Assembly: GCF_006345805.1 (NCBI RefSeq)
Contig: NC_043004.1
Coordinates: 52,390,001-52,454,000, forward strand
Length of the DNA: 64,000 nt
DNA from: Octopus sinensis
Lineage: Eukaryota
Reading direction: 5' to 3'
In this document: piece after piece, positions 1-64,000 of the stretch
Layout: the number at the start of each line of letters is the position of its first letter
How positions within the stretch are numbered: position 1 is the first letter of the stretch
Notes under the pieces: model-generated
The model's database searches: none
Seen by the model: the letters and a program-made list of their open reading frames with translations, nothing else
Told to the model about the DNA's origin: nothing
Program-made: the position numbers and the translations under genes

Positions 1-143
1 ATAAGTCATATATATCGAGACCCGCTCCTCGAAATTAGGTACCTAAGCCTGGTTTAAAGCCTTCTAATAGAGTCATCTGATTCCTGTCCTTCCACGATAG
101 AAAAGTGATTGTTTTTTATGCTATTACACAACCAGTAACGGTG

Positions 144-531
144 CACGTGGAGGCGCAATGGCCCAGTGGTTAGGGCAGCGGACTCGCGGTCGTAGGATCG
201 CGGTTTCGATTCCCAGACCGGGCATTGTGAGTGTTTATTGAGCGAAAACACCTAAAGCTTCACGAGGCTCCTGCAGGGGGTGGTGGTGAACCCTGCTGTA
301 CTCTTTCACCGCAACTTTCTCTCACTCTTTCTTCCTGTTTCTGTTGTACCTGTATTTCAAAGGGCGAGCCTTGTCATACTCTGTGTCACGCTGAATATCC
401 CCGAGAACTACGTTAAGGGTACACGTGTCTGTGGAGTGCTCAGCCACTTGCACGTTAATTCCACGAGTAAGCTGTTCCGTTGATCGTATCAGCTGGGACC
501 CTCATCGTCGTAACCGACGGAGTGCTCCTGC
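144..531 (+). mobile_element. tRNA-derived SINE (family A)
   Basis: tRNA-like head GGAGGCGCAATGGCCCAGTGGTTAGGGCAGCGG...GGTTTCGATTCCC with A/B boxes; flanked by TAACGGTG duplication (136-143 and 532-539); same head at 49215 (+) and about 36905-37055 (-). Confidence 0.85.
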
Positions 532-559
532 TAACGGTGACAGAAACATTAAGTATTTC

Positions 560-1025
560 AGAATATATGATTCCTTTCTTCAGCAGATCCACTAAATATC
601 TTATTTTACTTTATTTTATAAGATATACCGAGATACTGAAATGTGGAAATTACTTTTAGACGACAGATTAAATAAATGTTGATTATCTCCTATCAGCTTT
701 AATGTAGACTTGAACTGTTCTCTTGATATTTAATATTATTTTTCCAATGTCGTCTTAATTCAGCTTTGACGTTAGACTTGTCGACTATAATGGCGGCAAG
801 AGACTGGCTTTCATTTGATACAATAAATGAGAAAATAGATAAAAACTCCAATGAAGGATATCATATACACATGGTGTGTTGTATTAAATCGTTCTATATT
901 GGAAACAAGAAAGATAGGATATTTGATACAGGGGAATCTGAATGGTTTGTATCGTGTTATTATTGTTTGTATCGATCATGCTGAGCGGACAGTGAGGCAG
1001 ATATGTGTATATTTTTAGATATCGA
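560..1025. repeat. Diverged ~450-bp segment present three times (also about 3510-3980 and 13590-13960)
   Basis: Co-linear shared blocks AAATTACTTTTA, TTGATTATCTCC, TCGACTRTAATGGCGGCA, TTCATTTG, ATGAAGGATATCAT. Confidence 0.7.
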
Positions 1026-1469
1026 GCAAAACTACTTTATGCGATACAGAACCATCTATACATATTGTGTGGTTAAAAAGTTAGTTTTGAAAACGAGTGG
1101 TTTGTCGTCTTCATTTCGATTACGGGGCACATTGGACAATTGGTTTCTATTATAGTCCGGACCGTCCGATGCTATTGTGAATGACTTTGGTAGGCGGACA
1201 CTATATATGACGCCAGTCAAATATATATATACATACACACATATGTATATACACACACAAACACATACATACATACATACATACATACATACATACACAC
1301 ACACACACGCGCGCACACACATATATGTATGTATGTATAGATAGATAAATAGACAGAGAGAGATAGAAACGCGCACGCATACCAATGCAATTAGTATAAC
1401 TTAACATGAAATATATATATATATATATAAATTTATATATGTATACGTACATATATACATATGTGTGTG

Positions 1470-1541
<72 letters not shown>

Positions 1542-1544
1542 ATT

Positions 1545-1735
1545 ATAACATATAAATGCCAACCAAGTACTTCGTCCTGTACAGGACAGTGCTACTAACG
1601 TTTACAGCCCCCGGAAGGCATCACTGGCTAACGACACGTTTTCTCTCTCCGCTTACTCATCCTCAGCATGTGTTGATCACCAGCTGGTGATGAAAACTCA
1701 CTCCACTCACAAAATACCGAATACTTTTCCAGCTG
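1545..1735. repeat. Local diverged duplicate of about 2027-2300
   Basis: Shared TAACATATAAWTGCCAACCAAGT, GTGCTACTRACGTTTA, CTGGCTAACGA, CCTCAGCRTGTGTT, GTGATGAWAACTCA. Confidence 0.7.
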
Positions 1736-1770
1736 ATCTCGAAAAAGGAGAAATAAACTATATTAAATCT

Positions 1771-1979
1771 GGCAGAAACGTTAGCACGACGGGCGAAATA
1801 CGTAGCCGTATTTCGTCTGCCGTAACGTTCTGGGTTCAAATTCCGCCGAGGTCGACTTTGGCTTTCATCCTTTCGGGGTCGATAAATTAAGTACCAGTTA
1901 CGCACTGGGATCAATGTAATCGACTTAATCAGTTTCTCTGTCCGTCTGTGTTTAGCCCCTTGTGGGTAGTAAAGAAATA
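1771..1979 (+). mobile_element. SINE family B (central CTTTCATCCTTTCGGGGTCGATAAATTAAGTACCAG domain)
   Basis: B-box GGTTCAAATTCC; 12-bp TSD TATATTAAATCT (1759-1770, 1980-1991); more than 10 related copies in the window. Confidence 0.85.
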
Positions 1980-3272
1980 TATATTAAATCTCTGAGCGCA
2001 GATATAAACAGCACCAATATGGAATCGTAACATATAATTGCCAACCAAGTGTGGTGGCCTCTACTGGACTGTGCTACTGACGTTTATAGACCCAGGAAGA
2101 CATCTCTTCCAGCTGGCTAACGAGAAACATTGTGTGTCCGATTAGTATTTGGAATGAGATGTCATCCGCCTCCCCCACGTCTCTCGCCTTACATGATACA
2201 CACGGACACAAGTTTCTGGATGGTTACCTGTCCTCAGCGTGTGTTAATCACTAGCTAGTGATGATAACTCATTTCACTCGCAAAATACTATATCCTTTTT
2301 TACAGCGACAAACTGTCACTGAGGTTGAAGAAGGAGAATGTGTGTTATTAGCCAGCTGAGGCTTTGGTTGGCAATTATATATTACGATTCCGTAATGCTA
2401 CTGTTAATATCTCGCTCAGAGATTTAATAAACTTATTTCTCCTTTATGTATGTATGTATGTATGTATGTATGCATGTATGTATATGGACGACACTACTAC
2501 GATTATCTTTTTCCTCTTCATTTTCGCCCGCCTTTATCTTGCATACTGTTGTCCGCTGTAGTCTTCCTAAAAGATGCAAAATATTTGAAGAGGCGCCCCA
2601 CCCCCATCCACAGAGACCAATCACGAAAATAACAGATGACGTGGCTGGAGTTGATAATTGGGATTTTCTCATAGACTAAAACTTTATTCTTTCCAACGTC
2701 GTCGCTAGGGCTATATTATATGTGTGATGGCTAAAATATCCCGGTAGCATTGCCCAAATGATGTTGACATAAACTTTATAGTTCATCCAAGACTTGGTCC
2801 CCATGCTATCCATTCTTTCGACAATTTACGTTCTCATAACATCACAACACTGGCAAAGAACTATTTCACCTCAACCGGCTCTGCTCTCTTGAACATCATA
2901 CCGAGGCACATAAGAGATGAAATTGATCTCATTACGTTCAAACTGTTTCCGAACTAATATCTAAAGCAAAATCTAAACAAACTACCTACCACCAGCAATA
3001 TCTAAAATTTTAGAATCTGCTCGAATTATCACTCTTCGATATTTCCTACAGGTGAACGCTAAAGAGGCAGAAACGTGTCTGAGAGTCTGATGACGGGCTG
3101 GAGGCTACTAAACAACTGTAGATTTTCTACACATTTTACCAGAACTGAGAAGTTTTTCTCCACATCAACTGCAGCGAATTAGCTTTTAGAAGCTGAGATG
3201 TTTCACATACATATTTTAACTAACCTACAATTCATTTCATCCATATCACTGCTTAATACACACACACACACC

Positions 3273-3309
<37 letters not shown>

Positions 3310-4034
3310 CACACATATGCATACACACATATAGACACACAGACACATACACACACGCATATATATGTATACATATTACTTATGCATACATAATATTTAT
3401 ATGTATATATAATGCGATATATATATATATATATATATATGTCTATATCATGTATGTGTACACAAGCTCACTCGCAAAGACATTTAGAAATAGAGTTTAA
3501 TAACAGTTATTTATAAAACCCGATATTTGCTTTAACAAAATCTCGCCACCTTTTTAATTATTATCTGTTTGAGATTCCATAATGCCAAAATTACTTTTAG
3601 TCGACATTTTAAAAGTACTTTCAGTATTTCCTGCTATTCTAATGTGGAGTGAGGTTGATCTCTTAAGAACCGCTTTCCTTTCCGTATTTTACGATTGTGG
3701 TATTTCAAATTCTGCCTTAGACATTTCGACTGTAATGGCGGCATGTAGCTTAGATTCATTTGGTAGAGAAAAGAGAAAATAGATAAAAAAAATTTTGATG
3801 AAGGATATCATGTAGTCATGCTGTGTTGTGTTACATCGTTCTTTATTGGAAAAGAGAATTCTAGGAAGATATTTGATATAGAAGAAGGAAAATTGTTTAA
3901 AGCGCTTTATTGTTACTTCTCTCAATTGATTAGCATAGGCAACAACGCTGGTTATTTCTGCATCTTTCTAGATATCAAATTATCTAGCTATATACACACA
4001 CATGCGCACTCTGAAACTCGTATGGTAACCGTAA

Positions 4035-4110
<76 letters not shown>

Positions 4111-4112
<2 letters not shown>

Positions 4113-6598
4113 GCTGAAGAAAGTTCGAAACAAGGGGAATGTAATAGATAACTTTATGCCCATCACTCTGCTTAATGCAGACTTGAAAATTTTGGCCAAG
4201 GTGTTAGCCAAGAGGTTGGCGCTTGTCATCGAGAAACTGGTCGACAAGGCACAAACGTGCGCCGTGCCGGGCCGGAGCATCCATGACAACCTCCACCTAA
4301 TACGCCACATCATAGACATGGTAGTTAAGGAACCTGGAATGGGTGGGGCGCTGATCAATTTGGATCAATCGAAAGCTTTCGATAGGGTAGACCATCGATA
4401 ATTGGAGGCTGTCCTCAGAGCGGCTGGCTTCGGTCTCGTCTTCCGTGGCTGGACAGCCGCTTTGTACAGAGGTATTTGTTCGGAAATTCGCGTAAATGGA
4501 CATCTATCGAGACCGTTCGACATCGCACGTTCGGTCCGTCAGGGATGCCCCCTCTCGTCGCTTCTATACGTATTGACTCTCGAGCCATTATTGCGGAAGC
4601 TGGCAACTCTGAGGGACATCCCGCGAGAACTGGGATGCGGGACGAGCGTGTCTGCTTACGCGGACGACGTCACCGTCATAGTGTCTAGCCACGAGCCCAT
4701 GGAGCAGGTCGGCGAGACACTGAAAAACTACAAAGCGGTGACAGGAGCGAAAATAAACCGGGAAAAATCAGTGGGCTTGCGACTCGGCACCTGGAGAAGC
4801 AAGCCCATGCCGTCCATCAGCGCCTCCGTCGTGGGACGCTGGATCGACGGTCCAGTCGAGTTGCTCGGGGTCTGGTTTGTTCAGGACCTCCAAATGGAGA
4901 AGAACTGGAACGAGATAACAAGTAGGGTGGTCACTCTCACCCGGCAATGGACCGAGAGGAAACTGTCCCTAAAAGGTCGGGATGAGCTGGCGAACTCGTA
5001 CATCGCGTCCATCATCTACTAACGCCTGGCCGTCGTGCCTTGTCCCGATCCTACCATCACCAAACTAGAACGCATTCTCTTCCGCTTCTTGTGGAAAGGA
5101 TGCGTCCCGATGGTCAGGCGATCCATTTGCTGTCAACACCCTTTGTAGAGCTTATCTCGAACGGGTAGCGCTTCTCCGTAGCACTGCCAGGCCAGGGATC
5201 TCTGGAAGTTGTCCATGGGCCCTGGCCCGAAAGTCGTCCCGAACAGGCGGGTCAGGTATTCCTCGTCGATGTCCAGGTTCGCCCCGAGCTCGTCGTCGTA
5301 CCCCCCCCCCATTAATCCCCATTAATCCCCTATTAATCCCCATGCCGTGGTTGATGATGCGCAGACAGGTGCTGAGACTACACCTCAGGCTCTATGTAGA
5401 CGACGGTGAACAGGTGTGGTCGCCGTTTGTGAGGCACGCTTTCCCGCAACACGTCTCCATGACCGAACTGCAATCGTGGATCAAAAAGTGGCCGAGGAAG
5501 GGCGAATGGCACCGCGAGTGTCGCGTTGCTCTCAAGCAACTCTGCCGTCCTGGGTCGACCTTGAGTGACTTCAACACAACCCAAGCATTCAATAGGGGAT
5601 TAATGGAGGGGGTACGACGACGAGCTCGTGGCGAACCTGGACGTCGACGAGGAATACCTGACCCGCCTGTTCGGGACGACTTTCGGGCCAGGGCCCATGG
5701 ACAACTTCCAGAGATCCCTGTCCTGGCAGTGCTACGGAGAAGCGCTACCCGTTCGGGATAAGTTCTACAGACACGGCTCGAGAAACACGGGGCCGAGATG
5801 CGGTCAGAGCAACGAAACCGTTCTACACGTACGCATGCAGTGTCCAACAATTTCCGACCTGTGGGCCTATGTCGAACAACTGCTGTCACGTGTGGGACGA
5901 GTCTGTTTATCAGCTGAGTCTATCTTCAATATTGTTACGCCTCCTTCCTTCAAACGGGAAGGAAGAGCTATTTTCATAATCCTTGTGGCTATGGCGAAAG
6001 AATGTATCTGGTGGACGCGTCTGAAAGGATTGGAGACAAACACTTTCCTCTCTGGTCAAACTCTCATCAACTTCTTCAAGTACCACTTGAAAAGGAAAGT
6101 GAGAGTAGAGAGGCAAGTTATGTCTAACGAATGTTTTAAAAAAAGATGGGTGAATGTAGCAAGGATGGCACGTATGAATGACGAAGCCACCTTGAGCATA
6201 ATCCTATGAACCCAGAAATTGGAAACAGAGGGTTACCCACTTGCAAACAAATGTGGTAACATGTAACAATATTGACCGAGGTTACCGTGGTCTTTTCCAT
6301 CGGCTTTTCTTCCCACGGATAAACCTTATCTGCTTCCCCCTTTACACCGTACATCATGACACTGTGATACACGATCACTATTGATCGTTTTTTTTCTTTT
6401 TCTCCTGTTTTCCTTTTTTACTCCTTTTTTACTTTTTGTTTTTTTTGTTTCTTTTCCTTTTTTTCTTTTTTTCCTTTTTTCCCTTCTACGATCCCTTTTG
6501 TTCGAAAACCTAACCCACTTTTTTTTTCCAAATAAAGAAAAGCTCTACTTTGTAATCTGTCCCGTCTGTGTGCAGGCCTGTGTGGCTAATAAAGAAAC
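4111..6598 (+). mobile_element. 5'-truncated Tx1/L1-group non-LTR retrotransposon; disrupted ORF2 (RT + CCHC zinc knuckle) and T-rich 3' UTR
   Basis: RT motifs PITLLNADLKILAK, LDQSKAFDRVDH, SVRQGCPLS, AYADDVT; C-terminal RCGQSNETVLHVRMQC; in-frame stops and frameshifts; ends AATAAAGAAA; GC-rich relative to flanks; flanked by (TATC)n and (TATG)n. Confidence 0.92.
5144..5340 (-). repeat. Inverted duplication of LINE segment about 5591-5768 inserted inside the same LINE
   Basis: Reverse complement matches 5591-5768 with a few substitutions; ORFs 5152..5343(-) and 5342..5761(+) share the same peptide. Confidence 0.92.
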
Positions 6599-6629
<31 letters not shown>

Positions 6630-6655
6630 TGTATGTATGTATGTATGTATGTATG

Positions 6656-6686
<31 letters not shown>

Positions 6687-6785
6687 ATAGTCTATCTATC
6701 TGTCTATCCATCTATCCACCTATCCATCTCTCTCTCTCTCTCTATCTATTTATCTATCTATCTATCTATCTATCTACCTACCTAC

Positions 6786-6844
<59 letters not shown>

Positions 6845-6963
6845 GCTATCTACCTATATATCTATCTATCTATCTAGTCTATCTATCTGTCTATCTATAC
6901 ATCTATCTACCTATGTATGTATTTATGTATGTATGTATGTATGTATGTATGTATGTATCTATG

Positions 6964-7024
<61 letters not shown>

Positions 7025-8432
7025 GTCTGTCTGTATATGTTAGAGTGTTTGCGCGCCTGTGTCTGGGTGTGTTTGTGTGTGTAACTAATAATGATGGAAA
7101 TTTCCTGGGGCAGTAATTTAAGGTTTTCCTTTTTTTTTTAGCTAACTACCTTAACATTCTACTAAAAAATATTCATTGCAACTAATTTGAAAAACAAATT
7201 ATGAAACTATTTGTTTTTAATGATGTAGATACATTCTTGAAATGACCCATGCTGGTAATATATTTTCAGATGTTATTTTCTCTCTATTTATCAGGAGTGT
7301 CATAACCAAAAGCAGCGAAAGCTTTGATCAATTCAAATTATTCCAAATTCAAGCTTTGTGAAGCAAGATATTTCCCACGGCAGCAGTCTGTCAATATATT
7401 CTCATTATAATTAAACAGAATCCATGTATTTTGAACTAATAAAGCATTTATCTGTAGACTTTTTGATAAAGATGATGTTAACTCTAAAACTATTTTTTTA
7501 AATAAATCCATGGCTAGAAATATCTGCACCTTCGACCAAAAGAGACTCAAAAATAATGATTTAACCAACTCTAGGCTATTTTTCTTTCACTTCTTGTCAG
7601 GATGGAAGGCAATGTTCTTCATCTTTGCAGTACATATCAGTTTAGCAGGAGGGAGGGCGGAGGAGACACCTTCAATGTATTAGATAAACCAAGATTACAA
7701 TAAAGTGGATTGCACTGAATGCACCCAATTTGACAGGTGTTAAATAGAATAATGTATTACGGCTGCCACGCACGAGTGCTATGATGGGATTTGAAGTTAG
7801 TATATTCAGGGCTACAATATTACTTAAAGCACTCCAGTCAACAATTCTGGCACACCATTTGCACTGAAATGGTTAAGAATCCCGAAAGAATTAAACGCAT
7901 ATTTGATTAGTAAGCAGGTTTTGAAATCACAGATCAGTGAATCGTAAGAAATTCTCTTCCAGTAATTCTCATCATTAACAAAACCCACATTTTTCTCTTG
8001 AGGGCAAATGATATCGTAAAAAAACAAAACAAGAAATAAATTCAACTCATGAGTTGAATATATCAGGACTTATGACTTACTGTTTTCTGGATACAATTTC
8101 CTACATTAGTATAAAGTAACATCTCATAAAAGTTTCTTACCAATAAGAACATAGAGAAATAAAACTGCGGAGAACAAATTGCAGCGTATAATAGTTTGAG
8201 CGGGTCTTTAATTTTTTTTAAATGTAGTACCATCAAAGAGAAAGCTGTTTGTATGTATGTATGTATGTATGTATGTATGTATGTATGTATGTATGTATGT
8301 ATGTATGTATGTATGTATGTATCTATGTATGTATTAGTCTGTCTCTGTCTCGGTTTATCTGTCTATGATTCTCTCCATCTCCATCTCTCTCTCTCTCTCT
8401 CTCACTCTCTCATTCTCTCTCTAACTGTGAAC

Positions 8433-8494
<62 letters not shown>

Positions 8495-8500
<6 letters not shown>

Positions 8501-8909
8501 GGGCTCCTAAATAAGGATGCCAAGTGCTAGGGACACAAAAAAGGGATAAATTTATCGAGAGTGAAAATCAAAAACATTTACCGATAACGATACATGGATT
8601 TATTCGTAAAATTTCTTCCCGGCATGCCCTATATCGCCGGGTAGGTTTTGCGTCTGCACAGAGATTTGAAAAGTTAAGATCTGCAAGTTGTTTAGATCAA
8701 CGCATGGTCTAACGCGCTGCGCATCTCGTCCTAACTGAGGCGTCTCGCTGATGAAACCAGCCTTAGGAAACATATTCTGTCTGTTTTGCTAGAAAGAGGT
8801 AGAAACTGATATCAGTCCGGGATGTAACGTTATCGGTAAATGTTTTTGATTTTCACTCTCGATAAATTTATCCCTTTTTTGTGTCCCTAGCACTTGGCAT
8901 CCTTATTTA
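8495..8909. mobile_element. Fold-back Penelope-type non-autonomous element in (TA)n, with 88-bp inverted arms and a hammerhead
   Basis: Arms 8508-8595 and 8822-8909 nearly perfect inverted repeats; (TA)n on both sides; internal hammerhead motif. Confidence 0.8.
8741..8824 (+). ncRNA. Type I hammerhead ribozyme motif (C3:G8, GUC site)
   Basis: Stem I CGTCTCG/CGGGATG; CTGATGA 8748-8754; stem II base ACC..GGT; GAAA 8802-8805; palindromic stem III ACTGATATCAGT; GTC 8815-8817. Confidence 0.8.
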
Positions 8910-8916
8910 TATATAT

Positions 8917-8986
<70 letters not shown>

Positions 8987-9148
8987 GATAAGAAAGTTGG
9001 TTTGTGAAAGGACGAGGTTGAATATATAGAAAATAGTAAAAAGTGAAAAAACTACAGAAGACTTGTTTTAAAAGGTTAAAGAATATATATTTAAGTCAAT
9101 ATGTCTGAAGAATATTATAAACTTTTTTCTTACAATGACATAGTTTAG

Positions 9149-9187
9149 AAGAAAGACCGGTTTCGCGTTTAGCTTTTCAAATTTCTT
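9149..9187 (-). ncRNA. Minimal hammerhead motif, U3:A8 variant, in Penelope 3' tail
   Basis: Minus strand AAGAAAT-TTGAAAA-GC TAAAC GC-GAAA-CCGG-TC-TTTCTT; one-base offset in stem I; homologous degenerate copy at 35400-35437. Confidence 0.65.
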
Positions 9188-9295
9188 ACGTCGTTATGTT
9201 TATGTTGAGTAGAGTTATCGTTATGTTTATGTTGAAAAAGTTCTAAATAAGGGGAGGTAATAAGTGATTTCTTCCGATGTAAGGGAGATAATCGC

Positions 9296-10336
9296 TTAAA
9301 ATTCTTTTCCTTTCCTTTGGGGTGAATTTCTCTGTATAACTATGTTGGAATGGTTAAGTCTGGGCTTGTACTTTTCAATGAAGAATGTTTCCTTGTTTAG
9401 TCTAGTTTGTGTTGATGATCCGATAGCACATTGGTAAAATGGAAAGATTAAAAATAGTGGTAGTATTTGCTTTGCGCATTTCTCAATGTGCTCACTAAAA
9501 GGTATCATTCTGTATTCTGGGAATGCAATCTGTTGTCGATGCAGTATGCATCTACGTCTGAGTGATAGTCCCATGGATCCCACGTAGTCTTGGTGGCAGC
9601 CCCAGCATTTTATGACATAAATTATGTTTTCAGAGGCACAAGGAAAATTAGATTTGATCTTGAATTTCTGTCCCTCTTTGAAGAGGAATTCTGATCCTTC
9701 TAGCAGGTTTGGACATGTTGCACAGTTCGGTCTACCACATTTCTTTACTTTTGCATCCGTAATTTCAGAAAACAATTTTGCCTTTGTGAGAATCTTTTTA
9801 AGTGATTTAGGTTGTTTGTAGCTTTTAATGATTTGGTGAATGTTTAGAATTTCCTTTAATTTGGGGTCCTTATGAAGTATTGGTAAATTCTGGGTGATGA
9901 TGGTGAAGGCTTCTTTGTTTCTGGGGTTGTATGTAGATATGTAAGGTAGTATTTTCGGAGAAGGTGTGTTGTTGTGTTGAACTTTTCTTAAAGTTTCTAT
10001 GTTGATTTCTGTTGCACGTCTGATCCCATCCTCTATGAGTTGAGCTGGGTAATGTCTGTCAATTAGGGTGTTTTTGAGTTCTTGCAGTCTAAAGTTCTTG
10101 GTATTTTGTTCTGACACTATTGTGCATATCCTTCTTGCAAGGTTGAAGGGGATGTTTGTTTTAGTGTGTTTTGGGTGGCATGAATTAAAAAGAAGGTATT
10201 GTTTGGCGTCTGTGGCTTTATAAAAAATGTCTGTTTCTATTTTAAGGTTAATTTTTTTAATTAGTATATCCAAGATTGGGAGCTCCTTTTGGTTGTATTC
10301 CATTGTGAACTGTATATTTGGGTTTATGCTGTTCAA
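9296..10336 (-). CDS. Penelope-like RT thumb plus GIY-YIG endonuclease (partial ORF, Neptune-like CxxC)
   Basis: 346-aa ORF with PLE RT C-terminal motifs, Cys-rich linker and IIY...YVG GIY-YIG motif. Confidence 0.88.
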   Translation of the reverse strand: MNSINPNIQFTMEYNQKELPILDILIKKINLKIETDIFYKATDAKQYLLFNSCHPKHTKTNIPFNLARRICTIVSEQNTKNFRLQELKNTLIDRHYPAQLIEDGIRRATEINIETLRKVQHNNTPSPKILPYISTYNPRNKEAFTIITQNLPILHKDPKLKEILNIHQIIKSYKQPKSLKKILTKAKLFSEITDAKVKKCGRPNCATCPNLLEGSEFLFKEGQKFKIKSNFPCASENIIYVIKCWGCHQDYVGSMGLSLRRRCILHRQQIAFPEYRMIPFSEHIEKCAKQILPLFLIFPFYQCAIGSSTQTRLNKETFFIEKYKPRLNHSNIVIQRNSPQRKGKEF

Positions 10337-10704
10337 TAGGTTTTTAAATTTTAGGAGTTTATCTGTGTTTTCATTCCAGAGTATAAAACAATCGTCCAGG
10401 AATCGTTTCCAATTCTCTTTTATGTATTGAGAGAGGGGGTTTCCAAAGATTGATAAAGATTCCTGGTAAATGATTATTTCCAGGTAGCCCTTGTTAGGTT
10501 CGCAATGACTGGTGCTGCCCTTGTACCCATAGCAATTCCGGAAAAAAACTTATTAATTACATAAACAAAATGTAATAAAGTGTAACGAAAGAACTCTGGC
10601 CGAAATATCATCAATATGAAATTAAGCTGAAGTAAGTGAACACCGAATAATAGTGCGTGTGTTTCCACTGGCTAAATTGACAACGTGACCTTCTCAAATA
10701 CAAC

Positions 10705-10743
<39 letters not shown>

Positions 10744-10880
10744 TATATATTATATTGTGGGTACTACTATTCATAGATACCAACACGCTAAGAGGGACCA
10801 ATGCGGTCAAAACTACTAAAAATAAACAAAATTTTACCGAATGCAAAACTTCAAAACACATCATTTTAAAAAAGAATTCA

Positions 10881-10944
10881 GTTACATATCACATGTGATT
10901 TCGCATTTAATGCAGAATATGCATTTCATGTTCATCAGTGCAAC
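10881..10944 (-). ncRNA. Second copy of the 11414 hammerhead motif (a damaged third copy lies at 11321-11385, minus)
   Basis: Reverse complement of 11414-11477. Confidence 0.75.
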
Positions 10945-11413
10945 AAATATATTTCTTATATTTCTTGAGATTGTTGTGGTGTATTTCTTTAGTGGTGGAT
11001 TCCCTTTGCGGATCTATTTCTAGCGTTAGAGTGACCACATGTGGTCTCTCCCTCTTATTACCTATATATATATATATATATTAACAATTGAGGATAAAAT
11101 CTTTAAAAGAAATTATCAGTAGTCAGCGTGAAAAACCTCGTAAGAGAAAAAATCCGTAAATTCTTCCTCTTTGAAAATATTCATATATATTATATTGAGG
11201 GTACTACTATTCATAGATACCAACACGCTAAGAGGGACCAATGCGGTCAAAACTACTAAAAATAAACAAAATTTTACCGAATGCAAAACTTCAAAACACA
11301 TCATTTTAAAAAAGAATTCAGTTACATATCACAGGGGTTTTTTTGCATTAATGCAGAATATGCATTTCATGTTCATCAGTGCAACAAACTCAAGAAATAT
11401 AAGAAATATATTT

Positions 11414-11477
11414 GTTGCACTGATGAACATGAAATGCATATTCTGCATTAAATGCGAAATCACATGTGATATGTAAC
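11414..11477 (+). ncRNA. Type I hammerhead ribozyme motif (C3:G8, AUA site)
   Basis: Stem I GTTGCA/TGTAAC; CTGATGA 11420-11426; stem II CAT..ATG; GAAA 11456-11459; palindromic stem III ATCACATGTGAT. Confidence 0.78.
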
Positions 11478-11711
11478 TGAATTCTTTTTTTTTTGATGTG
11501 TTTTGAAGTTTTGCATTCGGTAAAATTTTGTTTATTTTTAGTAGTTTTGACCGCATTGGTCCTCTTAGCGTGTTGGTATCTATGAATAGTAGTACCCTCA
11601 ATATAATATATATGAATATTTTCAAAGAGGAAGAATTTACGGATTTTTTCTCTTACGAGGTTTTTCACGCTGACTACTGATAATTTCTTTTAAAGATTTT
11701 ATCCTCAATTG

Positions 11712-11771
<60 letters not shown>

Positions 11772-11772
<1 letters not shown>

Positions 11773-12098
11773 GGTAATAAGAGGGAGAGACCACATGTGG
11801 TCACTCTAACGCTAGAAATAGATCCGCAAAGGGAATCCACCACTAAAGAATTGTTCTCAAGTATTAATTCAACCGCTTACATTCTTGGCGTGTTGAATTA
11901 ATACTTGAGAACAATTATTTAGTGGTGGATTCCCTTTCCGGATCTATTTCTTGCGTTAGAGTGACCACATGTGGTCTCTCTCTTATTACATGTATTAATA
12001 ATTTTTACTGTATCTTAGTTTTTTTACGCTAGGCCACTTGGTGTTTTAAATTGATGTTATTAATTAATATTCAATTTTTTCACCCTTATTGTGATTTT
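11772..12098 (+). mobile_element. Fold-back element in (TA)n, probable Penelope-type terminal-repeat fragment
   Basis: Hairpin 11775-11873 / 11892-11989; tail related to 56060-56280 and 56833-57023. Confidence 0.6.
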
Positions 12099-12769
12099 AT
12101 ATATATATATATGCATACATAATTAGGATAAATTCATTAATTAATGATTTATCAGTCACCAGCTTACAAAAGAGACCGTATCCCTTAAATATATATAACG
12201 AATTAATATTATTTATTAAATCTTCACCGCAGTGAATTCATGAAAATCTTGTCGTTCAAATATTGAATGACCTTCAGAAATTGAAATTACAGGAAATTCC
12301 TTAGAACATGAAATTATAAAAAAATTTCCATACGGTCAAGACTTTCATAATTGTTTAACCCTAGGCGCAATAAGTGCTACCGATGAGAATTAATATTCTG
12401 TGTATGAAAATTGGAAATCACCAGTGATTTGCCTACTCTTGTCAGTTATTAAGATAAGGCTTCTAAGGTAATGTAATTGTTTTGACTCTTACCCCTAGCA
12501 ATACTGGTGAAATGGCTGCCGACTAGCATCGCGCTTGAAACTCATATCAACAAATTTGAATCAAACTGTTTCGATCCATACATGTAGCCCTTCTTTCGTT
12601 TGCCTACTCTTTCGTATGTATATATGTATGACTGTGTGTGCGTATACATTTCTCTTCATATACATATACACAAATACACACAAACACGCAAACACACACT
12701 CATACATACACATATACATGTATAAACAGTTTTTTGAATTCAGTGTCGCAGGGTTACTGCCTTGAAGAG

Positions 12770-13170
12770 ATTTTTGTACAAGAAATCAATCTCAGAACTT
12801 ATCAACTAAGCCTTGTACTTATTCTATCAGTCTATTTTGGTGAACCGCTATTTTACGGGGGATGTAAGCACACCAACGCTAGTAGTCAAGCGGTGATGGG
12901 GGACAAACACAGACATAAAAACGCAAACACACACATACTCACATGCGCACACATACTCACATGCGCACACATACTCATACGCGCGCACACACACACCTGT
13001 TGTATACGTATATCTATATCTATATATACGGCTGGTCTCTTTCAGTTTTCGTCAACCAAATCCACTCACAAGGTCTTAGCCGTCCTGAGGCTATAGTATA
13101 AGACAATTACAAAAGATACAACACAGTGGGATTGAACACGGAACCACGCGGTTAGGAAGGACTCCTCTTA
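12770..13170 (-). mobile_element. Degenerate SINE family C
   Basis: AACCAAATCCACTCACAAGG and GAACCGCTA blocks shared with 27701-28118. Confidence 0.7.
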
Positions 13171-13280
13171 CGATTCAGTCTCCCATTCGTCTATTTACAT
13201 ACCTATATACATATAAATAAGTACACACATACTGATGTATATAAATATAGGTGTGTATAAATAATTGTACGTAGGTATAT

Positions 13281-13428
<148 letters not shown>

Positions 13429-14084
13429 TATATATATATACACATATACATATATATATTTACTCCAAAGATTCCATAAGAGTAGACAAATACGTATGTA
13501 TAATTAAATGCTTTGTTCAAGACAGAATATAATCTATCACAATACAAAAGCCGTAAGTACGCCATTGAAAAAAGCCACAAATTTTATTTAAGAAAACCTG
13601 ACTTTTGTTTTTATGAGATCCACTTACCATTTTTACATTATCAGATATTTTGAGATTCTAAAATGTCAAAATTACTTTTAAACTAAAGATTAAATGAACG
13701 TTGATTATCTCCAGCTGCTTTAATGTAGAATGGAATCTTTGTATTTTTTCGAAAGTTATTTCTCTTAAATTCAATTTCAACTTGAAATATTACGACAGAA
13801 ATAGAAGCAAGTGGCAACATTTCATTTGATATTCATGCAAGAAAGAGATGGAAAAACTGTTTTTGATGAAGGTTAATAGATAGAAATTGGTGTGCATGGG
13901 ATTAATTTACTTGTATTGGCAAGTAGAACGTTAGTTTGGTGTATGATATAAGACGAAGAAGGAGCAATCCCATATGAGTAGTGATATCGGTCTTTGAGAA
14001 AAGTGATATAGTCATACACAGACCTACACGCCCATAAGTACACATACAAGCGTATAAATAGACATACATATTTGTAATGCTATT

Positions 14085-14425
14085 GGTCCTGATCTCTCTT
14101 TTAAATTGTATTCACTCTCTCATCATCGTCGTGTGACCTTCTTGTCATTTTTCTGCAGGTATTTTCATGGATATTGTTCAGCTGAGCTCTCTTACCTGGT
14201 TCCTCCTTTTAGACCTTATCACCGATCAACTAGACTTGCACATATATATATATATATAGTTCTCATCAATATAATGTGCAAACTCCTAATTGCCGTAAAG
14301 CACTTTACGGTACCAGTTCCTTCCCTCGCACCTCTGAACTTTGGAATTCCCATCCACAGTCTTCTTTCCCTCTTCAATATGACCTCCAGTTTTTTAAGTG
14401 TAATGTACATCGTCGCCTATTGACA
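14085..14425 (+). mobile_element. Degenerate 3' ORF2 end of a CR1/L2-group LINE
   Basis: SLSHHRRVTFLSFFCRYFHGYCSAELSYLVP..STRLA, then in another frame FLPRTSELWNSHP..FPLQYDLQFFK. Confidence 0.65.
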
Positions 14426-14682
14426 TCTGTCTAGCGTCCATTTTATTCTAGTAGCTCTTAAGTTTTCAGTGGTCTAAGAACCTTCTAAAGATCGAATGCT
14501 TAAAGAACAAAAAACAAAAAAACATGCACATATACATTCATACATGCATATATATATATATATATATAATATATATATATATACATATATATATATACAC
14601 ACACATATTCAAACACACACACACACACACACGCACACGCACACATACATATATATATAAAGTGTGTATGTGACTGTGTGTA

Positions 14683-14880
14683 CACAAGGGTGGGGACTGA
14701 AAAGTTCCTGGGGATGGGTAAAAGAAAATACAGGTGGACCAGTTAAATATGATTTTATTGAACATATTCCCCTCTCAGACTGACACATATTTCTTGCAGC
14801 GATCCTTCGGTTTTTCTAGGCCCTGTAAAATAACTGGAAAGTTTGGGCATACAATCATGTTTTTCGTTCTAACCTAAAAA
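14683..14880. mobile_element. Mariner-type terminal fragment
   Basis: ACAAGGGTGGGGACTGAAAAGTTCC terminus followed by TTTTATTGAACATATTCCCC, resembling mariner ends. Confidence 0.5.
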
Positions 14881-14914
14881 CAACAAATGTTTCAGCTGCC
14901 AACTGTGTGTGTGT

Positions 14915-15006
<92 letters not shown>

Positions 15007-15493
15007 CTGCGTTTGTCTCCACACTTGATACCGCTGTTGGTGTGTTTACGTCTCGTAGCTAAGCGGTTCGGCAAAAGACACAGATAGAGTGAGTACTAGG
15101 CTTACAAAGAATAAGTCTTGGGGCGGACTTCTTCGACTGAAGGCGGTGCATCTGCATCGCTGCAATCAAGTTTCTGAAACAAGTCAAAAAATAAAAAAAT
15201 TAATATATATGTAATTGACAAAATTTTCCGCTCGGCCCTTAGGCTCATATGGACAGTTTGCCGAATTCTCTGGTCTAATTACTCCAGGACGGGACGCCAA
15301 TGAGTCGAAGGATTTCTGTTTTAACAACTAGATGGACTGGAGTAGTGTAAAGTGTAATGTTTCTGTCAAGAATGCGAAGCATCACAAGGTCCAAAAATCG
15401 AAACTGCAGTCTTACAATCAACAGCACGGCACCCTAGCCACTACACCACGCTACTCCACACACACGCATACACACGCACACAGATACATACAC

Positions 15494-15862
15494 ACGGTGT
15501 CGCAGAATTAACTATCTATTTTAGAGAAATCGGACGAGCTTTTTAAAACTCACTTTTATGTTCCATATGTTAAAAGTGTATAAATTAGACAGTAATTTTC
15601 CTTATACTCTTATAGTTTTTATAATTTTTTAATGATTTATTGTTATTCTTGTTGGATCTCGCCACAGCCGCTCTTCTTCAATTTTGGCTGCGATCATTTC
15701 CTCATCCTTCATCCCCAGAGAATACTCCCTACACATCAGTGAAATCAAAAATTATAAACAAAATTCAGAATTTATACACTGTTAACGCATATTAAACATT
15801 CGTAAATAAAAATGAGGCTTAAAAAAACAATTTGACAAAGTTAGTTAGTTCTGGCACACCCT
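15494..15862. mobile_element. Tc1/mariner-type MITE
   Basis: Imperfect TIRs CGGTGTCGCAGAATTAACTA / TAGTTAGTTCTGGCACACCCT and degenerate subterminal symmetry. Confidence 0.55.
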
Positions 15863-15864
15863 TT

Positions 15865-15915
<51 letters not shown>

Positions 15916-15955
15916 AGAGAGAGAGAGAAACACGGGCACGCACATACACAAACAA

Positions 15956-16035
<80 letters not shown>

Positions 16036-16784
16036 ACTGCACCTATACAGTTTTAGTTTCTTTAATTTAGATTTCCCTTATTTATCAGGCTTTTGCACGT
16101 GTTTCCGAACAACAAATTTACTAAATGTATATTCAACGTTTACACACCTTCGCAATCACATTTTGAAGAATTGAAACATATTTGGCGTCTGGCATATTCT
16201 TAGAGAATTTCTGGTCAATTTTTTTTTTCCTCGTTATCGTTTCATATACAAGCCTAACACAAAACATCTTTTAGCGAAAATGTCTACAAATATTTCTGTA
16301 GTATATAAAAGAATCATCGCAGACGCCAAATCTATTTTCAATTCTTGGAAAGAGATCGTAGTTTGTGAAATACATTAATAAAATTCATTGTTTCAAACTA
16401 GCTGCATAAAGAGATAAGAAAGTACGAAACTTCGAAAATAAAGATAAAACTCGAATTCAGTTGAGTCCGTTTCTTTAATGTAACACGTATGAAAGAAATG
16501 CTGTATCTCAGTTCCCCGTTTATGCATGCATATTTACATGCATGTATACATACATGCACATATTGTATATGTGTGTATGTGTGTGCGTGTATATGTATAC
16601 ACACATTTATATATATATTTAAAAACATAAATTTAAAAATTTTAAATTTTAATAATTTATATTTTTTATTTATATTGTATATTATATTAATTATATTTTT
16701 TGTTTTTTATGTTTTGGTTTATGTCTATCAGTGTTTGAGTTGCCTAATAGTGGTTTTATCTCTAATTTGATTTCATATATATAT

Positions 16785-16860
<76 letters not shown>

Positions 16861-16925
16861 ATGAGAGAGAAAGAGAGAATGAGAGAGAAAGAGATAGGTA
16901 GGCAGCTAGATACATATGTGTGTGC

Positions 16926-17630
16926 AGGTTGTCCGTCGATGCAACGAAGAACATCTAGTCATCCTGTGGTGGGGTGGGCTTGTTTTGTGATGCCGCAGAT
17001 AGCTAGTGAGGCCAATCTGCGCCCGAAAGAGTCTTTGGCAGTGTGGACAGGGAATGGTAGCGCCTGCTACAGTGTTGTTAGCTCTGTTCTTCCTGGCTTG
17101 TCTGCGGTCTTCATCAGCAGCGATCTTATTGGTCTCGCATGTGTTGGCACCCCTGTGGACAGCTGATCTCCACCCTTCTCTGTCTAGAGCTGACTGATCT
17201 CAAGTGTCATGCTCGATGTTGAAGGCTTTCAGTGAGGCTTTCAGTGTGTCCTTAAAGCCATTCTTCTGGTTGAAGTCTTCAAAGAAGGCGGTATGACCCT
17301 GACCAGGAAAATTCACCAGCTGCTTCAGTTCATCTGGATGCACGAGACAGTGCCGCTGGACTTCAAGGATGCCTCCATCATCCACCTCTACAAGCGAAAT
17401 GGAAACCACAAGGTCTGCGACAATCATCGCAGAATTTCACTGCTGTCCATCACAGGCAAGATCCTGACTTGAGCTTTGCTAAACCACCTCATTGCACACC
17501 TAGAGCAGGGTCTTCTACATGAGAGCCAGTATGGCTTCCGGAAAGAGCGTGGGACTATCGACATGGTGTTTGCTGCTAGACAGCTGCAGGAGATGTGTCG
17601 GGAGCAGAACGTTGACCTCTACTGCACCTA
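16926..17630 (-). mobile_element. RTE (BovB-like) LINE fragment with 5' inversion
   Basis: Minus 16926-17270 encodes the C-terminus GFKDTLKASLKAFNIEHDT and the 3' end; plus 17270-17630 encodes DFKDASIIHLYKRNG..ISLLSITGKIL..ESQYGFRKERGTIDMVFAARQLQE. Confidence 0.88.
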
Positions 17631-17665
17631 CAGATGCATATACGTGTGTGTATGTATATATATAT

Positions 17666-17895
17666 ATTTCTTTATTGCCCACAAGGGGCTAAACATAGAG
17701 GGGACAAACAAGGACAGACAAACGGATTAAGTCGATTACATCGACCCCAGTGCGTAACTGGTACTTAATTTATCGACCCTGAAAGGAAGAAAGGCAAAGT
17801 CGACCTCTGCGGAATTTGAACTCAGAACGTAACGGCAGATGAAATACTGCTAAGCATTTCGTCCAGCGTGCTAACGTTTCTGCCACCTCGCCGCC
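17666..17895 (-). mobile_element. SINE family B
   Basis: Reverse complement of the 1771-1979 family. Confidence 0.85.
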
Positions 17896-17939
17896 TGTGT
17901 GTATGTATATATATATATGTGTATGTATATATATATATA

Positions 17940-17990
<51 letters not shown>

Positions 17991-18189
17991 ATATATATAT
18001 ATATGTGTGTGTGTGTGTGGGTGTGTGTTGATGTGTACGTACATATGTATGTGTGCATGCATGTGTCGGCTTCCAAGATATTGTAAATACATAGTCACCT
18101 TCTTTTACCGTCTGACGTACCTTTCTTATTATACGAGTTGTTACAAAGGATGTTACAGATGTTACATGAATATCTACATGTGATACAAT

Positions 18190-18432
18190 ACAAACGTCTA
18201 AATGGATAAGGTTTTTCTAAAGATGTGGGCAGTGCTTTGTCAGCACAATCTTTTGCTTTTCTCTGAGATATGGTTTTCCTGAAATCTTATCTAGATGTTT
18301 CTGTCATCCATTTCTTATCATACATATGTTCCTACAATAACAAGAACTGTTCTCGTTTTAAGATGATACATCTTTTGTATTTCAAATTCCAAGCCCTTAT
18401 ATTTACTTAGTTTGTCAAATTTCTTGAAACAT
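18190..18432 (-). mobile_element. Diverged Dong/R4-type RLE 3' fragment
   Basis: KFDKLSKYKGLEFEIQKMYHLKTRTVLVIVG..QKIVLTSTAHIFRKTLSI; next to (TAA)n. Confidence 0.75.
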
Positions 18433-18434
18433 AT

Positions 18435-18478
<44 letters not shown>

Positions 18479-18490
18479 TAATAATAATAA

Positions 18491-19046
18491 ATGCCCTGAT
18501 GCAGTACCAGGCAGTGGCTCTCATGGCTTCTGATCTTAACTGATTGGAAGTGTTATCATGTACATTGTTTTGTCTTGGTATAAAAGATGGGCTACAGCAA
18601 ATATTCTACTCAATACCACAGATTTGCTTGTCAGTTGTTTGACCTTAACCAGTTGAGCATGTCCCTTAGTGGCTGACGATATGTGCATCTCTGATCACGA
18701 GCAGAAGTAGTGGGGGAGCATCATAGCCATGTGTTGGAGAGGGATTCTTTGGGGTTTGAATAGTTCGCCTCTGGAAACATGGGTGGTTCTTTCAACATCC
18801 TTAAACAACCCTTATTCAGAGACCGTTTGAGCGGGATGGGCTACTCAACCTGAAGAAAATTCTAACTGGGCCCCACCTGCAAGGTCATGTGCTGTTTATC
18901 TTGATATGAGATCACCATGTGGGCGCAATATGGTTGTGATGCATGTGCCTGGTGTACCTTTATCAGACGGGTAGTCATGATGGGTATACTGGCTTCGTAT
19001 ATTTTACCCCAGTGTCACTTTGATGGCATGAACTGCTCTCTCACTC
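18491..19046 (+). mobile_element. Non-coding ~555-bp element embedded in (TAA)n
   Basis: (TAA)n on both sides; 5'-truncated second copy at 40419-40753 with the same 3' end CTCTCTCACTC(AAT)n. Confidence 0.75.
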
Positions 19047-19129
19047 AATAATATAATAATAATAATATAATAATAATAATAATAATATAATAATAATTGA
19101 TATTATTATTATTATTATTATTATCATCA

Positions 19130-19192
<63 letters not shown>

Positions 19193-19365
19193 GGGCAGCG
19201 AGTTGGCAGAATGGTTAGCGGTATTTCTTTTGCTCTAATGTTCAAATGCCGCCGGGGACGATTTTGCCTTTCATCCTTTCGGGGTCGATAAACTAAGTAC
19301 CAGTCACGCACTGACGTCGATGCAATCGACTGGTTCCCCCACCCAAACAAAAAAAAGTAGAAAGG
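19193..19365 (+). mobile_element. SINE family B, degenerate
   Basis: GCCTTTCATCCTTTCGGGGTCGATAAACTAAGTACCAG. Confidence 0.75.
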
Positions 19366-19386
19366 ATTATTATTATTATTATTATT

Positions 19387-21783
19387 CAGTAGTTTTATTT
19401 TTATAGCGTGCTTTCACTTCACTACCGAGCGCAGCTCTGTGTGCCTTGGGTATGTGCTGTGATTTGTTGTGATGCTCTGATGGTTATTGTATGGAAAGTG
19501 CTCTGCGTAGGATGTGTGCAGTGCCTAGTAGTGCAATTTTCTGTATGTCATATGTGTTTGTAAGTCCTGGTGTTTTTGTTATGTATTTGTCTGAATATTT
19601 TTTTATCATGCCTAATGCACCTACTATGATAGGAATTGTTTCTGTTTTCAGATTCCACATTCTAGTTACCTCTATTTCCAGGTCTTTGTATTTTGAGAGT
19701 TTCTCCATTTCTTTTAGAGACACGTTGTCATCTGCCGGTATTGATACATCAATTAGAAAGCATTTTTTTTCTTCATGATCTCTGACAACTATATCTGGTC
19801 TGTTGGCCTTAATTTCTCCATCTGTGTGTATCGGCATATCCCAGAGTATGGTTGCTTTCTCATTTTCTGTAACCTTTTCTGGTGTGTGCTTATACCATCT
19901 TTTTTCTGTTGTTATTCCATAATGTTGGCATAGCTTCCAGTGTATGTAGGTTCCAACTCTGTCATGTCTGTGAATATATTCCTTCTTAGCCAGGACTGGG
20001 CAGCTAGAGATAATATGATTTATTGTTTCTTGTCCATCTCCACATATTCTGCAGTTACTTGTAATATTTCTTTTCATTACATGTTTTTGGTAATTTCTGG
20101 TGGAGAGGCTTTGGTCTTGTGCTGCAATTAAAAATCCCTCTGTTTCTGCTTTGAGTCCTGAGCTTCTCAACCATTGCTGGGATCTTTCTTTGTCTATTTC
20201 TTTTGCGTTTAGTTTAGTGAAGTATTTACCATGAAGGGGCTTTTCTTGCCATCGTTTTATCATGGTTCGTTGCTGTTCTATTTTTAGTTTGGATTTCATT
20301 TGTTTTATAGCTTTTGTTGTTTCTTCATCATCTTCTTCTTCTTCTTCGTGTTTATTAGGTGGTATGATTTCTTGTTTGTATTTGTCAGCTTCCTTAAATA
20401 CTGAAAACAGTTTTCTGTTTTGCTCGTGTTTTGCTGCTATCTGGATCAGTTTTCCTTCCTTCTGAAGTAGGTATTTTTGCAGTCCTATGGTGGTTATTTT
20501 ATAGTAGTTTTCCAGCTGTATAAGGCCTCTACCACCTTCTATACGTTGTATATATAGTCTTTCTATGTCAGATTTTGGGTGATGCATCCTAGATCCTGTC
20601 AGTATTTTTCTTGTTTTCCTATCTATTTTGGACAGTTCATTTCGTGTCCAGTTAAGGATATTGTAGCTGTAACTTATAACTGGGACAGCTAAAGTGTTGA
20701 TACCTATTATCTTGTTTTTAGCATTGAGCTCTGTTTTTAGTATTGATCTAACTCGTCTATAATATTCTTTTTTTATTTTCTCTTTCATTTGTGTGTGGTT
20801 GTGTGTCTTATCTAGTTCATGGATTCCTAAGTATTTGTAAGTTTGGCTTTGGTCTAATTCTTTTATATCATTGGTTTTATCTAGTGTGATGTTGTTACTT
20901 TTAACTAGTTTTCCTCTTTTCATGGTTACTTTGGCGCATTTTTCTAATCCAAATTTCATATCTATTTCTTTGGTAAATCCATGAACTGTCTTTAACAGTG
21001 TTTCCAGCTGTTTGTCATTTGCAGCGTATAGTTTTAGGTCATCCATATATAAAAGGTGGTTGATCGTTTTGCCGTAACATTTATATCCGCATCCAGTTCT
21101 ATTTAGCATATCAGATAGAGGTGACAGTGCCAAGCAGAAAAGGAGTGGAGAGAGCGTGTCTCCCTGGAATATTCCTATTTTGATGGGGATGTCTTTGGTT
21201 TTCATGAGTCCCTCTTTTGTTTGGAGATGTAGGACTGTTTGCCATTTATTCATAGAGTGCTCTATGAATTTTATGATTGTTGGTGCTACTTTGTTAATGG
21301 CTAGTGTTTCAAGGATCCATGTGTGGGGGATGCTATCAAACGCCTTTTTGTAGTCAATCCAGGCCATACTGAGGCCTTTCGTCTTTCTGTGGCTGTCTTC
21401 AGTTACGGCTTTATTAATCATTAGTTGATCTTTACAGCCATATGAGCCTTTGCGGCATCCTTTCTGCTCTTCTGGGAACAGTTTGTTTTCGTCCAGGTGC
21501 TTGTTCAGCCTTTGCGATATCACTGCAGTAAATGCCTTGAACATAGTAGGGAGGCAGGTTATTGGTCTGTATTTTCTGGTTTTGCTGTTTCATTTGATTG
21601 GGAATTAAGATGGTTTTCCCCTTCGTGAGCCATTCAGGCATTGTCTCTGGCTCTGCTAGTATGCTGTTAAAGTTTTCAGCCAGCTTTTTGTGCATTCCTG
21701 TTAGATATTTCAACCAGAAGTTGGGGATCTTGTCATGCCCAGGTGCCTTCCAGTTGCTTAGTTTTTGCAGTGCCTGGGTGACC
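19387..21783 (-). mobile_element. Dong/R4-clade site-specific non-LTR retrotransposon, 5'-truncated, in (TAA)n
   Basis: RT plus restriction-like endonuclease ORF, ~100-bp 3' UTR, (TAA)n at both junctions. Confidence 0.93.
19484..21544 (-). CDS. RT-RLE polyprotein, partial; frameshifted continuation to about 21783
   Basis: EQKGCRKG, WIDYKKAFDSIPH, GIFQGDTLSPLLF, LYMDDLK, GGRGL, CRICGDGQETINHIISSC, RHD, RPDIVV..LIDVSIP..KLSKY. Confidence 0.92.
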   Translation of the reverse strand: MFKAFTAVISQRLNKHLDENKLFPEEQKGCRKGSYGCKDQLMINKAVTEDSHRKTKGLSMAWIDYKKAFDSIPHTWILETLAINKVAPTIIKFIEHSMNKWQTVLHLQTKEGLMKTKDIPIKIGIFQGDTLSPLLFCLALSPLSDMLNRTGCGYKCYGKTINHLLYMDDLKLYAANDKQLETLLKTVHGFTKEIDMKFGLEKCAKVTMKRGKLVKSNNITLDKTNDIKELDQSQTYKYLGIHELDKTHNHTQMKEKIKKEYYRRVRSILKTELNAKNKIIGINTLAVPVISYSYNILNWTRNELSKIDRKTRKILTGSRMHHPKSDIERLYIQRIEGGRGLIQLENYYKITTIGLQKYLLQKEGKLIQIAAKHEQNRKLFSVFKEADKYKQEIIPPNKHEEEEEDDEETTKAIKQMKSKLKIEQQRTMIKRWQEKPLHGKYFTKLNAKEIDKERSQQWLRSSGLKAETEGFLIAAQDQSLSTRNYQKHVMKRNITSNCRICGDGQETINHIISSCPVLAKKEYIHRHDRVGTYIHWKLCQHYGITTEKRWYKHTPEKVTENEKATILWDMPIHTDGEIKANRPDIVVRDHEEKKCFLIDVSIPADDNVSLKEMEKLSKYKDLEIEVTRMWNLKTETIPIIVGALGMIKKYSDKYITKTPGLTNTYDIQKIALLGTAHILRRALSIQ

Positions 21784-21829
<46 letters not shown>

Positions 21830-21877
21830 ATATTATTATTATTATTATTATTGTTATTGTTATTATTATTATTATCA

Positions 21878-21917
<40 letters not shown>

Positions 21918-21948
21918 TATTATTTTATTATTATTAGTATTATTATCC

Positions 21949-21995
<47 letters not shown>

Positions 21996-23325
21996 TATTA
22001 TTATTAGTTGTTGTTGTTGTTAAGAGATATCCGCAATTGTTCGCTACCAGAACCCCATGAAATTAAAACTTTTACTTGCCAGAAATATTTTTCCAGTACA
22101 AAAATTGATTGAATTTCTTATTCTAAAATAATAGTGTTTTTTTACTCTTTGTATTTCATGAGTTATTGATATTTTGCTGGAAATGATTCACACTCTGTCT
22201 TTTCCTCTCGATTTTGTGTACCTTCGCAAATTGAGTTCCCAATGACACTTTTTTTCATCCTTGTATGTGTCCTTCTTTTTCTGTATCTATCTTCACATAG
22301 TTGGATATAAATATATATGTGTGTGCGTGTGTGTGTTCGGAAGGATTCCGACCACCCCTAAGTGACTAAAGGTGAACTGACATATTTGTTATAACAAAGA
22401 ACTGTAAGTGATTGGCAGTCTGTTCGGCAAGCTGTTCACTGTGAGCTGTTGATATAGAGCGGTGAGTCTCGGGAAATAGTAACAGTAGTGCATCATGTAT
22501 ATACTTTCTTCTCTCCTGCTTTGTTATATTATATATCCAATAGAAGGACATAAATGTATACATACAATTAGTCACCTCTAATAGCTTCCAGATATACGAG
22601 TATTTATTTCATAATCATATCTGGATAAAGAAGACACATGCAAGAGATGAGGCCAAAACGCTTAGTTTTGCAGGCAACCATCTGTCTCGCTTTCCATTAA
22701 CTACGATTGTGCCTTAGTTTTTTTTCTTTTTTGTTTTAGCTTCCCTGTCTTAGTGCTAATTAGGAAATCAATTAAAATACTTGGGCGAACGAACTTCAAA
22801 AATGACAGCATCATACTACATATTTTATAGAAATACGCTGAAACTCTACAGGCAACTGTTTTATTTTTTGCTCATTAATAATTCCATTCGGTAGGAAAAC
22901 ACTTTCAGCTTTTCGCCTGGAAACGAAGAAACGCTGACATCTTATTTTAAATATTAATGACATGTAGGGACACAGTATTTCTTTCTGCAACCATAATATA
23001 CTGACTGTTAAGTATATTCAACGTTTTAAACGTTTAACCTTAACAATAACATTGCTAACACAGAAGAACACTGTATTGACTTATAAAAATGTTTACTAAA
23101 ATTTGTATTATATTAGGTGTGCATAACGATATACTGCATCCGTACAGGTCATTAATATTTGCATACCAGCTTCCGGGAATGTATTTACTAGCTTTTGTTA
23201 ACTAAAAGCTTATAGCGAGGATGTCGAGAAACAATGTAGTTACGAAACGACGTGTTATCCTCGACAGCTTTATACATATATTACACGATATAGATTTAAT
23301 ATATGTCTACTAAACAGTATATATT

Positions 23326-23555
23326 CTTTTCTTTTCTACTCTACCCTACTCTAGGCACAACGCCCGAAATTTTGGGGGAAGAGGCCAGTCAATTAGATCA
23401 ACCCCAGTAGGCAAATGGTATTTAATCTATCGACTCTGAAAGGATGAAAGACAAAGTCGACCTCGGCGGAATTTGAACTCAGAACAGAAAGACATACAAA
23501 ATAGCGCTAAGCATTTCTCCCGGCGTGCTAACGCTTCTGCCAGCTCGCTGCCTTC
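23326..23555 (-). mobile_element. SINE family B
   Basis: 17-bp TSD ACTAAACAGTATATATT (23309-23325, 23556-23572). Confidence 0.85.
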
Positions 23556-23584
23556 ACTAAACAGTATATATTAAAAGAACATCA

Positions 23585-23872
23585 TGAAGGTTCCTGGATT
23601 AGTAGTTAAGTTATTCGACTTACGATTGTAAGGTCGGGAGTTCGATTCCTGGAGGCTCGTTGGCCAAGACACTTTACTTCACGTTGTCCTAGTTCATTGA
23701 CAAAACTGTGTAGTACCTAGATTTTCAAAGGTCAAGACTCGTCACATTCTGTATCACGCCGGATCTCACTGAGAACTACGTTAAGTTTATGCGTGTCTGT
23801 AGAGTGCTCAGCCACTTGCACATTGATCGGATAAACTAGACACCACGTCGCCGTAACCGATGGAGTGCCAGT
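23585..23872 (+). mobile_element. SINE family A-related (older copy)
   Basis: GTTCGATTCC B box; GAGAACTACGTTAAG..GAGTGCTCAGCCACTTGCA body shared with 144-531. Confidence 0.75.
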
Positions 23873-24348
23873 TATTGAAAAGTATTATTTACGATTCAGA
23901 AAAATAGAAAAAAAAAAAAATTTACAGTTTTAGAAAAGCGGTTCTAACAGATGAATTTCCAACCAGTGGGAATTCATCTACTGAATTTTTTTTCAAATAA
24001 TTTCTGCTGCATTGGGTATACAAAAGTAGATTACCCCAATGAAAGGTAAAATACGGTCTGTGGTTACAGTACGCTTTAGCGATTTTGGGGATACTTCTTA
24101 GGTTTTTTTTGAGTTTAGTGTTAGAACACACTTTCAAGTTCGACCTACACAGTTGTGAGGATAATTACACGAATAAGCCAAAAATTCAGTTTCTGAATTG
24201 GAAAAAAGAGAAAAAAAGTGAAACTGCCAAATTTAAAGACACTGAAATTCTCACAAATTTTCTATATTAATTAAAGATAAAACTTTGTTGCAGGTTGGAG
24301 GTTTATGGCACATACCTATCTATCTATCTCTATCTATCTATCTATCTA

Positions 24349-24390
<42 letters not shown>

Positions 24391-24394
24391 AGTG

Positions 24395-24705
24395 CGAGCA
24401 TTCCGCCGGTTCGGACGACGAGGGTTCCAGCTGATACGATCAACGGAACAGCTTGTTCGTGAAATTAATTTGCAAGTGGCTGAGCACTCCAGAAACACGT
24501 TTACCCTTAACGTAGTTCTCAGAGAGATTCAGCGCGACGCAGAGTGTGATAATGCTGGCCCTTTGAAATACAGGTACTACGCACTTTTGCTACCCGAATA
24601 AACTGGAACAACGTGAAATAAAGTGTTTTGCTGAATTGAACTTATGAACTCGTGACCTTACGTTCGTGAGCCGAATGCCCTGACAACTAAGCCACGCGCC
24701 TTCAC
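24395..24705 (-). mobile_element. SINE family A-related
   Basis: Reverse complement of the GAGAACTACGTTAAGGGT body. Confidence 0.75.
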
Positions 24706-24724
24706 CTTATATATATATATATAT

Positions 24725-25144
24725 TCTCTTTTTCTCTTTTCTCTTTTACTTGTTTCAGTCATTTGACTGCGGCCATGCTGGAGCACCACCTTTAGTCGAG
24801 CAAATCGACCCCGGGACTTATTCTTTATAAGCCCAGTACTTATTCTATCGGTCTCTTTTGCCGAACCGCTAAGTGACGGGGACGTAAACACACCAGCATC
24901 GGTGGTCAAGCAATGCTAGGGGGACAAACACACACACACAAACAAATATACACACACATATACATACATATACATATATACGACAGGCTTCTTTCAGTTT
25001 CCGTCTACCAAATCCACTCACAAGGCATTGGTCGGCCCGAGACTATAGCAGAAGACATTTGCCCAAGATGCCACGCAGTGGGACTGAACCCAGAACCATG
25101 TGGTTGGTTAGCAAGCTACTTACCACACAGCCACTCCTGCGCCT
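24725..25144 (-). mobile_element. SINE family C (CORE-like), full length
   Basis: Reverse complement of 27701-28118. Confidence 0.85.
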
Positions 25145-25198
25145 ATATATATATGTATGTGTGTGTGTGTGTGTGTGTGTGTATGTACATACAAGCAT

Positions 25199-25230
<32 letters not shown>

Positions 25231-25740
25231 GGGTATATATCTCATTTACACTTTTTTAATGTTAAAAATACTGTATGCATAAGTACACACATGGACGCAC
25301 GTACGCACGCACACACATACATGCACACACACACACACACATACACAAAGGTGTGTTTTCTCGTTTATTGAACTACAAACTTCTAACATAAATTTATTAA
25401 CAGAAAATACTGTAGAAAGTTAATTTGCGTCCATAACAAAAAACATATCTGACAATGTCGACATCATGGTCCTACCTGTAATGAAGAATTCCTATCCAAT
25501 ATTGAATAGGTTTGCTCTATCATCGATTAACCATTTCATTCATTATGACTGTGGCTCTCCATCAATCACCTATTGCTCCTATATACATTCTTGCCATATT
25601 TTTTAAAATATATTTATATATATTGCTGTTCGTATTTTGCCTATTGAATATTATTTCATCTCCCCCACCCCTAACACATCTGAAACCTATATTTAAATAG
25701 AAATATTAAAATCAATACCCCATTTTTAACACACATACCG

Positions 25741-25770
25741 TCTACGCTGCTGCTGCTGCTACTACTACCA

Positions 25771-25802
<32 letters not shown>

Positions 25803-25860
25803 ACTACTCCTACCCCTACTCCTACTCCTACTACTACTACAACTGCTGCTGCTGCGGCTG

Positions 25861-25904
<44 letters not shown>

Positions 25905-25905
25905 G
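25741..25905. repeat. Compound (CTG)n/(CTA)n microsatellite
   Basis: Direct reading. Confidence 0.9.
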
Positions 25906-26514
25906 TTTTTTTTCTGCCTTTTTGCTGCTGCTATTCGTCATTGGATTATTTATTGTAAATATCGCATTAGGTTTGGCAGAGTTGTTAAAATAGCGATAGC
26001 GAATAAAATATTTTATCGCATTTGTTTCGGCACTCTACATTATGAGGTCGATTCTCGCCGAATACTTTTTTTCCTTTAAGATCGAGATTACAAAATTCCA
26101 GTTCAGCCGAAGTTCATTATAAAGTTCATCTCATTTCGGAGAAGCAGCACGTCTCATCAGTTAATCTATGAAGGCCAATACTTACGCTTAGAAAGCTATA
26201 TATTTCAGCATTCGCTCATTAAAATGGTGATAAAATATATGCTAGTGATATGAACGTGCATCCAGATTTAGCCGTATGCCTCACAAACTCATTCATTATT
26301 ATGCTTTCTATTCCGCTGCGTGTCTTCCTGGGTAACATTTTCTAATGCCTCACATCGGCCTATAGATTGTGAGTAAAATTTGATTGACGGGATTGTATTG
26401 AAACCCATCGAGTGGTTTGTACTTTTAATTTCAATACCCCATCTTGAAACACAATGTTACGCTTATACTGTGTGAGAAGTACATTATTAAAAGTATGTGT
26501 GTGTGTCGCTGTAC

Positions 26515-26545
<31 letters not shown>

Positions 26546-27215
26546 TCAGCAACATATACGCTAATTCAATGTGATAAATAGTTCATTGGAAATCCATTTT
26601 AGTATCAAATTAAATAAATACCGAGAGATGTTCCTGCTACATTCAGCGAGATTTGAGAATGAATCGAGCGGTAGGCACAAACTGAAGCATCACCTAATGA
26701 TGGGAAGTGCAGCATTTATAACCGTTCTTTATAATTATCACGGTAGTCCCAACACTATACGTAGAATCACGCCAAGTATTCAGTCACACCTAAAACACCA
26801 TTAAACCATCCAAAATACGGCCCAGCTAACACAATCCGAAGGCCTTTGTAATGATTAACGTAAAAACAAAAATATTATAGAAACACGTACGTATTTGCTC
26901 CAAGAATAACATATGTTGGTCTCCTTATTGAGCTGGCATTTATCTCTGCTAATGAAGCATTTACTGTTCTTTCAGTATTCTGGTAGCACATGCTCAAGTT
27001 TCAGACGAAATTCTAATCTTTTCTTGTGGCATAACTAACGTGGAGTTATGTTTAAATCCTTCTGGATTTATTAACTTATCCGTCCTGAGATATTTATCCA
27101 TTTCGCACATTTGCTCGGTAATACTGGTCATATTTTCATGACATACTACTGAAATATACTCCATAAATATAAATGAATCTGTCGCTCATCACAGAAATAT
27201 CATAAATACCATAAA

Positions 27216-27591
27216 CTAGCAGTATCGTCCGGCGTTGCTCGGGTTTGTTTCGATCCTTTAGAATTGGAATTTTTGAAAAGTAAAAATCTTGCATTATGTA
27301 GCTTGTTATTTTCTTTAAGTGAACATTTTTCTGCTTGAAAAATGGCGACACAACAGTCAAAAAATCGTAAAAGGTAGGGATTTTCACAGAAGAAAAGCAC
27401 CCTTTTGATGTAAAAAGTTTTGGTGTCAACATGGTCCGATTTAAATCTTTTCTTCTAAGGGAGGATAAGCAAGCCTTCTTCTATTATATTCTCAACTTTG
27501 GTCAACTTGCACCGCCGGGTATCGGAGTAGATGGTGTTAGTTGAAGGCTACCAAACCTGCAATACACAACAAATTCAGCTTTATATAGAGA
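27216..27591 (-). mobile_element. Non-autonomous Helitron
   Basis: Minus strand starts TC (TCTCTATATAAAG), ends with hairpin CCCGAGCAACGCCGGAC then CTAG; inserted between A and T; no TSD. Confidence 0.8.
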
Positions 27592-27700
27592 TAAGTGAAA
27601 TACGATAAATAAGTGAAATAAATATCGAATTACCCAATGAAATTAGGATGTTTGGGGAACTACGTCTGTGGCCTAGGGGGTCATCGATGTTATAAAATTT

Positions 27701-28118
27701 AGGCGCAGGAGTGGCTGTGTGGTAAGTAGCTTGCTAACCAACCACATGGTCCCGGGTTCAGTCCCACTGTGTGGCATCTTGGGGAAGTGTCTTCTGCTAT
27801 AGCCCCGGGCCGATCAAAGCCTTGTGAGTGGATTTGGTAGACGGAAACTGAAAGAAGCCTTTCCTATATATGTATATATATATATATGTGTGTGTGTTTG
27901 TGTATGTGTTTGTGTGTCTGTGTTTGTACCCCTAGCATTGCTTGACAACAGATGCTGGTGTGTTTACGTCCCCGCCACTTAACGGTTCGGCAAAAGAGAC
28001 CGATAGAATAAGTACTGGGATTACAAAGAATACGTCCCGGGGTCGATTTGCTCGACTAAAGGCGGTGCTCCAGCATGGCCGCAGTCAAATGACTGAAACA
28101 TGTAAAAGAGTAAAGAGT
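27701..28118 (+). mobile_element. SINE family C (tRNA head, CORE-like segment, internal microsatellite)
   Basis: GGCGCAGGAGTGGCTGTGTGGTAAG..GGTTCAGTCCC; GTGGCATCTTGGGGAAGTGTCTT; tail CAAATGACTGAAAC; further copies near 15000, 30622, 31710, 38425, 39430, 41515, 42511. Confidence 0.85.
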
Positions 28119-29579
28119 AAGTATGGTTTCTAGTTTGAATCTAATGTGATACTAAACACGTGTTGAAAACTAAGTCACCTAATTGAAATGATGTATCTAG
28201 TATTTCGTTTATGATTTGGCAATTCACTTTCTGACATTATGTTATTCTGACACACTTATGTTAAAATGCTCGCATAAGTTATGATAGGTGAGTACTTGTA
28301 GTACACCAGGGTCAAAAGAATTGTCTATTGATAGCCAAAGAAATCAGAAAACTGAAACAAAAAACAAAACAACGAACTACTCAAACCAAATAAATCAATA
28401 TTTTTGTGTGTTTTTATCTGTATTCTTGGTGCTGTGCTAAAATGGTAGTAGCGGCAACAGTAACACATGCAAAGTTTTCTAGATTGCATAGTTTCCGCCC
28501 ACCGCGTCTCTTGAGTTCGAATCAAAACAAGGAAGATTTTGCCCATTTAAGCATTGCGCGCTGGCGATGGTCAATAAACGTTATGCACTCAACAGATAAT
28601 GATTCGTATATCCTCAACTATATCCAGTCCCTACATCAAAAGACGGAGTTTTGCATTTGTTTAATCAATAGAAATCAATAGTCTTCTCTTCTTTTTTTTT
28701 ACCTCTTCAGAATATAGTTTCGATTTGGCAATTATAAAACCAAGTTTTCGAGTTCCTAATCCAAAGATTTCCCAGCATTCCTCATCCCGTTAAAAATTAA
28801 TATATTTTTGTTTGTTTTCGTATTTTTATTTCATTTCTCTTTTGTTTTTGTTTGAATTTTTGCGATTTTTTTTTGTTTTTGTCAGCATTATTAATTAATT
28901 ATTTAAAGTGTTTTCAATTATTGATTCGGAAATATCTCTGGAATTTTCCAATCTAATAGCATCCAATATACACGTATTGATTTCTCGGCCAGACACAACA
29001 CCCAAGACTTAATACAGATATCTTAGAACGGATGAGTTTTTGTGATACTCATGCCTTTCTCTTACACGATAGAATATTCGAATATATGCTTAAATTCCAA
29101 TCCAAAATAATAATAAAATAGGCAACATAACAATTAAGATTCTAAGTTAAAATCAATGTCATAATTATTATGGATTCTTAATTAAAGTACAAGAAACACT
29201 TGGTAGGTTGCAGCAGGCATCCATTAGCTGCATACCATTAGAAACATGAATTAAAATATATAATGTTACTACAAGAATTGAAAATCTTGATAGCAGGCAT
29301 CGAAATTTTTGGAATATTACATACTGCACTATGGCAGTCGCCATATATACCGTAACAATAATGTTTTCTACGATACTCAGAGCTCAATGATAATTTAAGT
29401 ACAGTGTGTACATGCTTATTTGAACCTGTATCAAGCTATGCTAGATCGATTAACGAAAGAATTCATAGTAGTGTACTTTGACGGCAGTGTATTGGTCTGT
29501 CTGTCCCTGTGCCTTTCTATATATGTATGTATGTATATATGTATGTATGCATGTGTTATATATATATGTATATATATAT

Positions 29580-29647
<68 letters not shown>

Positions 29648-29859
29648 TCACACTCCAAAATAAAAAGAACAGGCAGATCTCAATTAAGCACTCTCGTTTA
29701 AAACAATCTGGTTAACATCTATTTTCGGATATGTAAACTTCAATTTTCCTGTATCTAAATATATTGATAGACCAGAAACGATAGTCAGCTTTATATATTA
29801 AATTCTGCAATTAAAGATGTGATTTTCTCTATGTGTATTTGGGTTGCTATATATATATA

Positions 29860-29904
<45 letters not shown>

Positions 29905-30403
29905 ATATATATGTTCTCAAAAATAGCGTTCGTAATACTTTATCTCGTTCGGCTTAGCAGCCCTTCTTGTCTTGTTATTCTCCTTGTCCTGTCTTTTACT
30001 GTTTATATTTTGTAATGTCGCTACTGTCCTGTTTTTGCTACCATTTTTACCCCTCCGCAAAAAGATCTCAAATTTTATTTAATTTGCTTTTCGCGAGAAG
30101 GAAAGTTTCTATCGAAGATCGTATCGCCTTCACCTTTGAAACGCAGAGTAGATGAAATTATGGCGACTGAAGAAGGGCAATTTTCCTTGTGTTATTTGTC
30201 CTGTACTCTATTTTTTCGTCGTTTAAGAAAAATGTCCAGTTCCTTGGTTTTATGCTTATGATTTTGTTTCTCATTGTGTTCGACGTTTTTTTTGGTGTCC
30301 TGTACCCATATATGCATATATATATATACATGTAGAGGTAGGTACATACATATATGTATGTATATATGCATAGTCTTATTTATTAATTATTATATATATA
30401 TAC

Positions 30404-30446
<43 letters not shown>

Positions 30447-30448
30447 TG

Positions 30449-30487
<39 letters not shown>

Positions 30488-30514
30488 TATATATATACAC
30501 ATATATATACATAT

Positions 30515-30558
<44 letters not shown>

Positions 30559-30792
30559 TTTATGTATTATATATATAATATATATTTTATATATATATAT
30601 ATACAAATATATATATTATATGGGCGCAGGGTGGTTGTGTGATAAGTAGCTTCTTTACCAACCACATGGTTCCAGGTGACTTTGAACATCCGACCAAGGC
30701 CTTGTGAATGGATTTGGTAGACGGAAACTGAAAGAAACCCGTCATAAACATACATATATATACATACATACATACATACATACATACATACA

Positions 30793-30823
<31 letters not shown>

Positions 30824-31300
30824 GTGTATGTATGTATGTATGTATTTTGAAATGGCTGTTACTTAGCCAGAGAAGGAGGGACCTAAGAACGCCGGCGCCT
30901 TTCGGTCCGTGGTGACTTAGCATTGTGTTTTTCTTCTCGGGTGAAGCAATGGGACTAGGGACCACGCACAGAGCAATGCAGGACAGAGTGGAATCCAACT
31001 TCCAAGAATGTCTTCAGAAGTGCATCAATGAGAACGGACACTACATGATAGAAGTTGTTTAGCACACGTAATTTGACAAATGCTAATTTAATACAAACAC
31101 ATTAATGTCAATAGAATTTATTTGCAGCTAAAAGTAATGGTTTTGTAAACTTTTCAAAAACGTCCGTTCTCTTTGCCCCACCATTAGGCAACGAAACAAA
31201 ACATAACTTTCACAAAATATAACATCTGTATCAACACATGATTTCACATTAGGAATATTTTTAAACAAATGTATAAACCTAACAAAATTATATATATATA

Positions 31301-31700
31301 CTAGCAGTATCGCCCGGCGTTGCTCGGGCTTGTAACGGAAATAACTATATAAGCATTTTTAGAGAGTTATAGCCAAAAAATAGCAAAAAATGCATCAAAA
31401 ATGGAAAAAAAAATTATGGTAAATTTTATTAAAAATCGTTGACTCATCTTAGACATTTTTAGAGAGTTACTTCCCTTATATAATAGCGAAAAAAATGTAT
31501 TAAAATGGAAAAGAATTATGGTAATTTTTTTTTTCAAATCGTAGACTCATCGTAGACGCGCGCTAATACCCAGAAGGGCTCGATATGAATCACGACTATA
31601 AGATACCCGCTTTTGGTTAAACTGCACCACAAAATGTGGGAGTAGTTAGGAATCTAAATCGTAGGAGACAGACACACAACCTTACTTTTATATATAAAGA
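31301..31700 (-). mobile_element. Non-autonomous Helitron with a different internal sequence
   Basis: TC 5' end, same 3' hairpin CCCGAGCAACGCCGGGCGATACTGCTAG; internal ~100-bp tandem duplication. Confidence 0.8.
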
Positions 31701-32110
31701 TATATAAGTTGGAGAAGCCATCGCTGTGTAGTAAGACGCCTGCTTCCATGCTCAGTGGTTTCTGGTTTAGTGCCACTGCATGGAACCTTTGGGAGGGGTT
31801 ATCAGGCCGACCATGTGGATTTAGTAGACGGTAATTAAAAGAATCTGTTGTGTATTGGTATTTCATATGCGTGTCTCTGTGTTTCTCACCTATTTCCACT
31901 TAACAACCGGTGCGCGTGTGCTTAAATTCCGAATAACTTTTAGTGCTCGGCAATAGAGTACAGTAGGATAAGCATTGGGCTTTAAAAGGTCACTACCGCG
32001 GTTGAGTTGTTCGGCTAAATTTCTTCGAAGGCATCGCCTCACCATGGCTACAATCTCATCACAGAATGAAGTGAAAGATAACGGCGTTATATACCCCCCC
32101 ACACGCACAA

Positions 32111-32197
<87 letters not shown>

Positions 32198-32614
32198 AAT
32201 ATATGTGTGTGTGTGTGCGTGTGTGTGTGTGTGTGTGTGTTGTGTGTGTGTATGTATGTATGTATATATTTATATTGTTATCAAATGTATAATAACATAC
32301 GATTAATAATTCCGAGCTCATTACAAATGTTTCTCACGTAACTTTTAATAGAAGGAAAAATTTACATCATCATAAAAATTCCAATCATCAGATGAGAGAT
32401 AATTTTTTAAAATAGATGAAAATCTATAATGCATCCGGAATATGTCTGTCGTGGTCAGCAATGAATGGGAATGGGAAAATGGGCAACTATATTGGCAGTT
32501 ATGGCTAAAAATGTAGTTCTTTAAGATGTGTAATTTAATATCTAAAGTCAGTGTTAATAGCAGATAAGGAAACGAACCCTCTAGGATGTGCAGGCGGCTA
32601 GGAGAACTGATGTA

Positions 32615-32935
32615 TGGCGGCGAGATGGCAGAAACGTTAGTACGCCGGGCGAAATGCTTAGCGCTATTTCATCTGCCGTTACGTTCTGAGTTCAAATTCC
32701 ACCGAGGTCGACTTTGCCTTTCATCCTTTCGGGGTCGATTAAATAAGTACCAGTTACGCACTGCGGTCGATATAATCGACTTAATCCGTTTGTCTGTCCT
32801 TGTTTGTCTTCTCTGTGTTTAGCCCCTTGTGGGCAGTATAGAAATAGGTATTTCGTCTGCCACTACGTTCTGAGTTCAAATTGCGCCGAGGTCGACTTTG
32901 CCTTTCATCCTTTCGGAGTCGATTAAATAAGTACC
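32615..32935 (+). mobile_element. SINE family B with partial tandem second unit
   Basis: Unit restarts at GGTATTTCGTCTG (about 32847). Confidence 0.85.
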
Positions 32936-33335
32936 TAAAAATCAGAAATAGCAGTCAAAGACTGTTTATTTCTATTTTCCACAAATATGACCGCACATGG
33001 TAAAATTGTGGAGGGAAAGTACGAATCCATTCGTCTATGCCAGCTATCTTTTACTATCTCTGATGACGCTGGCTCGGGAAGCGGAGGGTATATATGGCAT
33101 TTGTGAAATCTATTTGAGTGGAATGTTGCGTTGATAAAGGAAATAAATTAATTTATAATTCTAATCCAGAAATGCGTTCGTAACTAACCCTAGACTATGT
33201 GTTCGTTATTTTTTCGTTCTGTTTTACATATGTCAATTACATGGATATGTTGTATGTGGTGTCATATTTGCACGAGGGGAATTATAAATTATATACGAAA
33301 GAAGGTTTGAAAATGCAATTTTAAAAGATGTTTAT

Positions 33336-33380
33336 TTACTTTACCGGATTCACTTTTGGGAAAAAGATTGTCAAAAGTAA
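33336..33380 (-). ncRNA. Minimal hammerhead motif, U3:A8 variant, with one core substitution
   Basis: Minus TTACTT-TTGACAA-TCTTTT TCCC AAAAGT-GAAT-CCGG-TA-AAGTAA; GAAA changed to GAAT. Confidence 0.6.
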
Positions 33381-33432
33381 CATGTAGAAGTTTGGTTGCG
33401 TTAATTATTGGTTGTTACAAAATGCTACATTA

Positions 33433-33820
33433 CATATATACAGTCTTTGGTAACAAGGACATGTTAAGGACATAAAAAAAGTTTAACAAGTTCCTTAAAA
33501 TATTGGGCACAAAAGATTACAACATAAATAATCATTCTCAAGGTCATGCTAAAGATAGTTTCCAGAAGGAATCATTAAAAGGTTCAGTGGGATATTGGTA
33601 TTGTACCTGTATATTCAAACACGCACAGAATATTGGTTGACACAGAGTACTCCAATACATATATATACATTCTTTGGTGACAAGAGCATGTAAGAACATA
33701 AAAAGTTTAACAAGTTCATTGAAATATTGGGCACAAAAGATTACAACAAATATATTATACATTCTCAAGATAATTTCCAGAAGGAATTATTAAAAAGTTC
33801 AGTGGAATATTGGTATACAC
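33433..33820. repeat. Tandem duplication, period about 225 bp
   Basis: AAAAAGTTTAACAAGTTC..AATATTGGGCACAAAAGATTACAACA..TTCCAGAAGGAAT occurs twice. Confidence 0.85.
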
Positions 33821-33987
33821 GCAAAGAATATGATGAGTTAAAAAAGGTTTAGATTATAATAGTAGGGAAGCTAAAACTGACGTGTCCACCATGTTAAATT
33901 AAAAGAATATTCTTTTATATCCCTTTTAATTTCATTATAAAGATTTTATTGTGGTGCTAATATTGCTACCATCACTAATGATGTATT

Positions 33988-34760
33988 TACACGAGGGTAT
34001 AGTACAAAAATGGTTGAACATCATTTTTCGACATAGGTCACTTGTTTTTCCTGCATTTCTTCCAGCAGTCTACATGCTTGATTATTCTATCGGAGAAGAA
34101 AGTAATCGGCTCGTTGTAAACTGCTTCCTGGAATTCTTCGTCCGATATAAACCGATGACTTCATAAAGGATGTTTCAAGGCCCAAAGATGTGATTGAATG
34201 AAGAGTCGAAATCTGAACTATATGCATGTTGTTGGAACAAATCGAAACCCAAATTTTCAATGCTTTCAACGGTGTGGACATGCATTGCATTATCATGCAG
34301 CAATAGCACTTGCTTTGACCATATACCTGAGCGTTTGGTGTGCATTTCTGGTTTCAATTTGTTGGTCACAATTTCATTGTAAACCTACACTCTTGACTAA
34401 ACTTCCTTTCCAGTTAATGTTCCAAAACGGGTAGTGTCACATTTACTGCGGAAGAGTGCGTCTAGAATTTATTTTAAACTGTAGATTCCTGATTTTCCCA
34501 CTCTATTCTTTTCCTTTTGCAATGTGTCTCCAAGAGATACATCCAGGTCCCATCTTCTGTGAAAACTCTATCTAAAATGCGTCACTTGCATCGTCGAGTA
34601 AGCGTTGACATATTTTCACATGCTTGCCATTATACATTTTGGTAAGCCTGTGCTTGTCCGGTCATTTTTAATATTCTCGATCCACACACTTCTAAGCGTT
34701 AGATAGCTGTGCCTGCGATAAATTCAGCACTTGACACACCTGCGATACAGAGAAATCGCA
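33988..34760 (-). mobile_element. Degenerate mariner transposase remnant
   Basis: VLLLHDNA..HAYSSDFDSSFNHIFGP (degenerate HPPYSPDLAPSDFHLFGP); TACACGAGGG terminus. Confidence 0.8.
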
Positions 34761-35279
34761 ACAATCATCTATGCACCTCTTTGGGCACTGTAACAAAAAG
34801 AAAAGAAGAAAAAGAAATATCTGAGAGTATGGAAGTCAAATATTGGTAACTTAACTACGAATGTACCACAGTTTCGCGTTGAGCACAGCGAGGGATCACA
34901 GAGAACGTCATTTTGTTTATTTTTCCTGTTGAAATTGGTTCAACACATATTGAGCACTAAGTCTCAATATGTGTTGCACAGAATATCGTTTTACACCCTG
35001 ACATTCTCACTAGTAATTAAAGCATTACTTATCATTTACACATCGATCCAAAGAATATAAACATACAGTAAGGTAATAGGGTTTGAAGTCAGGATTTGGG
35101 AGCGAGTACAAATATCGGAGAGTATTCTATCAAGGAATATGCCGGTTAAATGCCATATATATCATGAACGTCAAACATATATCATACATAAAAAAGATCA
35201 CGCCTCCAGCACACACGCATGCGCGCACGCACACACAGAGATTCTGACACACACACACACACACCCACCCACTTATATA

Positions 35280-36290
35280 TATAAAACAAAACAGAATGAA
35301 AAAACTACAGAAGATTTGTATTATATGGTTGAAAATATATTAAAATCGTCATGTTAGGAAAATGGTATAAAATGTTGTGTATAGTGACATTGGTTTTTGA
35401 GAAATAGCCGGTTTCGCATTTTCATTTCAAATGTCTTACATTTGTTTACCGATGTTTTTATGTATTCGTCATGGTGTGATTAAGAAGAGTTTCAAACAGG
35501 CGGAGGAACCAGGATTTTTTTCGGTATAAGGGAGAAAATAAAAATGTTAGGAATGATTAGGTTTTGTTAATTTAACATGATTTGGTTTTGATAGAATAAA
35601 ACATTAGAACTGGTTAAGTTTTGGTTTATATTTTTCAATGAGGTAAGCGTATTTCTTTAAAAATGCTAAAAAATAATCAAGTTTCGGCTTACATCTTTCA
35701 AGAAAGTAGGTTTCCTTGGTTAATCTAACTTGTGTTGGCGCTCTAATATCACATTGATGAAATTGAAAGATTACAAATTCTAGTAGCAGTTGTTTTGCGA
35801 TCTGTCAATGTGTTCACTAAAGGACATCGTTCTGTATTCTGGGAATGCAATCTGCTGCCAGTGCAGACTGCATCGGCGTCTGAGCGTTTATCCCGTGGAG
35901 CCTATTTAGTTTTAGCGACAGCCCGAGCATCTTATAACATGTATCAGGTTTTCCGTAGTACAAGTGAAATCAGAAATTTGTCCATCTTTAAAAATGAATT
36001 CTGATACTTCTAGAAGGTTGGGGCATATTGCGCAATTTGGTCGACTACGTTTATTCACTTTTGCGTCCGTTATTTTAGAAAATAATTTTGCCTATGTGAG
36101 GATTTTTTCAATAACTTCAGTTGATTATGGCTTTTAATGATCTCAAGTGAGTGTAAAATTTCCTTTAATTTCCTTTATGTAGCATTGGTAGGTTTTGGCT
36201 GATGATGGTGAAGGCTTCTTTGTTTCTGAGGTTGTAAGAGGATATGTACGGAAATATTTTCGGGGAAGCTGTGTTCAACTTCTGTTTTGT
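35280..36290 (-). mobile_element. Degenerate second Penelope-like copy related to 8990-10540
   Basis: Co-linear similarity (TTCTGTATTCTGGGAATGCAATCTG, TTTTGCCTWTGTGAG, GATGATGGTGAAGGCTTCTTTGTTTCTG) and tail with CCGGTTTCGC. Confidence 0.85.
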
Positions 36291-36369
36291 TTTTTATACA
36301 TCCGACCACGTGCTTTAACATACCAACTATCTCACACCCATATATACATACATACATACATACAGACAT

Positions 36370-36430
<61 letters not shown>

Positions 36431-36583
36431 AACCAAATATAATTATACAAACATACACAATCACATACGTTCTTATGTACAGTTACCAAATTATGTGCAT
36501 TTCCAAAATTCTTATTTATCTACTTCTTAATCCATATGTATGCATACATGCTGCTAGAGTTATGTATGCATATGTATATACAT

Positions 36584-36614
<31 letters not shown>

Positions 36615-36724
36615 CAAAAAATATATATATATATACATATATACATTTATATATAGCCATATAAATTTATGGCTATATATAAATGAATACATACATACAT
36701 ACATACATATATGTATATATATGT

Positions 36725-36755
<31 letters not shown>

Positions 36756-37314
36756 TATATGAATACACACACAGACGCATATATAGATAGATAGACAGAG
36801 AAATATAAATAAATGTATGCATATTTGTTTGTTTTTGTTTTTGTTTTTCCAGTTTCAGCTCTTGAGCTGTGGCCATGCTGGGGCACCGCCATTGTGGTGA
36901 AAGAGTACAGCAGGGATCACCACCCCCTGCCGGAGCCTCGTAGAGCTTTTAGGTGTTTTCGCTCAATAAACACACACAACGCCCGGTCTGAGAATCGAAA
37001 CCGCGATCCTGCGACCGCGAGTCCGCTGCCCTAACCACTAGGCCATTGCGCCTCTACGTATGTGAAAGTATGTGAAAGTATACAATTACACACATTTTCT
37101 ATTCATATATATGTACACGCATATATACCAACTCTAATCATTCATTCAACTATGATGCAACTCAACCCGGCTTCATGATCAGCGATATGTCTATTACAGC
37201 CCCGGGGTGGGTTTAATGAAATATTTAATGAGAACTAGGTTAGATAATGTACAGAGCGTGCTTTTTAGTTTTGTTGCCGAAGCTGAAGACGAGATGGTAG
37301 TAGTAGTAGTAGTA

Positions 37315-37349
<35 letters not shown>

Positions 37350-37616
37350 TTTGTTGTTGCCACTGTTGTTATTGCCGATGTTGTTTCTTTGTTCCTGTTG
37401 CTTGTTGTTTGTTGTTGTGCTTTTGTACTTTCTGAAACATTCTACATGTTAACGACGTATTGATTTTGATCTCAGTAAACAATAATCAATAGAATAGAAA
37501 CCAGAAGGCAGAAAATTCGATAATTGATCTCCAATGGTTCCTACACATCTTTATGTTAGTATATACATACATACTTGCGTACATACTTACATACGTCATC
37601 CGTATATATGATATAC

Positions 37617-37742
<126 letters not shown>

Positions 37743-37863
37743 AATAATATAGTATATGTATATGTATATGTAATATATATACATATATATATATAACATA
37801 CATATTTATTTATATATATACACACACACATATAATATACATATATACATATATATATATATA

Positions 37864-37908
<45 letters not shown>

Positions 37909-38424
37909 GTACATATATATATACATACATATTTATTTATATATATACATTCTATATATATATATATATGTAGATATATATATACATACATTTATTATAT
38001 ATTTATATATGTATGTATTGTATGTATATATATATATTTCTATGCAAGTTCAGCTTATACCTATCGTCACAATAGACGCATTGGTTATTTGATAACATAA
38101 AGAAGCGTCAATCAGAGTTTCAGTGCATTTCTATGCAAGTGAATAACTAGGCGTTCGTGATCTCGTGCATTGAAACTAATACACACACACACACACATAC
38201 ACAAACTCACAAACATACACACACACACACACGCACACACACACACACACTCACAAACATACACATACACACAGGCGCTTATAAAAATGTCTGTGCATGC
38301 ATAGCTGTTTCCTTATTGGTTGTTTTCTGCATTGCAAAGGGAGAGAAGTATCTTGCTGTGAATCTATTCTATTTTCCTCGTTAACGAATTAAATGAATCG
38401 ACGTGATATTCTTTCATTCTTTTA

Positions 38425-38603
38425 TTCTTTCATTTGTTTCAGTCATTTGACTGGACTGCAGCCACGTTGGAGCACCACCTTTAGTCGAATAAGCCAAGTA
38501 CTTATTCTATAAATCTCTTTTACCGAACCGCTAGGTTACGGGGATGTGAACACACCAGTATCGGTTATCAAGCGTTGGTGGGGGTACAAACACAGACACA
38601 GAA

Positions 38604-38672
<69 letters not shown>

Positions 38673-38835
38673 CGACGGGTTTCTTTCAGTTTCCGTTCAC
38701 CAAATCCACTTAAAAAGCTTTGGTCAGGCCGATACTATAGTCGAAGACACTTGCCCAAGGTACCACGCACTGGGACTGAACCTAGAACCATGTGTTTCGT
38801 AAGCAAGCTACTTACCACATAGCCACTCCTGTGCC
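38425..38835 (-). mobile_element. SINE family C
   Basis: Reverse complement of the 27701 family with internal (CA)n(TA)n. Confidence 0.82.
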
Positions 38836-38960
38836 TATACATATAAATCTTTATAGATTGATATATATTTGTCCTTTTCTTCGGTTTCGTATTGTGTAAT
38901 TCTTAATATATGTCTGCAGAAGTCACTATTTAGATTTTGGTTGAATCACTTTGGTACGAT

Positions 38961-39001
<41 letters not shown>

Positions 39002-39863
39002 CGAGTTATTTGACTCAAGAAAATGCATTTTCCGTCTACATTCGTTATTTCGTTAGAAAGAGAGGTACAACTAAATTTAAATTAACGTTAATTAGTAGGA
39101 TTTGATTGAAGTAGTTAACGTTAAATTTCATTCCCCACCGGAATACCCATAGTTCGTAATGTAAACCATCTCTCTTGTTTGCTTTGCGAAATTAAAGAAA
39201 TTTCTCAATTCTTATTGCTACACATGTTCTTTCTAAGTACAAAACTTGTGAGAATTTTCTTTAACCAAATGCTGTTCTCAACCATCTTTGCACATGCTTG
39301 AGGTTTGGTCAAGAATCTTTGTTTCTAATTTTTGTAAAAGTAAAATCTGGAATTCAATTGTTTGTTTAAATCTTGCTAGGGACCTGATATGAAGTAACTA
39401 TATAGTTTGTCACGTTTTTGTCCACAAAGATAACGGGCTTCTCCCAGTTTCCGTCTACCAAATCCTCTCAAAAGGCCTTGTTCGATCCGGGGCGATAATA
39501 AAAGACACTTGCCCAAGTTTCCAAGCAGTAGAACTGGACAAGAAATCATGTATTTGGGAATAAAGTTTCTTACCACAAAGTCACGCCTGCACCTGTACAA
39601 ATATATTTACATAAGTATGTATATATACATCTATACATACATACACGCACACATACAGGCATAAAAATCAGCATTGCTTGGAACTACAAGAATTCTTCGC
39701 AGGGTTCATGAAGCATGAGTAGCAAACAAGCGTCACCAGAGTCTACTAGCTGTGGACACCTGACACTTTCCACCACGCCCAGAAAAATAAGCTGTGAGTT
39801 TTCATATAATAATAATGATAATAATAATAGTAATAATAATGATAATAATAATAAATAATAATG

Positions 39864-39909
<46 letters not shown>

Positions 39910-40336
39910 GAGAAATTAAGGCCAACAGACCAGATATAGTTGTCAGAGACCATGAAGAAAAAAAATGCTTTCTAATTGATGTATCAATACCGGCTGATGA
40001 CAACGTGTCTCTAAAAGAAATGGAGAAACTCTCAAAATACAAAGACCTGGAAATAGAGGTAACTAGAATGTGGAATCTGAAAACAGAAACAATTCCTATC
40101 ATAGTAGGTGCATTAGGCATGATAAAAAATATTCAGACAAATACATAACAAAAATACCAGGACTTACAAACACATATGACATACAGAAAATTGCACTACT
40201 AGGCACTGCACACATCCTACGCATAACACTTTCCATACAATAACCATCAGAGCATCACAACAAATCACAGCACATACCCAAGGCACACAGAGCTGCGCTC
40301 GGTAGTGAAGTGAAAGCACGCTATAAAATAAAACTA

Positions 40337-40339
<3 letters not shown>
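39910..40339 (+). mobile_element. Dong/R4 3' fragment, nearly identical to 19387-19820
   Basis: EIKANRPDIVVRDHEEKKCFLIDVSIP..; same 3' UTR; (TAA)n both sides. Confidence 0.92.
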
Positions 40340-40414
<75 letters not shown>

Positions 40415-40418
40415 TAAT

Positions 40419-40753
40419 GGGGGAGCATCATAGCCATGTGTTGAGAGGGATTCTTTGGAGTTTCAATAATTCCCCTCTGGAAACATGTGTGTTTCGTTCA
40501 ACATCCTTAAACAAACCTTATTCAGGGACCTTTTGAGCGGGATGGGTTACACGACCAGAAGAAAATTCAAACTGGACCCCAATTGCAAGGTCATGTGCTG
40601 TTTATCTTGATATAAGATCACCATGTCGCGCACATACGGTGGTGATGCATGTGCCTAGCGTATTCTTGTCAGACGGGCTGTCATGATGGGTATACTGGGC
40701 TTCGTATATTTTACCCCAGTTTCACTTTGATGGCATACACTGCTCTCTCACTC
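40419..40753 (+). mobile_element. 5'-truncated copy of the (TAA)n-embedded element at 18491
   Basis: Co-linear with 18712-19046. Confidence 0.8.
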
Positions 40754-40811
<58 letters not shown>

Positions 40812-40812
<1 letters not shown>

Positions 40813-41128
40813 TAGCGAAAGGGGCTGATTGCTACCTAACTCAGATACCAGGAAACCCCAAAATGGCAGAAATTCAAAAGATAGTGCTCATGGGAACTGC
40901 TCATATCCTACGCAAAATACTCTCGATGTAATCCCAAGGTTTAAAACAAACTTTTTTTTTAAATTTATGTATTAGACATTCACTAGTACAACACCAAAAA
41001 ACAAAAAAATAAATCAAATATATGGCACACTAGGCATAACAACAACGTAAACTTCCTACCTGTTGTCTCTTGAGGTCTCTGGGTGAGACTTGGAGCCAAC
41101 TTGTACATACATAAAGCAGTTAAACATA

Positions 41129-41150
<22 letters not shown>
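40812..41150 (+). mobile_element. Third Dong/R4 family 3' fragment with UTR
   Basis: IPGNPKMAEIQKIVLMGTAHILRKILSM-stop; (TAA)n both sides. Confidence 0.75.
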
Positions 41151-41174
<24 letters not shown>

Positions 41175-41255
41175 CAATTGCAGCGTGGAAGGTGTTTGTA
41201 AGCCATTTAAGAAACACACAAAATCCGTTCGATTCACTTCAACATTTAAGTTTAA

Positions 41256-41306
41256 TTTGTCAAAATATTTTCGTCGCTTTAAGACCGCGACCTGTTCACT
41301 GACAAA
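41256..41306 (-). ncRNA. Minimal hammerhead motif, G3:C8 variant
   Basis: Minus TTTGTCA-GTGAACA-G GTCGC..GCGAC-GAAA-ATAT-TT-TGACAAA; 7-bp stem I, 5-bp stem II; second copy 45110-45153. Confidence 0.72.
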
Positions 41307-41307
41307 A

Positions 41308-41340
<33 letters not shown>

Positions 41341-41757
41341 ATGATTATGACAAAGTAGCATTAGTATTACATTTAATTCACATACAGCATGAAGTAGGTC
41401 CTCATATGTTCCGACTATATCGGTTAGAAACCGTTGCAATTGCAACTTTACTATGATAACTATACTATGGTCTTCACTAATATCCTTTCAGATTTAACTA
41501 CGTTTTACTCTGTCTTTTACTCTTTTACTTGTTTCAGTCAGTTCACTGCGGCCATGTTGGAGCTCCGCCTTTAGTCAAAAAAATCTACCCCAGGACTTAT
41601 TCTTTGTAAGCCTAATACTTATTCTATCGGTGTTTTTGCCGAACCGCTGATGAAGTGGTCGTAAACCCACCAGCATCGTTGTCAAGCGATGTTGGGGGAC
41701 AAACACAGGCACACAAACATTTACAACACACACACATACTACATACAAATACATACA

Positions 41758-41793
<36 letters not shown>

Positions 41794-41825
41794 TATTATA
41801 TATATTATATTATATATATATATAG

Positions 41826-42466
41826 TAAGCAATAAAGGGTTTAGCAACGAATTGCCTTACCACATACCGATTTAGAAATAGCAGTCAAAGAGTTATAGCT
41901 ATTTCTTCTACTAAAAAGGGAGATCTCAGTAAAAACAGCATTGGAAGGCAGACACAAACAGGTAAGAGAGAATGAATTGACGGCAATCTATCATACAATT
42001 TTAAGTTATCTACGGACGTACGTTTCGAAATCAAGTTTTTAGGAAAGCATAAGAATTAAATATTAAATAATTCTATCTTACCAAAAACTTCTTACCAAAA
42101 TTATTTAATATTTAATTATTTAATATTTAATTCTTATGCTTTCCTAAAAACTTGATTTCGAAACGTACGTCCGTAGATAACTTAAAATTGTATGATAGAT
42201 TGCCGTCAATTCATTCTCTCTTACCTGTTTGTGTCTGCCTTCCAATTACTGTTTTTACTGAGATCTCCCTTTTTAGTAGAAGAAATAGCTATAACTCTTT
42301 GACTGCTATTTCTAAATTCGGTATGTGGTAAGGCAATTCGTTGCTAAACCTTTATTGCTTAGTATTACTTAAATTTTCCTCGAATGAGGCTTTTACATGC
42401 CGAAGACTACTTGGTGTAATTGATAATATTCCAAATAATTAATTTCACCTTCATTATTACGGATAA

Positions 42467-42470
<4 letters not shown>
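41826..42470 (+). mobile_element. Fold-back element in (TA)n with ~245-bp arms and the 3' half of a hammerhead
   Basis: Arms about 41826-42072 and 42114-42361; GAAACGTACGTC at 42160-42171; unique tail to about 42470. Confidence 0.75.
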
Positions 42471-42509
<39 letters not shown>

Positions 42510-43232
42510 TACGACGGGCTTCTATCAAATCTATTCACAAGGCTTTGGTCGAAGCTTTAGTAGTAGACACTTGCCCAAGGTGCCACGCAGTGGGACTGAA
42601 CCCGGGACCATGTTGTGGTTGGTAAGCAAGCTCCTTATCACACAGCCATTCCTGCGCCTAAAAGTTTAACTAATTAAACTTTTATGTCGATTTTAGTTGA
42701 GTGGAGTTGTACGTTAATTCAGACGCGAACTATCTTCAATTCCAAGTATCGTCAGCAATTTCAAAAAAAATTTCGATGTTTAGATATTTATAACATATTT
42801 ATGTTGAGCAAAGATAAATTTTCTCATATGCAAGCATATATACAAGTGTCGTGTACCTCCACTTTCCTTCAACTGGCAAACATACTCACGTTCACGCTTC
42901 ATTATCAGGACAGATTTACGAAACTTCGTCATAGACGCTAAAATAAGTCACGACTATTCTGTGTTAATTATTTTCCAAATCTTCTCTCCCGTTCACACCT
43001 TCTAAACCAGGGACCTAAGCTCACTTAAAAATCATTGGGTTTACGTATTAGGCTTCTCCAGAGAACTACCCAACACTTTTAGCTGTTTCACAGTTCGTTT
43101 CAACATTCTCATCAACATTCTCAGGCAATGTACTTTAGACACCTCACTCAATTATTTTGGCATCACTGGTGAAATAGACTCCAACTTGGAACACAGCAAC
43201 CCCCTTTCCTTCAAAACCACCGAATCTATTTT

Positions 43233-43295
<63 letters not shown>

Positions 43296-43364
43296 GTCTG
43301 CCTGTCAAGTTGTCTATCTATTTATCTATCTCCCTATCTTCTGTCTGTCTGTCTGTCTCTCTGT

Positions 43365-43442
<78 letters not shown>

Positions 43443-43608
43443 CTCTCTCTATCAATCTCTCTCTCTCTCTCCTCTCTCTATCTATCTATCTATATTCTAT
43501 CTATCTATCTATCTATCTATTTATCTATATATCACTCTCTCTCTCTCTCTATCTATATATCTATCCATCCATCCATCTATCTATCTATTTATCTATCTAT
43601 CTATGTAA

Positions 43609-43699
<91 letters not shown>

Positions 43700-44615
43700 C
43701 TATCTATTATCATTCTACCAATTTATCATTCTATCTGTCTATCTTTTAAGGCAGAAAAAAGACAGAGTAAGAAGTTCGTAATACGTAGAAAATTTTCGTC
43801 GCTTCATTCCTAAATTCAAATTCAGACTTCTAATTTCGCTTAATGTTGTGTTGGTAGTGGTGGTAATGGTGGGACCGATAATCATCACCTTTGTGTCAAT
43901 TACCTCCAGGACAAAAAACCACGTATATTTGAAAAAATCTAACCGTGACTTCAACAGGACCAACACTAAAATTCTCACTATGTTAAACTTGATTGTACTT
44001 GTAAATGTATGTTCGTTCGCGTATATACGCGAAGAAGTAACAGTAAAAATATAGCAGCTTGAAACAAATGTCTACACCTCGAAGAATGTATCGCGTTGGG
44101 GAACGTAGCTCAAACAGAAATTATTGATACTATAAGATATTTTCACATGGTAGAATTACCCTGGGAAAGACAATTATTCCAAACGAAAGCACTCTCTTTT
44201 CTCTAGATCTTAAAGAACTAATGTTCTGTAATGCAACAAATTAAAAATAATGCGCATAATGGAAATATCCATCAGATGGCAATTTTATTTTTAATGAAAC
44301 ATCTCACAACGTAAGATGTCTACTTAATACGTCATATGCGGATAATTTGTAGAAAGAATGAAATGGTGTTATAATGAGTACCACAGACTAGATATTTTAG
44401 GAACTTGGTTATAAATCAAAACAGCAATAGTAGAATAAATGGAATTTGTCATGCGACATTTTCCTCGTAATTCTTTAATTGCACATTGAAAATTCTAATT
44501 CTGACTCGTGTTGTGAGGAGATAATTATGTCCTTTTCGTTAACTGCTTCCACAAGAGGGAACCATATTCGTAATATATAATACATATAAATACAATATAT
44601 AGATAAATACAATAT

Positions 44616-44646
<31 letters not shown>

Positions 44647-44925
44647 CATACATATATATATATTCAATATATATATATATATGTGTGTTTTTATACATCT
44701 GTGTGTACATATATGTGCGTGTGTAAGTGTGTAAGCCTAAACTGAAATACACTCACATTAACTTAGATGTATATATCTATATATGTACGTGTGTGAATGT
44801 GTCTACATATTCATATATGTGTGCAATTAAATAGGGATATATTCATATGTATTCACTAGTATATATAGATTCGCATACATATACGTACATGAATATATAT
44901 ATGCCTGTATATATATATATATATG

Positions 44926-44962
<37 letters not shown>

Positions 44963-44963
<1 letters not shown>

Positions 44964-45282
44964 TATTACGGTGATGTACTCGCATAGCAAGTAATTTGAT
45001 CTGAGATCGTGTGCTGAAACGAAAACAATTGCAGCGTGGAAGGTGTTTATAAGCCATTTAAGAAACACACAAAAGCCGTTCGATTCACTTCAACATTTAA
45101 GTTTAATTTGTCAAAATATTTTCGTCGCTAAAATCCGCGACCTGTTCACTGACTTTGTCAGTTTTTAGCGACGAAAATATTTTAGCGACGAAAATATTTT
45201 GACAATTAAACTTAAATGTTGAAGTGAATCGAACGGCTTTTGTGTGTTTTCTTAAATGGCTTATAACACCTTCCACGCTGCA

Positions 45283-45287
<5 letters not shown>
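44963..45287 (-). mobile_element. Fold-back element in (TA)n carrying the G3:C8 hammerhead
   Basis: Arms about 45025-45132 and 45180-45286; same family as 41173-41308. Confidence 0.8.
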
Positions 45288-45323
<36 letters not shown>

Positions 45324-45399
45324 CATATATACATATATCATGGACTAGTTAGTATAAAGCCTTGTGTGGAATATATTCTATAGAATTTGTGGGTAAGGT

Positions 45400-45848
45400 A
45401 AAGTAAATTCAATGCAAATTACAAGAAAATAGACATATGAACTAATGGTACCTTACGCTGCATTCAATATTTCAGGATTATAACCGCCTCTTCGAGAATA
45501 ATCCAGACCCGAGAGTTCACTGAGCACATCAGGGCAACACAGCGCAACCGATGCAGCCTTAGAATGTCCGAAGCCATACGAATACACCAACGGAACCCGA
45601 CTATCAACAACATAAGAGAGTTGCAAGAAACTAGCTGGTTGCTATAGCAACAACCTTCTGCACATGTCTACTCTCCATATACTCATACAAATGCTCTTTT
45701 GCAACATTCGGTGATTACTTAGGAGGGTTACATTTGCAACATTCCCTAATTCCTGAAGAGGGGTCATAACCCTGAAATATTGAATGTCAGGGTAAGTTAC
45801 CATTAATTCATATGTCTGTTTTCATGTGATTTGTCTTGGATTTATTTC
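45400..45848. mobile_element. Older fold-back element with minimal hammerhead at 45749-45785
   Basis: Diverged arms about 45402-45500 and 45748-45847; ATTC-CTGAAGA-GGGGTCATAACCCT-GAAA-TA-TT-GAAT. Confidence 0.6.
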
Positions 45849-45859
45849 GCATTGTTCCG

Positions 45860-46138
45860 ACCTTACTCACGATTGTAAGGTCGTGAGTTCAATTCCCGGC
45901 GACGTGTCGTGTCCTTGAGCAAGACACTTTATTTCACGTTGCTCCTTTCCAGCTGGCAAAAAAGAGCTGTACCTGTATTTCTAAGGGCCGGCCATGTCAC
46001 ACTCTCTGTCACGCTGAATCTCCCTGAGAACTACGTTAGGAGTAGTGCTCAGCCACTTGTAAGTTAAGTTCACGAGCAAGCTGTTCCGATGATCGTATCA
46101 GTTGGGACCCTCGTCGTCATAACCGACGGTGTGCTCCT
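45860..46138 (+). mobile_element. SINE family A-related
   Basis: GAGTTCAATTCCC, GTGTCCTTGAGCAAGACAC, GAGAACTACGTT. Confidence 0.75.
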
Positions 46139-46250
46139 GTATATATATATATATATATATATATGTAGGTCCCGGGTTGATTCGGGGTTAACCACAGTAA
46201 ATAAGGTACTCAATACATAGCAGAGTAAAATTAATTTATTATATAGAAGG

Positions 46251-46301
46251 AGCTTCTACAGGACTAGAACTGTTTCATTCAAGAGAAATCTTCAGGAAGC
46301 T
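46251..46301 (-). ncRNA. Type I hammerhead motif (mirror of 49107-49157)
   Basis: Reverse complement of 49107-49157. Confidence 0.75.
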
Positions 46302-46489
46302 AGTTAACAAGAATTGTATTGGCATTTATACATTTAGGCAGGTTTAAAGGGGTGTTGGTGGGACTTTTTGGGGGTAGGCATAGCGCAAAAAATCATACTT
46401 GGGGGAGTGGTCAAGGAGTCAGTGTTAAATTAGATAGGAGAATAAAAGAAAAAAAAAAAAAAATAAAAATAAAAATAAAAAATAAAAAT

Positions 46490-46521
<32 letters not shown>

Positions 46522-47464
46522 AATAATAAAAAAATATATAAAAAAAAAAATAAAATAAAAATAAAAAATAAAAAATAAATTATATATAATATATATATAT
46601 ATATATAAGGGGGGAATAGAGTTTTAGGTAAATAAGGAGATTCTCACTTATACCTCTACACATACACACATATATACACTCACACATACATATACATATC
46701 TACACATACACATATATATATATGTATACATACACACACTCACTTGCATACACGTATACACACATGTATATATACACACACGACCACACATACATATACA
46801 CACAGAAAAATATATATATATACACATACACACACATACTCACATACACGCATACACACACAAATCCATACACACACATGCACACACAGCACACTAGTCC
46901 CTATATACACAATATATACACATACACACATATATATACCCCACACATACACATACATACACATATATATACATACATACACATACACATACATATATAT
47001 ATACATACACATATATATATTATATATATACACATATATATACATATGTGTACCCATGCATACCTACACATACACACATATATATATATATATATATATA
47101 CAAATACAGACCCTTCCCTAATTTTAATTTTATTATCTTCGTTTATTACTTTTGTTATCTTGGCCGCTTGGTCACAAACATCTTGGCTATGACAGCCAGA
47201 CCATTTATCCGTCTACTGGAAAACAATTACTCATTCACTCACGCACACTCATTAGCACGTACACTCACTCATTCGTACACTCATACGCATACACGCACGC
47301 ACGCGTTATATTCATACATACGTACATCTACATACATTCACGTATATACACATACGTACGCGTACCTACAGATTCATGTCACACTCTTAGAAGGCTAGTC
47401 TATACATATACACCAATAAATATAAATACACACACATACATGTACACCTACATACAATACATAC

Positions 47465-47511
<47 letters not shown>

Positions 47512-47629
47512 GCGTACCTACAGATTCATGTCTACACTCTTAGAAGGCTAGTCTATACATATACACCAATAAATATAAATACACAACACATACATGTACA
47601 CCTACATACAAATACATACATGTACTTAT

Positions 47630-47664
<35 letters not shown>

Positions 47665-48006
47665 ATATATATTATATATATATATATATACACACATACA
47701 TCTATACATATATAATACCTATATACATATTTATCATACTACATGCATACTCAAAAATAAGTAATAGAAATATATATAATACACGCAGTTATTCATACAT
47801 GCATACTCAAAAAATAATAAATATTAAGTATATGTACTTGCAGTTACCTATTATATAGACGGATACATACATATAATAAACTTACACACATATATATATA
47901 TATATAATATATATACAATATATATATTATACATATATACACACATATATATAAATAAATATAAATATATACATACACACATACACCTACATATACACAT
48001 ACACAC

Positions 48007-48055
<49 letters not shown>

Positions 48056-49106
48056 TACACACACACACATATATATACATATATACACACACACTATATA
48101 ATATAAATATATACATACACACATACACCTACATATACACATACACACTACATCATAATCTATATATATAATATATAATATATATATATAAATATACACA
48201 CACACACATACACATACATATACATACACATACATACATATATATACATACTTACACATGTACATATAAATACACACAGAGATAACTCTAACTTACCTAC
48301 ACATACATAAACACACGAGCGTACGCGCATATGTACATATACATATCCCATGCACACGCATATATATCCATACATACATACACATACACACATGTATACA
48401 CACACACTCACAACATACACATACACATACATACAATACAACACATACATATATATATATATAATATATATATATAATATATATATATATATATTAATAT
48501 ATATATACATACATGTGCATGTGTGGTATGGATTTGTTGTGTGTATGCGTATGTGAGTAGGTATGTGTGTGTATGTGTATATATATATATATTTTTCTGT
48601 GTGTATATGTATGTGTGGTCGTGTGTGTATATATACATGTGTGTATACGTGTATGCAAGGAGTGTGTGTTATGTATACATATATATATATGTGTATGTGT
48701 AGATATGTATATGTATGTGTGAGTGTATATATGTGTGTATGTGTAGAGGTATAAGTGAGAATCTCCTATTTACCTAAAACTCTATTCCCCCTTTATATAT
48801 ATATATATATATATATATTATTTATTTTTTTTATTTTTTATTTTATTTTTTATTTATTTTTTTTTTTTTTTATATATATTTTTTTACTTTTTATTTTTAT
48901 TTTTATTTTTATTTTTATTTTTTTTTTTATTTTTTATTTTTTATTTTTTTTTATTATTTTTTTTTTTATTCTCCTATCTTTTAACACTGACTCCTTGACC
49001 ACTCCCCCAAGTATGATTTTTTGCGCTATGCCTACCCCCAAAAGTCCCCCACCAACACCCCTTTAAACCTGCCTAAATGTAAATGCCAATACAATTCTTG
49101 TTAACT

Positions 49107-49157
49107 AGCTTCCTGAAGATTTCTCTTGAATGAAACAGTTCTAGTCCTGTAGAAGCT
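49107..49157 (+). ncRNA. Type I hammerhead ribozyme motif (C3:G8, GUA site)
   Basis: AGCTTC-CTGAAGA-T TTC TCTT GAA T-GAAA-CAG TTCTAGTC CTG-TA-GAAGCT. Confidence 0.78.
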
Positions 49158-49214
49158 CCTCTAATAATAAAATATATTATATATATATATAATATATATA
49201 TATAATACTATATG

Positions 49215-49462
49215 TGGAGGCGCAATGGCCCAGTGGCTAGGGCAGCGAACTCGCGGTCGTAGGATCGCGGTTTCGATTCCCAGACCGGGCGTTGTGAGTG
49301 TTTATTGACCGAAAACACCTAAAAGCTCCACGAGGCTCCACTGTTGACCTGCTCGCTTAGCCAGCGGGGTGGCGTCATTCGAAGGCTAAAACAATGCGAA
49401 CGCATTGTGACCAGCGATGTGTAACTACATCTGATAGACTGGTCGGTCACGTGATTACGTGA
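49215..49462 (+). mobile_element. SINE with family-A tRNA head and a different tail
   Basis: Matches 149-270, then an unrelated 3' part ending GGTCGGTCACGTGA. Confidence 0.8.
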
Positions 49463-49570
49463 TATATATATATATATAGTTGGAATTTACAAAATAAAAG
49501 CAAATGACGAAGACAGGTGTGTAAACATCAAGCAGGCATATTAGTTTAACGCTCGGGAAAGTGAGAAAGT

Positions 49571-49606
49571 CTTTTACGTTTCGAGCCTACACTCTTCATC
49601 AGAAGG
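49571..49606 (-). ncRNA. Minimal hammerhead motif
   Basis: Minus CCTT-CTGATGA-A GAG TGTAGG CTC-GAAA-CG-TA-AAAG within a ~190-bp TA-flanked insert (49478-49670); weak stem I. Confidence 0.6.
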
Positions 49607-49689
49607 GAACAAGAGAAAATAAACAGAGAGAGAATAAAAAAACCTTTAGTGGCTAGCAGTGAATCATGGCGATATATGTACATATATAT

Positions 49690-50112
49690 TTTAAATAAAA
49701 TGAGACAACAAAGACAAGGCAGTGTGAAATTACTAGGACATTTATAAAGAGAAGGTAGCCTTACAGATGTTTCAGTGATATATGGGATATTACACCACCA
49801 GAGACGACATCAGAGAGCTAAATAGAAAGAAATTGGTAGAGCACTTTCTTTGGATAATGGAACTGCAACTGTAACACCCAACATATATATATTTTTTTTT
49901 TCATATTTCCCTTTATTCATCCTATATCTCTCCATTTCTAAAATAACTTCTTATATTGCACTATACTATTTCCTTCTATTTAACTCTCTCATATCATCTC
50001 TGGTGATGCGATATCTTTCACATCCATGAAACAGCTACAAGACGACCTTCCACTATATAAATGTCCTAAAAGTTTCGCATTGCTTTGCTTTTGTTGTCTC
50101 CTTTTATTTAAC
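49690..50112. mobile_element. Old fold-back element with a degenerate hammerhead in both arms
   Basis: Diverged arms about 49690-49830 and 49972-50112; two-arm consensus GTCGTCT-CTGGTGA..GAAACAGCTGTA-AGACGAC. Confidence 0.55.
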
Positions 50113-51161
50113 ATATACATGGTCGCACACGACCCACATAACGCTCCTCACTCATAATATTATCGAAGCGGGAGTCTGACTACAGTCCTTCTGTAGCATT
50201 TACATAGCCTTACCTGCTATTTTGGGTCTTATGCGTACATACATATATAGATACATAAATAAATATATAGGAACATACATACACACACATATGTATGTGT
50301 GTGCACACGTCTGTGTTTGTGTGTGTAGGTATGACTACTCGTTATGTTAATGGCGGTGTTTACTGGCATCTTTACATGTCGCCATTGCAGTTCATCGGAA
50401 AAAGTGAACAACCTGTGAAGAAGAGATTTTTCAGACTTTATTTTATCCGATACTAGAGAGGAATAAACAAAATCTGATATAAAAAAGATTTAAGTGTTTT
50501 TGCGAGCACACGCTCTCTAAGATCAAGTAACACGAATGTATGCATATATGGGTACAGACACGCACAGATTTTTATATATATATATATATGTTTATATATA
50601 TATACACACAAACATATAAATATGTCCTATTCCACATATTTTTATACATTAATGCTGTTATATTTACACTGTTGTATAACATTTAACCTACGAAATAATA
50701 AAACAATTTTTAATATGGAAACACAAGCCGCTTATGTGTGTGCGTGCGTGCATGTGTGTGTGTCCATGTGTGTGCGTGTGTGTGTGCGCGCATATGTGTG
50801 TGTGTGCGCGCGTATCTGAGTGTGTTTGAATGTATTGTTATTTTAATATATGTTTATGTAAGTGTGTATCTTTATATATTCAGTTGTACGTAATAGTTAC
50901 AGAATATATTTCATACTACAAGAAATATTCGTATGGCCATTGACCTTTCATCTTTGATGTTAAAGCTTCATATTGTTATCCTGTTCGAAATTTATCGTTG
51001 AGCCATATGTATCTAATATCTCACATTCTCCACAACCCTACTCTTCTATTTTACACCCGGCATCTTTTCTCTGTCTTTTATTCCATTCTGCAAGTCACAA
51101 TGAACCACTAATGGCATTGCCTAACATATATCTGTAATTGTATATATATATATATATAGAT

Positions 51162-51208
<47 letters not shown>

Positions 51209-54199
51209 ATATATATATATAAAGAAAGGTATATAAATGTATATATATATATATAACATACATATATGTATATATACGTATATATATGTATATATATGCA
51301 TCCGTATGTATATATATATATATGTATATGTGTATGTATGTATGTATGTATGTATGAATGTATGTGTGTATATATTACTATTGTGTTATGGTGTATCTTC
51401 TACTTTTCCTTGGAAAGAAGAGAAAAACAAGAACGATCATTTGGCCATTTATTCTAGAAATTTCTCTGAGAAAACATCACTGGCTAAAGACAGTTATGAA
51501 CTTTTCTAGGTTAAAAACTGTGAATCAGTAATCAATAAATTTTACCATCTGACTATCTTCTTTTCTTCTTCACTTTCATTTATTTCTTTTCTTTCGTCTA
51601 TTCTTTCTTTGTTCGTTCCATCTTTCTGTTCTTTCATGGCGTATTTATTTCTAGCTTTTTCTCTCGTCTCTGTATGTTACTGTCAACTTAATGTCAATAT
51701 TGATGGACGGTGAGATGAACGGACACATCTTTATTCAGTCAATTCCTATTGTACGTTTCCTGAACTGGGAGTGATATATATTTTGTGAGGTATGATGTGA
51801 CAGTGTACTTGGGAACCCAACATATCAACTGCGTGGTTGTTGGTTCGAATCATTGAACAGGTTAATGTTGTTATTCTAAGTAATATATCCACAAACAATA
51901 AAAGTATATAATGCATCAAACTTAGATTGCGGGGTACAGTATCTTTCAGCTCTGTTATAAAAGGCCCGTGATTAAGGTGGAGAATAAAATTTCACAACCC
52001 ACCTTCTTTGACATAAGTATGTTGTAAATCCAAGGTAACAGTATGAAGGATTAATGTATGTAGCAGCATTGTGAAACTGGCGAGTGTTTGAATTGAAATA
52101 CACATATTAAACTCTCTTAGTTATAAGAAAAAAAAATGGTGCTCATAGTTTTTATACCATGTACACAAACGTGAAACGGCTCCAGTTCTATTAGTTTGTC
52201 TCATTGTTCGTGAATAGATCAAATCATCTCGGTGTATTCGTCACTGAAGATACCAAATCATCTCGAGATAATGAGTCACGAGGTCCACTTTCGTTCTGAA
52301 CAAAGGTCTGTATTGACGAGGAGAATTTATCTAGTTCATTTGCTTAATTTTATCCGTTACCAGATTACAAGACTCCAAACAAACGATGAGTAGGTGCCTC
52401 GACGCCATTGTTACATGAGGAAGGAAAATATCTGAATTGTAAAAGTTTTAGGCTGTAAACTAGTAAATTATCCCCTTTTGAGCCAGAAACCAATAGGTTT
52501 CAGTGTTAACTGTCCCAAGTGCCACCAGTACATGTTCTCAGCCAAGTATATGAGAATAACCAGACAGAAGATGTCTTGCTCAAAATACACAATGCACTGT
52601 TTGGTCCACGAAACGTATCCTGGATCCAACGATTAAGAATCCCAGACTCAAAACATTAGGTTACGCACTTTCGCTTTAGCAAATGATAAGAGTATACAAC
52701 ATACATTTATGATTTAAGTTTGAAAATAATATTTCAATAGATTAATGAATTAAGAACGAGTTTATATGGAGAGGACTTTACTCTTCCAAGCTTGTACCTT
52801 TTCTAGAATATCTTTTTCTAGAATATTCCTCAGCAGTAGAGAATTAACAAAGTGAATCAAAATATGTGGCGGTCAATGAGCTATTTGAGGCAGAAGTAGC
52901 CTTTGAAATGAATATGAAGTAACACATCACTAACTATTTAGCCAGCGTTAAACTTTATTGGCAGTGATTGATTTTGATCTAGCATTCGGAGATCATGTGT
53001 CTGTTTCTGACGAAGTCCATCTTACGTTGAATCACATGCTGCAGCAGTCGCGTCGCCGGTGCTGACGGAATTTAAGTCTACCGACAAAATCTGTGCATTT
53101 TATAGCACCTAATGACTATACGAAATTATTTCTCGTATATATACATAAATATATTCAGAGGGTGTCTGCACATTCTCTATCGCCCCACTCCTACTCAAAG
53201 GCATTGCTAGGCCTGTACGATCGTCCACAGTTGGGACTGCACCTGCATGCATCTGCTGGCTAAATGAATGTTTTTGAAATACAGTCAGCCCTTTACATTT
53301 TGTATTGTATAAGTACACAATTTATATCTACAAATTTCCTGTACATTCCTTGACAAATATTACAGTTCCGATAGCACTGGTTATTGATCTTGTATGTCAA
53401 AGTAAACTATTTTTATGGCATCAGACACTGTTTCAGTAATTTTGGGGTAGATATAATCAGCAAGACGTAGTTGCCAGCTATCGTTGATCTCCTCAATAGA
53501 ATAATCGTGATGAGAAAGCATTTTGTCACGTACATATGATATATAGCTTCATGTCATACATGTAATTATTTACATAGAGTCCGTAGTCCGGACAACTAAA
53601 ACACGCTTTGTTAATTACCAGAAGTATACCTCAGGGGAAATCAAGAAACGCGGTTGCTCTTTTGTTTTCTCAAACTTTCCTATAGATTTAGTGAATTAAA
53701 CCTCATACCCCACCTGTCAAAAGATATAATGATATTATTACAGTTTGTATAACTTCGATAAATTTTTCATTTTCGGTCAAACTCTAAGCTGTCAAAAATC
53801 ATTACACTATCGTGTAAAGTCGATAACCGTGTGTATGTATGTATGCATGTATGTATGTATGTATGTATGTATGTATGTATGTATGTATTCATGTATGTAT
53901 TATGTATGTATGTATGTATGTATGTATGTATGTATGTATGTATGTATGTATGTACGTACGTACGTGTGTGTGTGTCTGTATGTATACATGTATATTCTCC
54001 TTTGTTTTAATTATTTGAATTCCTTCTCAGACGTTAGTTTCTAACAAAGATGCAGAGATTCATCGTTCGAATGTAGATAAAAAGAAGTATCTCAGCTTTT
54101 AAACTTAGAAAAGGCATGCATATTTTTACTGTTCCACTTACAGGTTGATTTGTAATGAGCGAGTTAATTGGGGTCAATGTATTTTTTCTGAAAAACCTA

Positions 54200-55330
54200 G
54201 TCTAAACAGATGATCACTTAGACATATATATATACACGTGCTGGCTCTGGTGGCCCTAATACGTTGATGGGATTTATATACCCAAAGACGAAAACTCGAT
54301 GACACTTCCTCAGTTTCGCTGAATGTTGACGGAAAACTCTTCTGCACTGTTTTTGCAAAGCGGCTCACTACTTGTTTGCCAATGGCTTTGTGGACACTAG
54401 TATACAGAAAGCAGGTGTCCCAGGGTTCCCAGGATACCTTGAGCATGTTTCAATGACTTGGCCTTAGATCAAAGAGAAGAAAGCATTGCGTAAAGATCTG
54501 CATGTTGTATGGCTGGACTTAGCAAATGCGTATGGTCCTGTGTCTCATAACATGATACAAGTAGTCCTGGAGATTTATGTGCGCCACAAACTCCGAGGTG
54601 TTCTATCCTTATACTTTGACTAGTTCATGATTCGGTTCTCTACTGCAAAGTACACCACTGAATACATTGATCTACAAAAGGGGATTGCAATGGGTTGTTC
54701 CATCTCCCCAGTCCTTTTTGTGATGGTTATGGAGGTCATACTGAGGAGCTTAAAGCCTGAGAACAGGTTAAACCAAGGAGGAGTAGAATTGAGTGCGTTC
54801 ATGGATGATCTCACTATTTTGTAGGATAATATCACGGTTGCCAGAGACGTTTTGAATAGATTGTCTGAACTGATCAACTGGAGTCAGATGTCGTTCACTG
54901 AAGGGTTGATCGCTCGTAAATTTGGTTTTCAGTATCGGTGGAGAGCAAATACCAACTGTTCGTGAGCAAAGTGTCAAAAGCCTAGGAAGATGGTACAGTT
55001 TTCCACTTACAGACAGACATCGTGGTGTTGAACTGCAGAAGCAGTCAGAGACATCTCTAAAAAAGCATTGATCAAGCAAGTTTACCAAGGAAGTTCAAGG
55101 TGTGGTTGCTCCTAACACTACTTTGGCCCATAACTCTATATGAAGTTTCTCTAGCAAGGATTGAAACAAGTTTACGTAAGATCAATAATGCGTATTATTG
55201 TGAATGCGTATAAGGCCTCAGAACTGACTGTCATGAGTCCGGTTTCAATGTACTACGTCTAGCTGTTGTGGGCCTACTGTGTGGAGAGATGCTGAGTTTA
55301 ACGGGTCGAAATCTTGTCGAAGCACGGTAC
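54200..55330 (+). pseudogene. Degenerate HERO-like non-LTR reverse transcriptase remnant
   Basis: LHVVWLDLANAYGPV, KGIAMGCSISPVLFVMVME, SAFMDDLTIL, VKSLGRWY; many stops and frameshifts. Confidence 0.75.
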
Positions 55331-55394
55331 TCAGCTGACGGGAAATGGAACACTGGGTGTTTTCTTCTACTATATTTATACATACATACATACA

Positions 55395-55419
<25 letters not shown>

Positions 55420-55425
<6 letters not shown>

Positions 55426-55950
55426 TTAATCACGTGGAGCCTCTTTATTTTGCAGTATTTCTCCCCTGCTCGTCAGTTTTTGCGATGGATGAAAAAGAAG
55501 AAATTCTGTTGTTTTTTTAATTTTTTCGGGGAAATCTGCAACCGAAACAGTTGCCATGCTTGTGAGAGCTTACAAAGCTAATGCTATGAGCAAAGCACAA
55601 GTTTACCAGCGGTTTTTACGCTTTAGGATCTTGGAAGACCGTCACCAAACAACTTACAATCTTGTGCATATAACTAGTGTTTCCTGGAACTCCTGACAAT
55701 GAATTTTGATCGAAGAATTGCGAATCGAAAGATTTGCATAAAAATGTGTGCCTTGCTTGCTTAAGGAAGATCAAAAAGGCACAGCTGAATGCGTGTCGCG
55801 AACTGAAAAAAACAGTTGGAAGTTGATCCAGATTTTTTTCCGAAGGTCATTACTAGTGAAGAAAGCCGGTGCTCCGGAATTTGCATATGTTGAAGAAGTG
55901 AAGAAAAAGACTATGCAGGCGTTAAAAGGATCACTTTGCAACAGTTCTAG
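55420..55950 (+). mobile_element. Internally deleted mariner remnant
   Basis: GKSATETVAMLVRAYKANAMSKAQVYQRFLRF N-terminal HTH; EEVKKKTMQALK C-terminal piece. Confidence 0.7.
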
Positions 55951-55994
55951 CATGAGTTTCGGATATCTATGTAAGTAATTACATAAGTGATAAC

Positions 55995-57023
55995 AACGAA
56001 ACCGGATTTGGGATTAATCTGTATATTTTGTATCTTTTCATTTGTCTTGCTCGCTTAAGTTCTGGCGTTTGCTAAACTTTCTTGAGAACATTCCTTTCTT
56101 AGTGGTAAAACCATAGGGTGTCGACTTCTAGCATAATCGATGTCCATTTAATGGTCATCCCTCTTATATGTATGTAATATAATTTTTCTGAATCTTAAGA
56201 GTTTTCTATATGCTAGACCAGTGGTTTTAAATTGATATTAATCAAATTAATATTCAATTTTTCACCGTTATTATTTTAAGTTTAAGTGTATATATATATA
56301 TATATACATACATATATACGAAATTAAGAGGAATGACCACTAAAGTGGGCGCCCTATATGCTAAACATAAATGTAAAATCGCCATTCCAACGAAGAATGT
56401 GTTCTCAAGAAAAAAATCTCAGCAGGACGCCAAAATGTGGAAATGAGCTAGAGAAATCAAAACATACGAAATAAAACGATTACCTACGTAACAATTGGTT
56501 TCACTAGTTAATATCTACATATATAAACACATAGATATCTCCAATATCGTCAGCGTAGTCTGTCGCTTACAAAACACAATTTCCAGAACTAGTTACAGAA
56601 CGCTTAACCGAAATCGAGCATGTATCAAGTTCTACAATTTATATTCGGGTCTATTTTTTCAAATGCCTTCATTTTGCGCGCTGAGACCGGAAATTACTCT
56701 GCAGTTAATAAATTTCAGCAGCCTATTTACCTCTTAGAGAACATTTTTTTAATTTAAAATTAAATAATACGGGTAGAAATCGATGTTAATCAATTAAAAC
56801 CAGTGGCTTAGCATATTTAAACATTATGCTGAATTTTTTCTTCAGAACACATTCTTCGTGGTAATGGCGATTTGACGTCTATGTTTAGCATATAGGGTGT
56901 CCACTTTAGTGGTCATTCCTCTTAATTTTGCATGTAACACAATTTTTAATATTCGTACTTTTAAATATGCTAAGCCACTGGTTTTAATTGATTAACATCA
57001 ATTTCTACCCTTATTATTTAATT
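55995..57023. mobile_element. Cluster of Penelope-type terminal-repeat fragments with nested inversions
   Basis: 56320-56416 inverted with 56833-56929; 56756-56820 inverted with 56961-57023; related to 11892-12098. Confidence 0.7.
56484..56558 (-). ncRNA. Type I hammerhead motif
   Basis: Minus CTACG-CTGACGA-long stem II-GAAA-CCAATTGT-TA-CGTAG; palindromic CAATTG loop; one stem III mismatch. Confidence 0.65.
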
Positions 57024-57101
57024 TTACACACACACACACACACCACACACACACCACACATATATATATTTATAAATGTATGTATATATGCATATGCGTA
57101 T

Positions 57102-57189
<88 letters not shown>

Positions 57190-58121
57190 TTACATATATA
57201 TAAAGATATATATATATATGTGCATGGATGTATATATGCATATGCGTAGATAAATATAACATTCTTACTTAACATGGAAAGCCACTAAATTGCAGTGATC
57301 GTCTTGAGAGACTTTCTTTTTATTGATAGTAGCAGATGAAATGTGCGCAGCAGCAGTGGAGCAAATGCTAAATCATATCTGATTTTTATCCAGTACTGAA
57401 GAGACCTAAATGTATATAAAAATATACTATTCACACATACATACCACCACTCATGTATTTGCTCTGTTTTCCATTTCGGTTTATAAGATAAAATACCCTC
57501 GGAGTATCTGTATAATGACACCAATTGTTATCTCTAACTCAGAAAAGTAACACATACTTTGGTATAATACTAATCTAGCAGAAACATTAAGTAAGTTAGC
57601 TAAGTGATTTAATAAATCATCTCCATTACGTCATCTCTCTGCATTCTATAAAAACAGAAGAAACACGTGAAGATGAAAACCTAGAGAATATCAAATGTCA
57701 TTAATACATAAATTCGTTTCGAGAATAAAGTCGTGAAATAAATATTTCTCTTTGGTTTGTTGAGAAATATGACATATTGCAATAGTAATTGCTCTCACTG
57801 TTAGACTCTACATTTCTTAGAGTTAGAGAGTGAGAGAGAAAGCGAGAGTGAGTTAGAGAGAATGAGAACGAGAGTGAGAGAGTGAGAGTGAGAGAGCAAG
57901 AGAGAGTAAGAGGTGTATTTAAATAAAGAAGTTGAAAGAAGCTAGGCCAAGAATCATCTTTATATTTTGCTTAGACATTTATGTAGGTTCTCTATGCTTT
58001 TCCCGCATGATCTTAAGCACACGCACGCATATAAATATTAGACATGGTTCTATGCTGCTTGTCCAAGATTTTGTAATCTCCATGATCTTATAAATTATTC
58101 CACATGCACGCAGATACATAA

Positions 58122-58152
<31 letters not shown>

Positions 58153-58611
58153 CAGCCACTCGAAACCGCATAGTCTTTAAATCTTACATGGTAAAGCATA
58201 GTCATGTAAATACATACATACCTACATACATATACATACATACATATATACATATATACATGCATACTTGCATGTTTGCATACATGCACACTTACGTTCA
58301 ACTAGGGATCATTCTTTAACTAATCCAATCAGTGTTATGATTTCTACTTATCGATCTCCTAATAAAATATGGTTCACAGGTCACACATAATACCATTCAG
58401 AAATACCAGTGTATGAATATTTTATATAGTAATCTAATTACCTTATACGCACAATTTTTACATAATTTGTTTCTGCATGGATAACCATAGGTATGTACAT
58501 ACACATACATGCATGCGCACACATATATTTTGATACATGTATATACATACTTACACACAAATGCACGCGTACATATATGTGTATATATATTATATATATT
58601 ATACATATATA

Positions 58612-58695
<84 letters not shown>

Positions 58696-58774
58696 AATAT
58701 ATATATTATATATATATATATATATATAATATACATATATATAGGTATATGTATATATACTTATATATATATAT

Positions 58775-58808
<34 letters not shown>

Positions 58809-58851
58809 TTATATATATATATATATATATATCTATATATATATATATAAT

Positions 58852-58887
<36 letters not shown>

Positions 58888-59284
58888 CATATTAATGCTT
58901 GTTTACGATGGATTCCGGAAACTGAAATAGTATTACAGTGTCTAAGAAAGGCCTCTGCAGCATTGTGATATACAGAATTATGAAAATTCATAAGAGCAAA
59001 ATGGGGATGTGAAACGAAGTGCAGACATTAAAACATCTCGTGAAAGTGAAGATGGTTTGGGGGCGTTGAAGGAAAATTGCATAATGGAAAAACAGAATGT
59101 TGCAAAGTGTTTGGAATTTTAACTTAAATTCAGTAACTGATGTATTCAAATTAACTGCGTATTATTCTAGTTTCCATATGTGTCTTCGGAGAAAATATAC
59201 AGGAAATTTAATTTGCCCTTTAGCAGTATAAGATTTGTTGATATAATATATAATTCGGAACAACGATATGTTATTTAATAACTC

Positions 59285-59892
59285 TTTCCAATTTTAGCAC
59301 AATGCGAGAAATTTTGATGTAAGGGGGCAACTCAATTTTATCGATCTCAGGACTTGCGAAGTAAGCAGGTATTTTATCGACCTCCGAAACAGGAAGGACA
59401 TTCGGCCTTGGCGAAGTTCGAACTCAGAATGTAATGAGTCGCGGCAAATACCACGAAGCAATTTTTGTGTTTTGATGCTGTAACAATTCTGCCTCTTTAC
59501 CGCCTTGATGTGTTATTTAGTTGACGTTTTTGTTAAAAGCACAAGGACTGAAATATTGGTGGAGGGGACTAGTCGATTACATCGACCCCAGTGTTTCACC
59601 CCGAATGGGTAAAACATAAAGTCGACACGGCGTGCTAACGATTATGCTAGTTTGTCACCTTAATATGCTATTTAATATTGCTTTCTACAATAGGTACGAG
59701 GACTTTAAAATTTTGGGGAGGGGATACTCTGTTATGTCGACTCCAGTGTCCATTGCTATGTACTTCATCAACTGAGAAATGATGAAAAGATAAGCAAACA
59801 TCGGTGGAATTTGAACCCAGAATGTAAAGACGGACGAAATGCCGCTACGAATTTCCTCCGACGTGCTAACAATTCTGCCTGCTCCCTGCCTT
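59285..59892 (-). mobile_element. Three consecutive degenerate SINE family B copies
   Basis: Repeated TCGAC..CAG and GAACYCAGAATGTAA blocks. Confidence 0.7.
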
Positions 59893-60133
59893 GATATATT
59901 AGTTCATAAAAGTATCATCCATCTTTCACGGTTAATCTCTTTTTGGCCATGTAGAGGCAGATTTGGGCCGGATAACCGGATTGAAACTCCAACACTTCAT
60001 GTGTTCCCTACCCCGTTTGGCAAGCTGGTGGTATTTCATGGGTGCACATATTGCCCATCCATGATGCCGATCTTTATTCAAAGGAAGGGCGTTCAAGCTA
60101 CAATGCAATTATCCAGTGTAAATATATACAAAC

Positions 60134-60199
<66 letters not shown>

Positions 60200-60565
60200 G
60201 TATATGTATATGTATATATAAGTATATATATACATACATATATATATATACGCATGCATACATACACAAAGAGCGCCCTACACTTTTGCATTCAATATTC
60301 TAATAACGTTGAAAATTATTATTATGTATCTTATGACATCAAACTTAGAATACCATGGTACCCATGTGATGGTGCATATTATTTTCAGTTCTGTTACCAG
60401 ATGTAATGATGAATTTGTTATTGCTCAACCATAGAAATAATAATCATAATAATAATAATAATAATAATAATTATAATAATAATAATAATAATTATTATTA
60501 TTATTATTATTAATATTATTATTATTATCATTATTATTATTATTATCATCATTATTATTATTAAA

Positions 60566-60614
<49 letters not shown>

Positions 60615-60697
60615 GCGTAAATAAATGCGTAATAGTAGTCTTTATAATAATTGTGGGGGAACTCTTACAGTGGTCGGGAAGAAAATAAACAATTATA

Positions 60698-61107
60698 CAT
60701 TTCTTTATTGCGCACAAGGGGCTAAACATAGAGGAGATAAACAAAGACAGACAAAAGGATTAAGTCGATTATATCGACACCAGTGCGTAACTGGTACTTT
60801 AGTTATCGACCCCGAAAGGATGAAAGGCAAAGTCGACCTCGGCGCAATTTGAACTCAGAAGGTAACGGCAGTCGAAAGACGAAATACCTATTTCTTTACT
60901 ATCACACAGAGGGGACAAACAAGGAAAGACAAAGGGATTAAGTCGATCACATCGACCCCAGTGCGTAAATGGTACTTATTTAATCGACCCCGAAAAGATG
61001 AAAGGCAAAGTCAACCTCGGCGGAATTTGAACTCAGAACGTAGCGGCAGACGAAATACCGGTAAGCATTTCACCCGGCGTGCTAACATCTCTGCCAGATC
61101 GCCGCCT
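60698..61107 (-). mobile_element. SINE family B near-dimer
   Basis: 24-bp TSD TCGGGAAGAAAATAAACAATTATA (60674-60697, 61108-61131) encloses both units. Confidence 0.88.
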
Positions 61108-63152
61108 TCGGGAAGAAAATAAACAATTATAATTCAGGATAGCAGCAGCTACACTACTTCAGCAAAATGTGACGATACTTTAAAATACCTATTTTACTAA
61201 CAAGAAAATTTCGTTTTATAAATTTAAATGATGCAATAAAATTGATACAATTTTCAGGGATAGGATTGCCTTGCTAAATTTTATAGTTATAGTTTTTTTT
61301 AAAATCTTCATTAAAAAAAAGAGAAAATGGGAAAAATATGTTCTTTGTAAAAGATAGAACGTTAAATTAGTTATAAAAATGTCTCTGAGATTCTATTTGA
61401 TTACTTTTAACTGCTGTGCTCTAAAAATGTGTTTTGGAAAAAGAAATTCGGTTTTGAAAGCAAAAATTATAGTGCTTGTATACCCATTTGTATATGTTGT
61501 CTTCTGTTATAGATATAATGAGGTGGGTTTTAGAGAAATGTAAAATTCAGTTTTACAGATTTTACTTTGTGTCTGGTACTTTGACTATCGACCTAGAAAA
61601 CGTGAAAGATAAAGATGGTCCTCGGTGGATTTATATTTAGAAGTTAAAGGGACGGAAGCAAATGCCGCAAATATGCTAGCGCTGTTCTTGGGGTTCTACG
61701 TATCGCACTGCCTTTCACAATTGAAAAGCGATCAGTTCACATCAAATAGAACAACAGGCTCACTGCTCAGATTTGAATGGTGATCTTGGTGATAGGAGGA
61801 TTAGTATTGACAACATGTGGTCAATATAGCTATCCGAGAATATCAAAATATTTTAAATGGATTTGAGCATTAGGGTACTGAAGTATTAGCGAAATGAAGT
61901 CGAGGAGCTGGCAAAATCGTTATTGCGTCGAAAACGATACTTGGTGAAACTTCTGGATTTTAACGTTCTAAGTTCAAATTGCCAATTTCGGAGACGAATG
62001 AATATAGTACTTGTAAAATGTTGGTGTCGATGCAATTGACTATATTCTTCCTAGTAAAACTGCAGACCTTTTGCGGAGATTTGTAAGAAGTATTACCGAA
62101 CAGACCGTGGAGCATTGCACGAATTTCCAGACAAATATCGATACAATAACTTCTAACGTAGCACATGTTTTACATTGAATACTCCGACTATGATTGAAGT
62201 TTTATTGTTCTTTATCAATTTCCTTTAGTATTTCCATTAAACATCTTTAAATATTTCTTATCGAAATCCGGTAAAAGCACAAAAGAACGAATTGAATTAT
62301 TGTTTTCAAATCAATACATTTTTCTATAAGTTATACTTTTTAATTTTATTTCAGATATTGACTCTATGGTGGTCAATAAGGTTCGGCGATCTTACGAAAG
62401 GGGTCAATGACATAAGAAATTTGTCAACCCGTGGTCTGAGATCGTACAAGAAGTGAGACAAGTGAAACGGCTCTAAAAAGATACTCAAAGTCTATCGCAA
62501 ACAATGGCATGTTATGTGTCATGCTAGCTAATCCACTCTATAGCGAAAGATGGAAAGTGAGTATGTGAAGCATACGCACTGTATATACATCAAGAAGAAT
62601 AGCTGCAAAAGTCTGACATTCAATCAGAACTTCCTAGCATCATTTGTTTAGTGATGTTATTGTATAGACACATTATTGCTATCAGAATGTTTCTCTTGTC
62701 ATCTGATATTATTGAAAGGAAACTTAGAATACTTACAAAACAAAAAAAAATGATACAATTATATAAAGAAGAAGAAAACTCAACCAAGAGAAAGAATAAA
62801 AATACGTAAGAAGTAAGTAGTGCTTCAAAATAACAGGAGATGAAACATGGAGGTGGTGTTAGAGAAGAGATTAGAATAATGTATTTTATCTCTCGAACAC
62901 AAATATACAAAGAAATAGTGAAACTATTTCACGGTTTCTCTCAGGTACCATAGATGGAAAAGACTGGCCACAAAAAAGAATATTACATAATTCTGAGTGT
63001 GTCTGTATCTACGGATGTATTGTATTTCTAATGTTTGTAATATATATACACACACATGCGTGAACGCATACCCGAAGATATATATATAAATATATATATA
63101 TATAATATATATATAAATATATATATATATTATATATATATATATATATAAA

Positions 63153-63400
63153 TAAAAGGGGCAGGCAATAGAAATAGCAGTCATAGACTGTTTATTTCTA
63201 TTTTCTACAAATGGGACTCCACATACGACATATCCCTGTAATTCACATATGCAAAACTATATGTGAATTTGCATATGTGAATTATAGGGATATGCCGTAT
63301 GTGGAGTCCCATTTGTAGAAAATAGCAATAAACAGTCTATGACTGCTATTTCTAATTTTTTCGGTATGCGGCCAAGCAACCTGTTGCCTGCCCCTTTTAA
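63153..63400. mobile_element. Fold-back element in (TA)n with ~87-bp arms
   Basis: Arms about 63168-63254 and 63268-63354; GACTGCTATTTCTA..TTCGGTATG tail shared with 42301-42330; family also at 32945. Confidence 0.75.
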
Positions 63401-63528
63401 TTATATACAATATATATATACTGAACTTTACAGAAGTCCCTACCGTTAATGGTTATATGTACATGCCGAAATCTAACAATAAATAATTGTTGGTTTTTTA
63501 AAAAAACCATTAAAGAAATTATTTACTC

Positions 63529-63570
<42 letters not shown>

Positions 63571-64000
63571 TATGTATGTATGTGGCTACCTGTCTTCACA
63601 GGTATATTGGTGTGTGGTGTTTATGTACGTATTGAAAATATGACCATGTAAATATGTGTCCACATCTGTGTGTAAAAGTTATTTAGTGTTAATCAGGACC
63701 ACAGAGCACGCTAATTGTTTATTTTAAAGGAATTCTCTTAGTTATATGTAGGATAATCAGATGTAAAAAATAAATATATTTAAAATAAACAAGTCTTACA
63801 CTAATTTGCCTCTGGTGCATAGAGCGAGGAAAGAAAGTGTAAAATAGTTTGTACCAGACCACAGAAAACATACGGCACTTCAATAGCATTCGCGAGAATA
63901 CATGGAATTTTGGAAACACTCAGCTCCACATCAAGACAAAAACCCTTACCGAAAGACATACTGGAATACGCAGAGGCGCACTCATACACTCATAAGAGGC

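What the first reader, a model, noticed from the sequence alone, without database searches (positions are those of the whole stretch)
8741..8824. Well-formed hammerhead whose predicted cut site lies next to the inversion breakpoint
Full core, 7-bp stem I and a 12-nt perfect palindrome (ACTGATATCAGT) as stem III. The predicted cut follows 8817 and the inverted arm begins at 8822. The opposite-orientation copy (8495-8595) therefore corresponds almost exactly to the 3' cleavage product. Inference: self-cleavage set the 5' end of the template that was reverse-transcribed.
Basis: partly seen in the sequence, partly recalled or inferred. Interest (0 to 1): 0.75.

Follow-up and report, generated by a model that had tools for sequence, protein, structure and literature searches.

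The report
Retrozyme copy starting near ribozyme cut
This is one back-to-back insertion of a young, protein-free 455-base repeat carrying a hammerhead RNA motif predicted to cut itself; most genomic copies run straight through the predicted cut, but copy ends are about twice as frequent in the 40 bases after it, so cutting likely sets the start of only a minority of the RNAs that get copied.

Summary
The motif is real: type I hammerhead at 8740-8825(+), cut predicted after 8817, inverted arm starting 4 nt later. It belongs to a dispersed, ORF-less, circularly permuted ~455-nt repeat family (two subfamilies, hundreds of copies) with compensatory changes in all three helices: a non-LTR retrozyme with Penelope-type insertion marks. 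Arms crossed the cut site 186 times, including this copy's own forward arm; only 2 begin exactly at the cut. So the cut does not usually set the template end. But 5' ends are not random either: 65 lie in the 40 nt after the cut (32 expected), 19 in the first 10 nt (7.5 expected), 4 in the 10 nt before it (7.0 expected). The excess recurs in the second subfamily. About one pass in eight stops there. Either cleaved templates or stalling in the extended helix I would explain this; genomic data cannot separate them. Odds that cleavage set this copy's end: about 0.4. The scan has reported other retrozyme families in this genome and others; none of its notes matched this sequence.

The parts
8740..8825 (+). 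Type I hammerhead ribozyme motif (predicted); helix I 8740-8747/8818-8825, helix II base 8756-8758/8798-8800 with a long distal stem, palindromic helix III 8805-8816
8748..8754 (+). Core CUGAUGA (C3-A9); extra A at 8755
8801..8817 (+). Extra A (8801; present in 143 of 144 family motifs), GAAA, 12-nt palindrome, C17; predicted cut between 8817 and 8818
8594..8909 (+). Forward arm of the retrozyme insertion: unit position ~m235, through the hammerhead and the cut site, to m92
8495..8595 (-). Inverted arm: unit positions m5 to ~m105-110; its 5' end is 4 nt after the predicted cut
8594..8595 (.). Head-to-head junction with a 2-nt AT overlap shared by both arms
   Evidence: (gap -2)
8433..8494 (.). 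(TA)n target microsatellite, left flank
8910..8985 (.). (TA)n target microsatellite, right flank; a target-site duplication cannot be read inside it

Best explanation
The motif is a type I hammerhead, predicted to cut after 8817, in one head-to-head insertion of a ~455-nt protein-free repeat family (a non-LTR retrozyme) that is likely copied into TA microsatellites by a Penelope-like reverse transcriptase; most copies read through the cut site, and cleavage likely sets the 5' end in only about one pass in eight. Shown: motif, family, tandem and permuted organisation, two fixed 3' end sites (~m105-117 and ~m220-230), scattered 5' ends, read-through, and the twofold excess of ends in m1-40. Inferred: the endonuclease opens both strands of a TA tract; each end primes cDNA at a fixed internal site of a multimeric or circular RNA; synthesis stops at a roughly constant rate; the two cDNAs join 5' to 5' by microhomology (AT here). 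Where the template had been cut, the enzyme would run off at m1 and joining would lose 0-35 nt, which would give the plateau of ends just 3' of the cut. This copy's inverted arm (m5) is either such an end or an ordinary truncation.
For: Family and units; no stop-free frame over 70 aa; arms of up to 7 passes. Covariation: helix I pair T-A in 70 of 70 A motifs and A-T in 74 of 74 B motifs; helix II ACC/GGT against GCT/AGC; helix III palindrome swapped to ACCGCGGT. Penelope-type marks: 56 of 71 head-to-head pairs have one arm ending at each fixed site; 148 of 195 site-B ends abut (TA)n; two internal start sites and two-strand extension are reported for a purified Penelope protein (PMC11167929). 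Read-through. Excess: 65 against 32.2 in m1-40; rate ratio 2.55, unchanged by a GC covariate, bootstrap with one arm per insertion 1.7-3.7, later passes alone 14 against 5.4; the only 20-nt bins of the circle with p<0.001. R2 precedent for variable junctions after a ribozyme-cut 5' end (PMC3774820, abstract only).
Against: Only 2 of 253 arms start exactly at m1; the excess is a flat plateau to ~m32, not a spike. In the predicted circular fold m1-57 pairs with m236-390 in both subfamilies, so a stall zone would share the same edge. The A window was chosen after seeing the data (scan-corrected p 0.017). In B the adjusted rate ratio is 1.9-2.0 with p 0.045-0.063. This copy is atypical: both arms end near site A (3 of 41 pairs in A). 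No autonomous partner was identified; the neighbouring element's 3' region is no more similar to the unit than shuffles. In the anole Penelope, ribozyme cleavage was not needed in vitro and no RNA reads began at the cut (PMC11167929). Eight of nine Xenopus retrozyme dimers did not cleave in vitro (10.64898/2026.07.22.740005).
Confidence: 0.65

Rival explanations
1. Structure, not cleavage: the reverse transcriptase stalls or switches template while unwinding the long rod that extends helix I (m1-57 paired to m236-390), or folds back on local inverted repeats; the cut plays no part in any end.
For: The rod is predicted in both subfamilies and ends at m1. The plateau is flat. Several near-symmetric inversions have both ends at m8-47. 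Cleavage was dispensable for the anole Penelope in vitro.
Against: Other bins predicted to pair upstream show no excess, nor does m41-60, which holds a strong part of the rod. In B's linear context m1-20 pairs downstream, not upstream. Plain flank junctions show the excess as strongly as inversions (rate ratio 2.8 against 2.3). 11 ends lie in m1-5 against 3.7 expected.
Confidence: 0.25
2. One reading: self-cleavage routinely sets the template's 5' end, so inverted arms are copies of the 3' cleavage product.
For: This arm starts at m5; the enriched zone begins at the cut.
Against: 28 of 33 A inversion arms that reach m10 pass the cut; 74 of 106 inversion ends lie outside m1-40. Passages through the cut show no added bases in 88 A and 66 B regex-matched junctions (one lacks a base), which fits uncut or religated RNA better than jumping across a nick.
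Confidence: 0.04
3. Chance and ascertainment: ends are random, and the excess comes from anchoring searches 30-70 nt downstream of the cut and from end-calling.
For: Anchors at m31 and m71-74 favour short arms; alignment ends shift by a few nt; symmetric pairs are not independent.
Against: Left-truncated survival analysis; the excess persists in later passes, far from the anchor (14 against 5.4), and with one arm per insertion; window fixed in advance for B.
Confidence: 0.06

Closest known systems
Metazoan non-LTR retrozymes (Cervera and de la Pena 2020, PMC7229834: part 2 of 6 and found passages read; Li, Clavereau and Pollet 2026, bioRxiv 10.64898/2026.07.22.740005: parts 1-3 of 5 read)
   Same: Short tandem units with one type I hammerhead each, no ORF, GC under 50% (36-38%), dispersed monomers and multimers, strongly self-paired predicted circle.
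   Different: Unit of ~455 nt is at the upper end of the 150-450 nt range given in the 2020 paper; long helix II with an extra A on both sides; 8-12-nt palindromic helix III. Expression, cleavage and circles are not shown here. The parts I read do not map insertion ends against the cut.
Insertions of endonuclease-positive Penelope-like elements (Craig et al. 2021, PMC8557442: passages; Arkhipova et al. 2013, PMC3846280: passages; Frangieh et al. 2024, PMC11167929: parts 1-2 of 4; Cervera and de la Pena 2014, PMC4209133: part 1 of 4)
   Same: 5' truncation, partial tandems, an inverted 5'-truncated copy head-to-head, (TA)n targets, two fixed internal 3' ends, hammerhead with palindromic helix III expected to work as a dimer.
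   Different: No RT-endonuclease ORF; the two 3' sites are ~110 nt apart, not a 30-40 nt tail (7 nt-scale in the anole assay); no parent element found.
R2 retrotransposon 5' HDV-like ribozyme (Eickbush et al. 2013, PMC3774820: abstract only)
   Same: A ribozyme cut can define the template's 5' end and still leave variable, microhomology-primed junctions.
   Different: In R2 the cut is the rule for full-length copies; here about seven of eight passes read through.

Membership tests
Type I hammerhead ribozyme | Conserved core CUGANGA, GAAA, NUH | tested here: met
   an extra A after A9 and before G12 is atypical but conserved
Type I hammerhead ribozyme | Three helices around the core, open at helix I | tested here: met
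   two-sided changes between subfamilies in helices I, II and III; helix II is not favoured in the energy model
Type I hammerhead ribozyme | Match to an Rfam hammerhead model at gathering score | tested here: not met
   no hit in the window; a weaker threshold was not tried
Type I hammerhead ribozyme | Self-cleavage after H17 | not testable with these tools
   needs an assay
Non-LTR retrozyme | Tandem units of a few hundred nt, one type I hammerhead per unit | tested here: met
   cut-to-cut units 438-460 nt in A, 444-455 in B; up to 7 passes; the window's copy itself holds less than one unit per arm
Non-LTR retrozyme | No protein coding, GC below 50% | tested here: met
   longest stop-free frame 53-70 aa; GC 36-38%
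Non-LTR retrozyme | Dispersed mobile copies | tested here: met
   161 and 58 distinct insertions with unrelated flanks (one locus in both sets)
Non-LTR retrozyme | Expressed as linear and circular RNA | tested here: inconclusive
   only assembled contigs of runs guessed to be RNA were available
Autonomous Penelope-like element | ORF with reverse transcriptase and GIY-YIG endonuclease | tested here: not met
   the unit closes on itself in tandem copies
Non-autonomous Penelope-like element | Penelope-type insertion structure (inverted 5'-truncated copy, fixed internal 3' ends, AT-rich target) | tested here: met
Non-autonomous Penelope-like element | Sequence shared with the terminal repeat of an autonomous element | tested here: inconclusive
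   only the neighbouring element was compared, without a significant match; no genome-wide search for a partner

The most novel reading that the evidence does not exclude
The genome keeps a quantitative record of hammerhead cleavage in vivo: about one reverse-transcription pass in eight ends at or just after the cut because the template was a cleaved linear RNA, while the rest used uncut multimers or religated circles. The excess on later passes would mean that linear multimers with a cut 5' end, not only circles, serve as templates. This would give a sequence-only readout of ribozyme activity for any Penelope-type family.
Probability: 0.45. Interest if true: 0.65.

Novelty: new member of a known kind. 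Interest (0 to 1): 0.45.

Why it matters
What hammerheads do for Penelope-like elements is called unclear in PMC8557442 (passage), and cleavage was dispensable in the one in vitro system (PMC11167929). Whether retrozymes are copied from circles or linear RNA is also untested. Mapping 253 ends gives a number: most templates are uncut at the site, yet ends step up exactly there. That turns the question into one experiment (active against core-dead template). The element class and the inverted structure are known, and this single locus proves nothing alone.

Tried and rejected
Rfam at gathering score: no hit. Free folding of 8735-8832 does not give the active fold and is no better than shuffles (z -0.71). 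Expression: no RNA holder listed; only contigs, which cannot show RNA ends; no contig joint across this copy's inversion was listed, which says nothing either way. The neighbouring ORF as partner: best match 18 nt, score 26 against shuffle maxima 31-35. Naming that ORF by database: Pfam nothing significant, PDB none, no Atlas result, so its Penelope identity rests on recalled motifs. Fold-back of one cDNA as the origin of this copy's inversion: the short arm extends 13 nt beyond the long arm's 3' end, so it is not nested unless a later deletion occurred. Paired arms differ at 3.7% (A) and 2.2% (B) against 6.6% and 2.9% for random pairs, too noisy to decide one template against two. Local GC as the cause of the excess: no effect. 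A spike at the cut: not found with first-pass end calls (8 against 5.4 in A; 1 against 1.8 in B); 13 against 7.2 after re-calling. Helix II and III indices were off by one and were redone. The first regex for B motifs caught only 9 atypical motifs and was replaced. Literature: searches listed no paper mapping retrozyme 5' ends against the cut; subscription papers and the bioRxiv supplements were not seen and may bear on this.

Full report
Observation. The inverted repeat is 8508-8595/8822-8909, 88 nt with one mismatch, and the whole insert lies between two (TA)n tracts. Helix II closes with 3 bp and has an extra A on both sides. The energy model puts the active fold 6 kcal/mol above the minimum, and the palindrome is far more stable between two molecules (-16.0) than as a hairpin (-1.8). 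That fits the dimeric hammerheads described for Penelope-like elements (PMC4209133, part 1 read). Rfam gave no hit.

The family. A search of the own genome (2.7 Gb) returned copies at 90-95% identity on many contigs. Exact 24-31-nt motifs occur 111, 130 and 91 times, with 0 for reversed controls. Tandem copies close the unit on itself: about 457 nt from cut to cut. I number it from m1 = 8818. A second subfamily, B, is 85% identical, 454 nt long, has 131 exact hits for its own motif and forms arrays of up to seven passes. Neither encodes more than 70 aa, GC is 36-38%, and the circles fold better than 40 shuffles (z -3.6 and -2.9). In 144 regex-matched motifs (70 A, 74 B; selected on the core, so not a measure of core conservation) one helix I pair is T-A in all A and A-T in all B; helix II changes from ACC/GGT to GCT/AGC; helix III changes to another palindrome and is palindromic in 131; the A before G12 is kept in 143. 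The structure is therefore under selection. Activity is inferred, not shown.

Anatomy of insertions. I fetched the places of the first 100 listed hits, all 91 and the loci. They gave 161 insertions with 222 arms against the A consensus (1 cluster at a locus edge skipped) and 58 insertions for B (7 edge clusters skipped); one locus is in both sets and was counted only as B when pooled. 3' ends pile at two sites, about m105-117 and m220-230. Single-arm insertions end at the second site in 113 of 132 cases; of 71 head-to-head pairs, 56 have one arm at each site. 148 of 195 ends at the second site abut (TA)n. Inverted 5'-truncated copies and (TA)n targets are standard for Penelope-like elements (PMC8557442 and PMC3846280, passages), and a purified Penelope protein cuts and extends both strands from internal start sites (PMC11167929). 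The window's copy is a forward arm from about m235 through the hammerhead to m92, joined by a 2-nt AT overlap to an inverted arm m5 to m105-110. Both its arms end near the first site, as in only 3 of 41 A pairs.

I kept arms that hold an exact anchor motif (182 of 222 for A, 72 for B) and treated 5' ends as a survival process starting at the anchor. In A, 102 of 114 arms that reach m10 pass the cut by 5 nt or more, and ends within -4..+5 are not enriched (8 against 5.4). m1-40 holds 39 against 23.5, p 0.017 after correcting for the window scan with 300 simulations. With that window fixed, B gave 19 against 8.2 (p 0.0009) and 3 against 7.1 in the 40 nt before the cut; adjusting for first against later passes weakens B to a rate ratio of 1.9-2.0, p 0.045-0.063. 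Pooled (253 arms, 207 insertions) the ratio is 2.55, unchanged by local GC, 1.7-3.7 in 60 bootstraps with one arm per insertion, present in both inversion and flank junctions, and present on later passes alone (14 against 5.4). m1-20 and m21-40 are the only 20-nt bins of the circle with p<0.001. The best-fitting zone is m5-m32, left edge -2..7. Re-calling only the ends between -25 and +45 against all read-through variants (which can shift ends a few nt upstream) gave 11 in m1-5 (3.7 expected), 19 in m1-10 (7.5), 65 in m1-40 (32.2), 4 in -9..0 (7.0), 2 exactly at m1, and 186 passages through the cut. The excess is about 33 of 251 approaches, one in eight. Of 106 inversion ends, 7 lie within -4..+5 and 32 in m1-40.

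Mechanism. The most likely course (inferred) is Penelope-type priming from both ends of a cut TA tract at fixed internal sites of a multimeric or circular RNA, random stopping, and microhomology joining of the two cDNAs. Most templates were uncut or religated at the hammerhead; passages show no added bases (88 A and 66 B regex-matched junctions, one lacking a base). A minority would have had a cut 5' end, with 0-35 nt lost on joining, as reported for R2 elements whose ribozyme cuts at the element's end (PMC3774820, abstract). The main rival is stalling: in both subfamilies m1-57 is predicted to pair with m236-390 as an extension of helix I, and that rod also ends at m1. Against it, m41-60 and other paired bins show no excess; for it, the excess is flat and cleavage was dispensable in the anole system. 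I weigh cleavage about 0.6 given a real excess. Since 60-70% of ends in m1-10 are excess, the chance that cleavage set this copy's m5 end is about 0.4.

Comparison and novelty. The element meets the tested features of metazoan non-LTR retrozymes (PMC7229834; bioRxiv 10.64898/2026.07.22.740005); expression and cleavage could not be tested, and no partner was found. It is a new member of a known kind. Earlier notes of this scan describe other retrozyme families in this genome with the same two-ended footprint (they call the animal an octopus, which I did not check) and one family elsewhere whose ends pile at the cut. None matched this sequence. They are unchecked notes, and my reading was formed before I saw them. 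Paper searches listed no study mapping retrozyme 5' ends against the cut. Verdict: observation confirmed, interpretation partly supported, interest 0.45.

Noticed in passing
window 8990-10549 (-): 5'-truncated Penelope-like element next to the retrozyme: 417-aa open frame with RT C-terminal, CxxC and GIY-YIG-like motifs (motifs recalled; Pfam and PDB gave nothing significant). Relatives at 34-64% lie at window 35.7-36.3 kb and in seven other fetched places.
   Followed up: partly
window 9149-9187 (-): Minimal hammerhead in that element's 3' end with the U3-A8 core variant (TTGAAAA, short helix II, GAAA, CCGG, GTC), like the variant described in PMC4209133.
   Followed up: partly
window 10736-11983: Another complex tandem and inverted insert between (TA)n tracts with three copies of a minimal hammerhead-like motif (CTGATGA ACAT GAAA TGCAT) at 10924-10938(-), 11365-11379(-) and 11420-11434(+); likely a separate retrozyme or Penelope end.
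   Followed up: no
window 26134-26160(-), 46273-46295(-), 49113-49135(+), 49579-49602(-), 55458-55476(-): Further CUGANGA...GAAA matches; 20 in the window (some overlapping) against 2.6 expected.
   Followed up: no
window 8655-8672 (+): The retrozyme unit carries AGAGATTTGAAAAGTTAA, close to the neighbouring element's minimal hammerhead start; possibly a relic of a second core, but not significant against shuffles.
   Followed up: partly
L326, L330, L312, L122: Subfamily B forms longer arrays (up to 7 passes) and its 5' ends occur at about half A's rate per base (0.23 against 0.52 per 100 nt); its cut triplet is GUU rather than GUC.
   Followed up: partly
L044, L065, L073, L092, L094, L163, L229, L293, L324: Near-symmetric head-to-head junctions with both ends at m8-38; L073 and L092 share the same breakpoints (m21/m26) in different flanks, which suggests a preferred fold-back site.
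   Followed up: no
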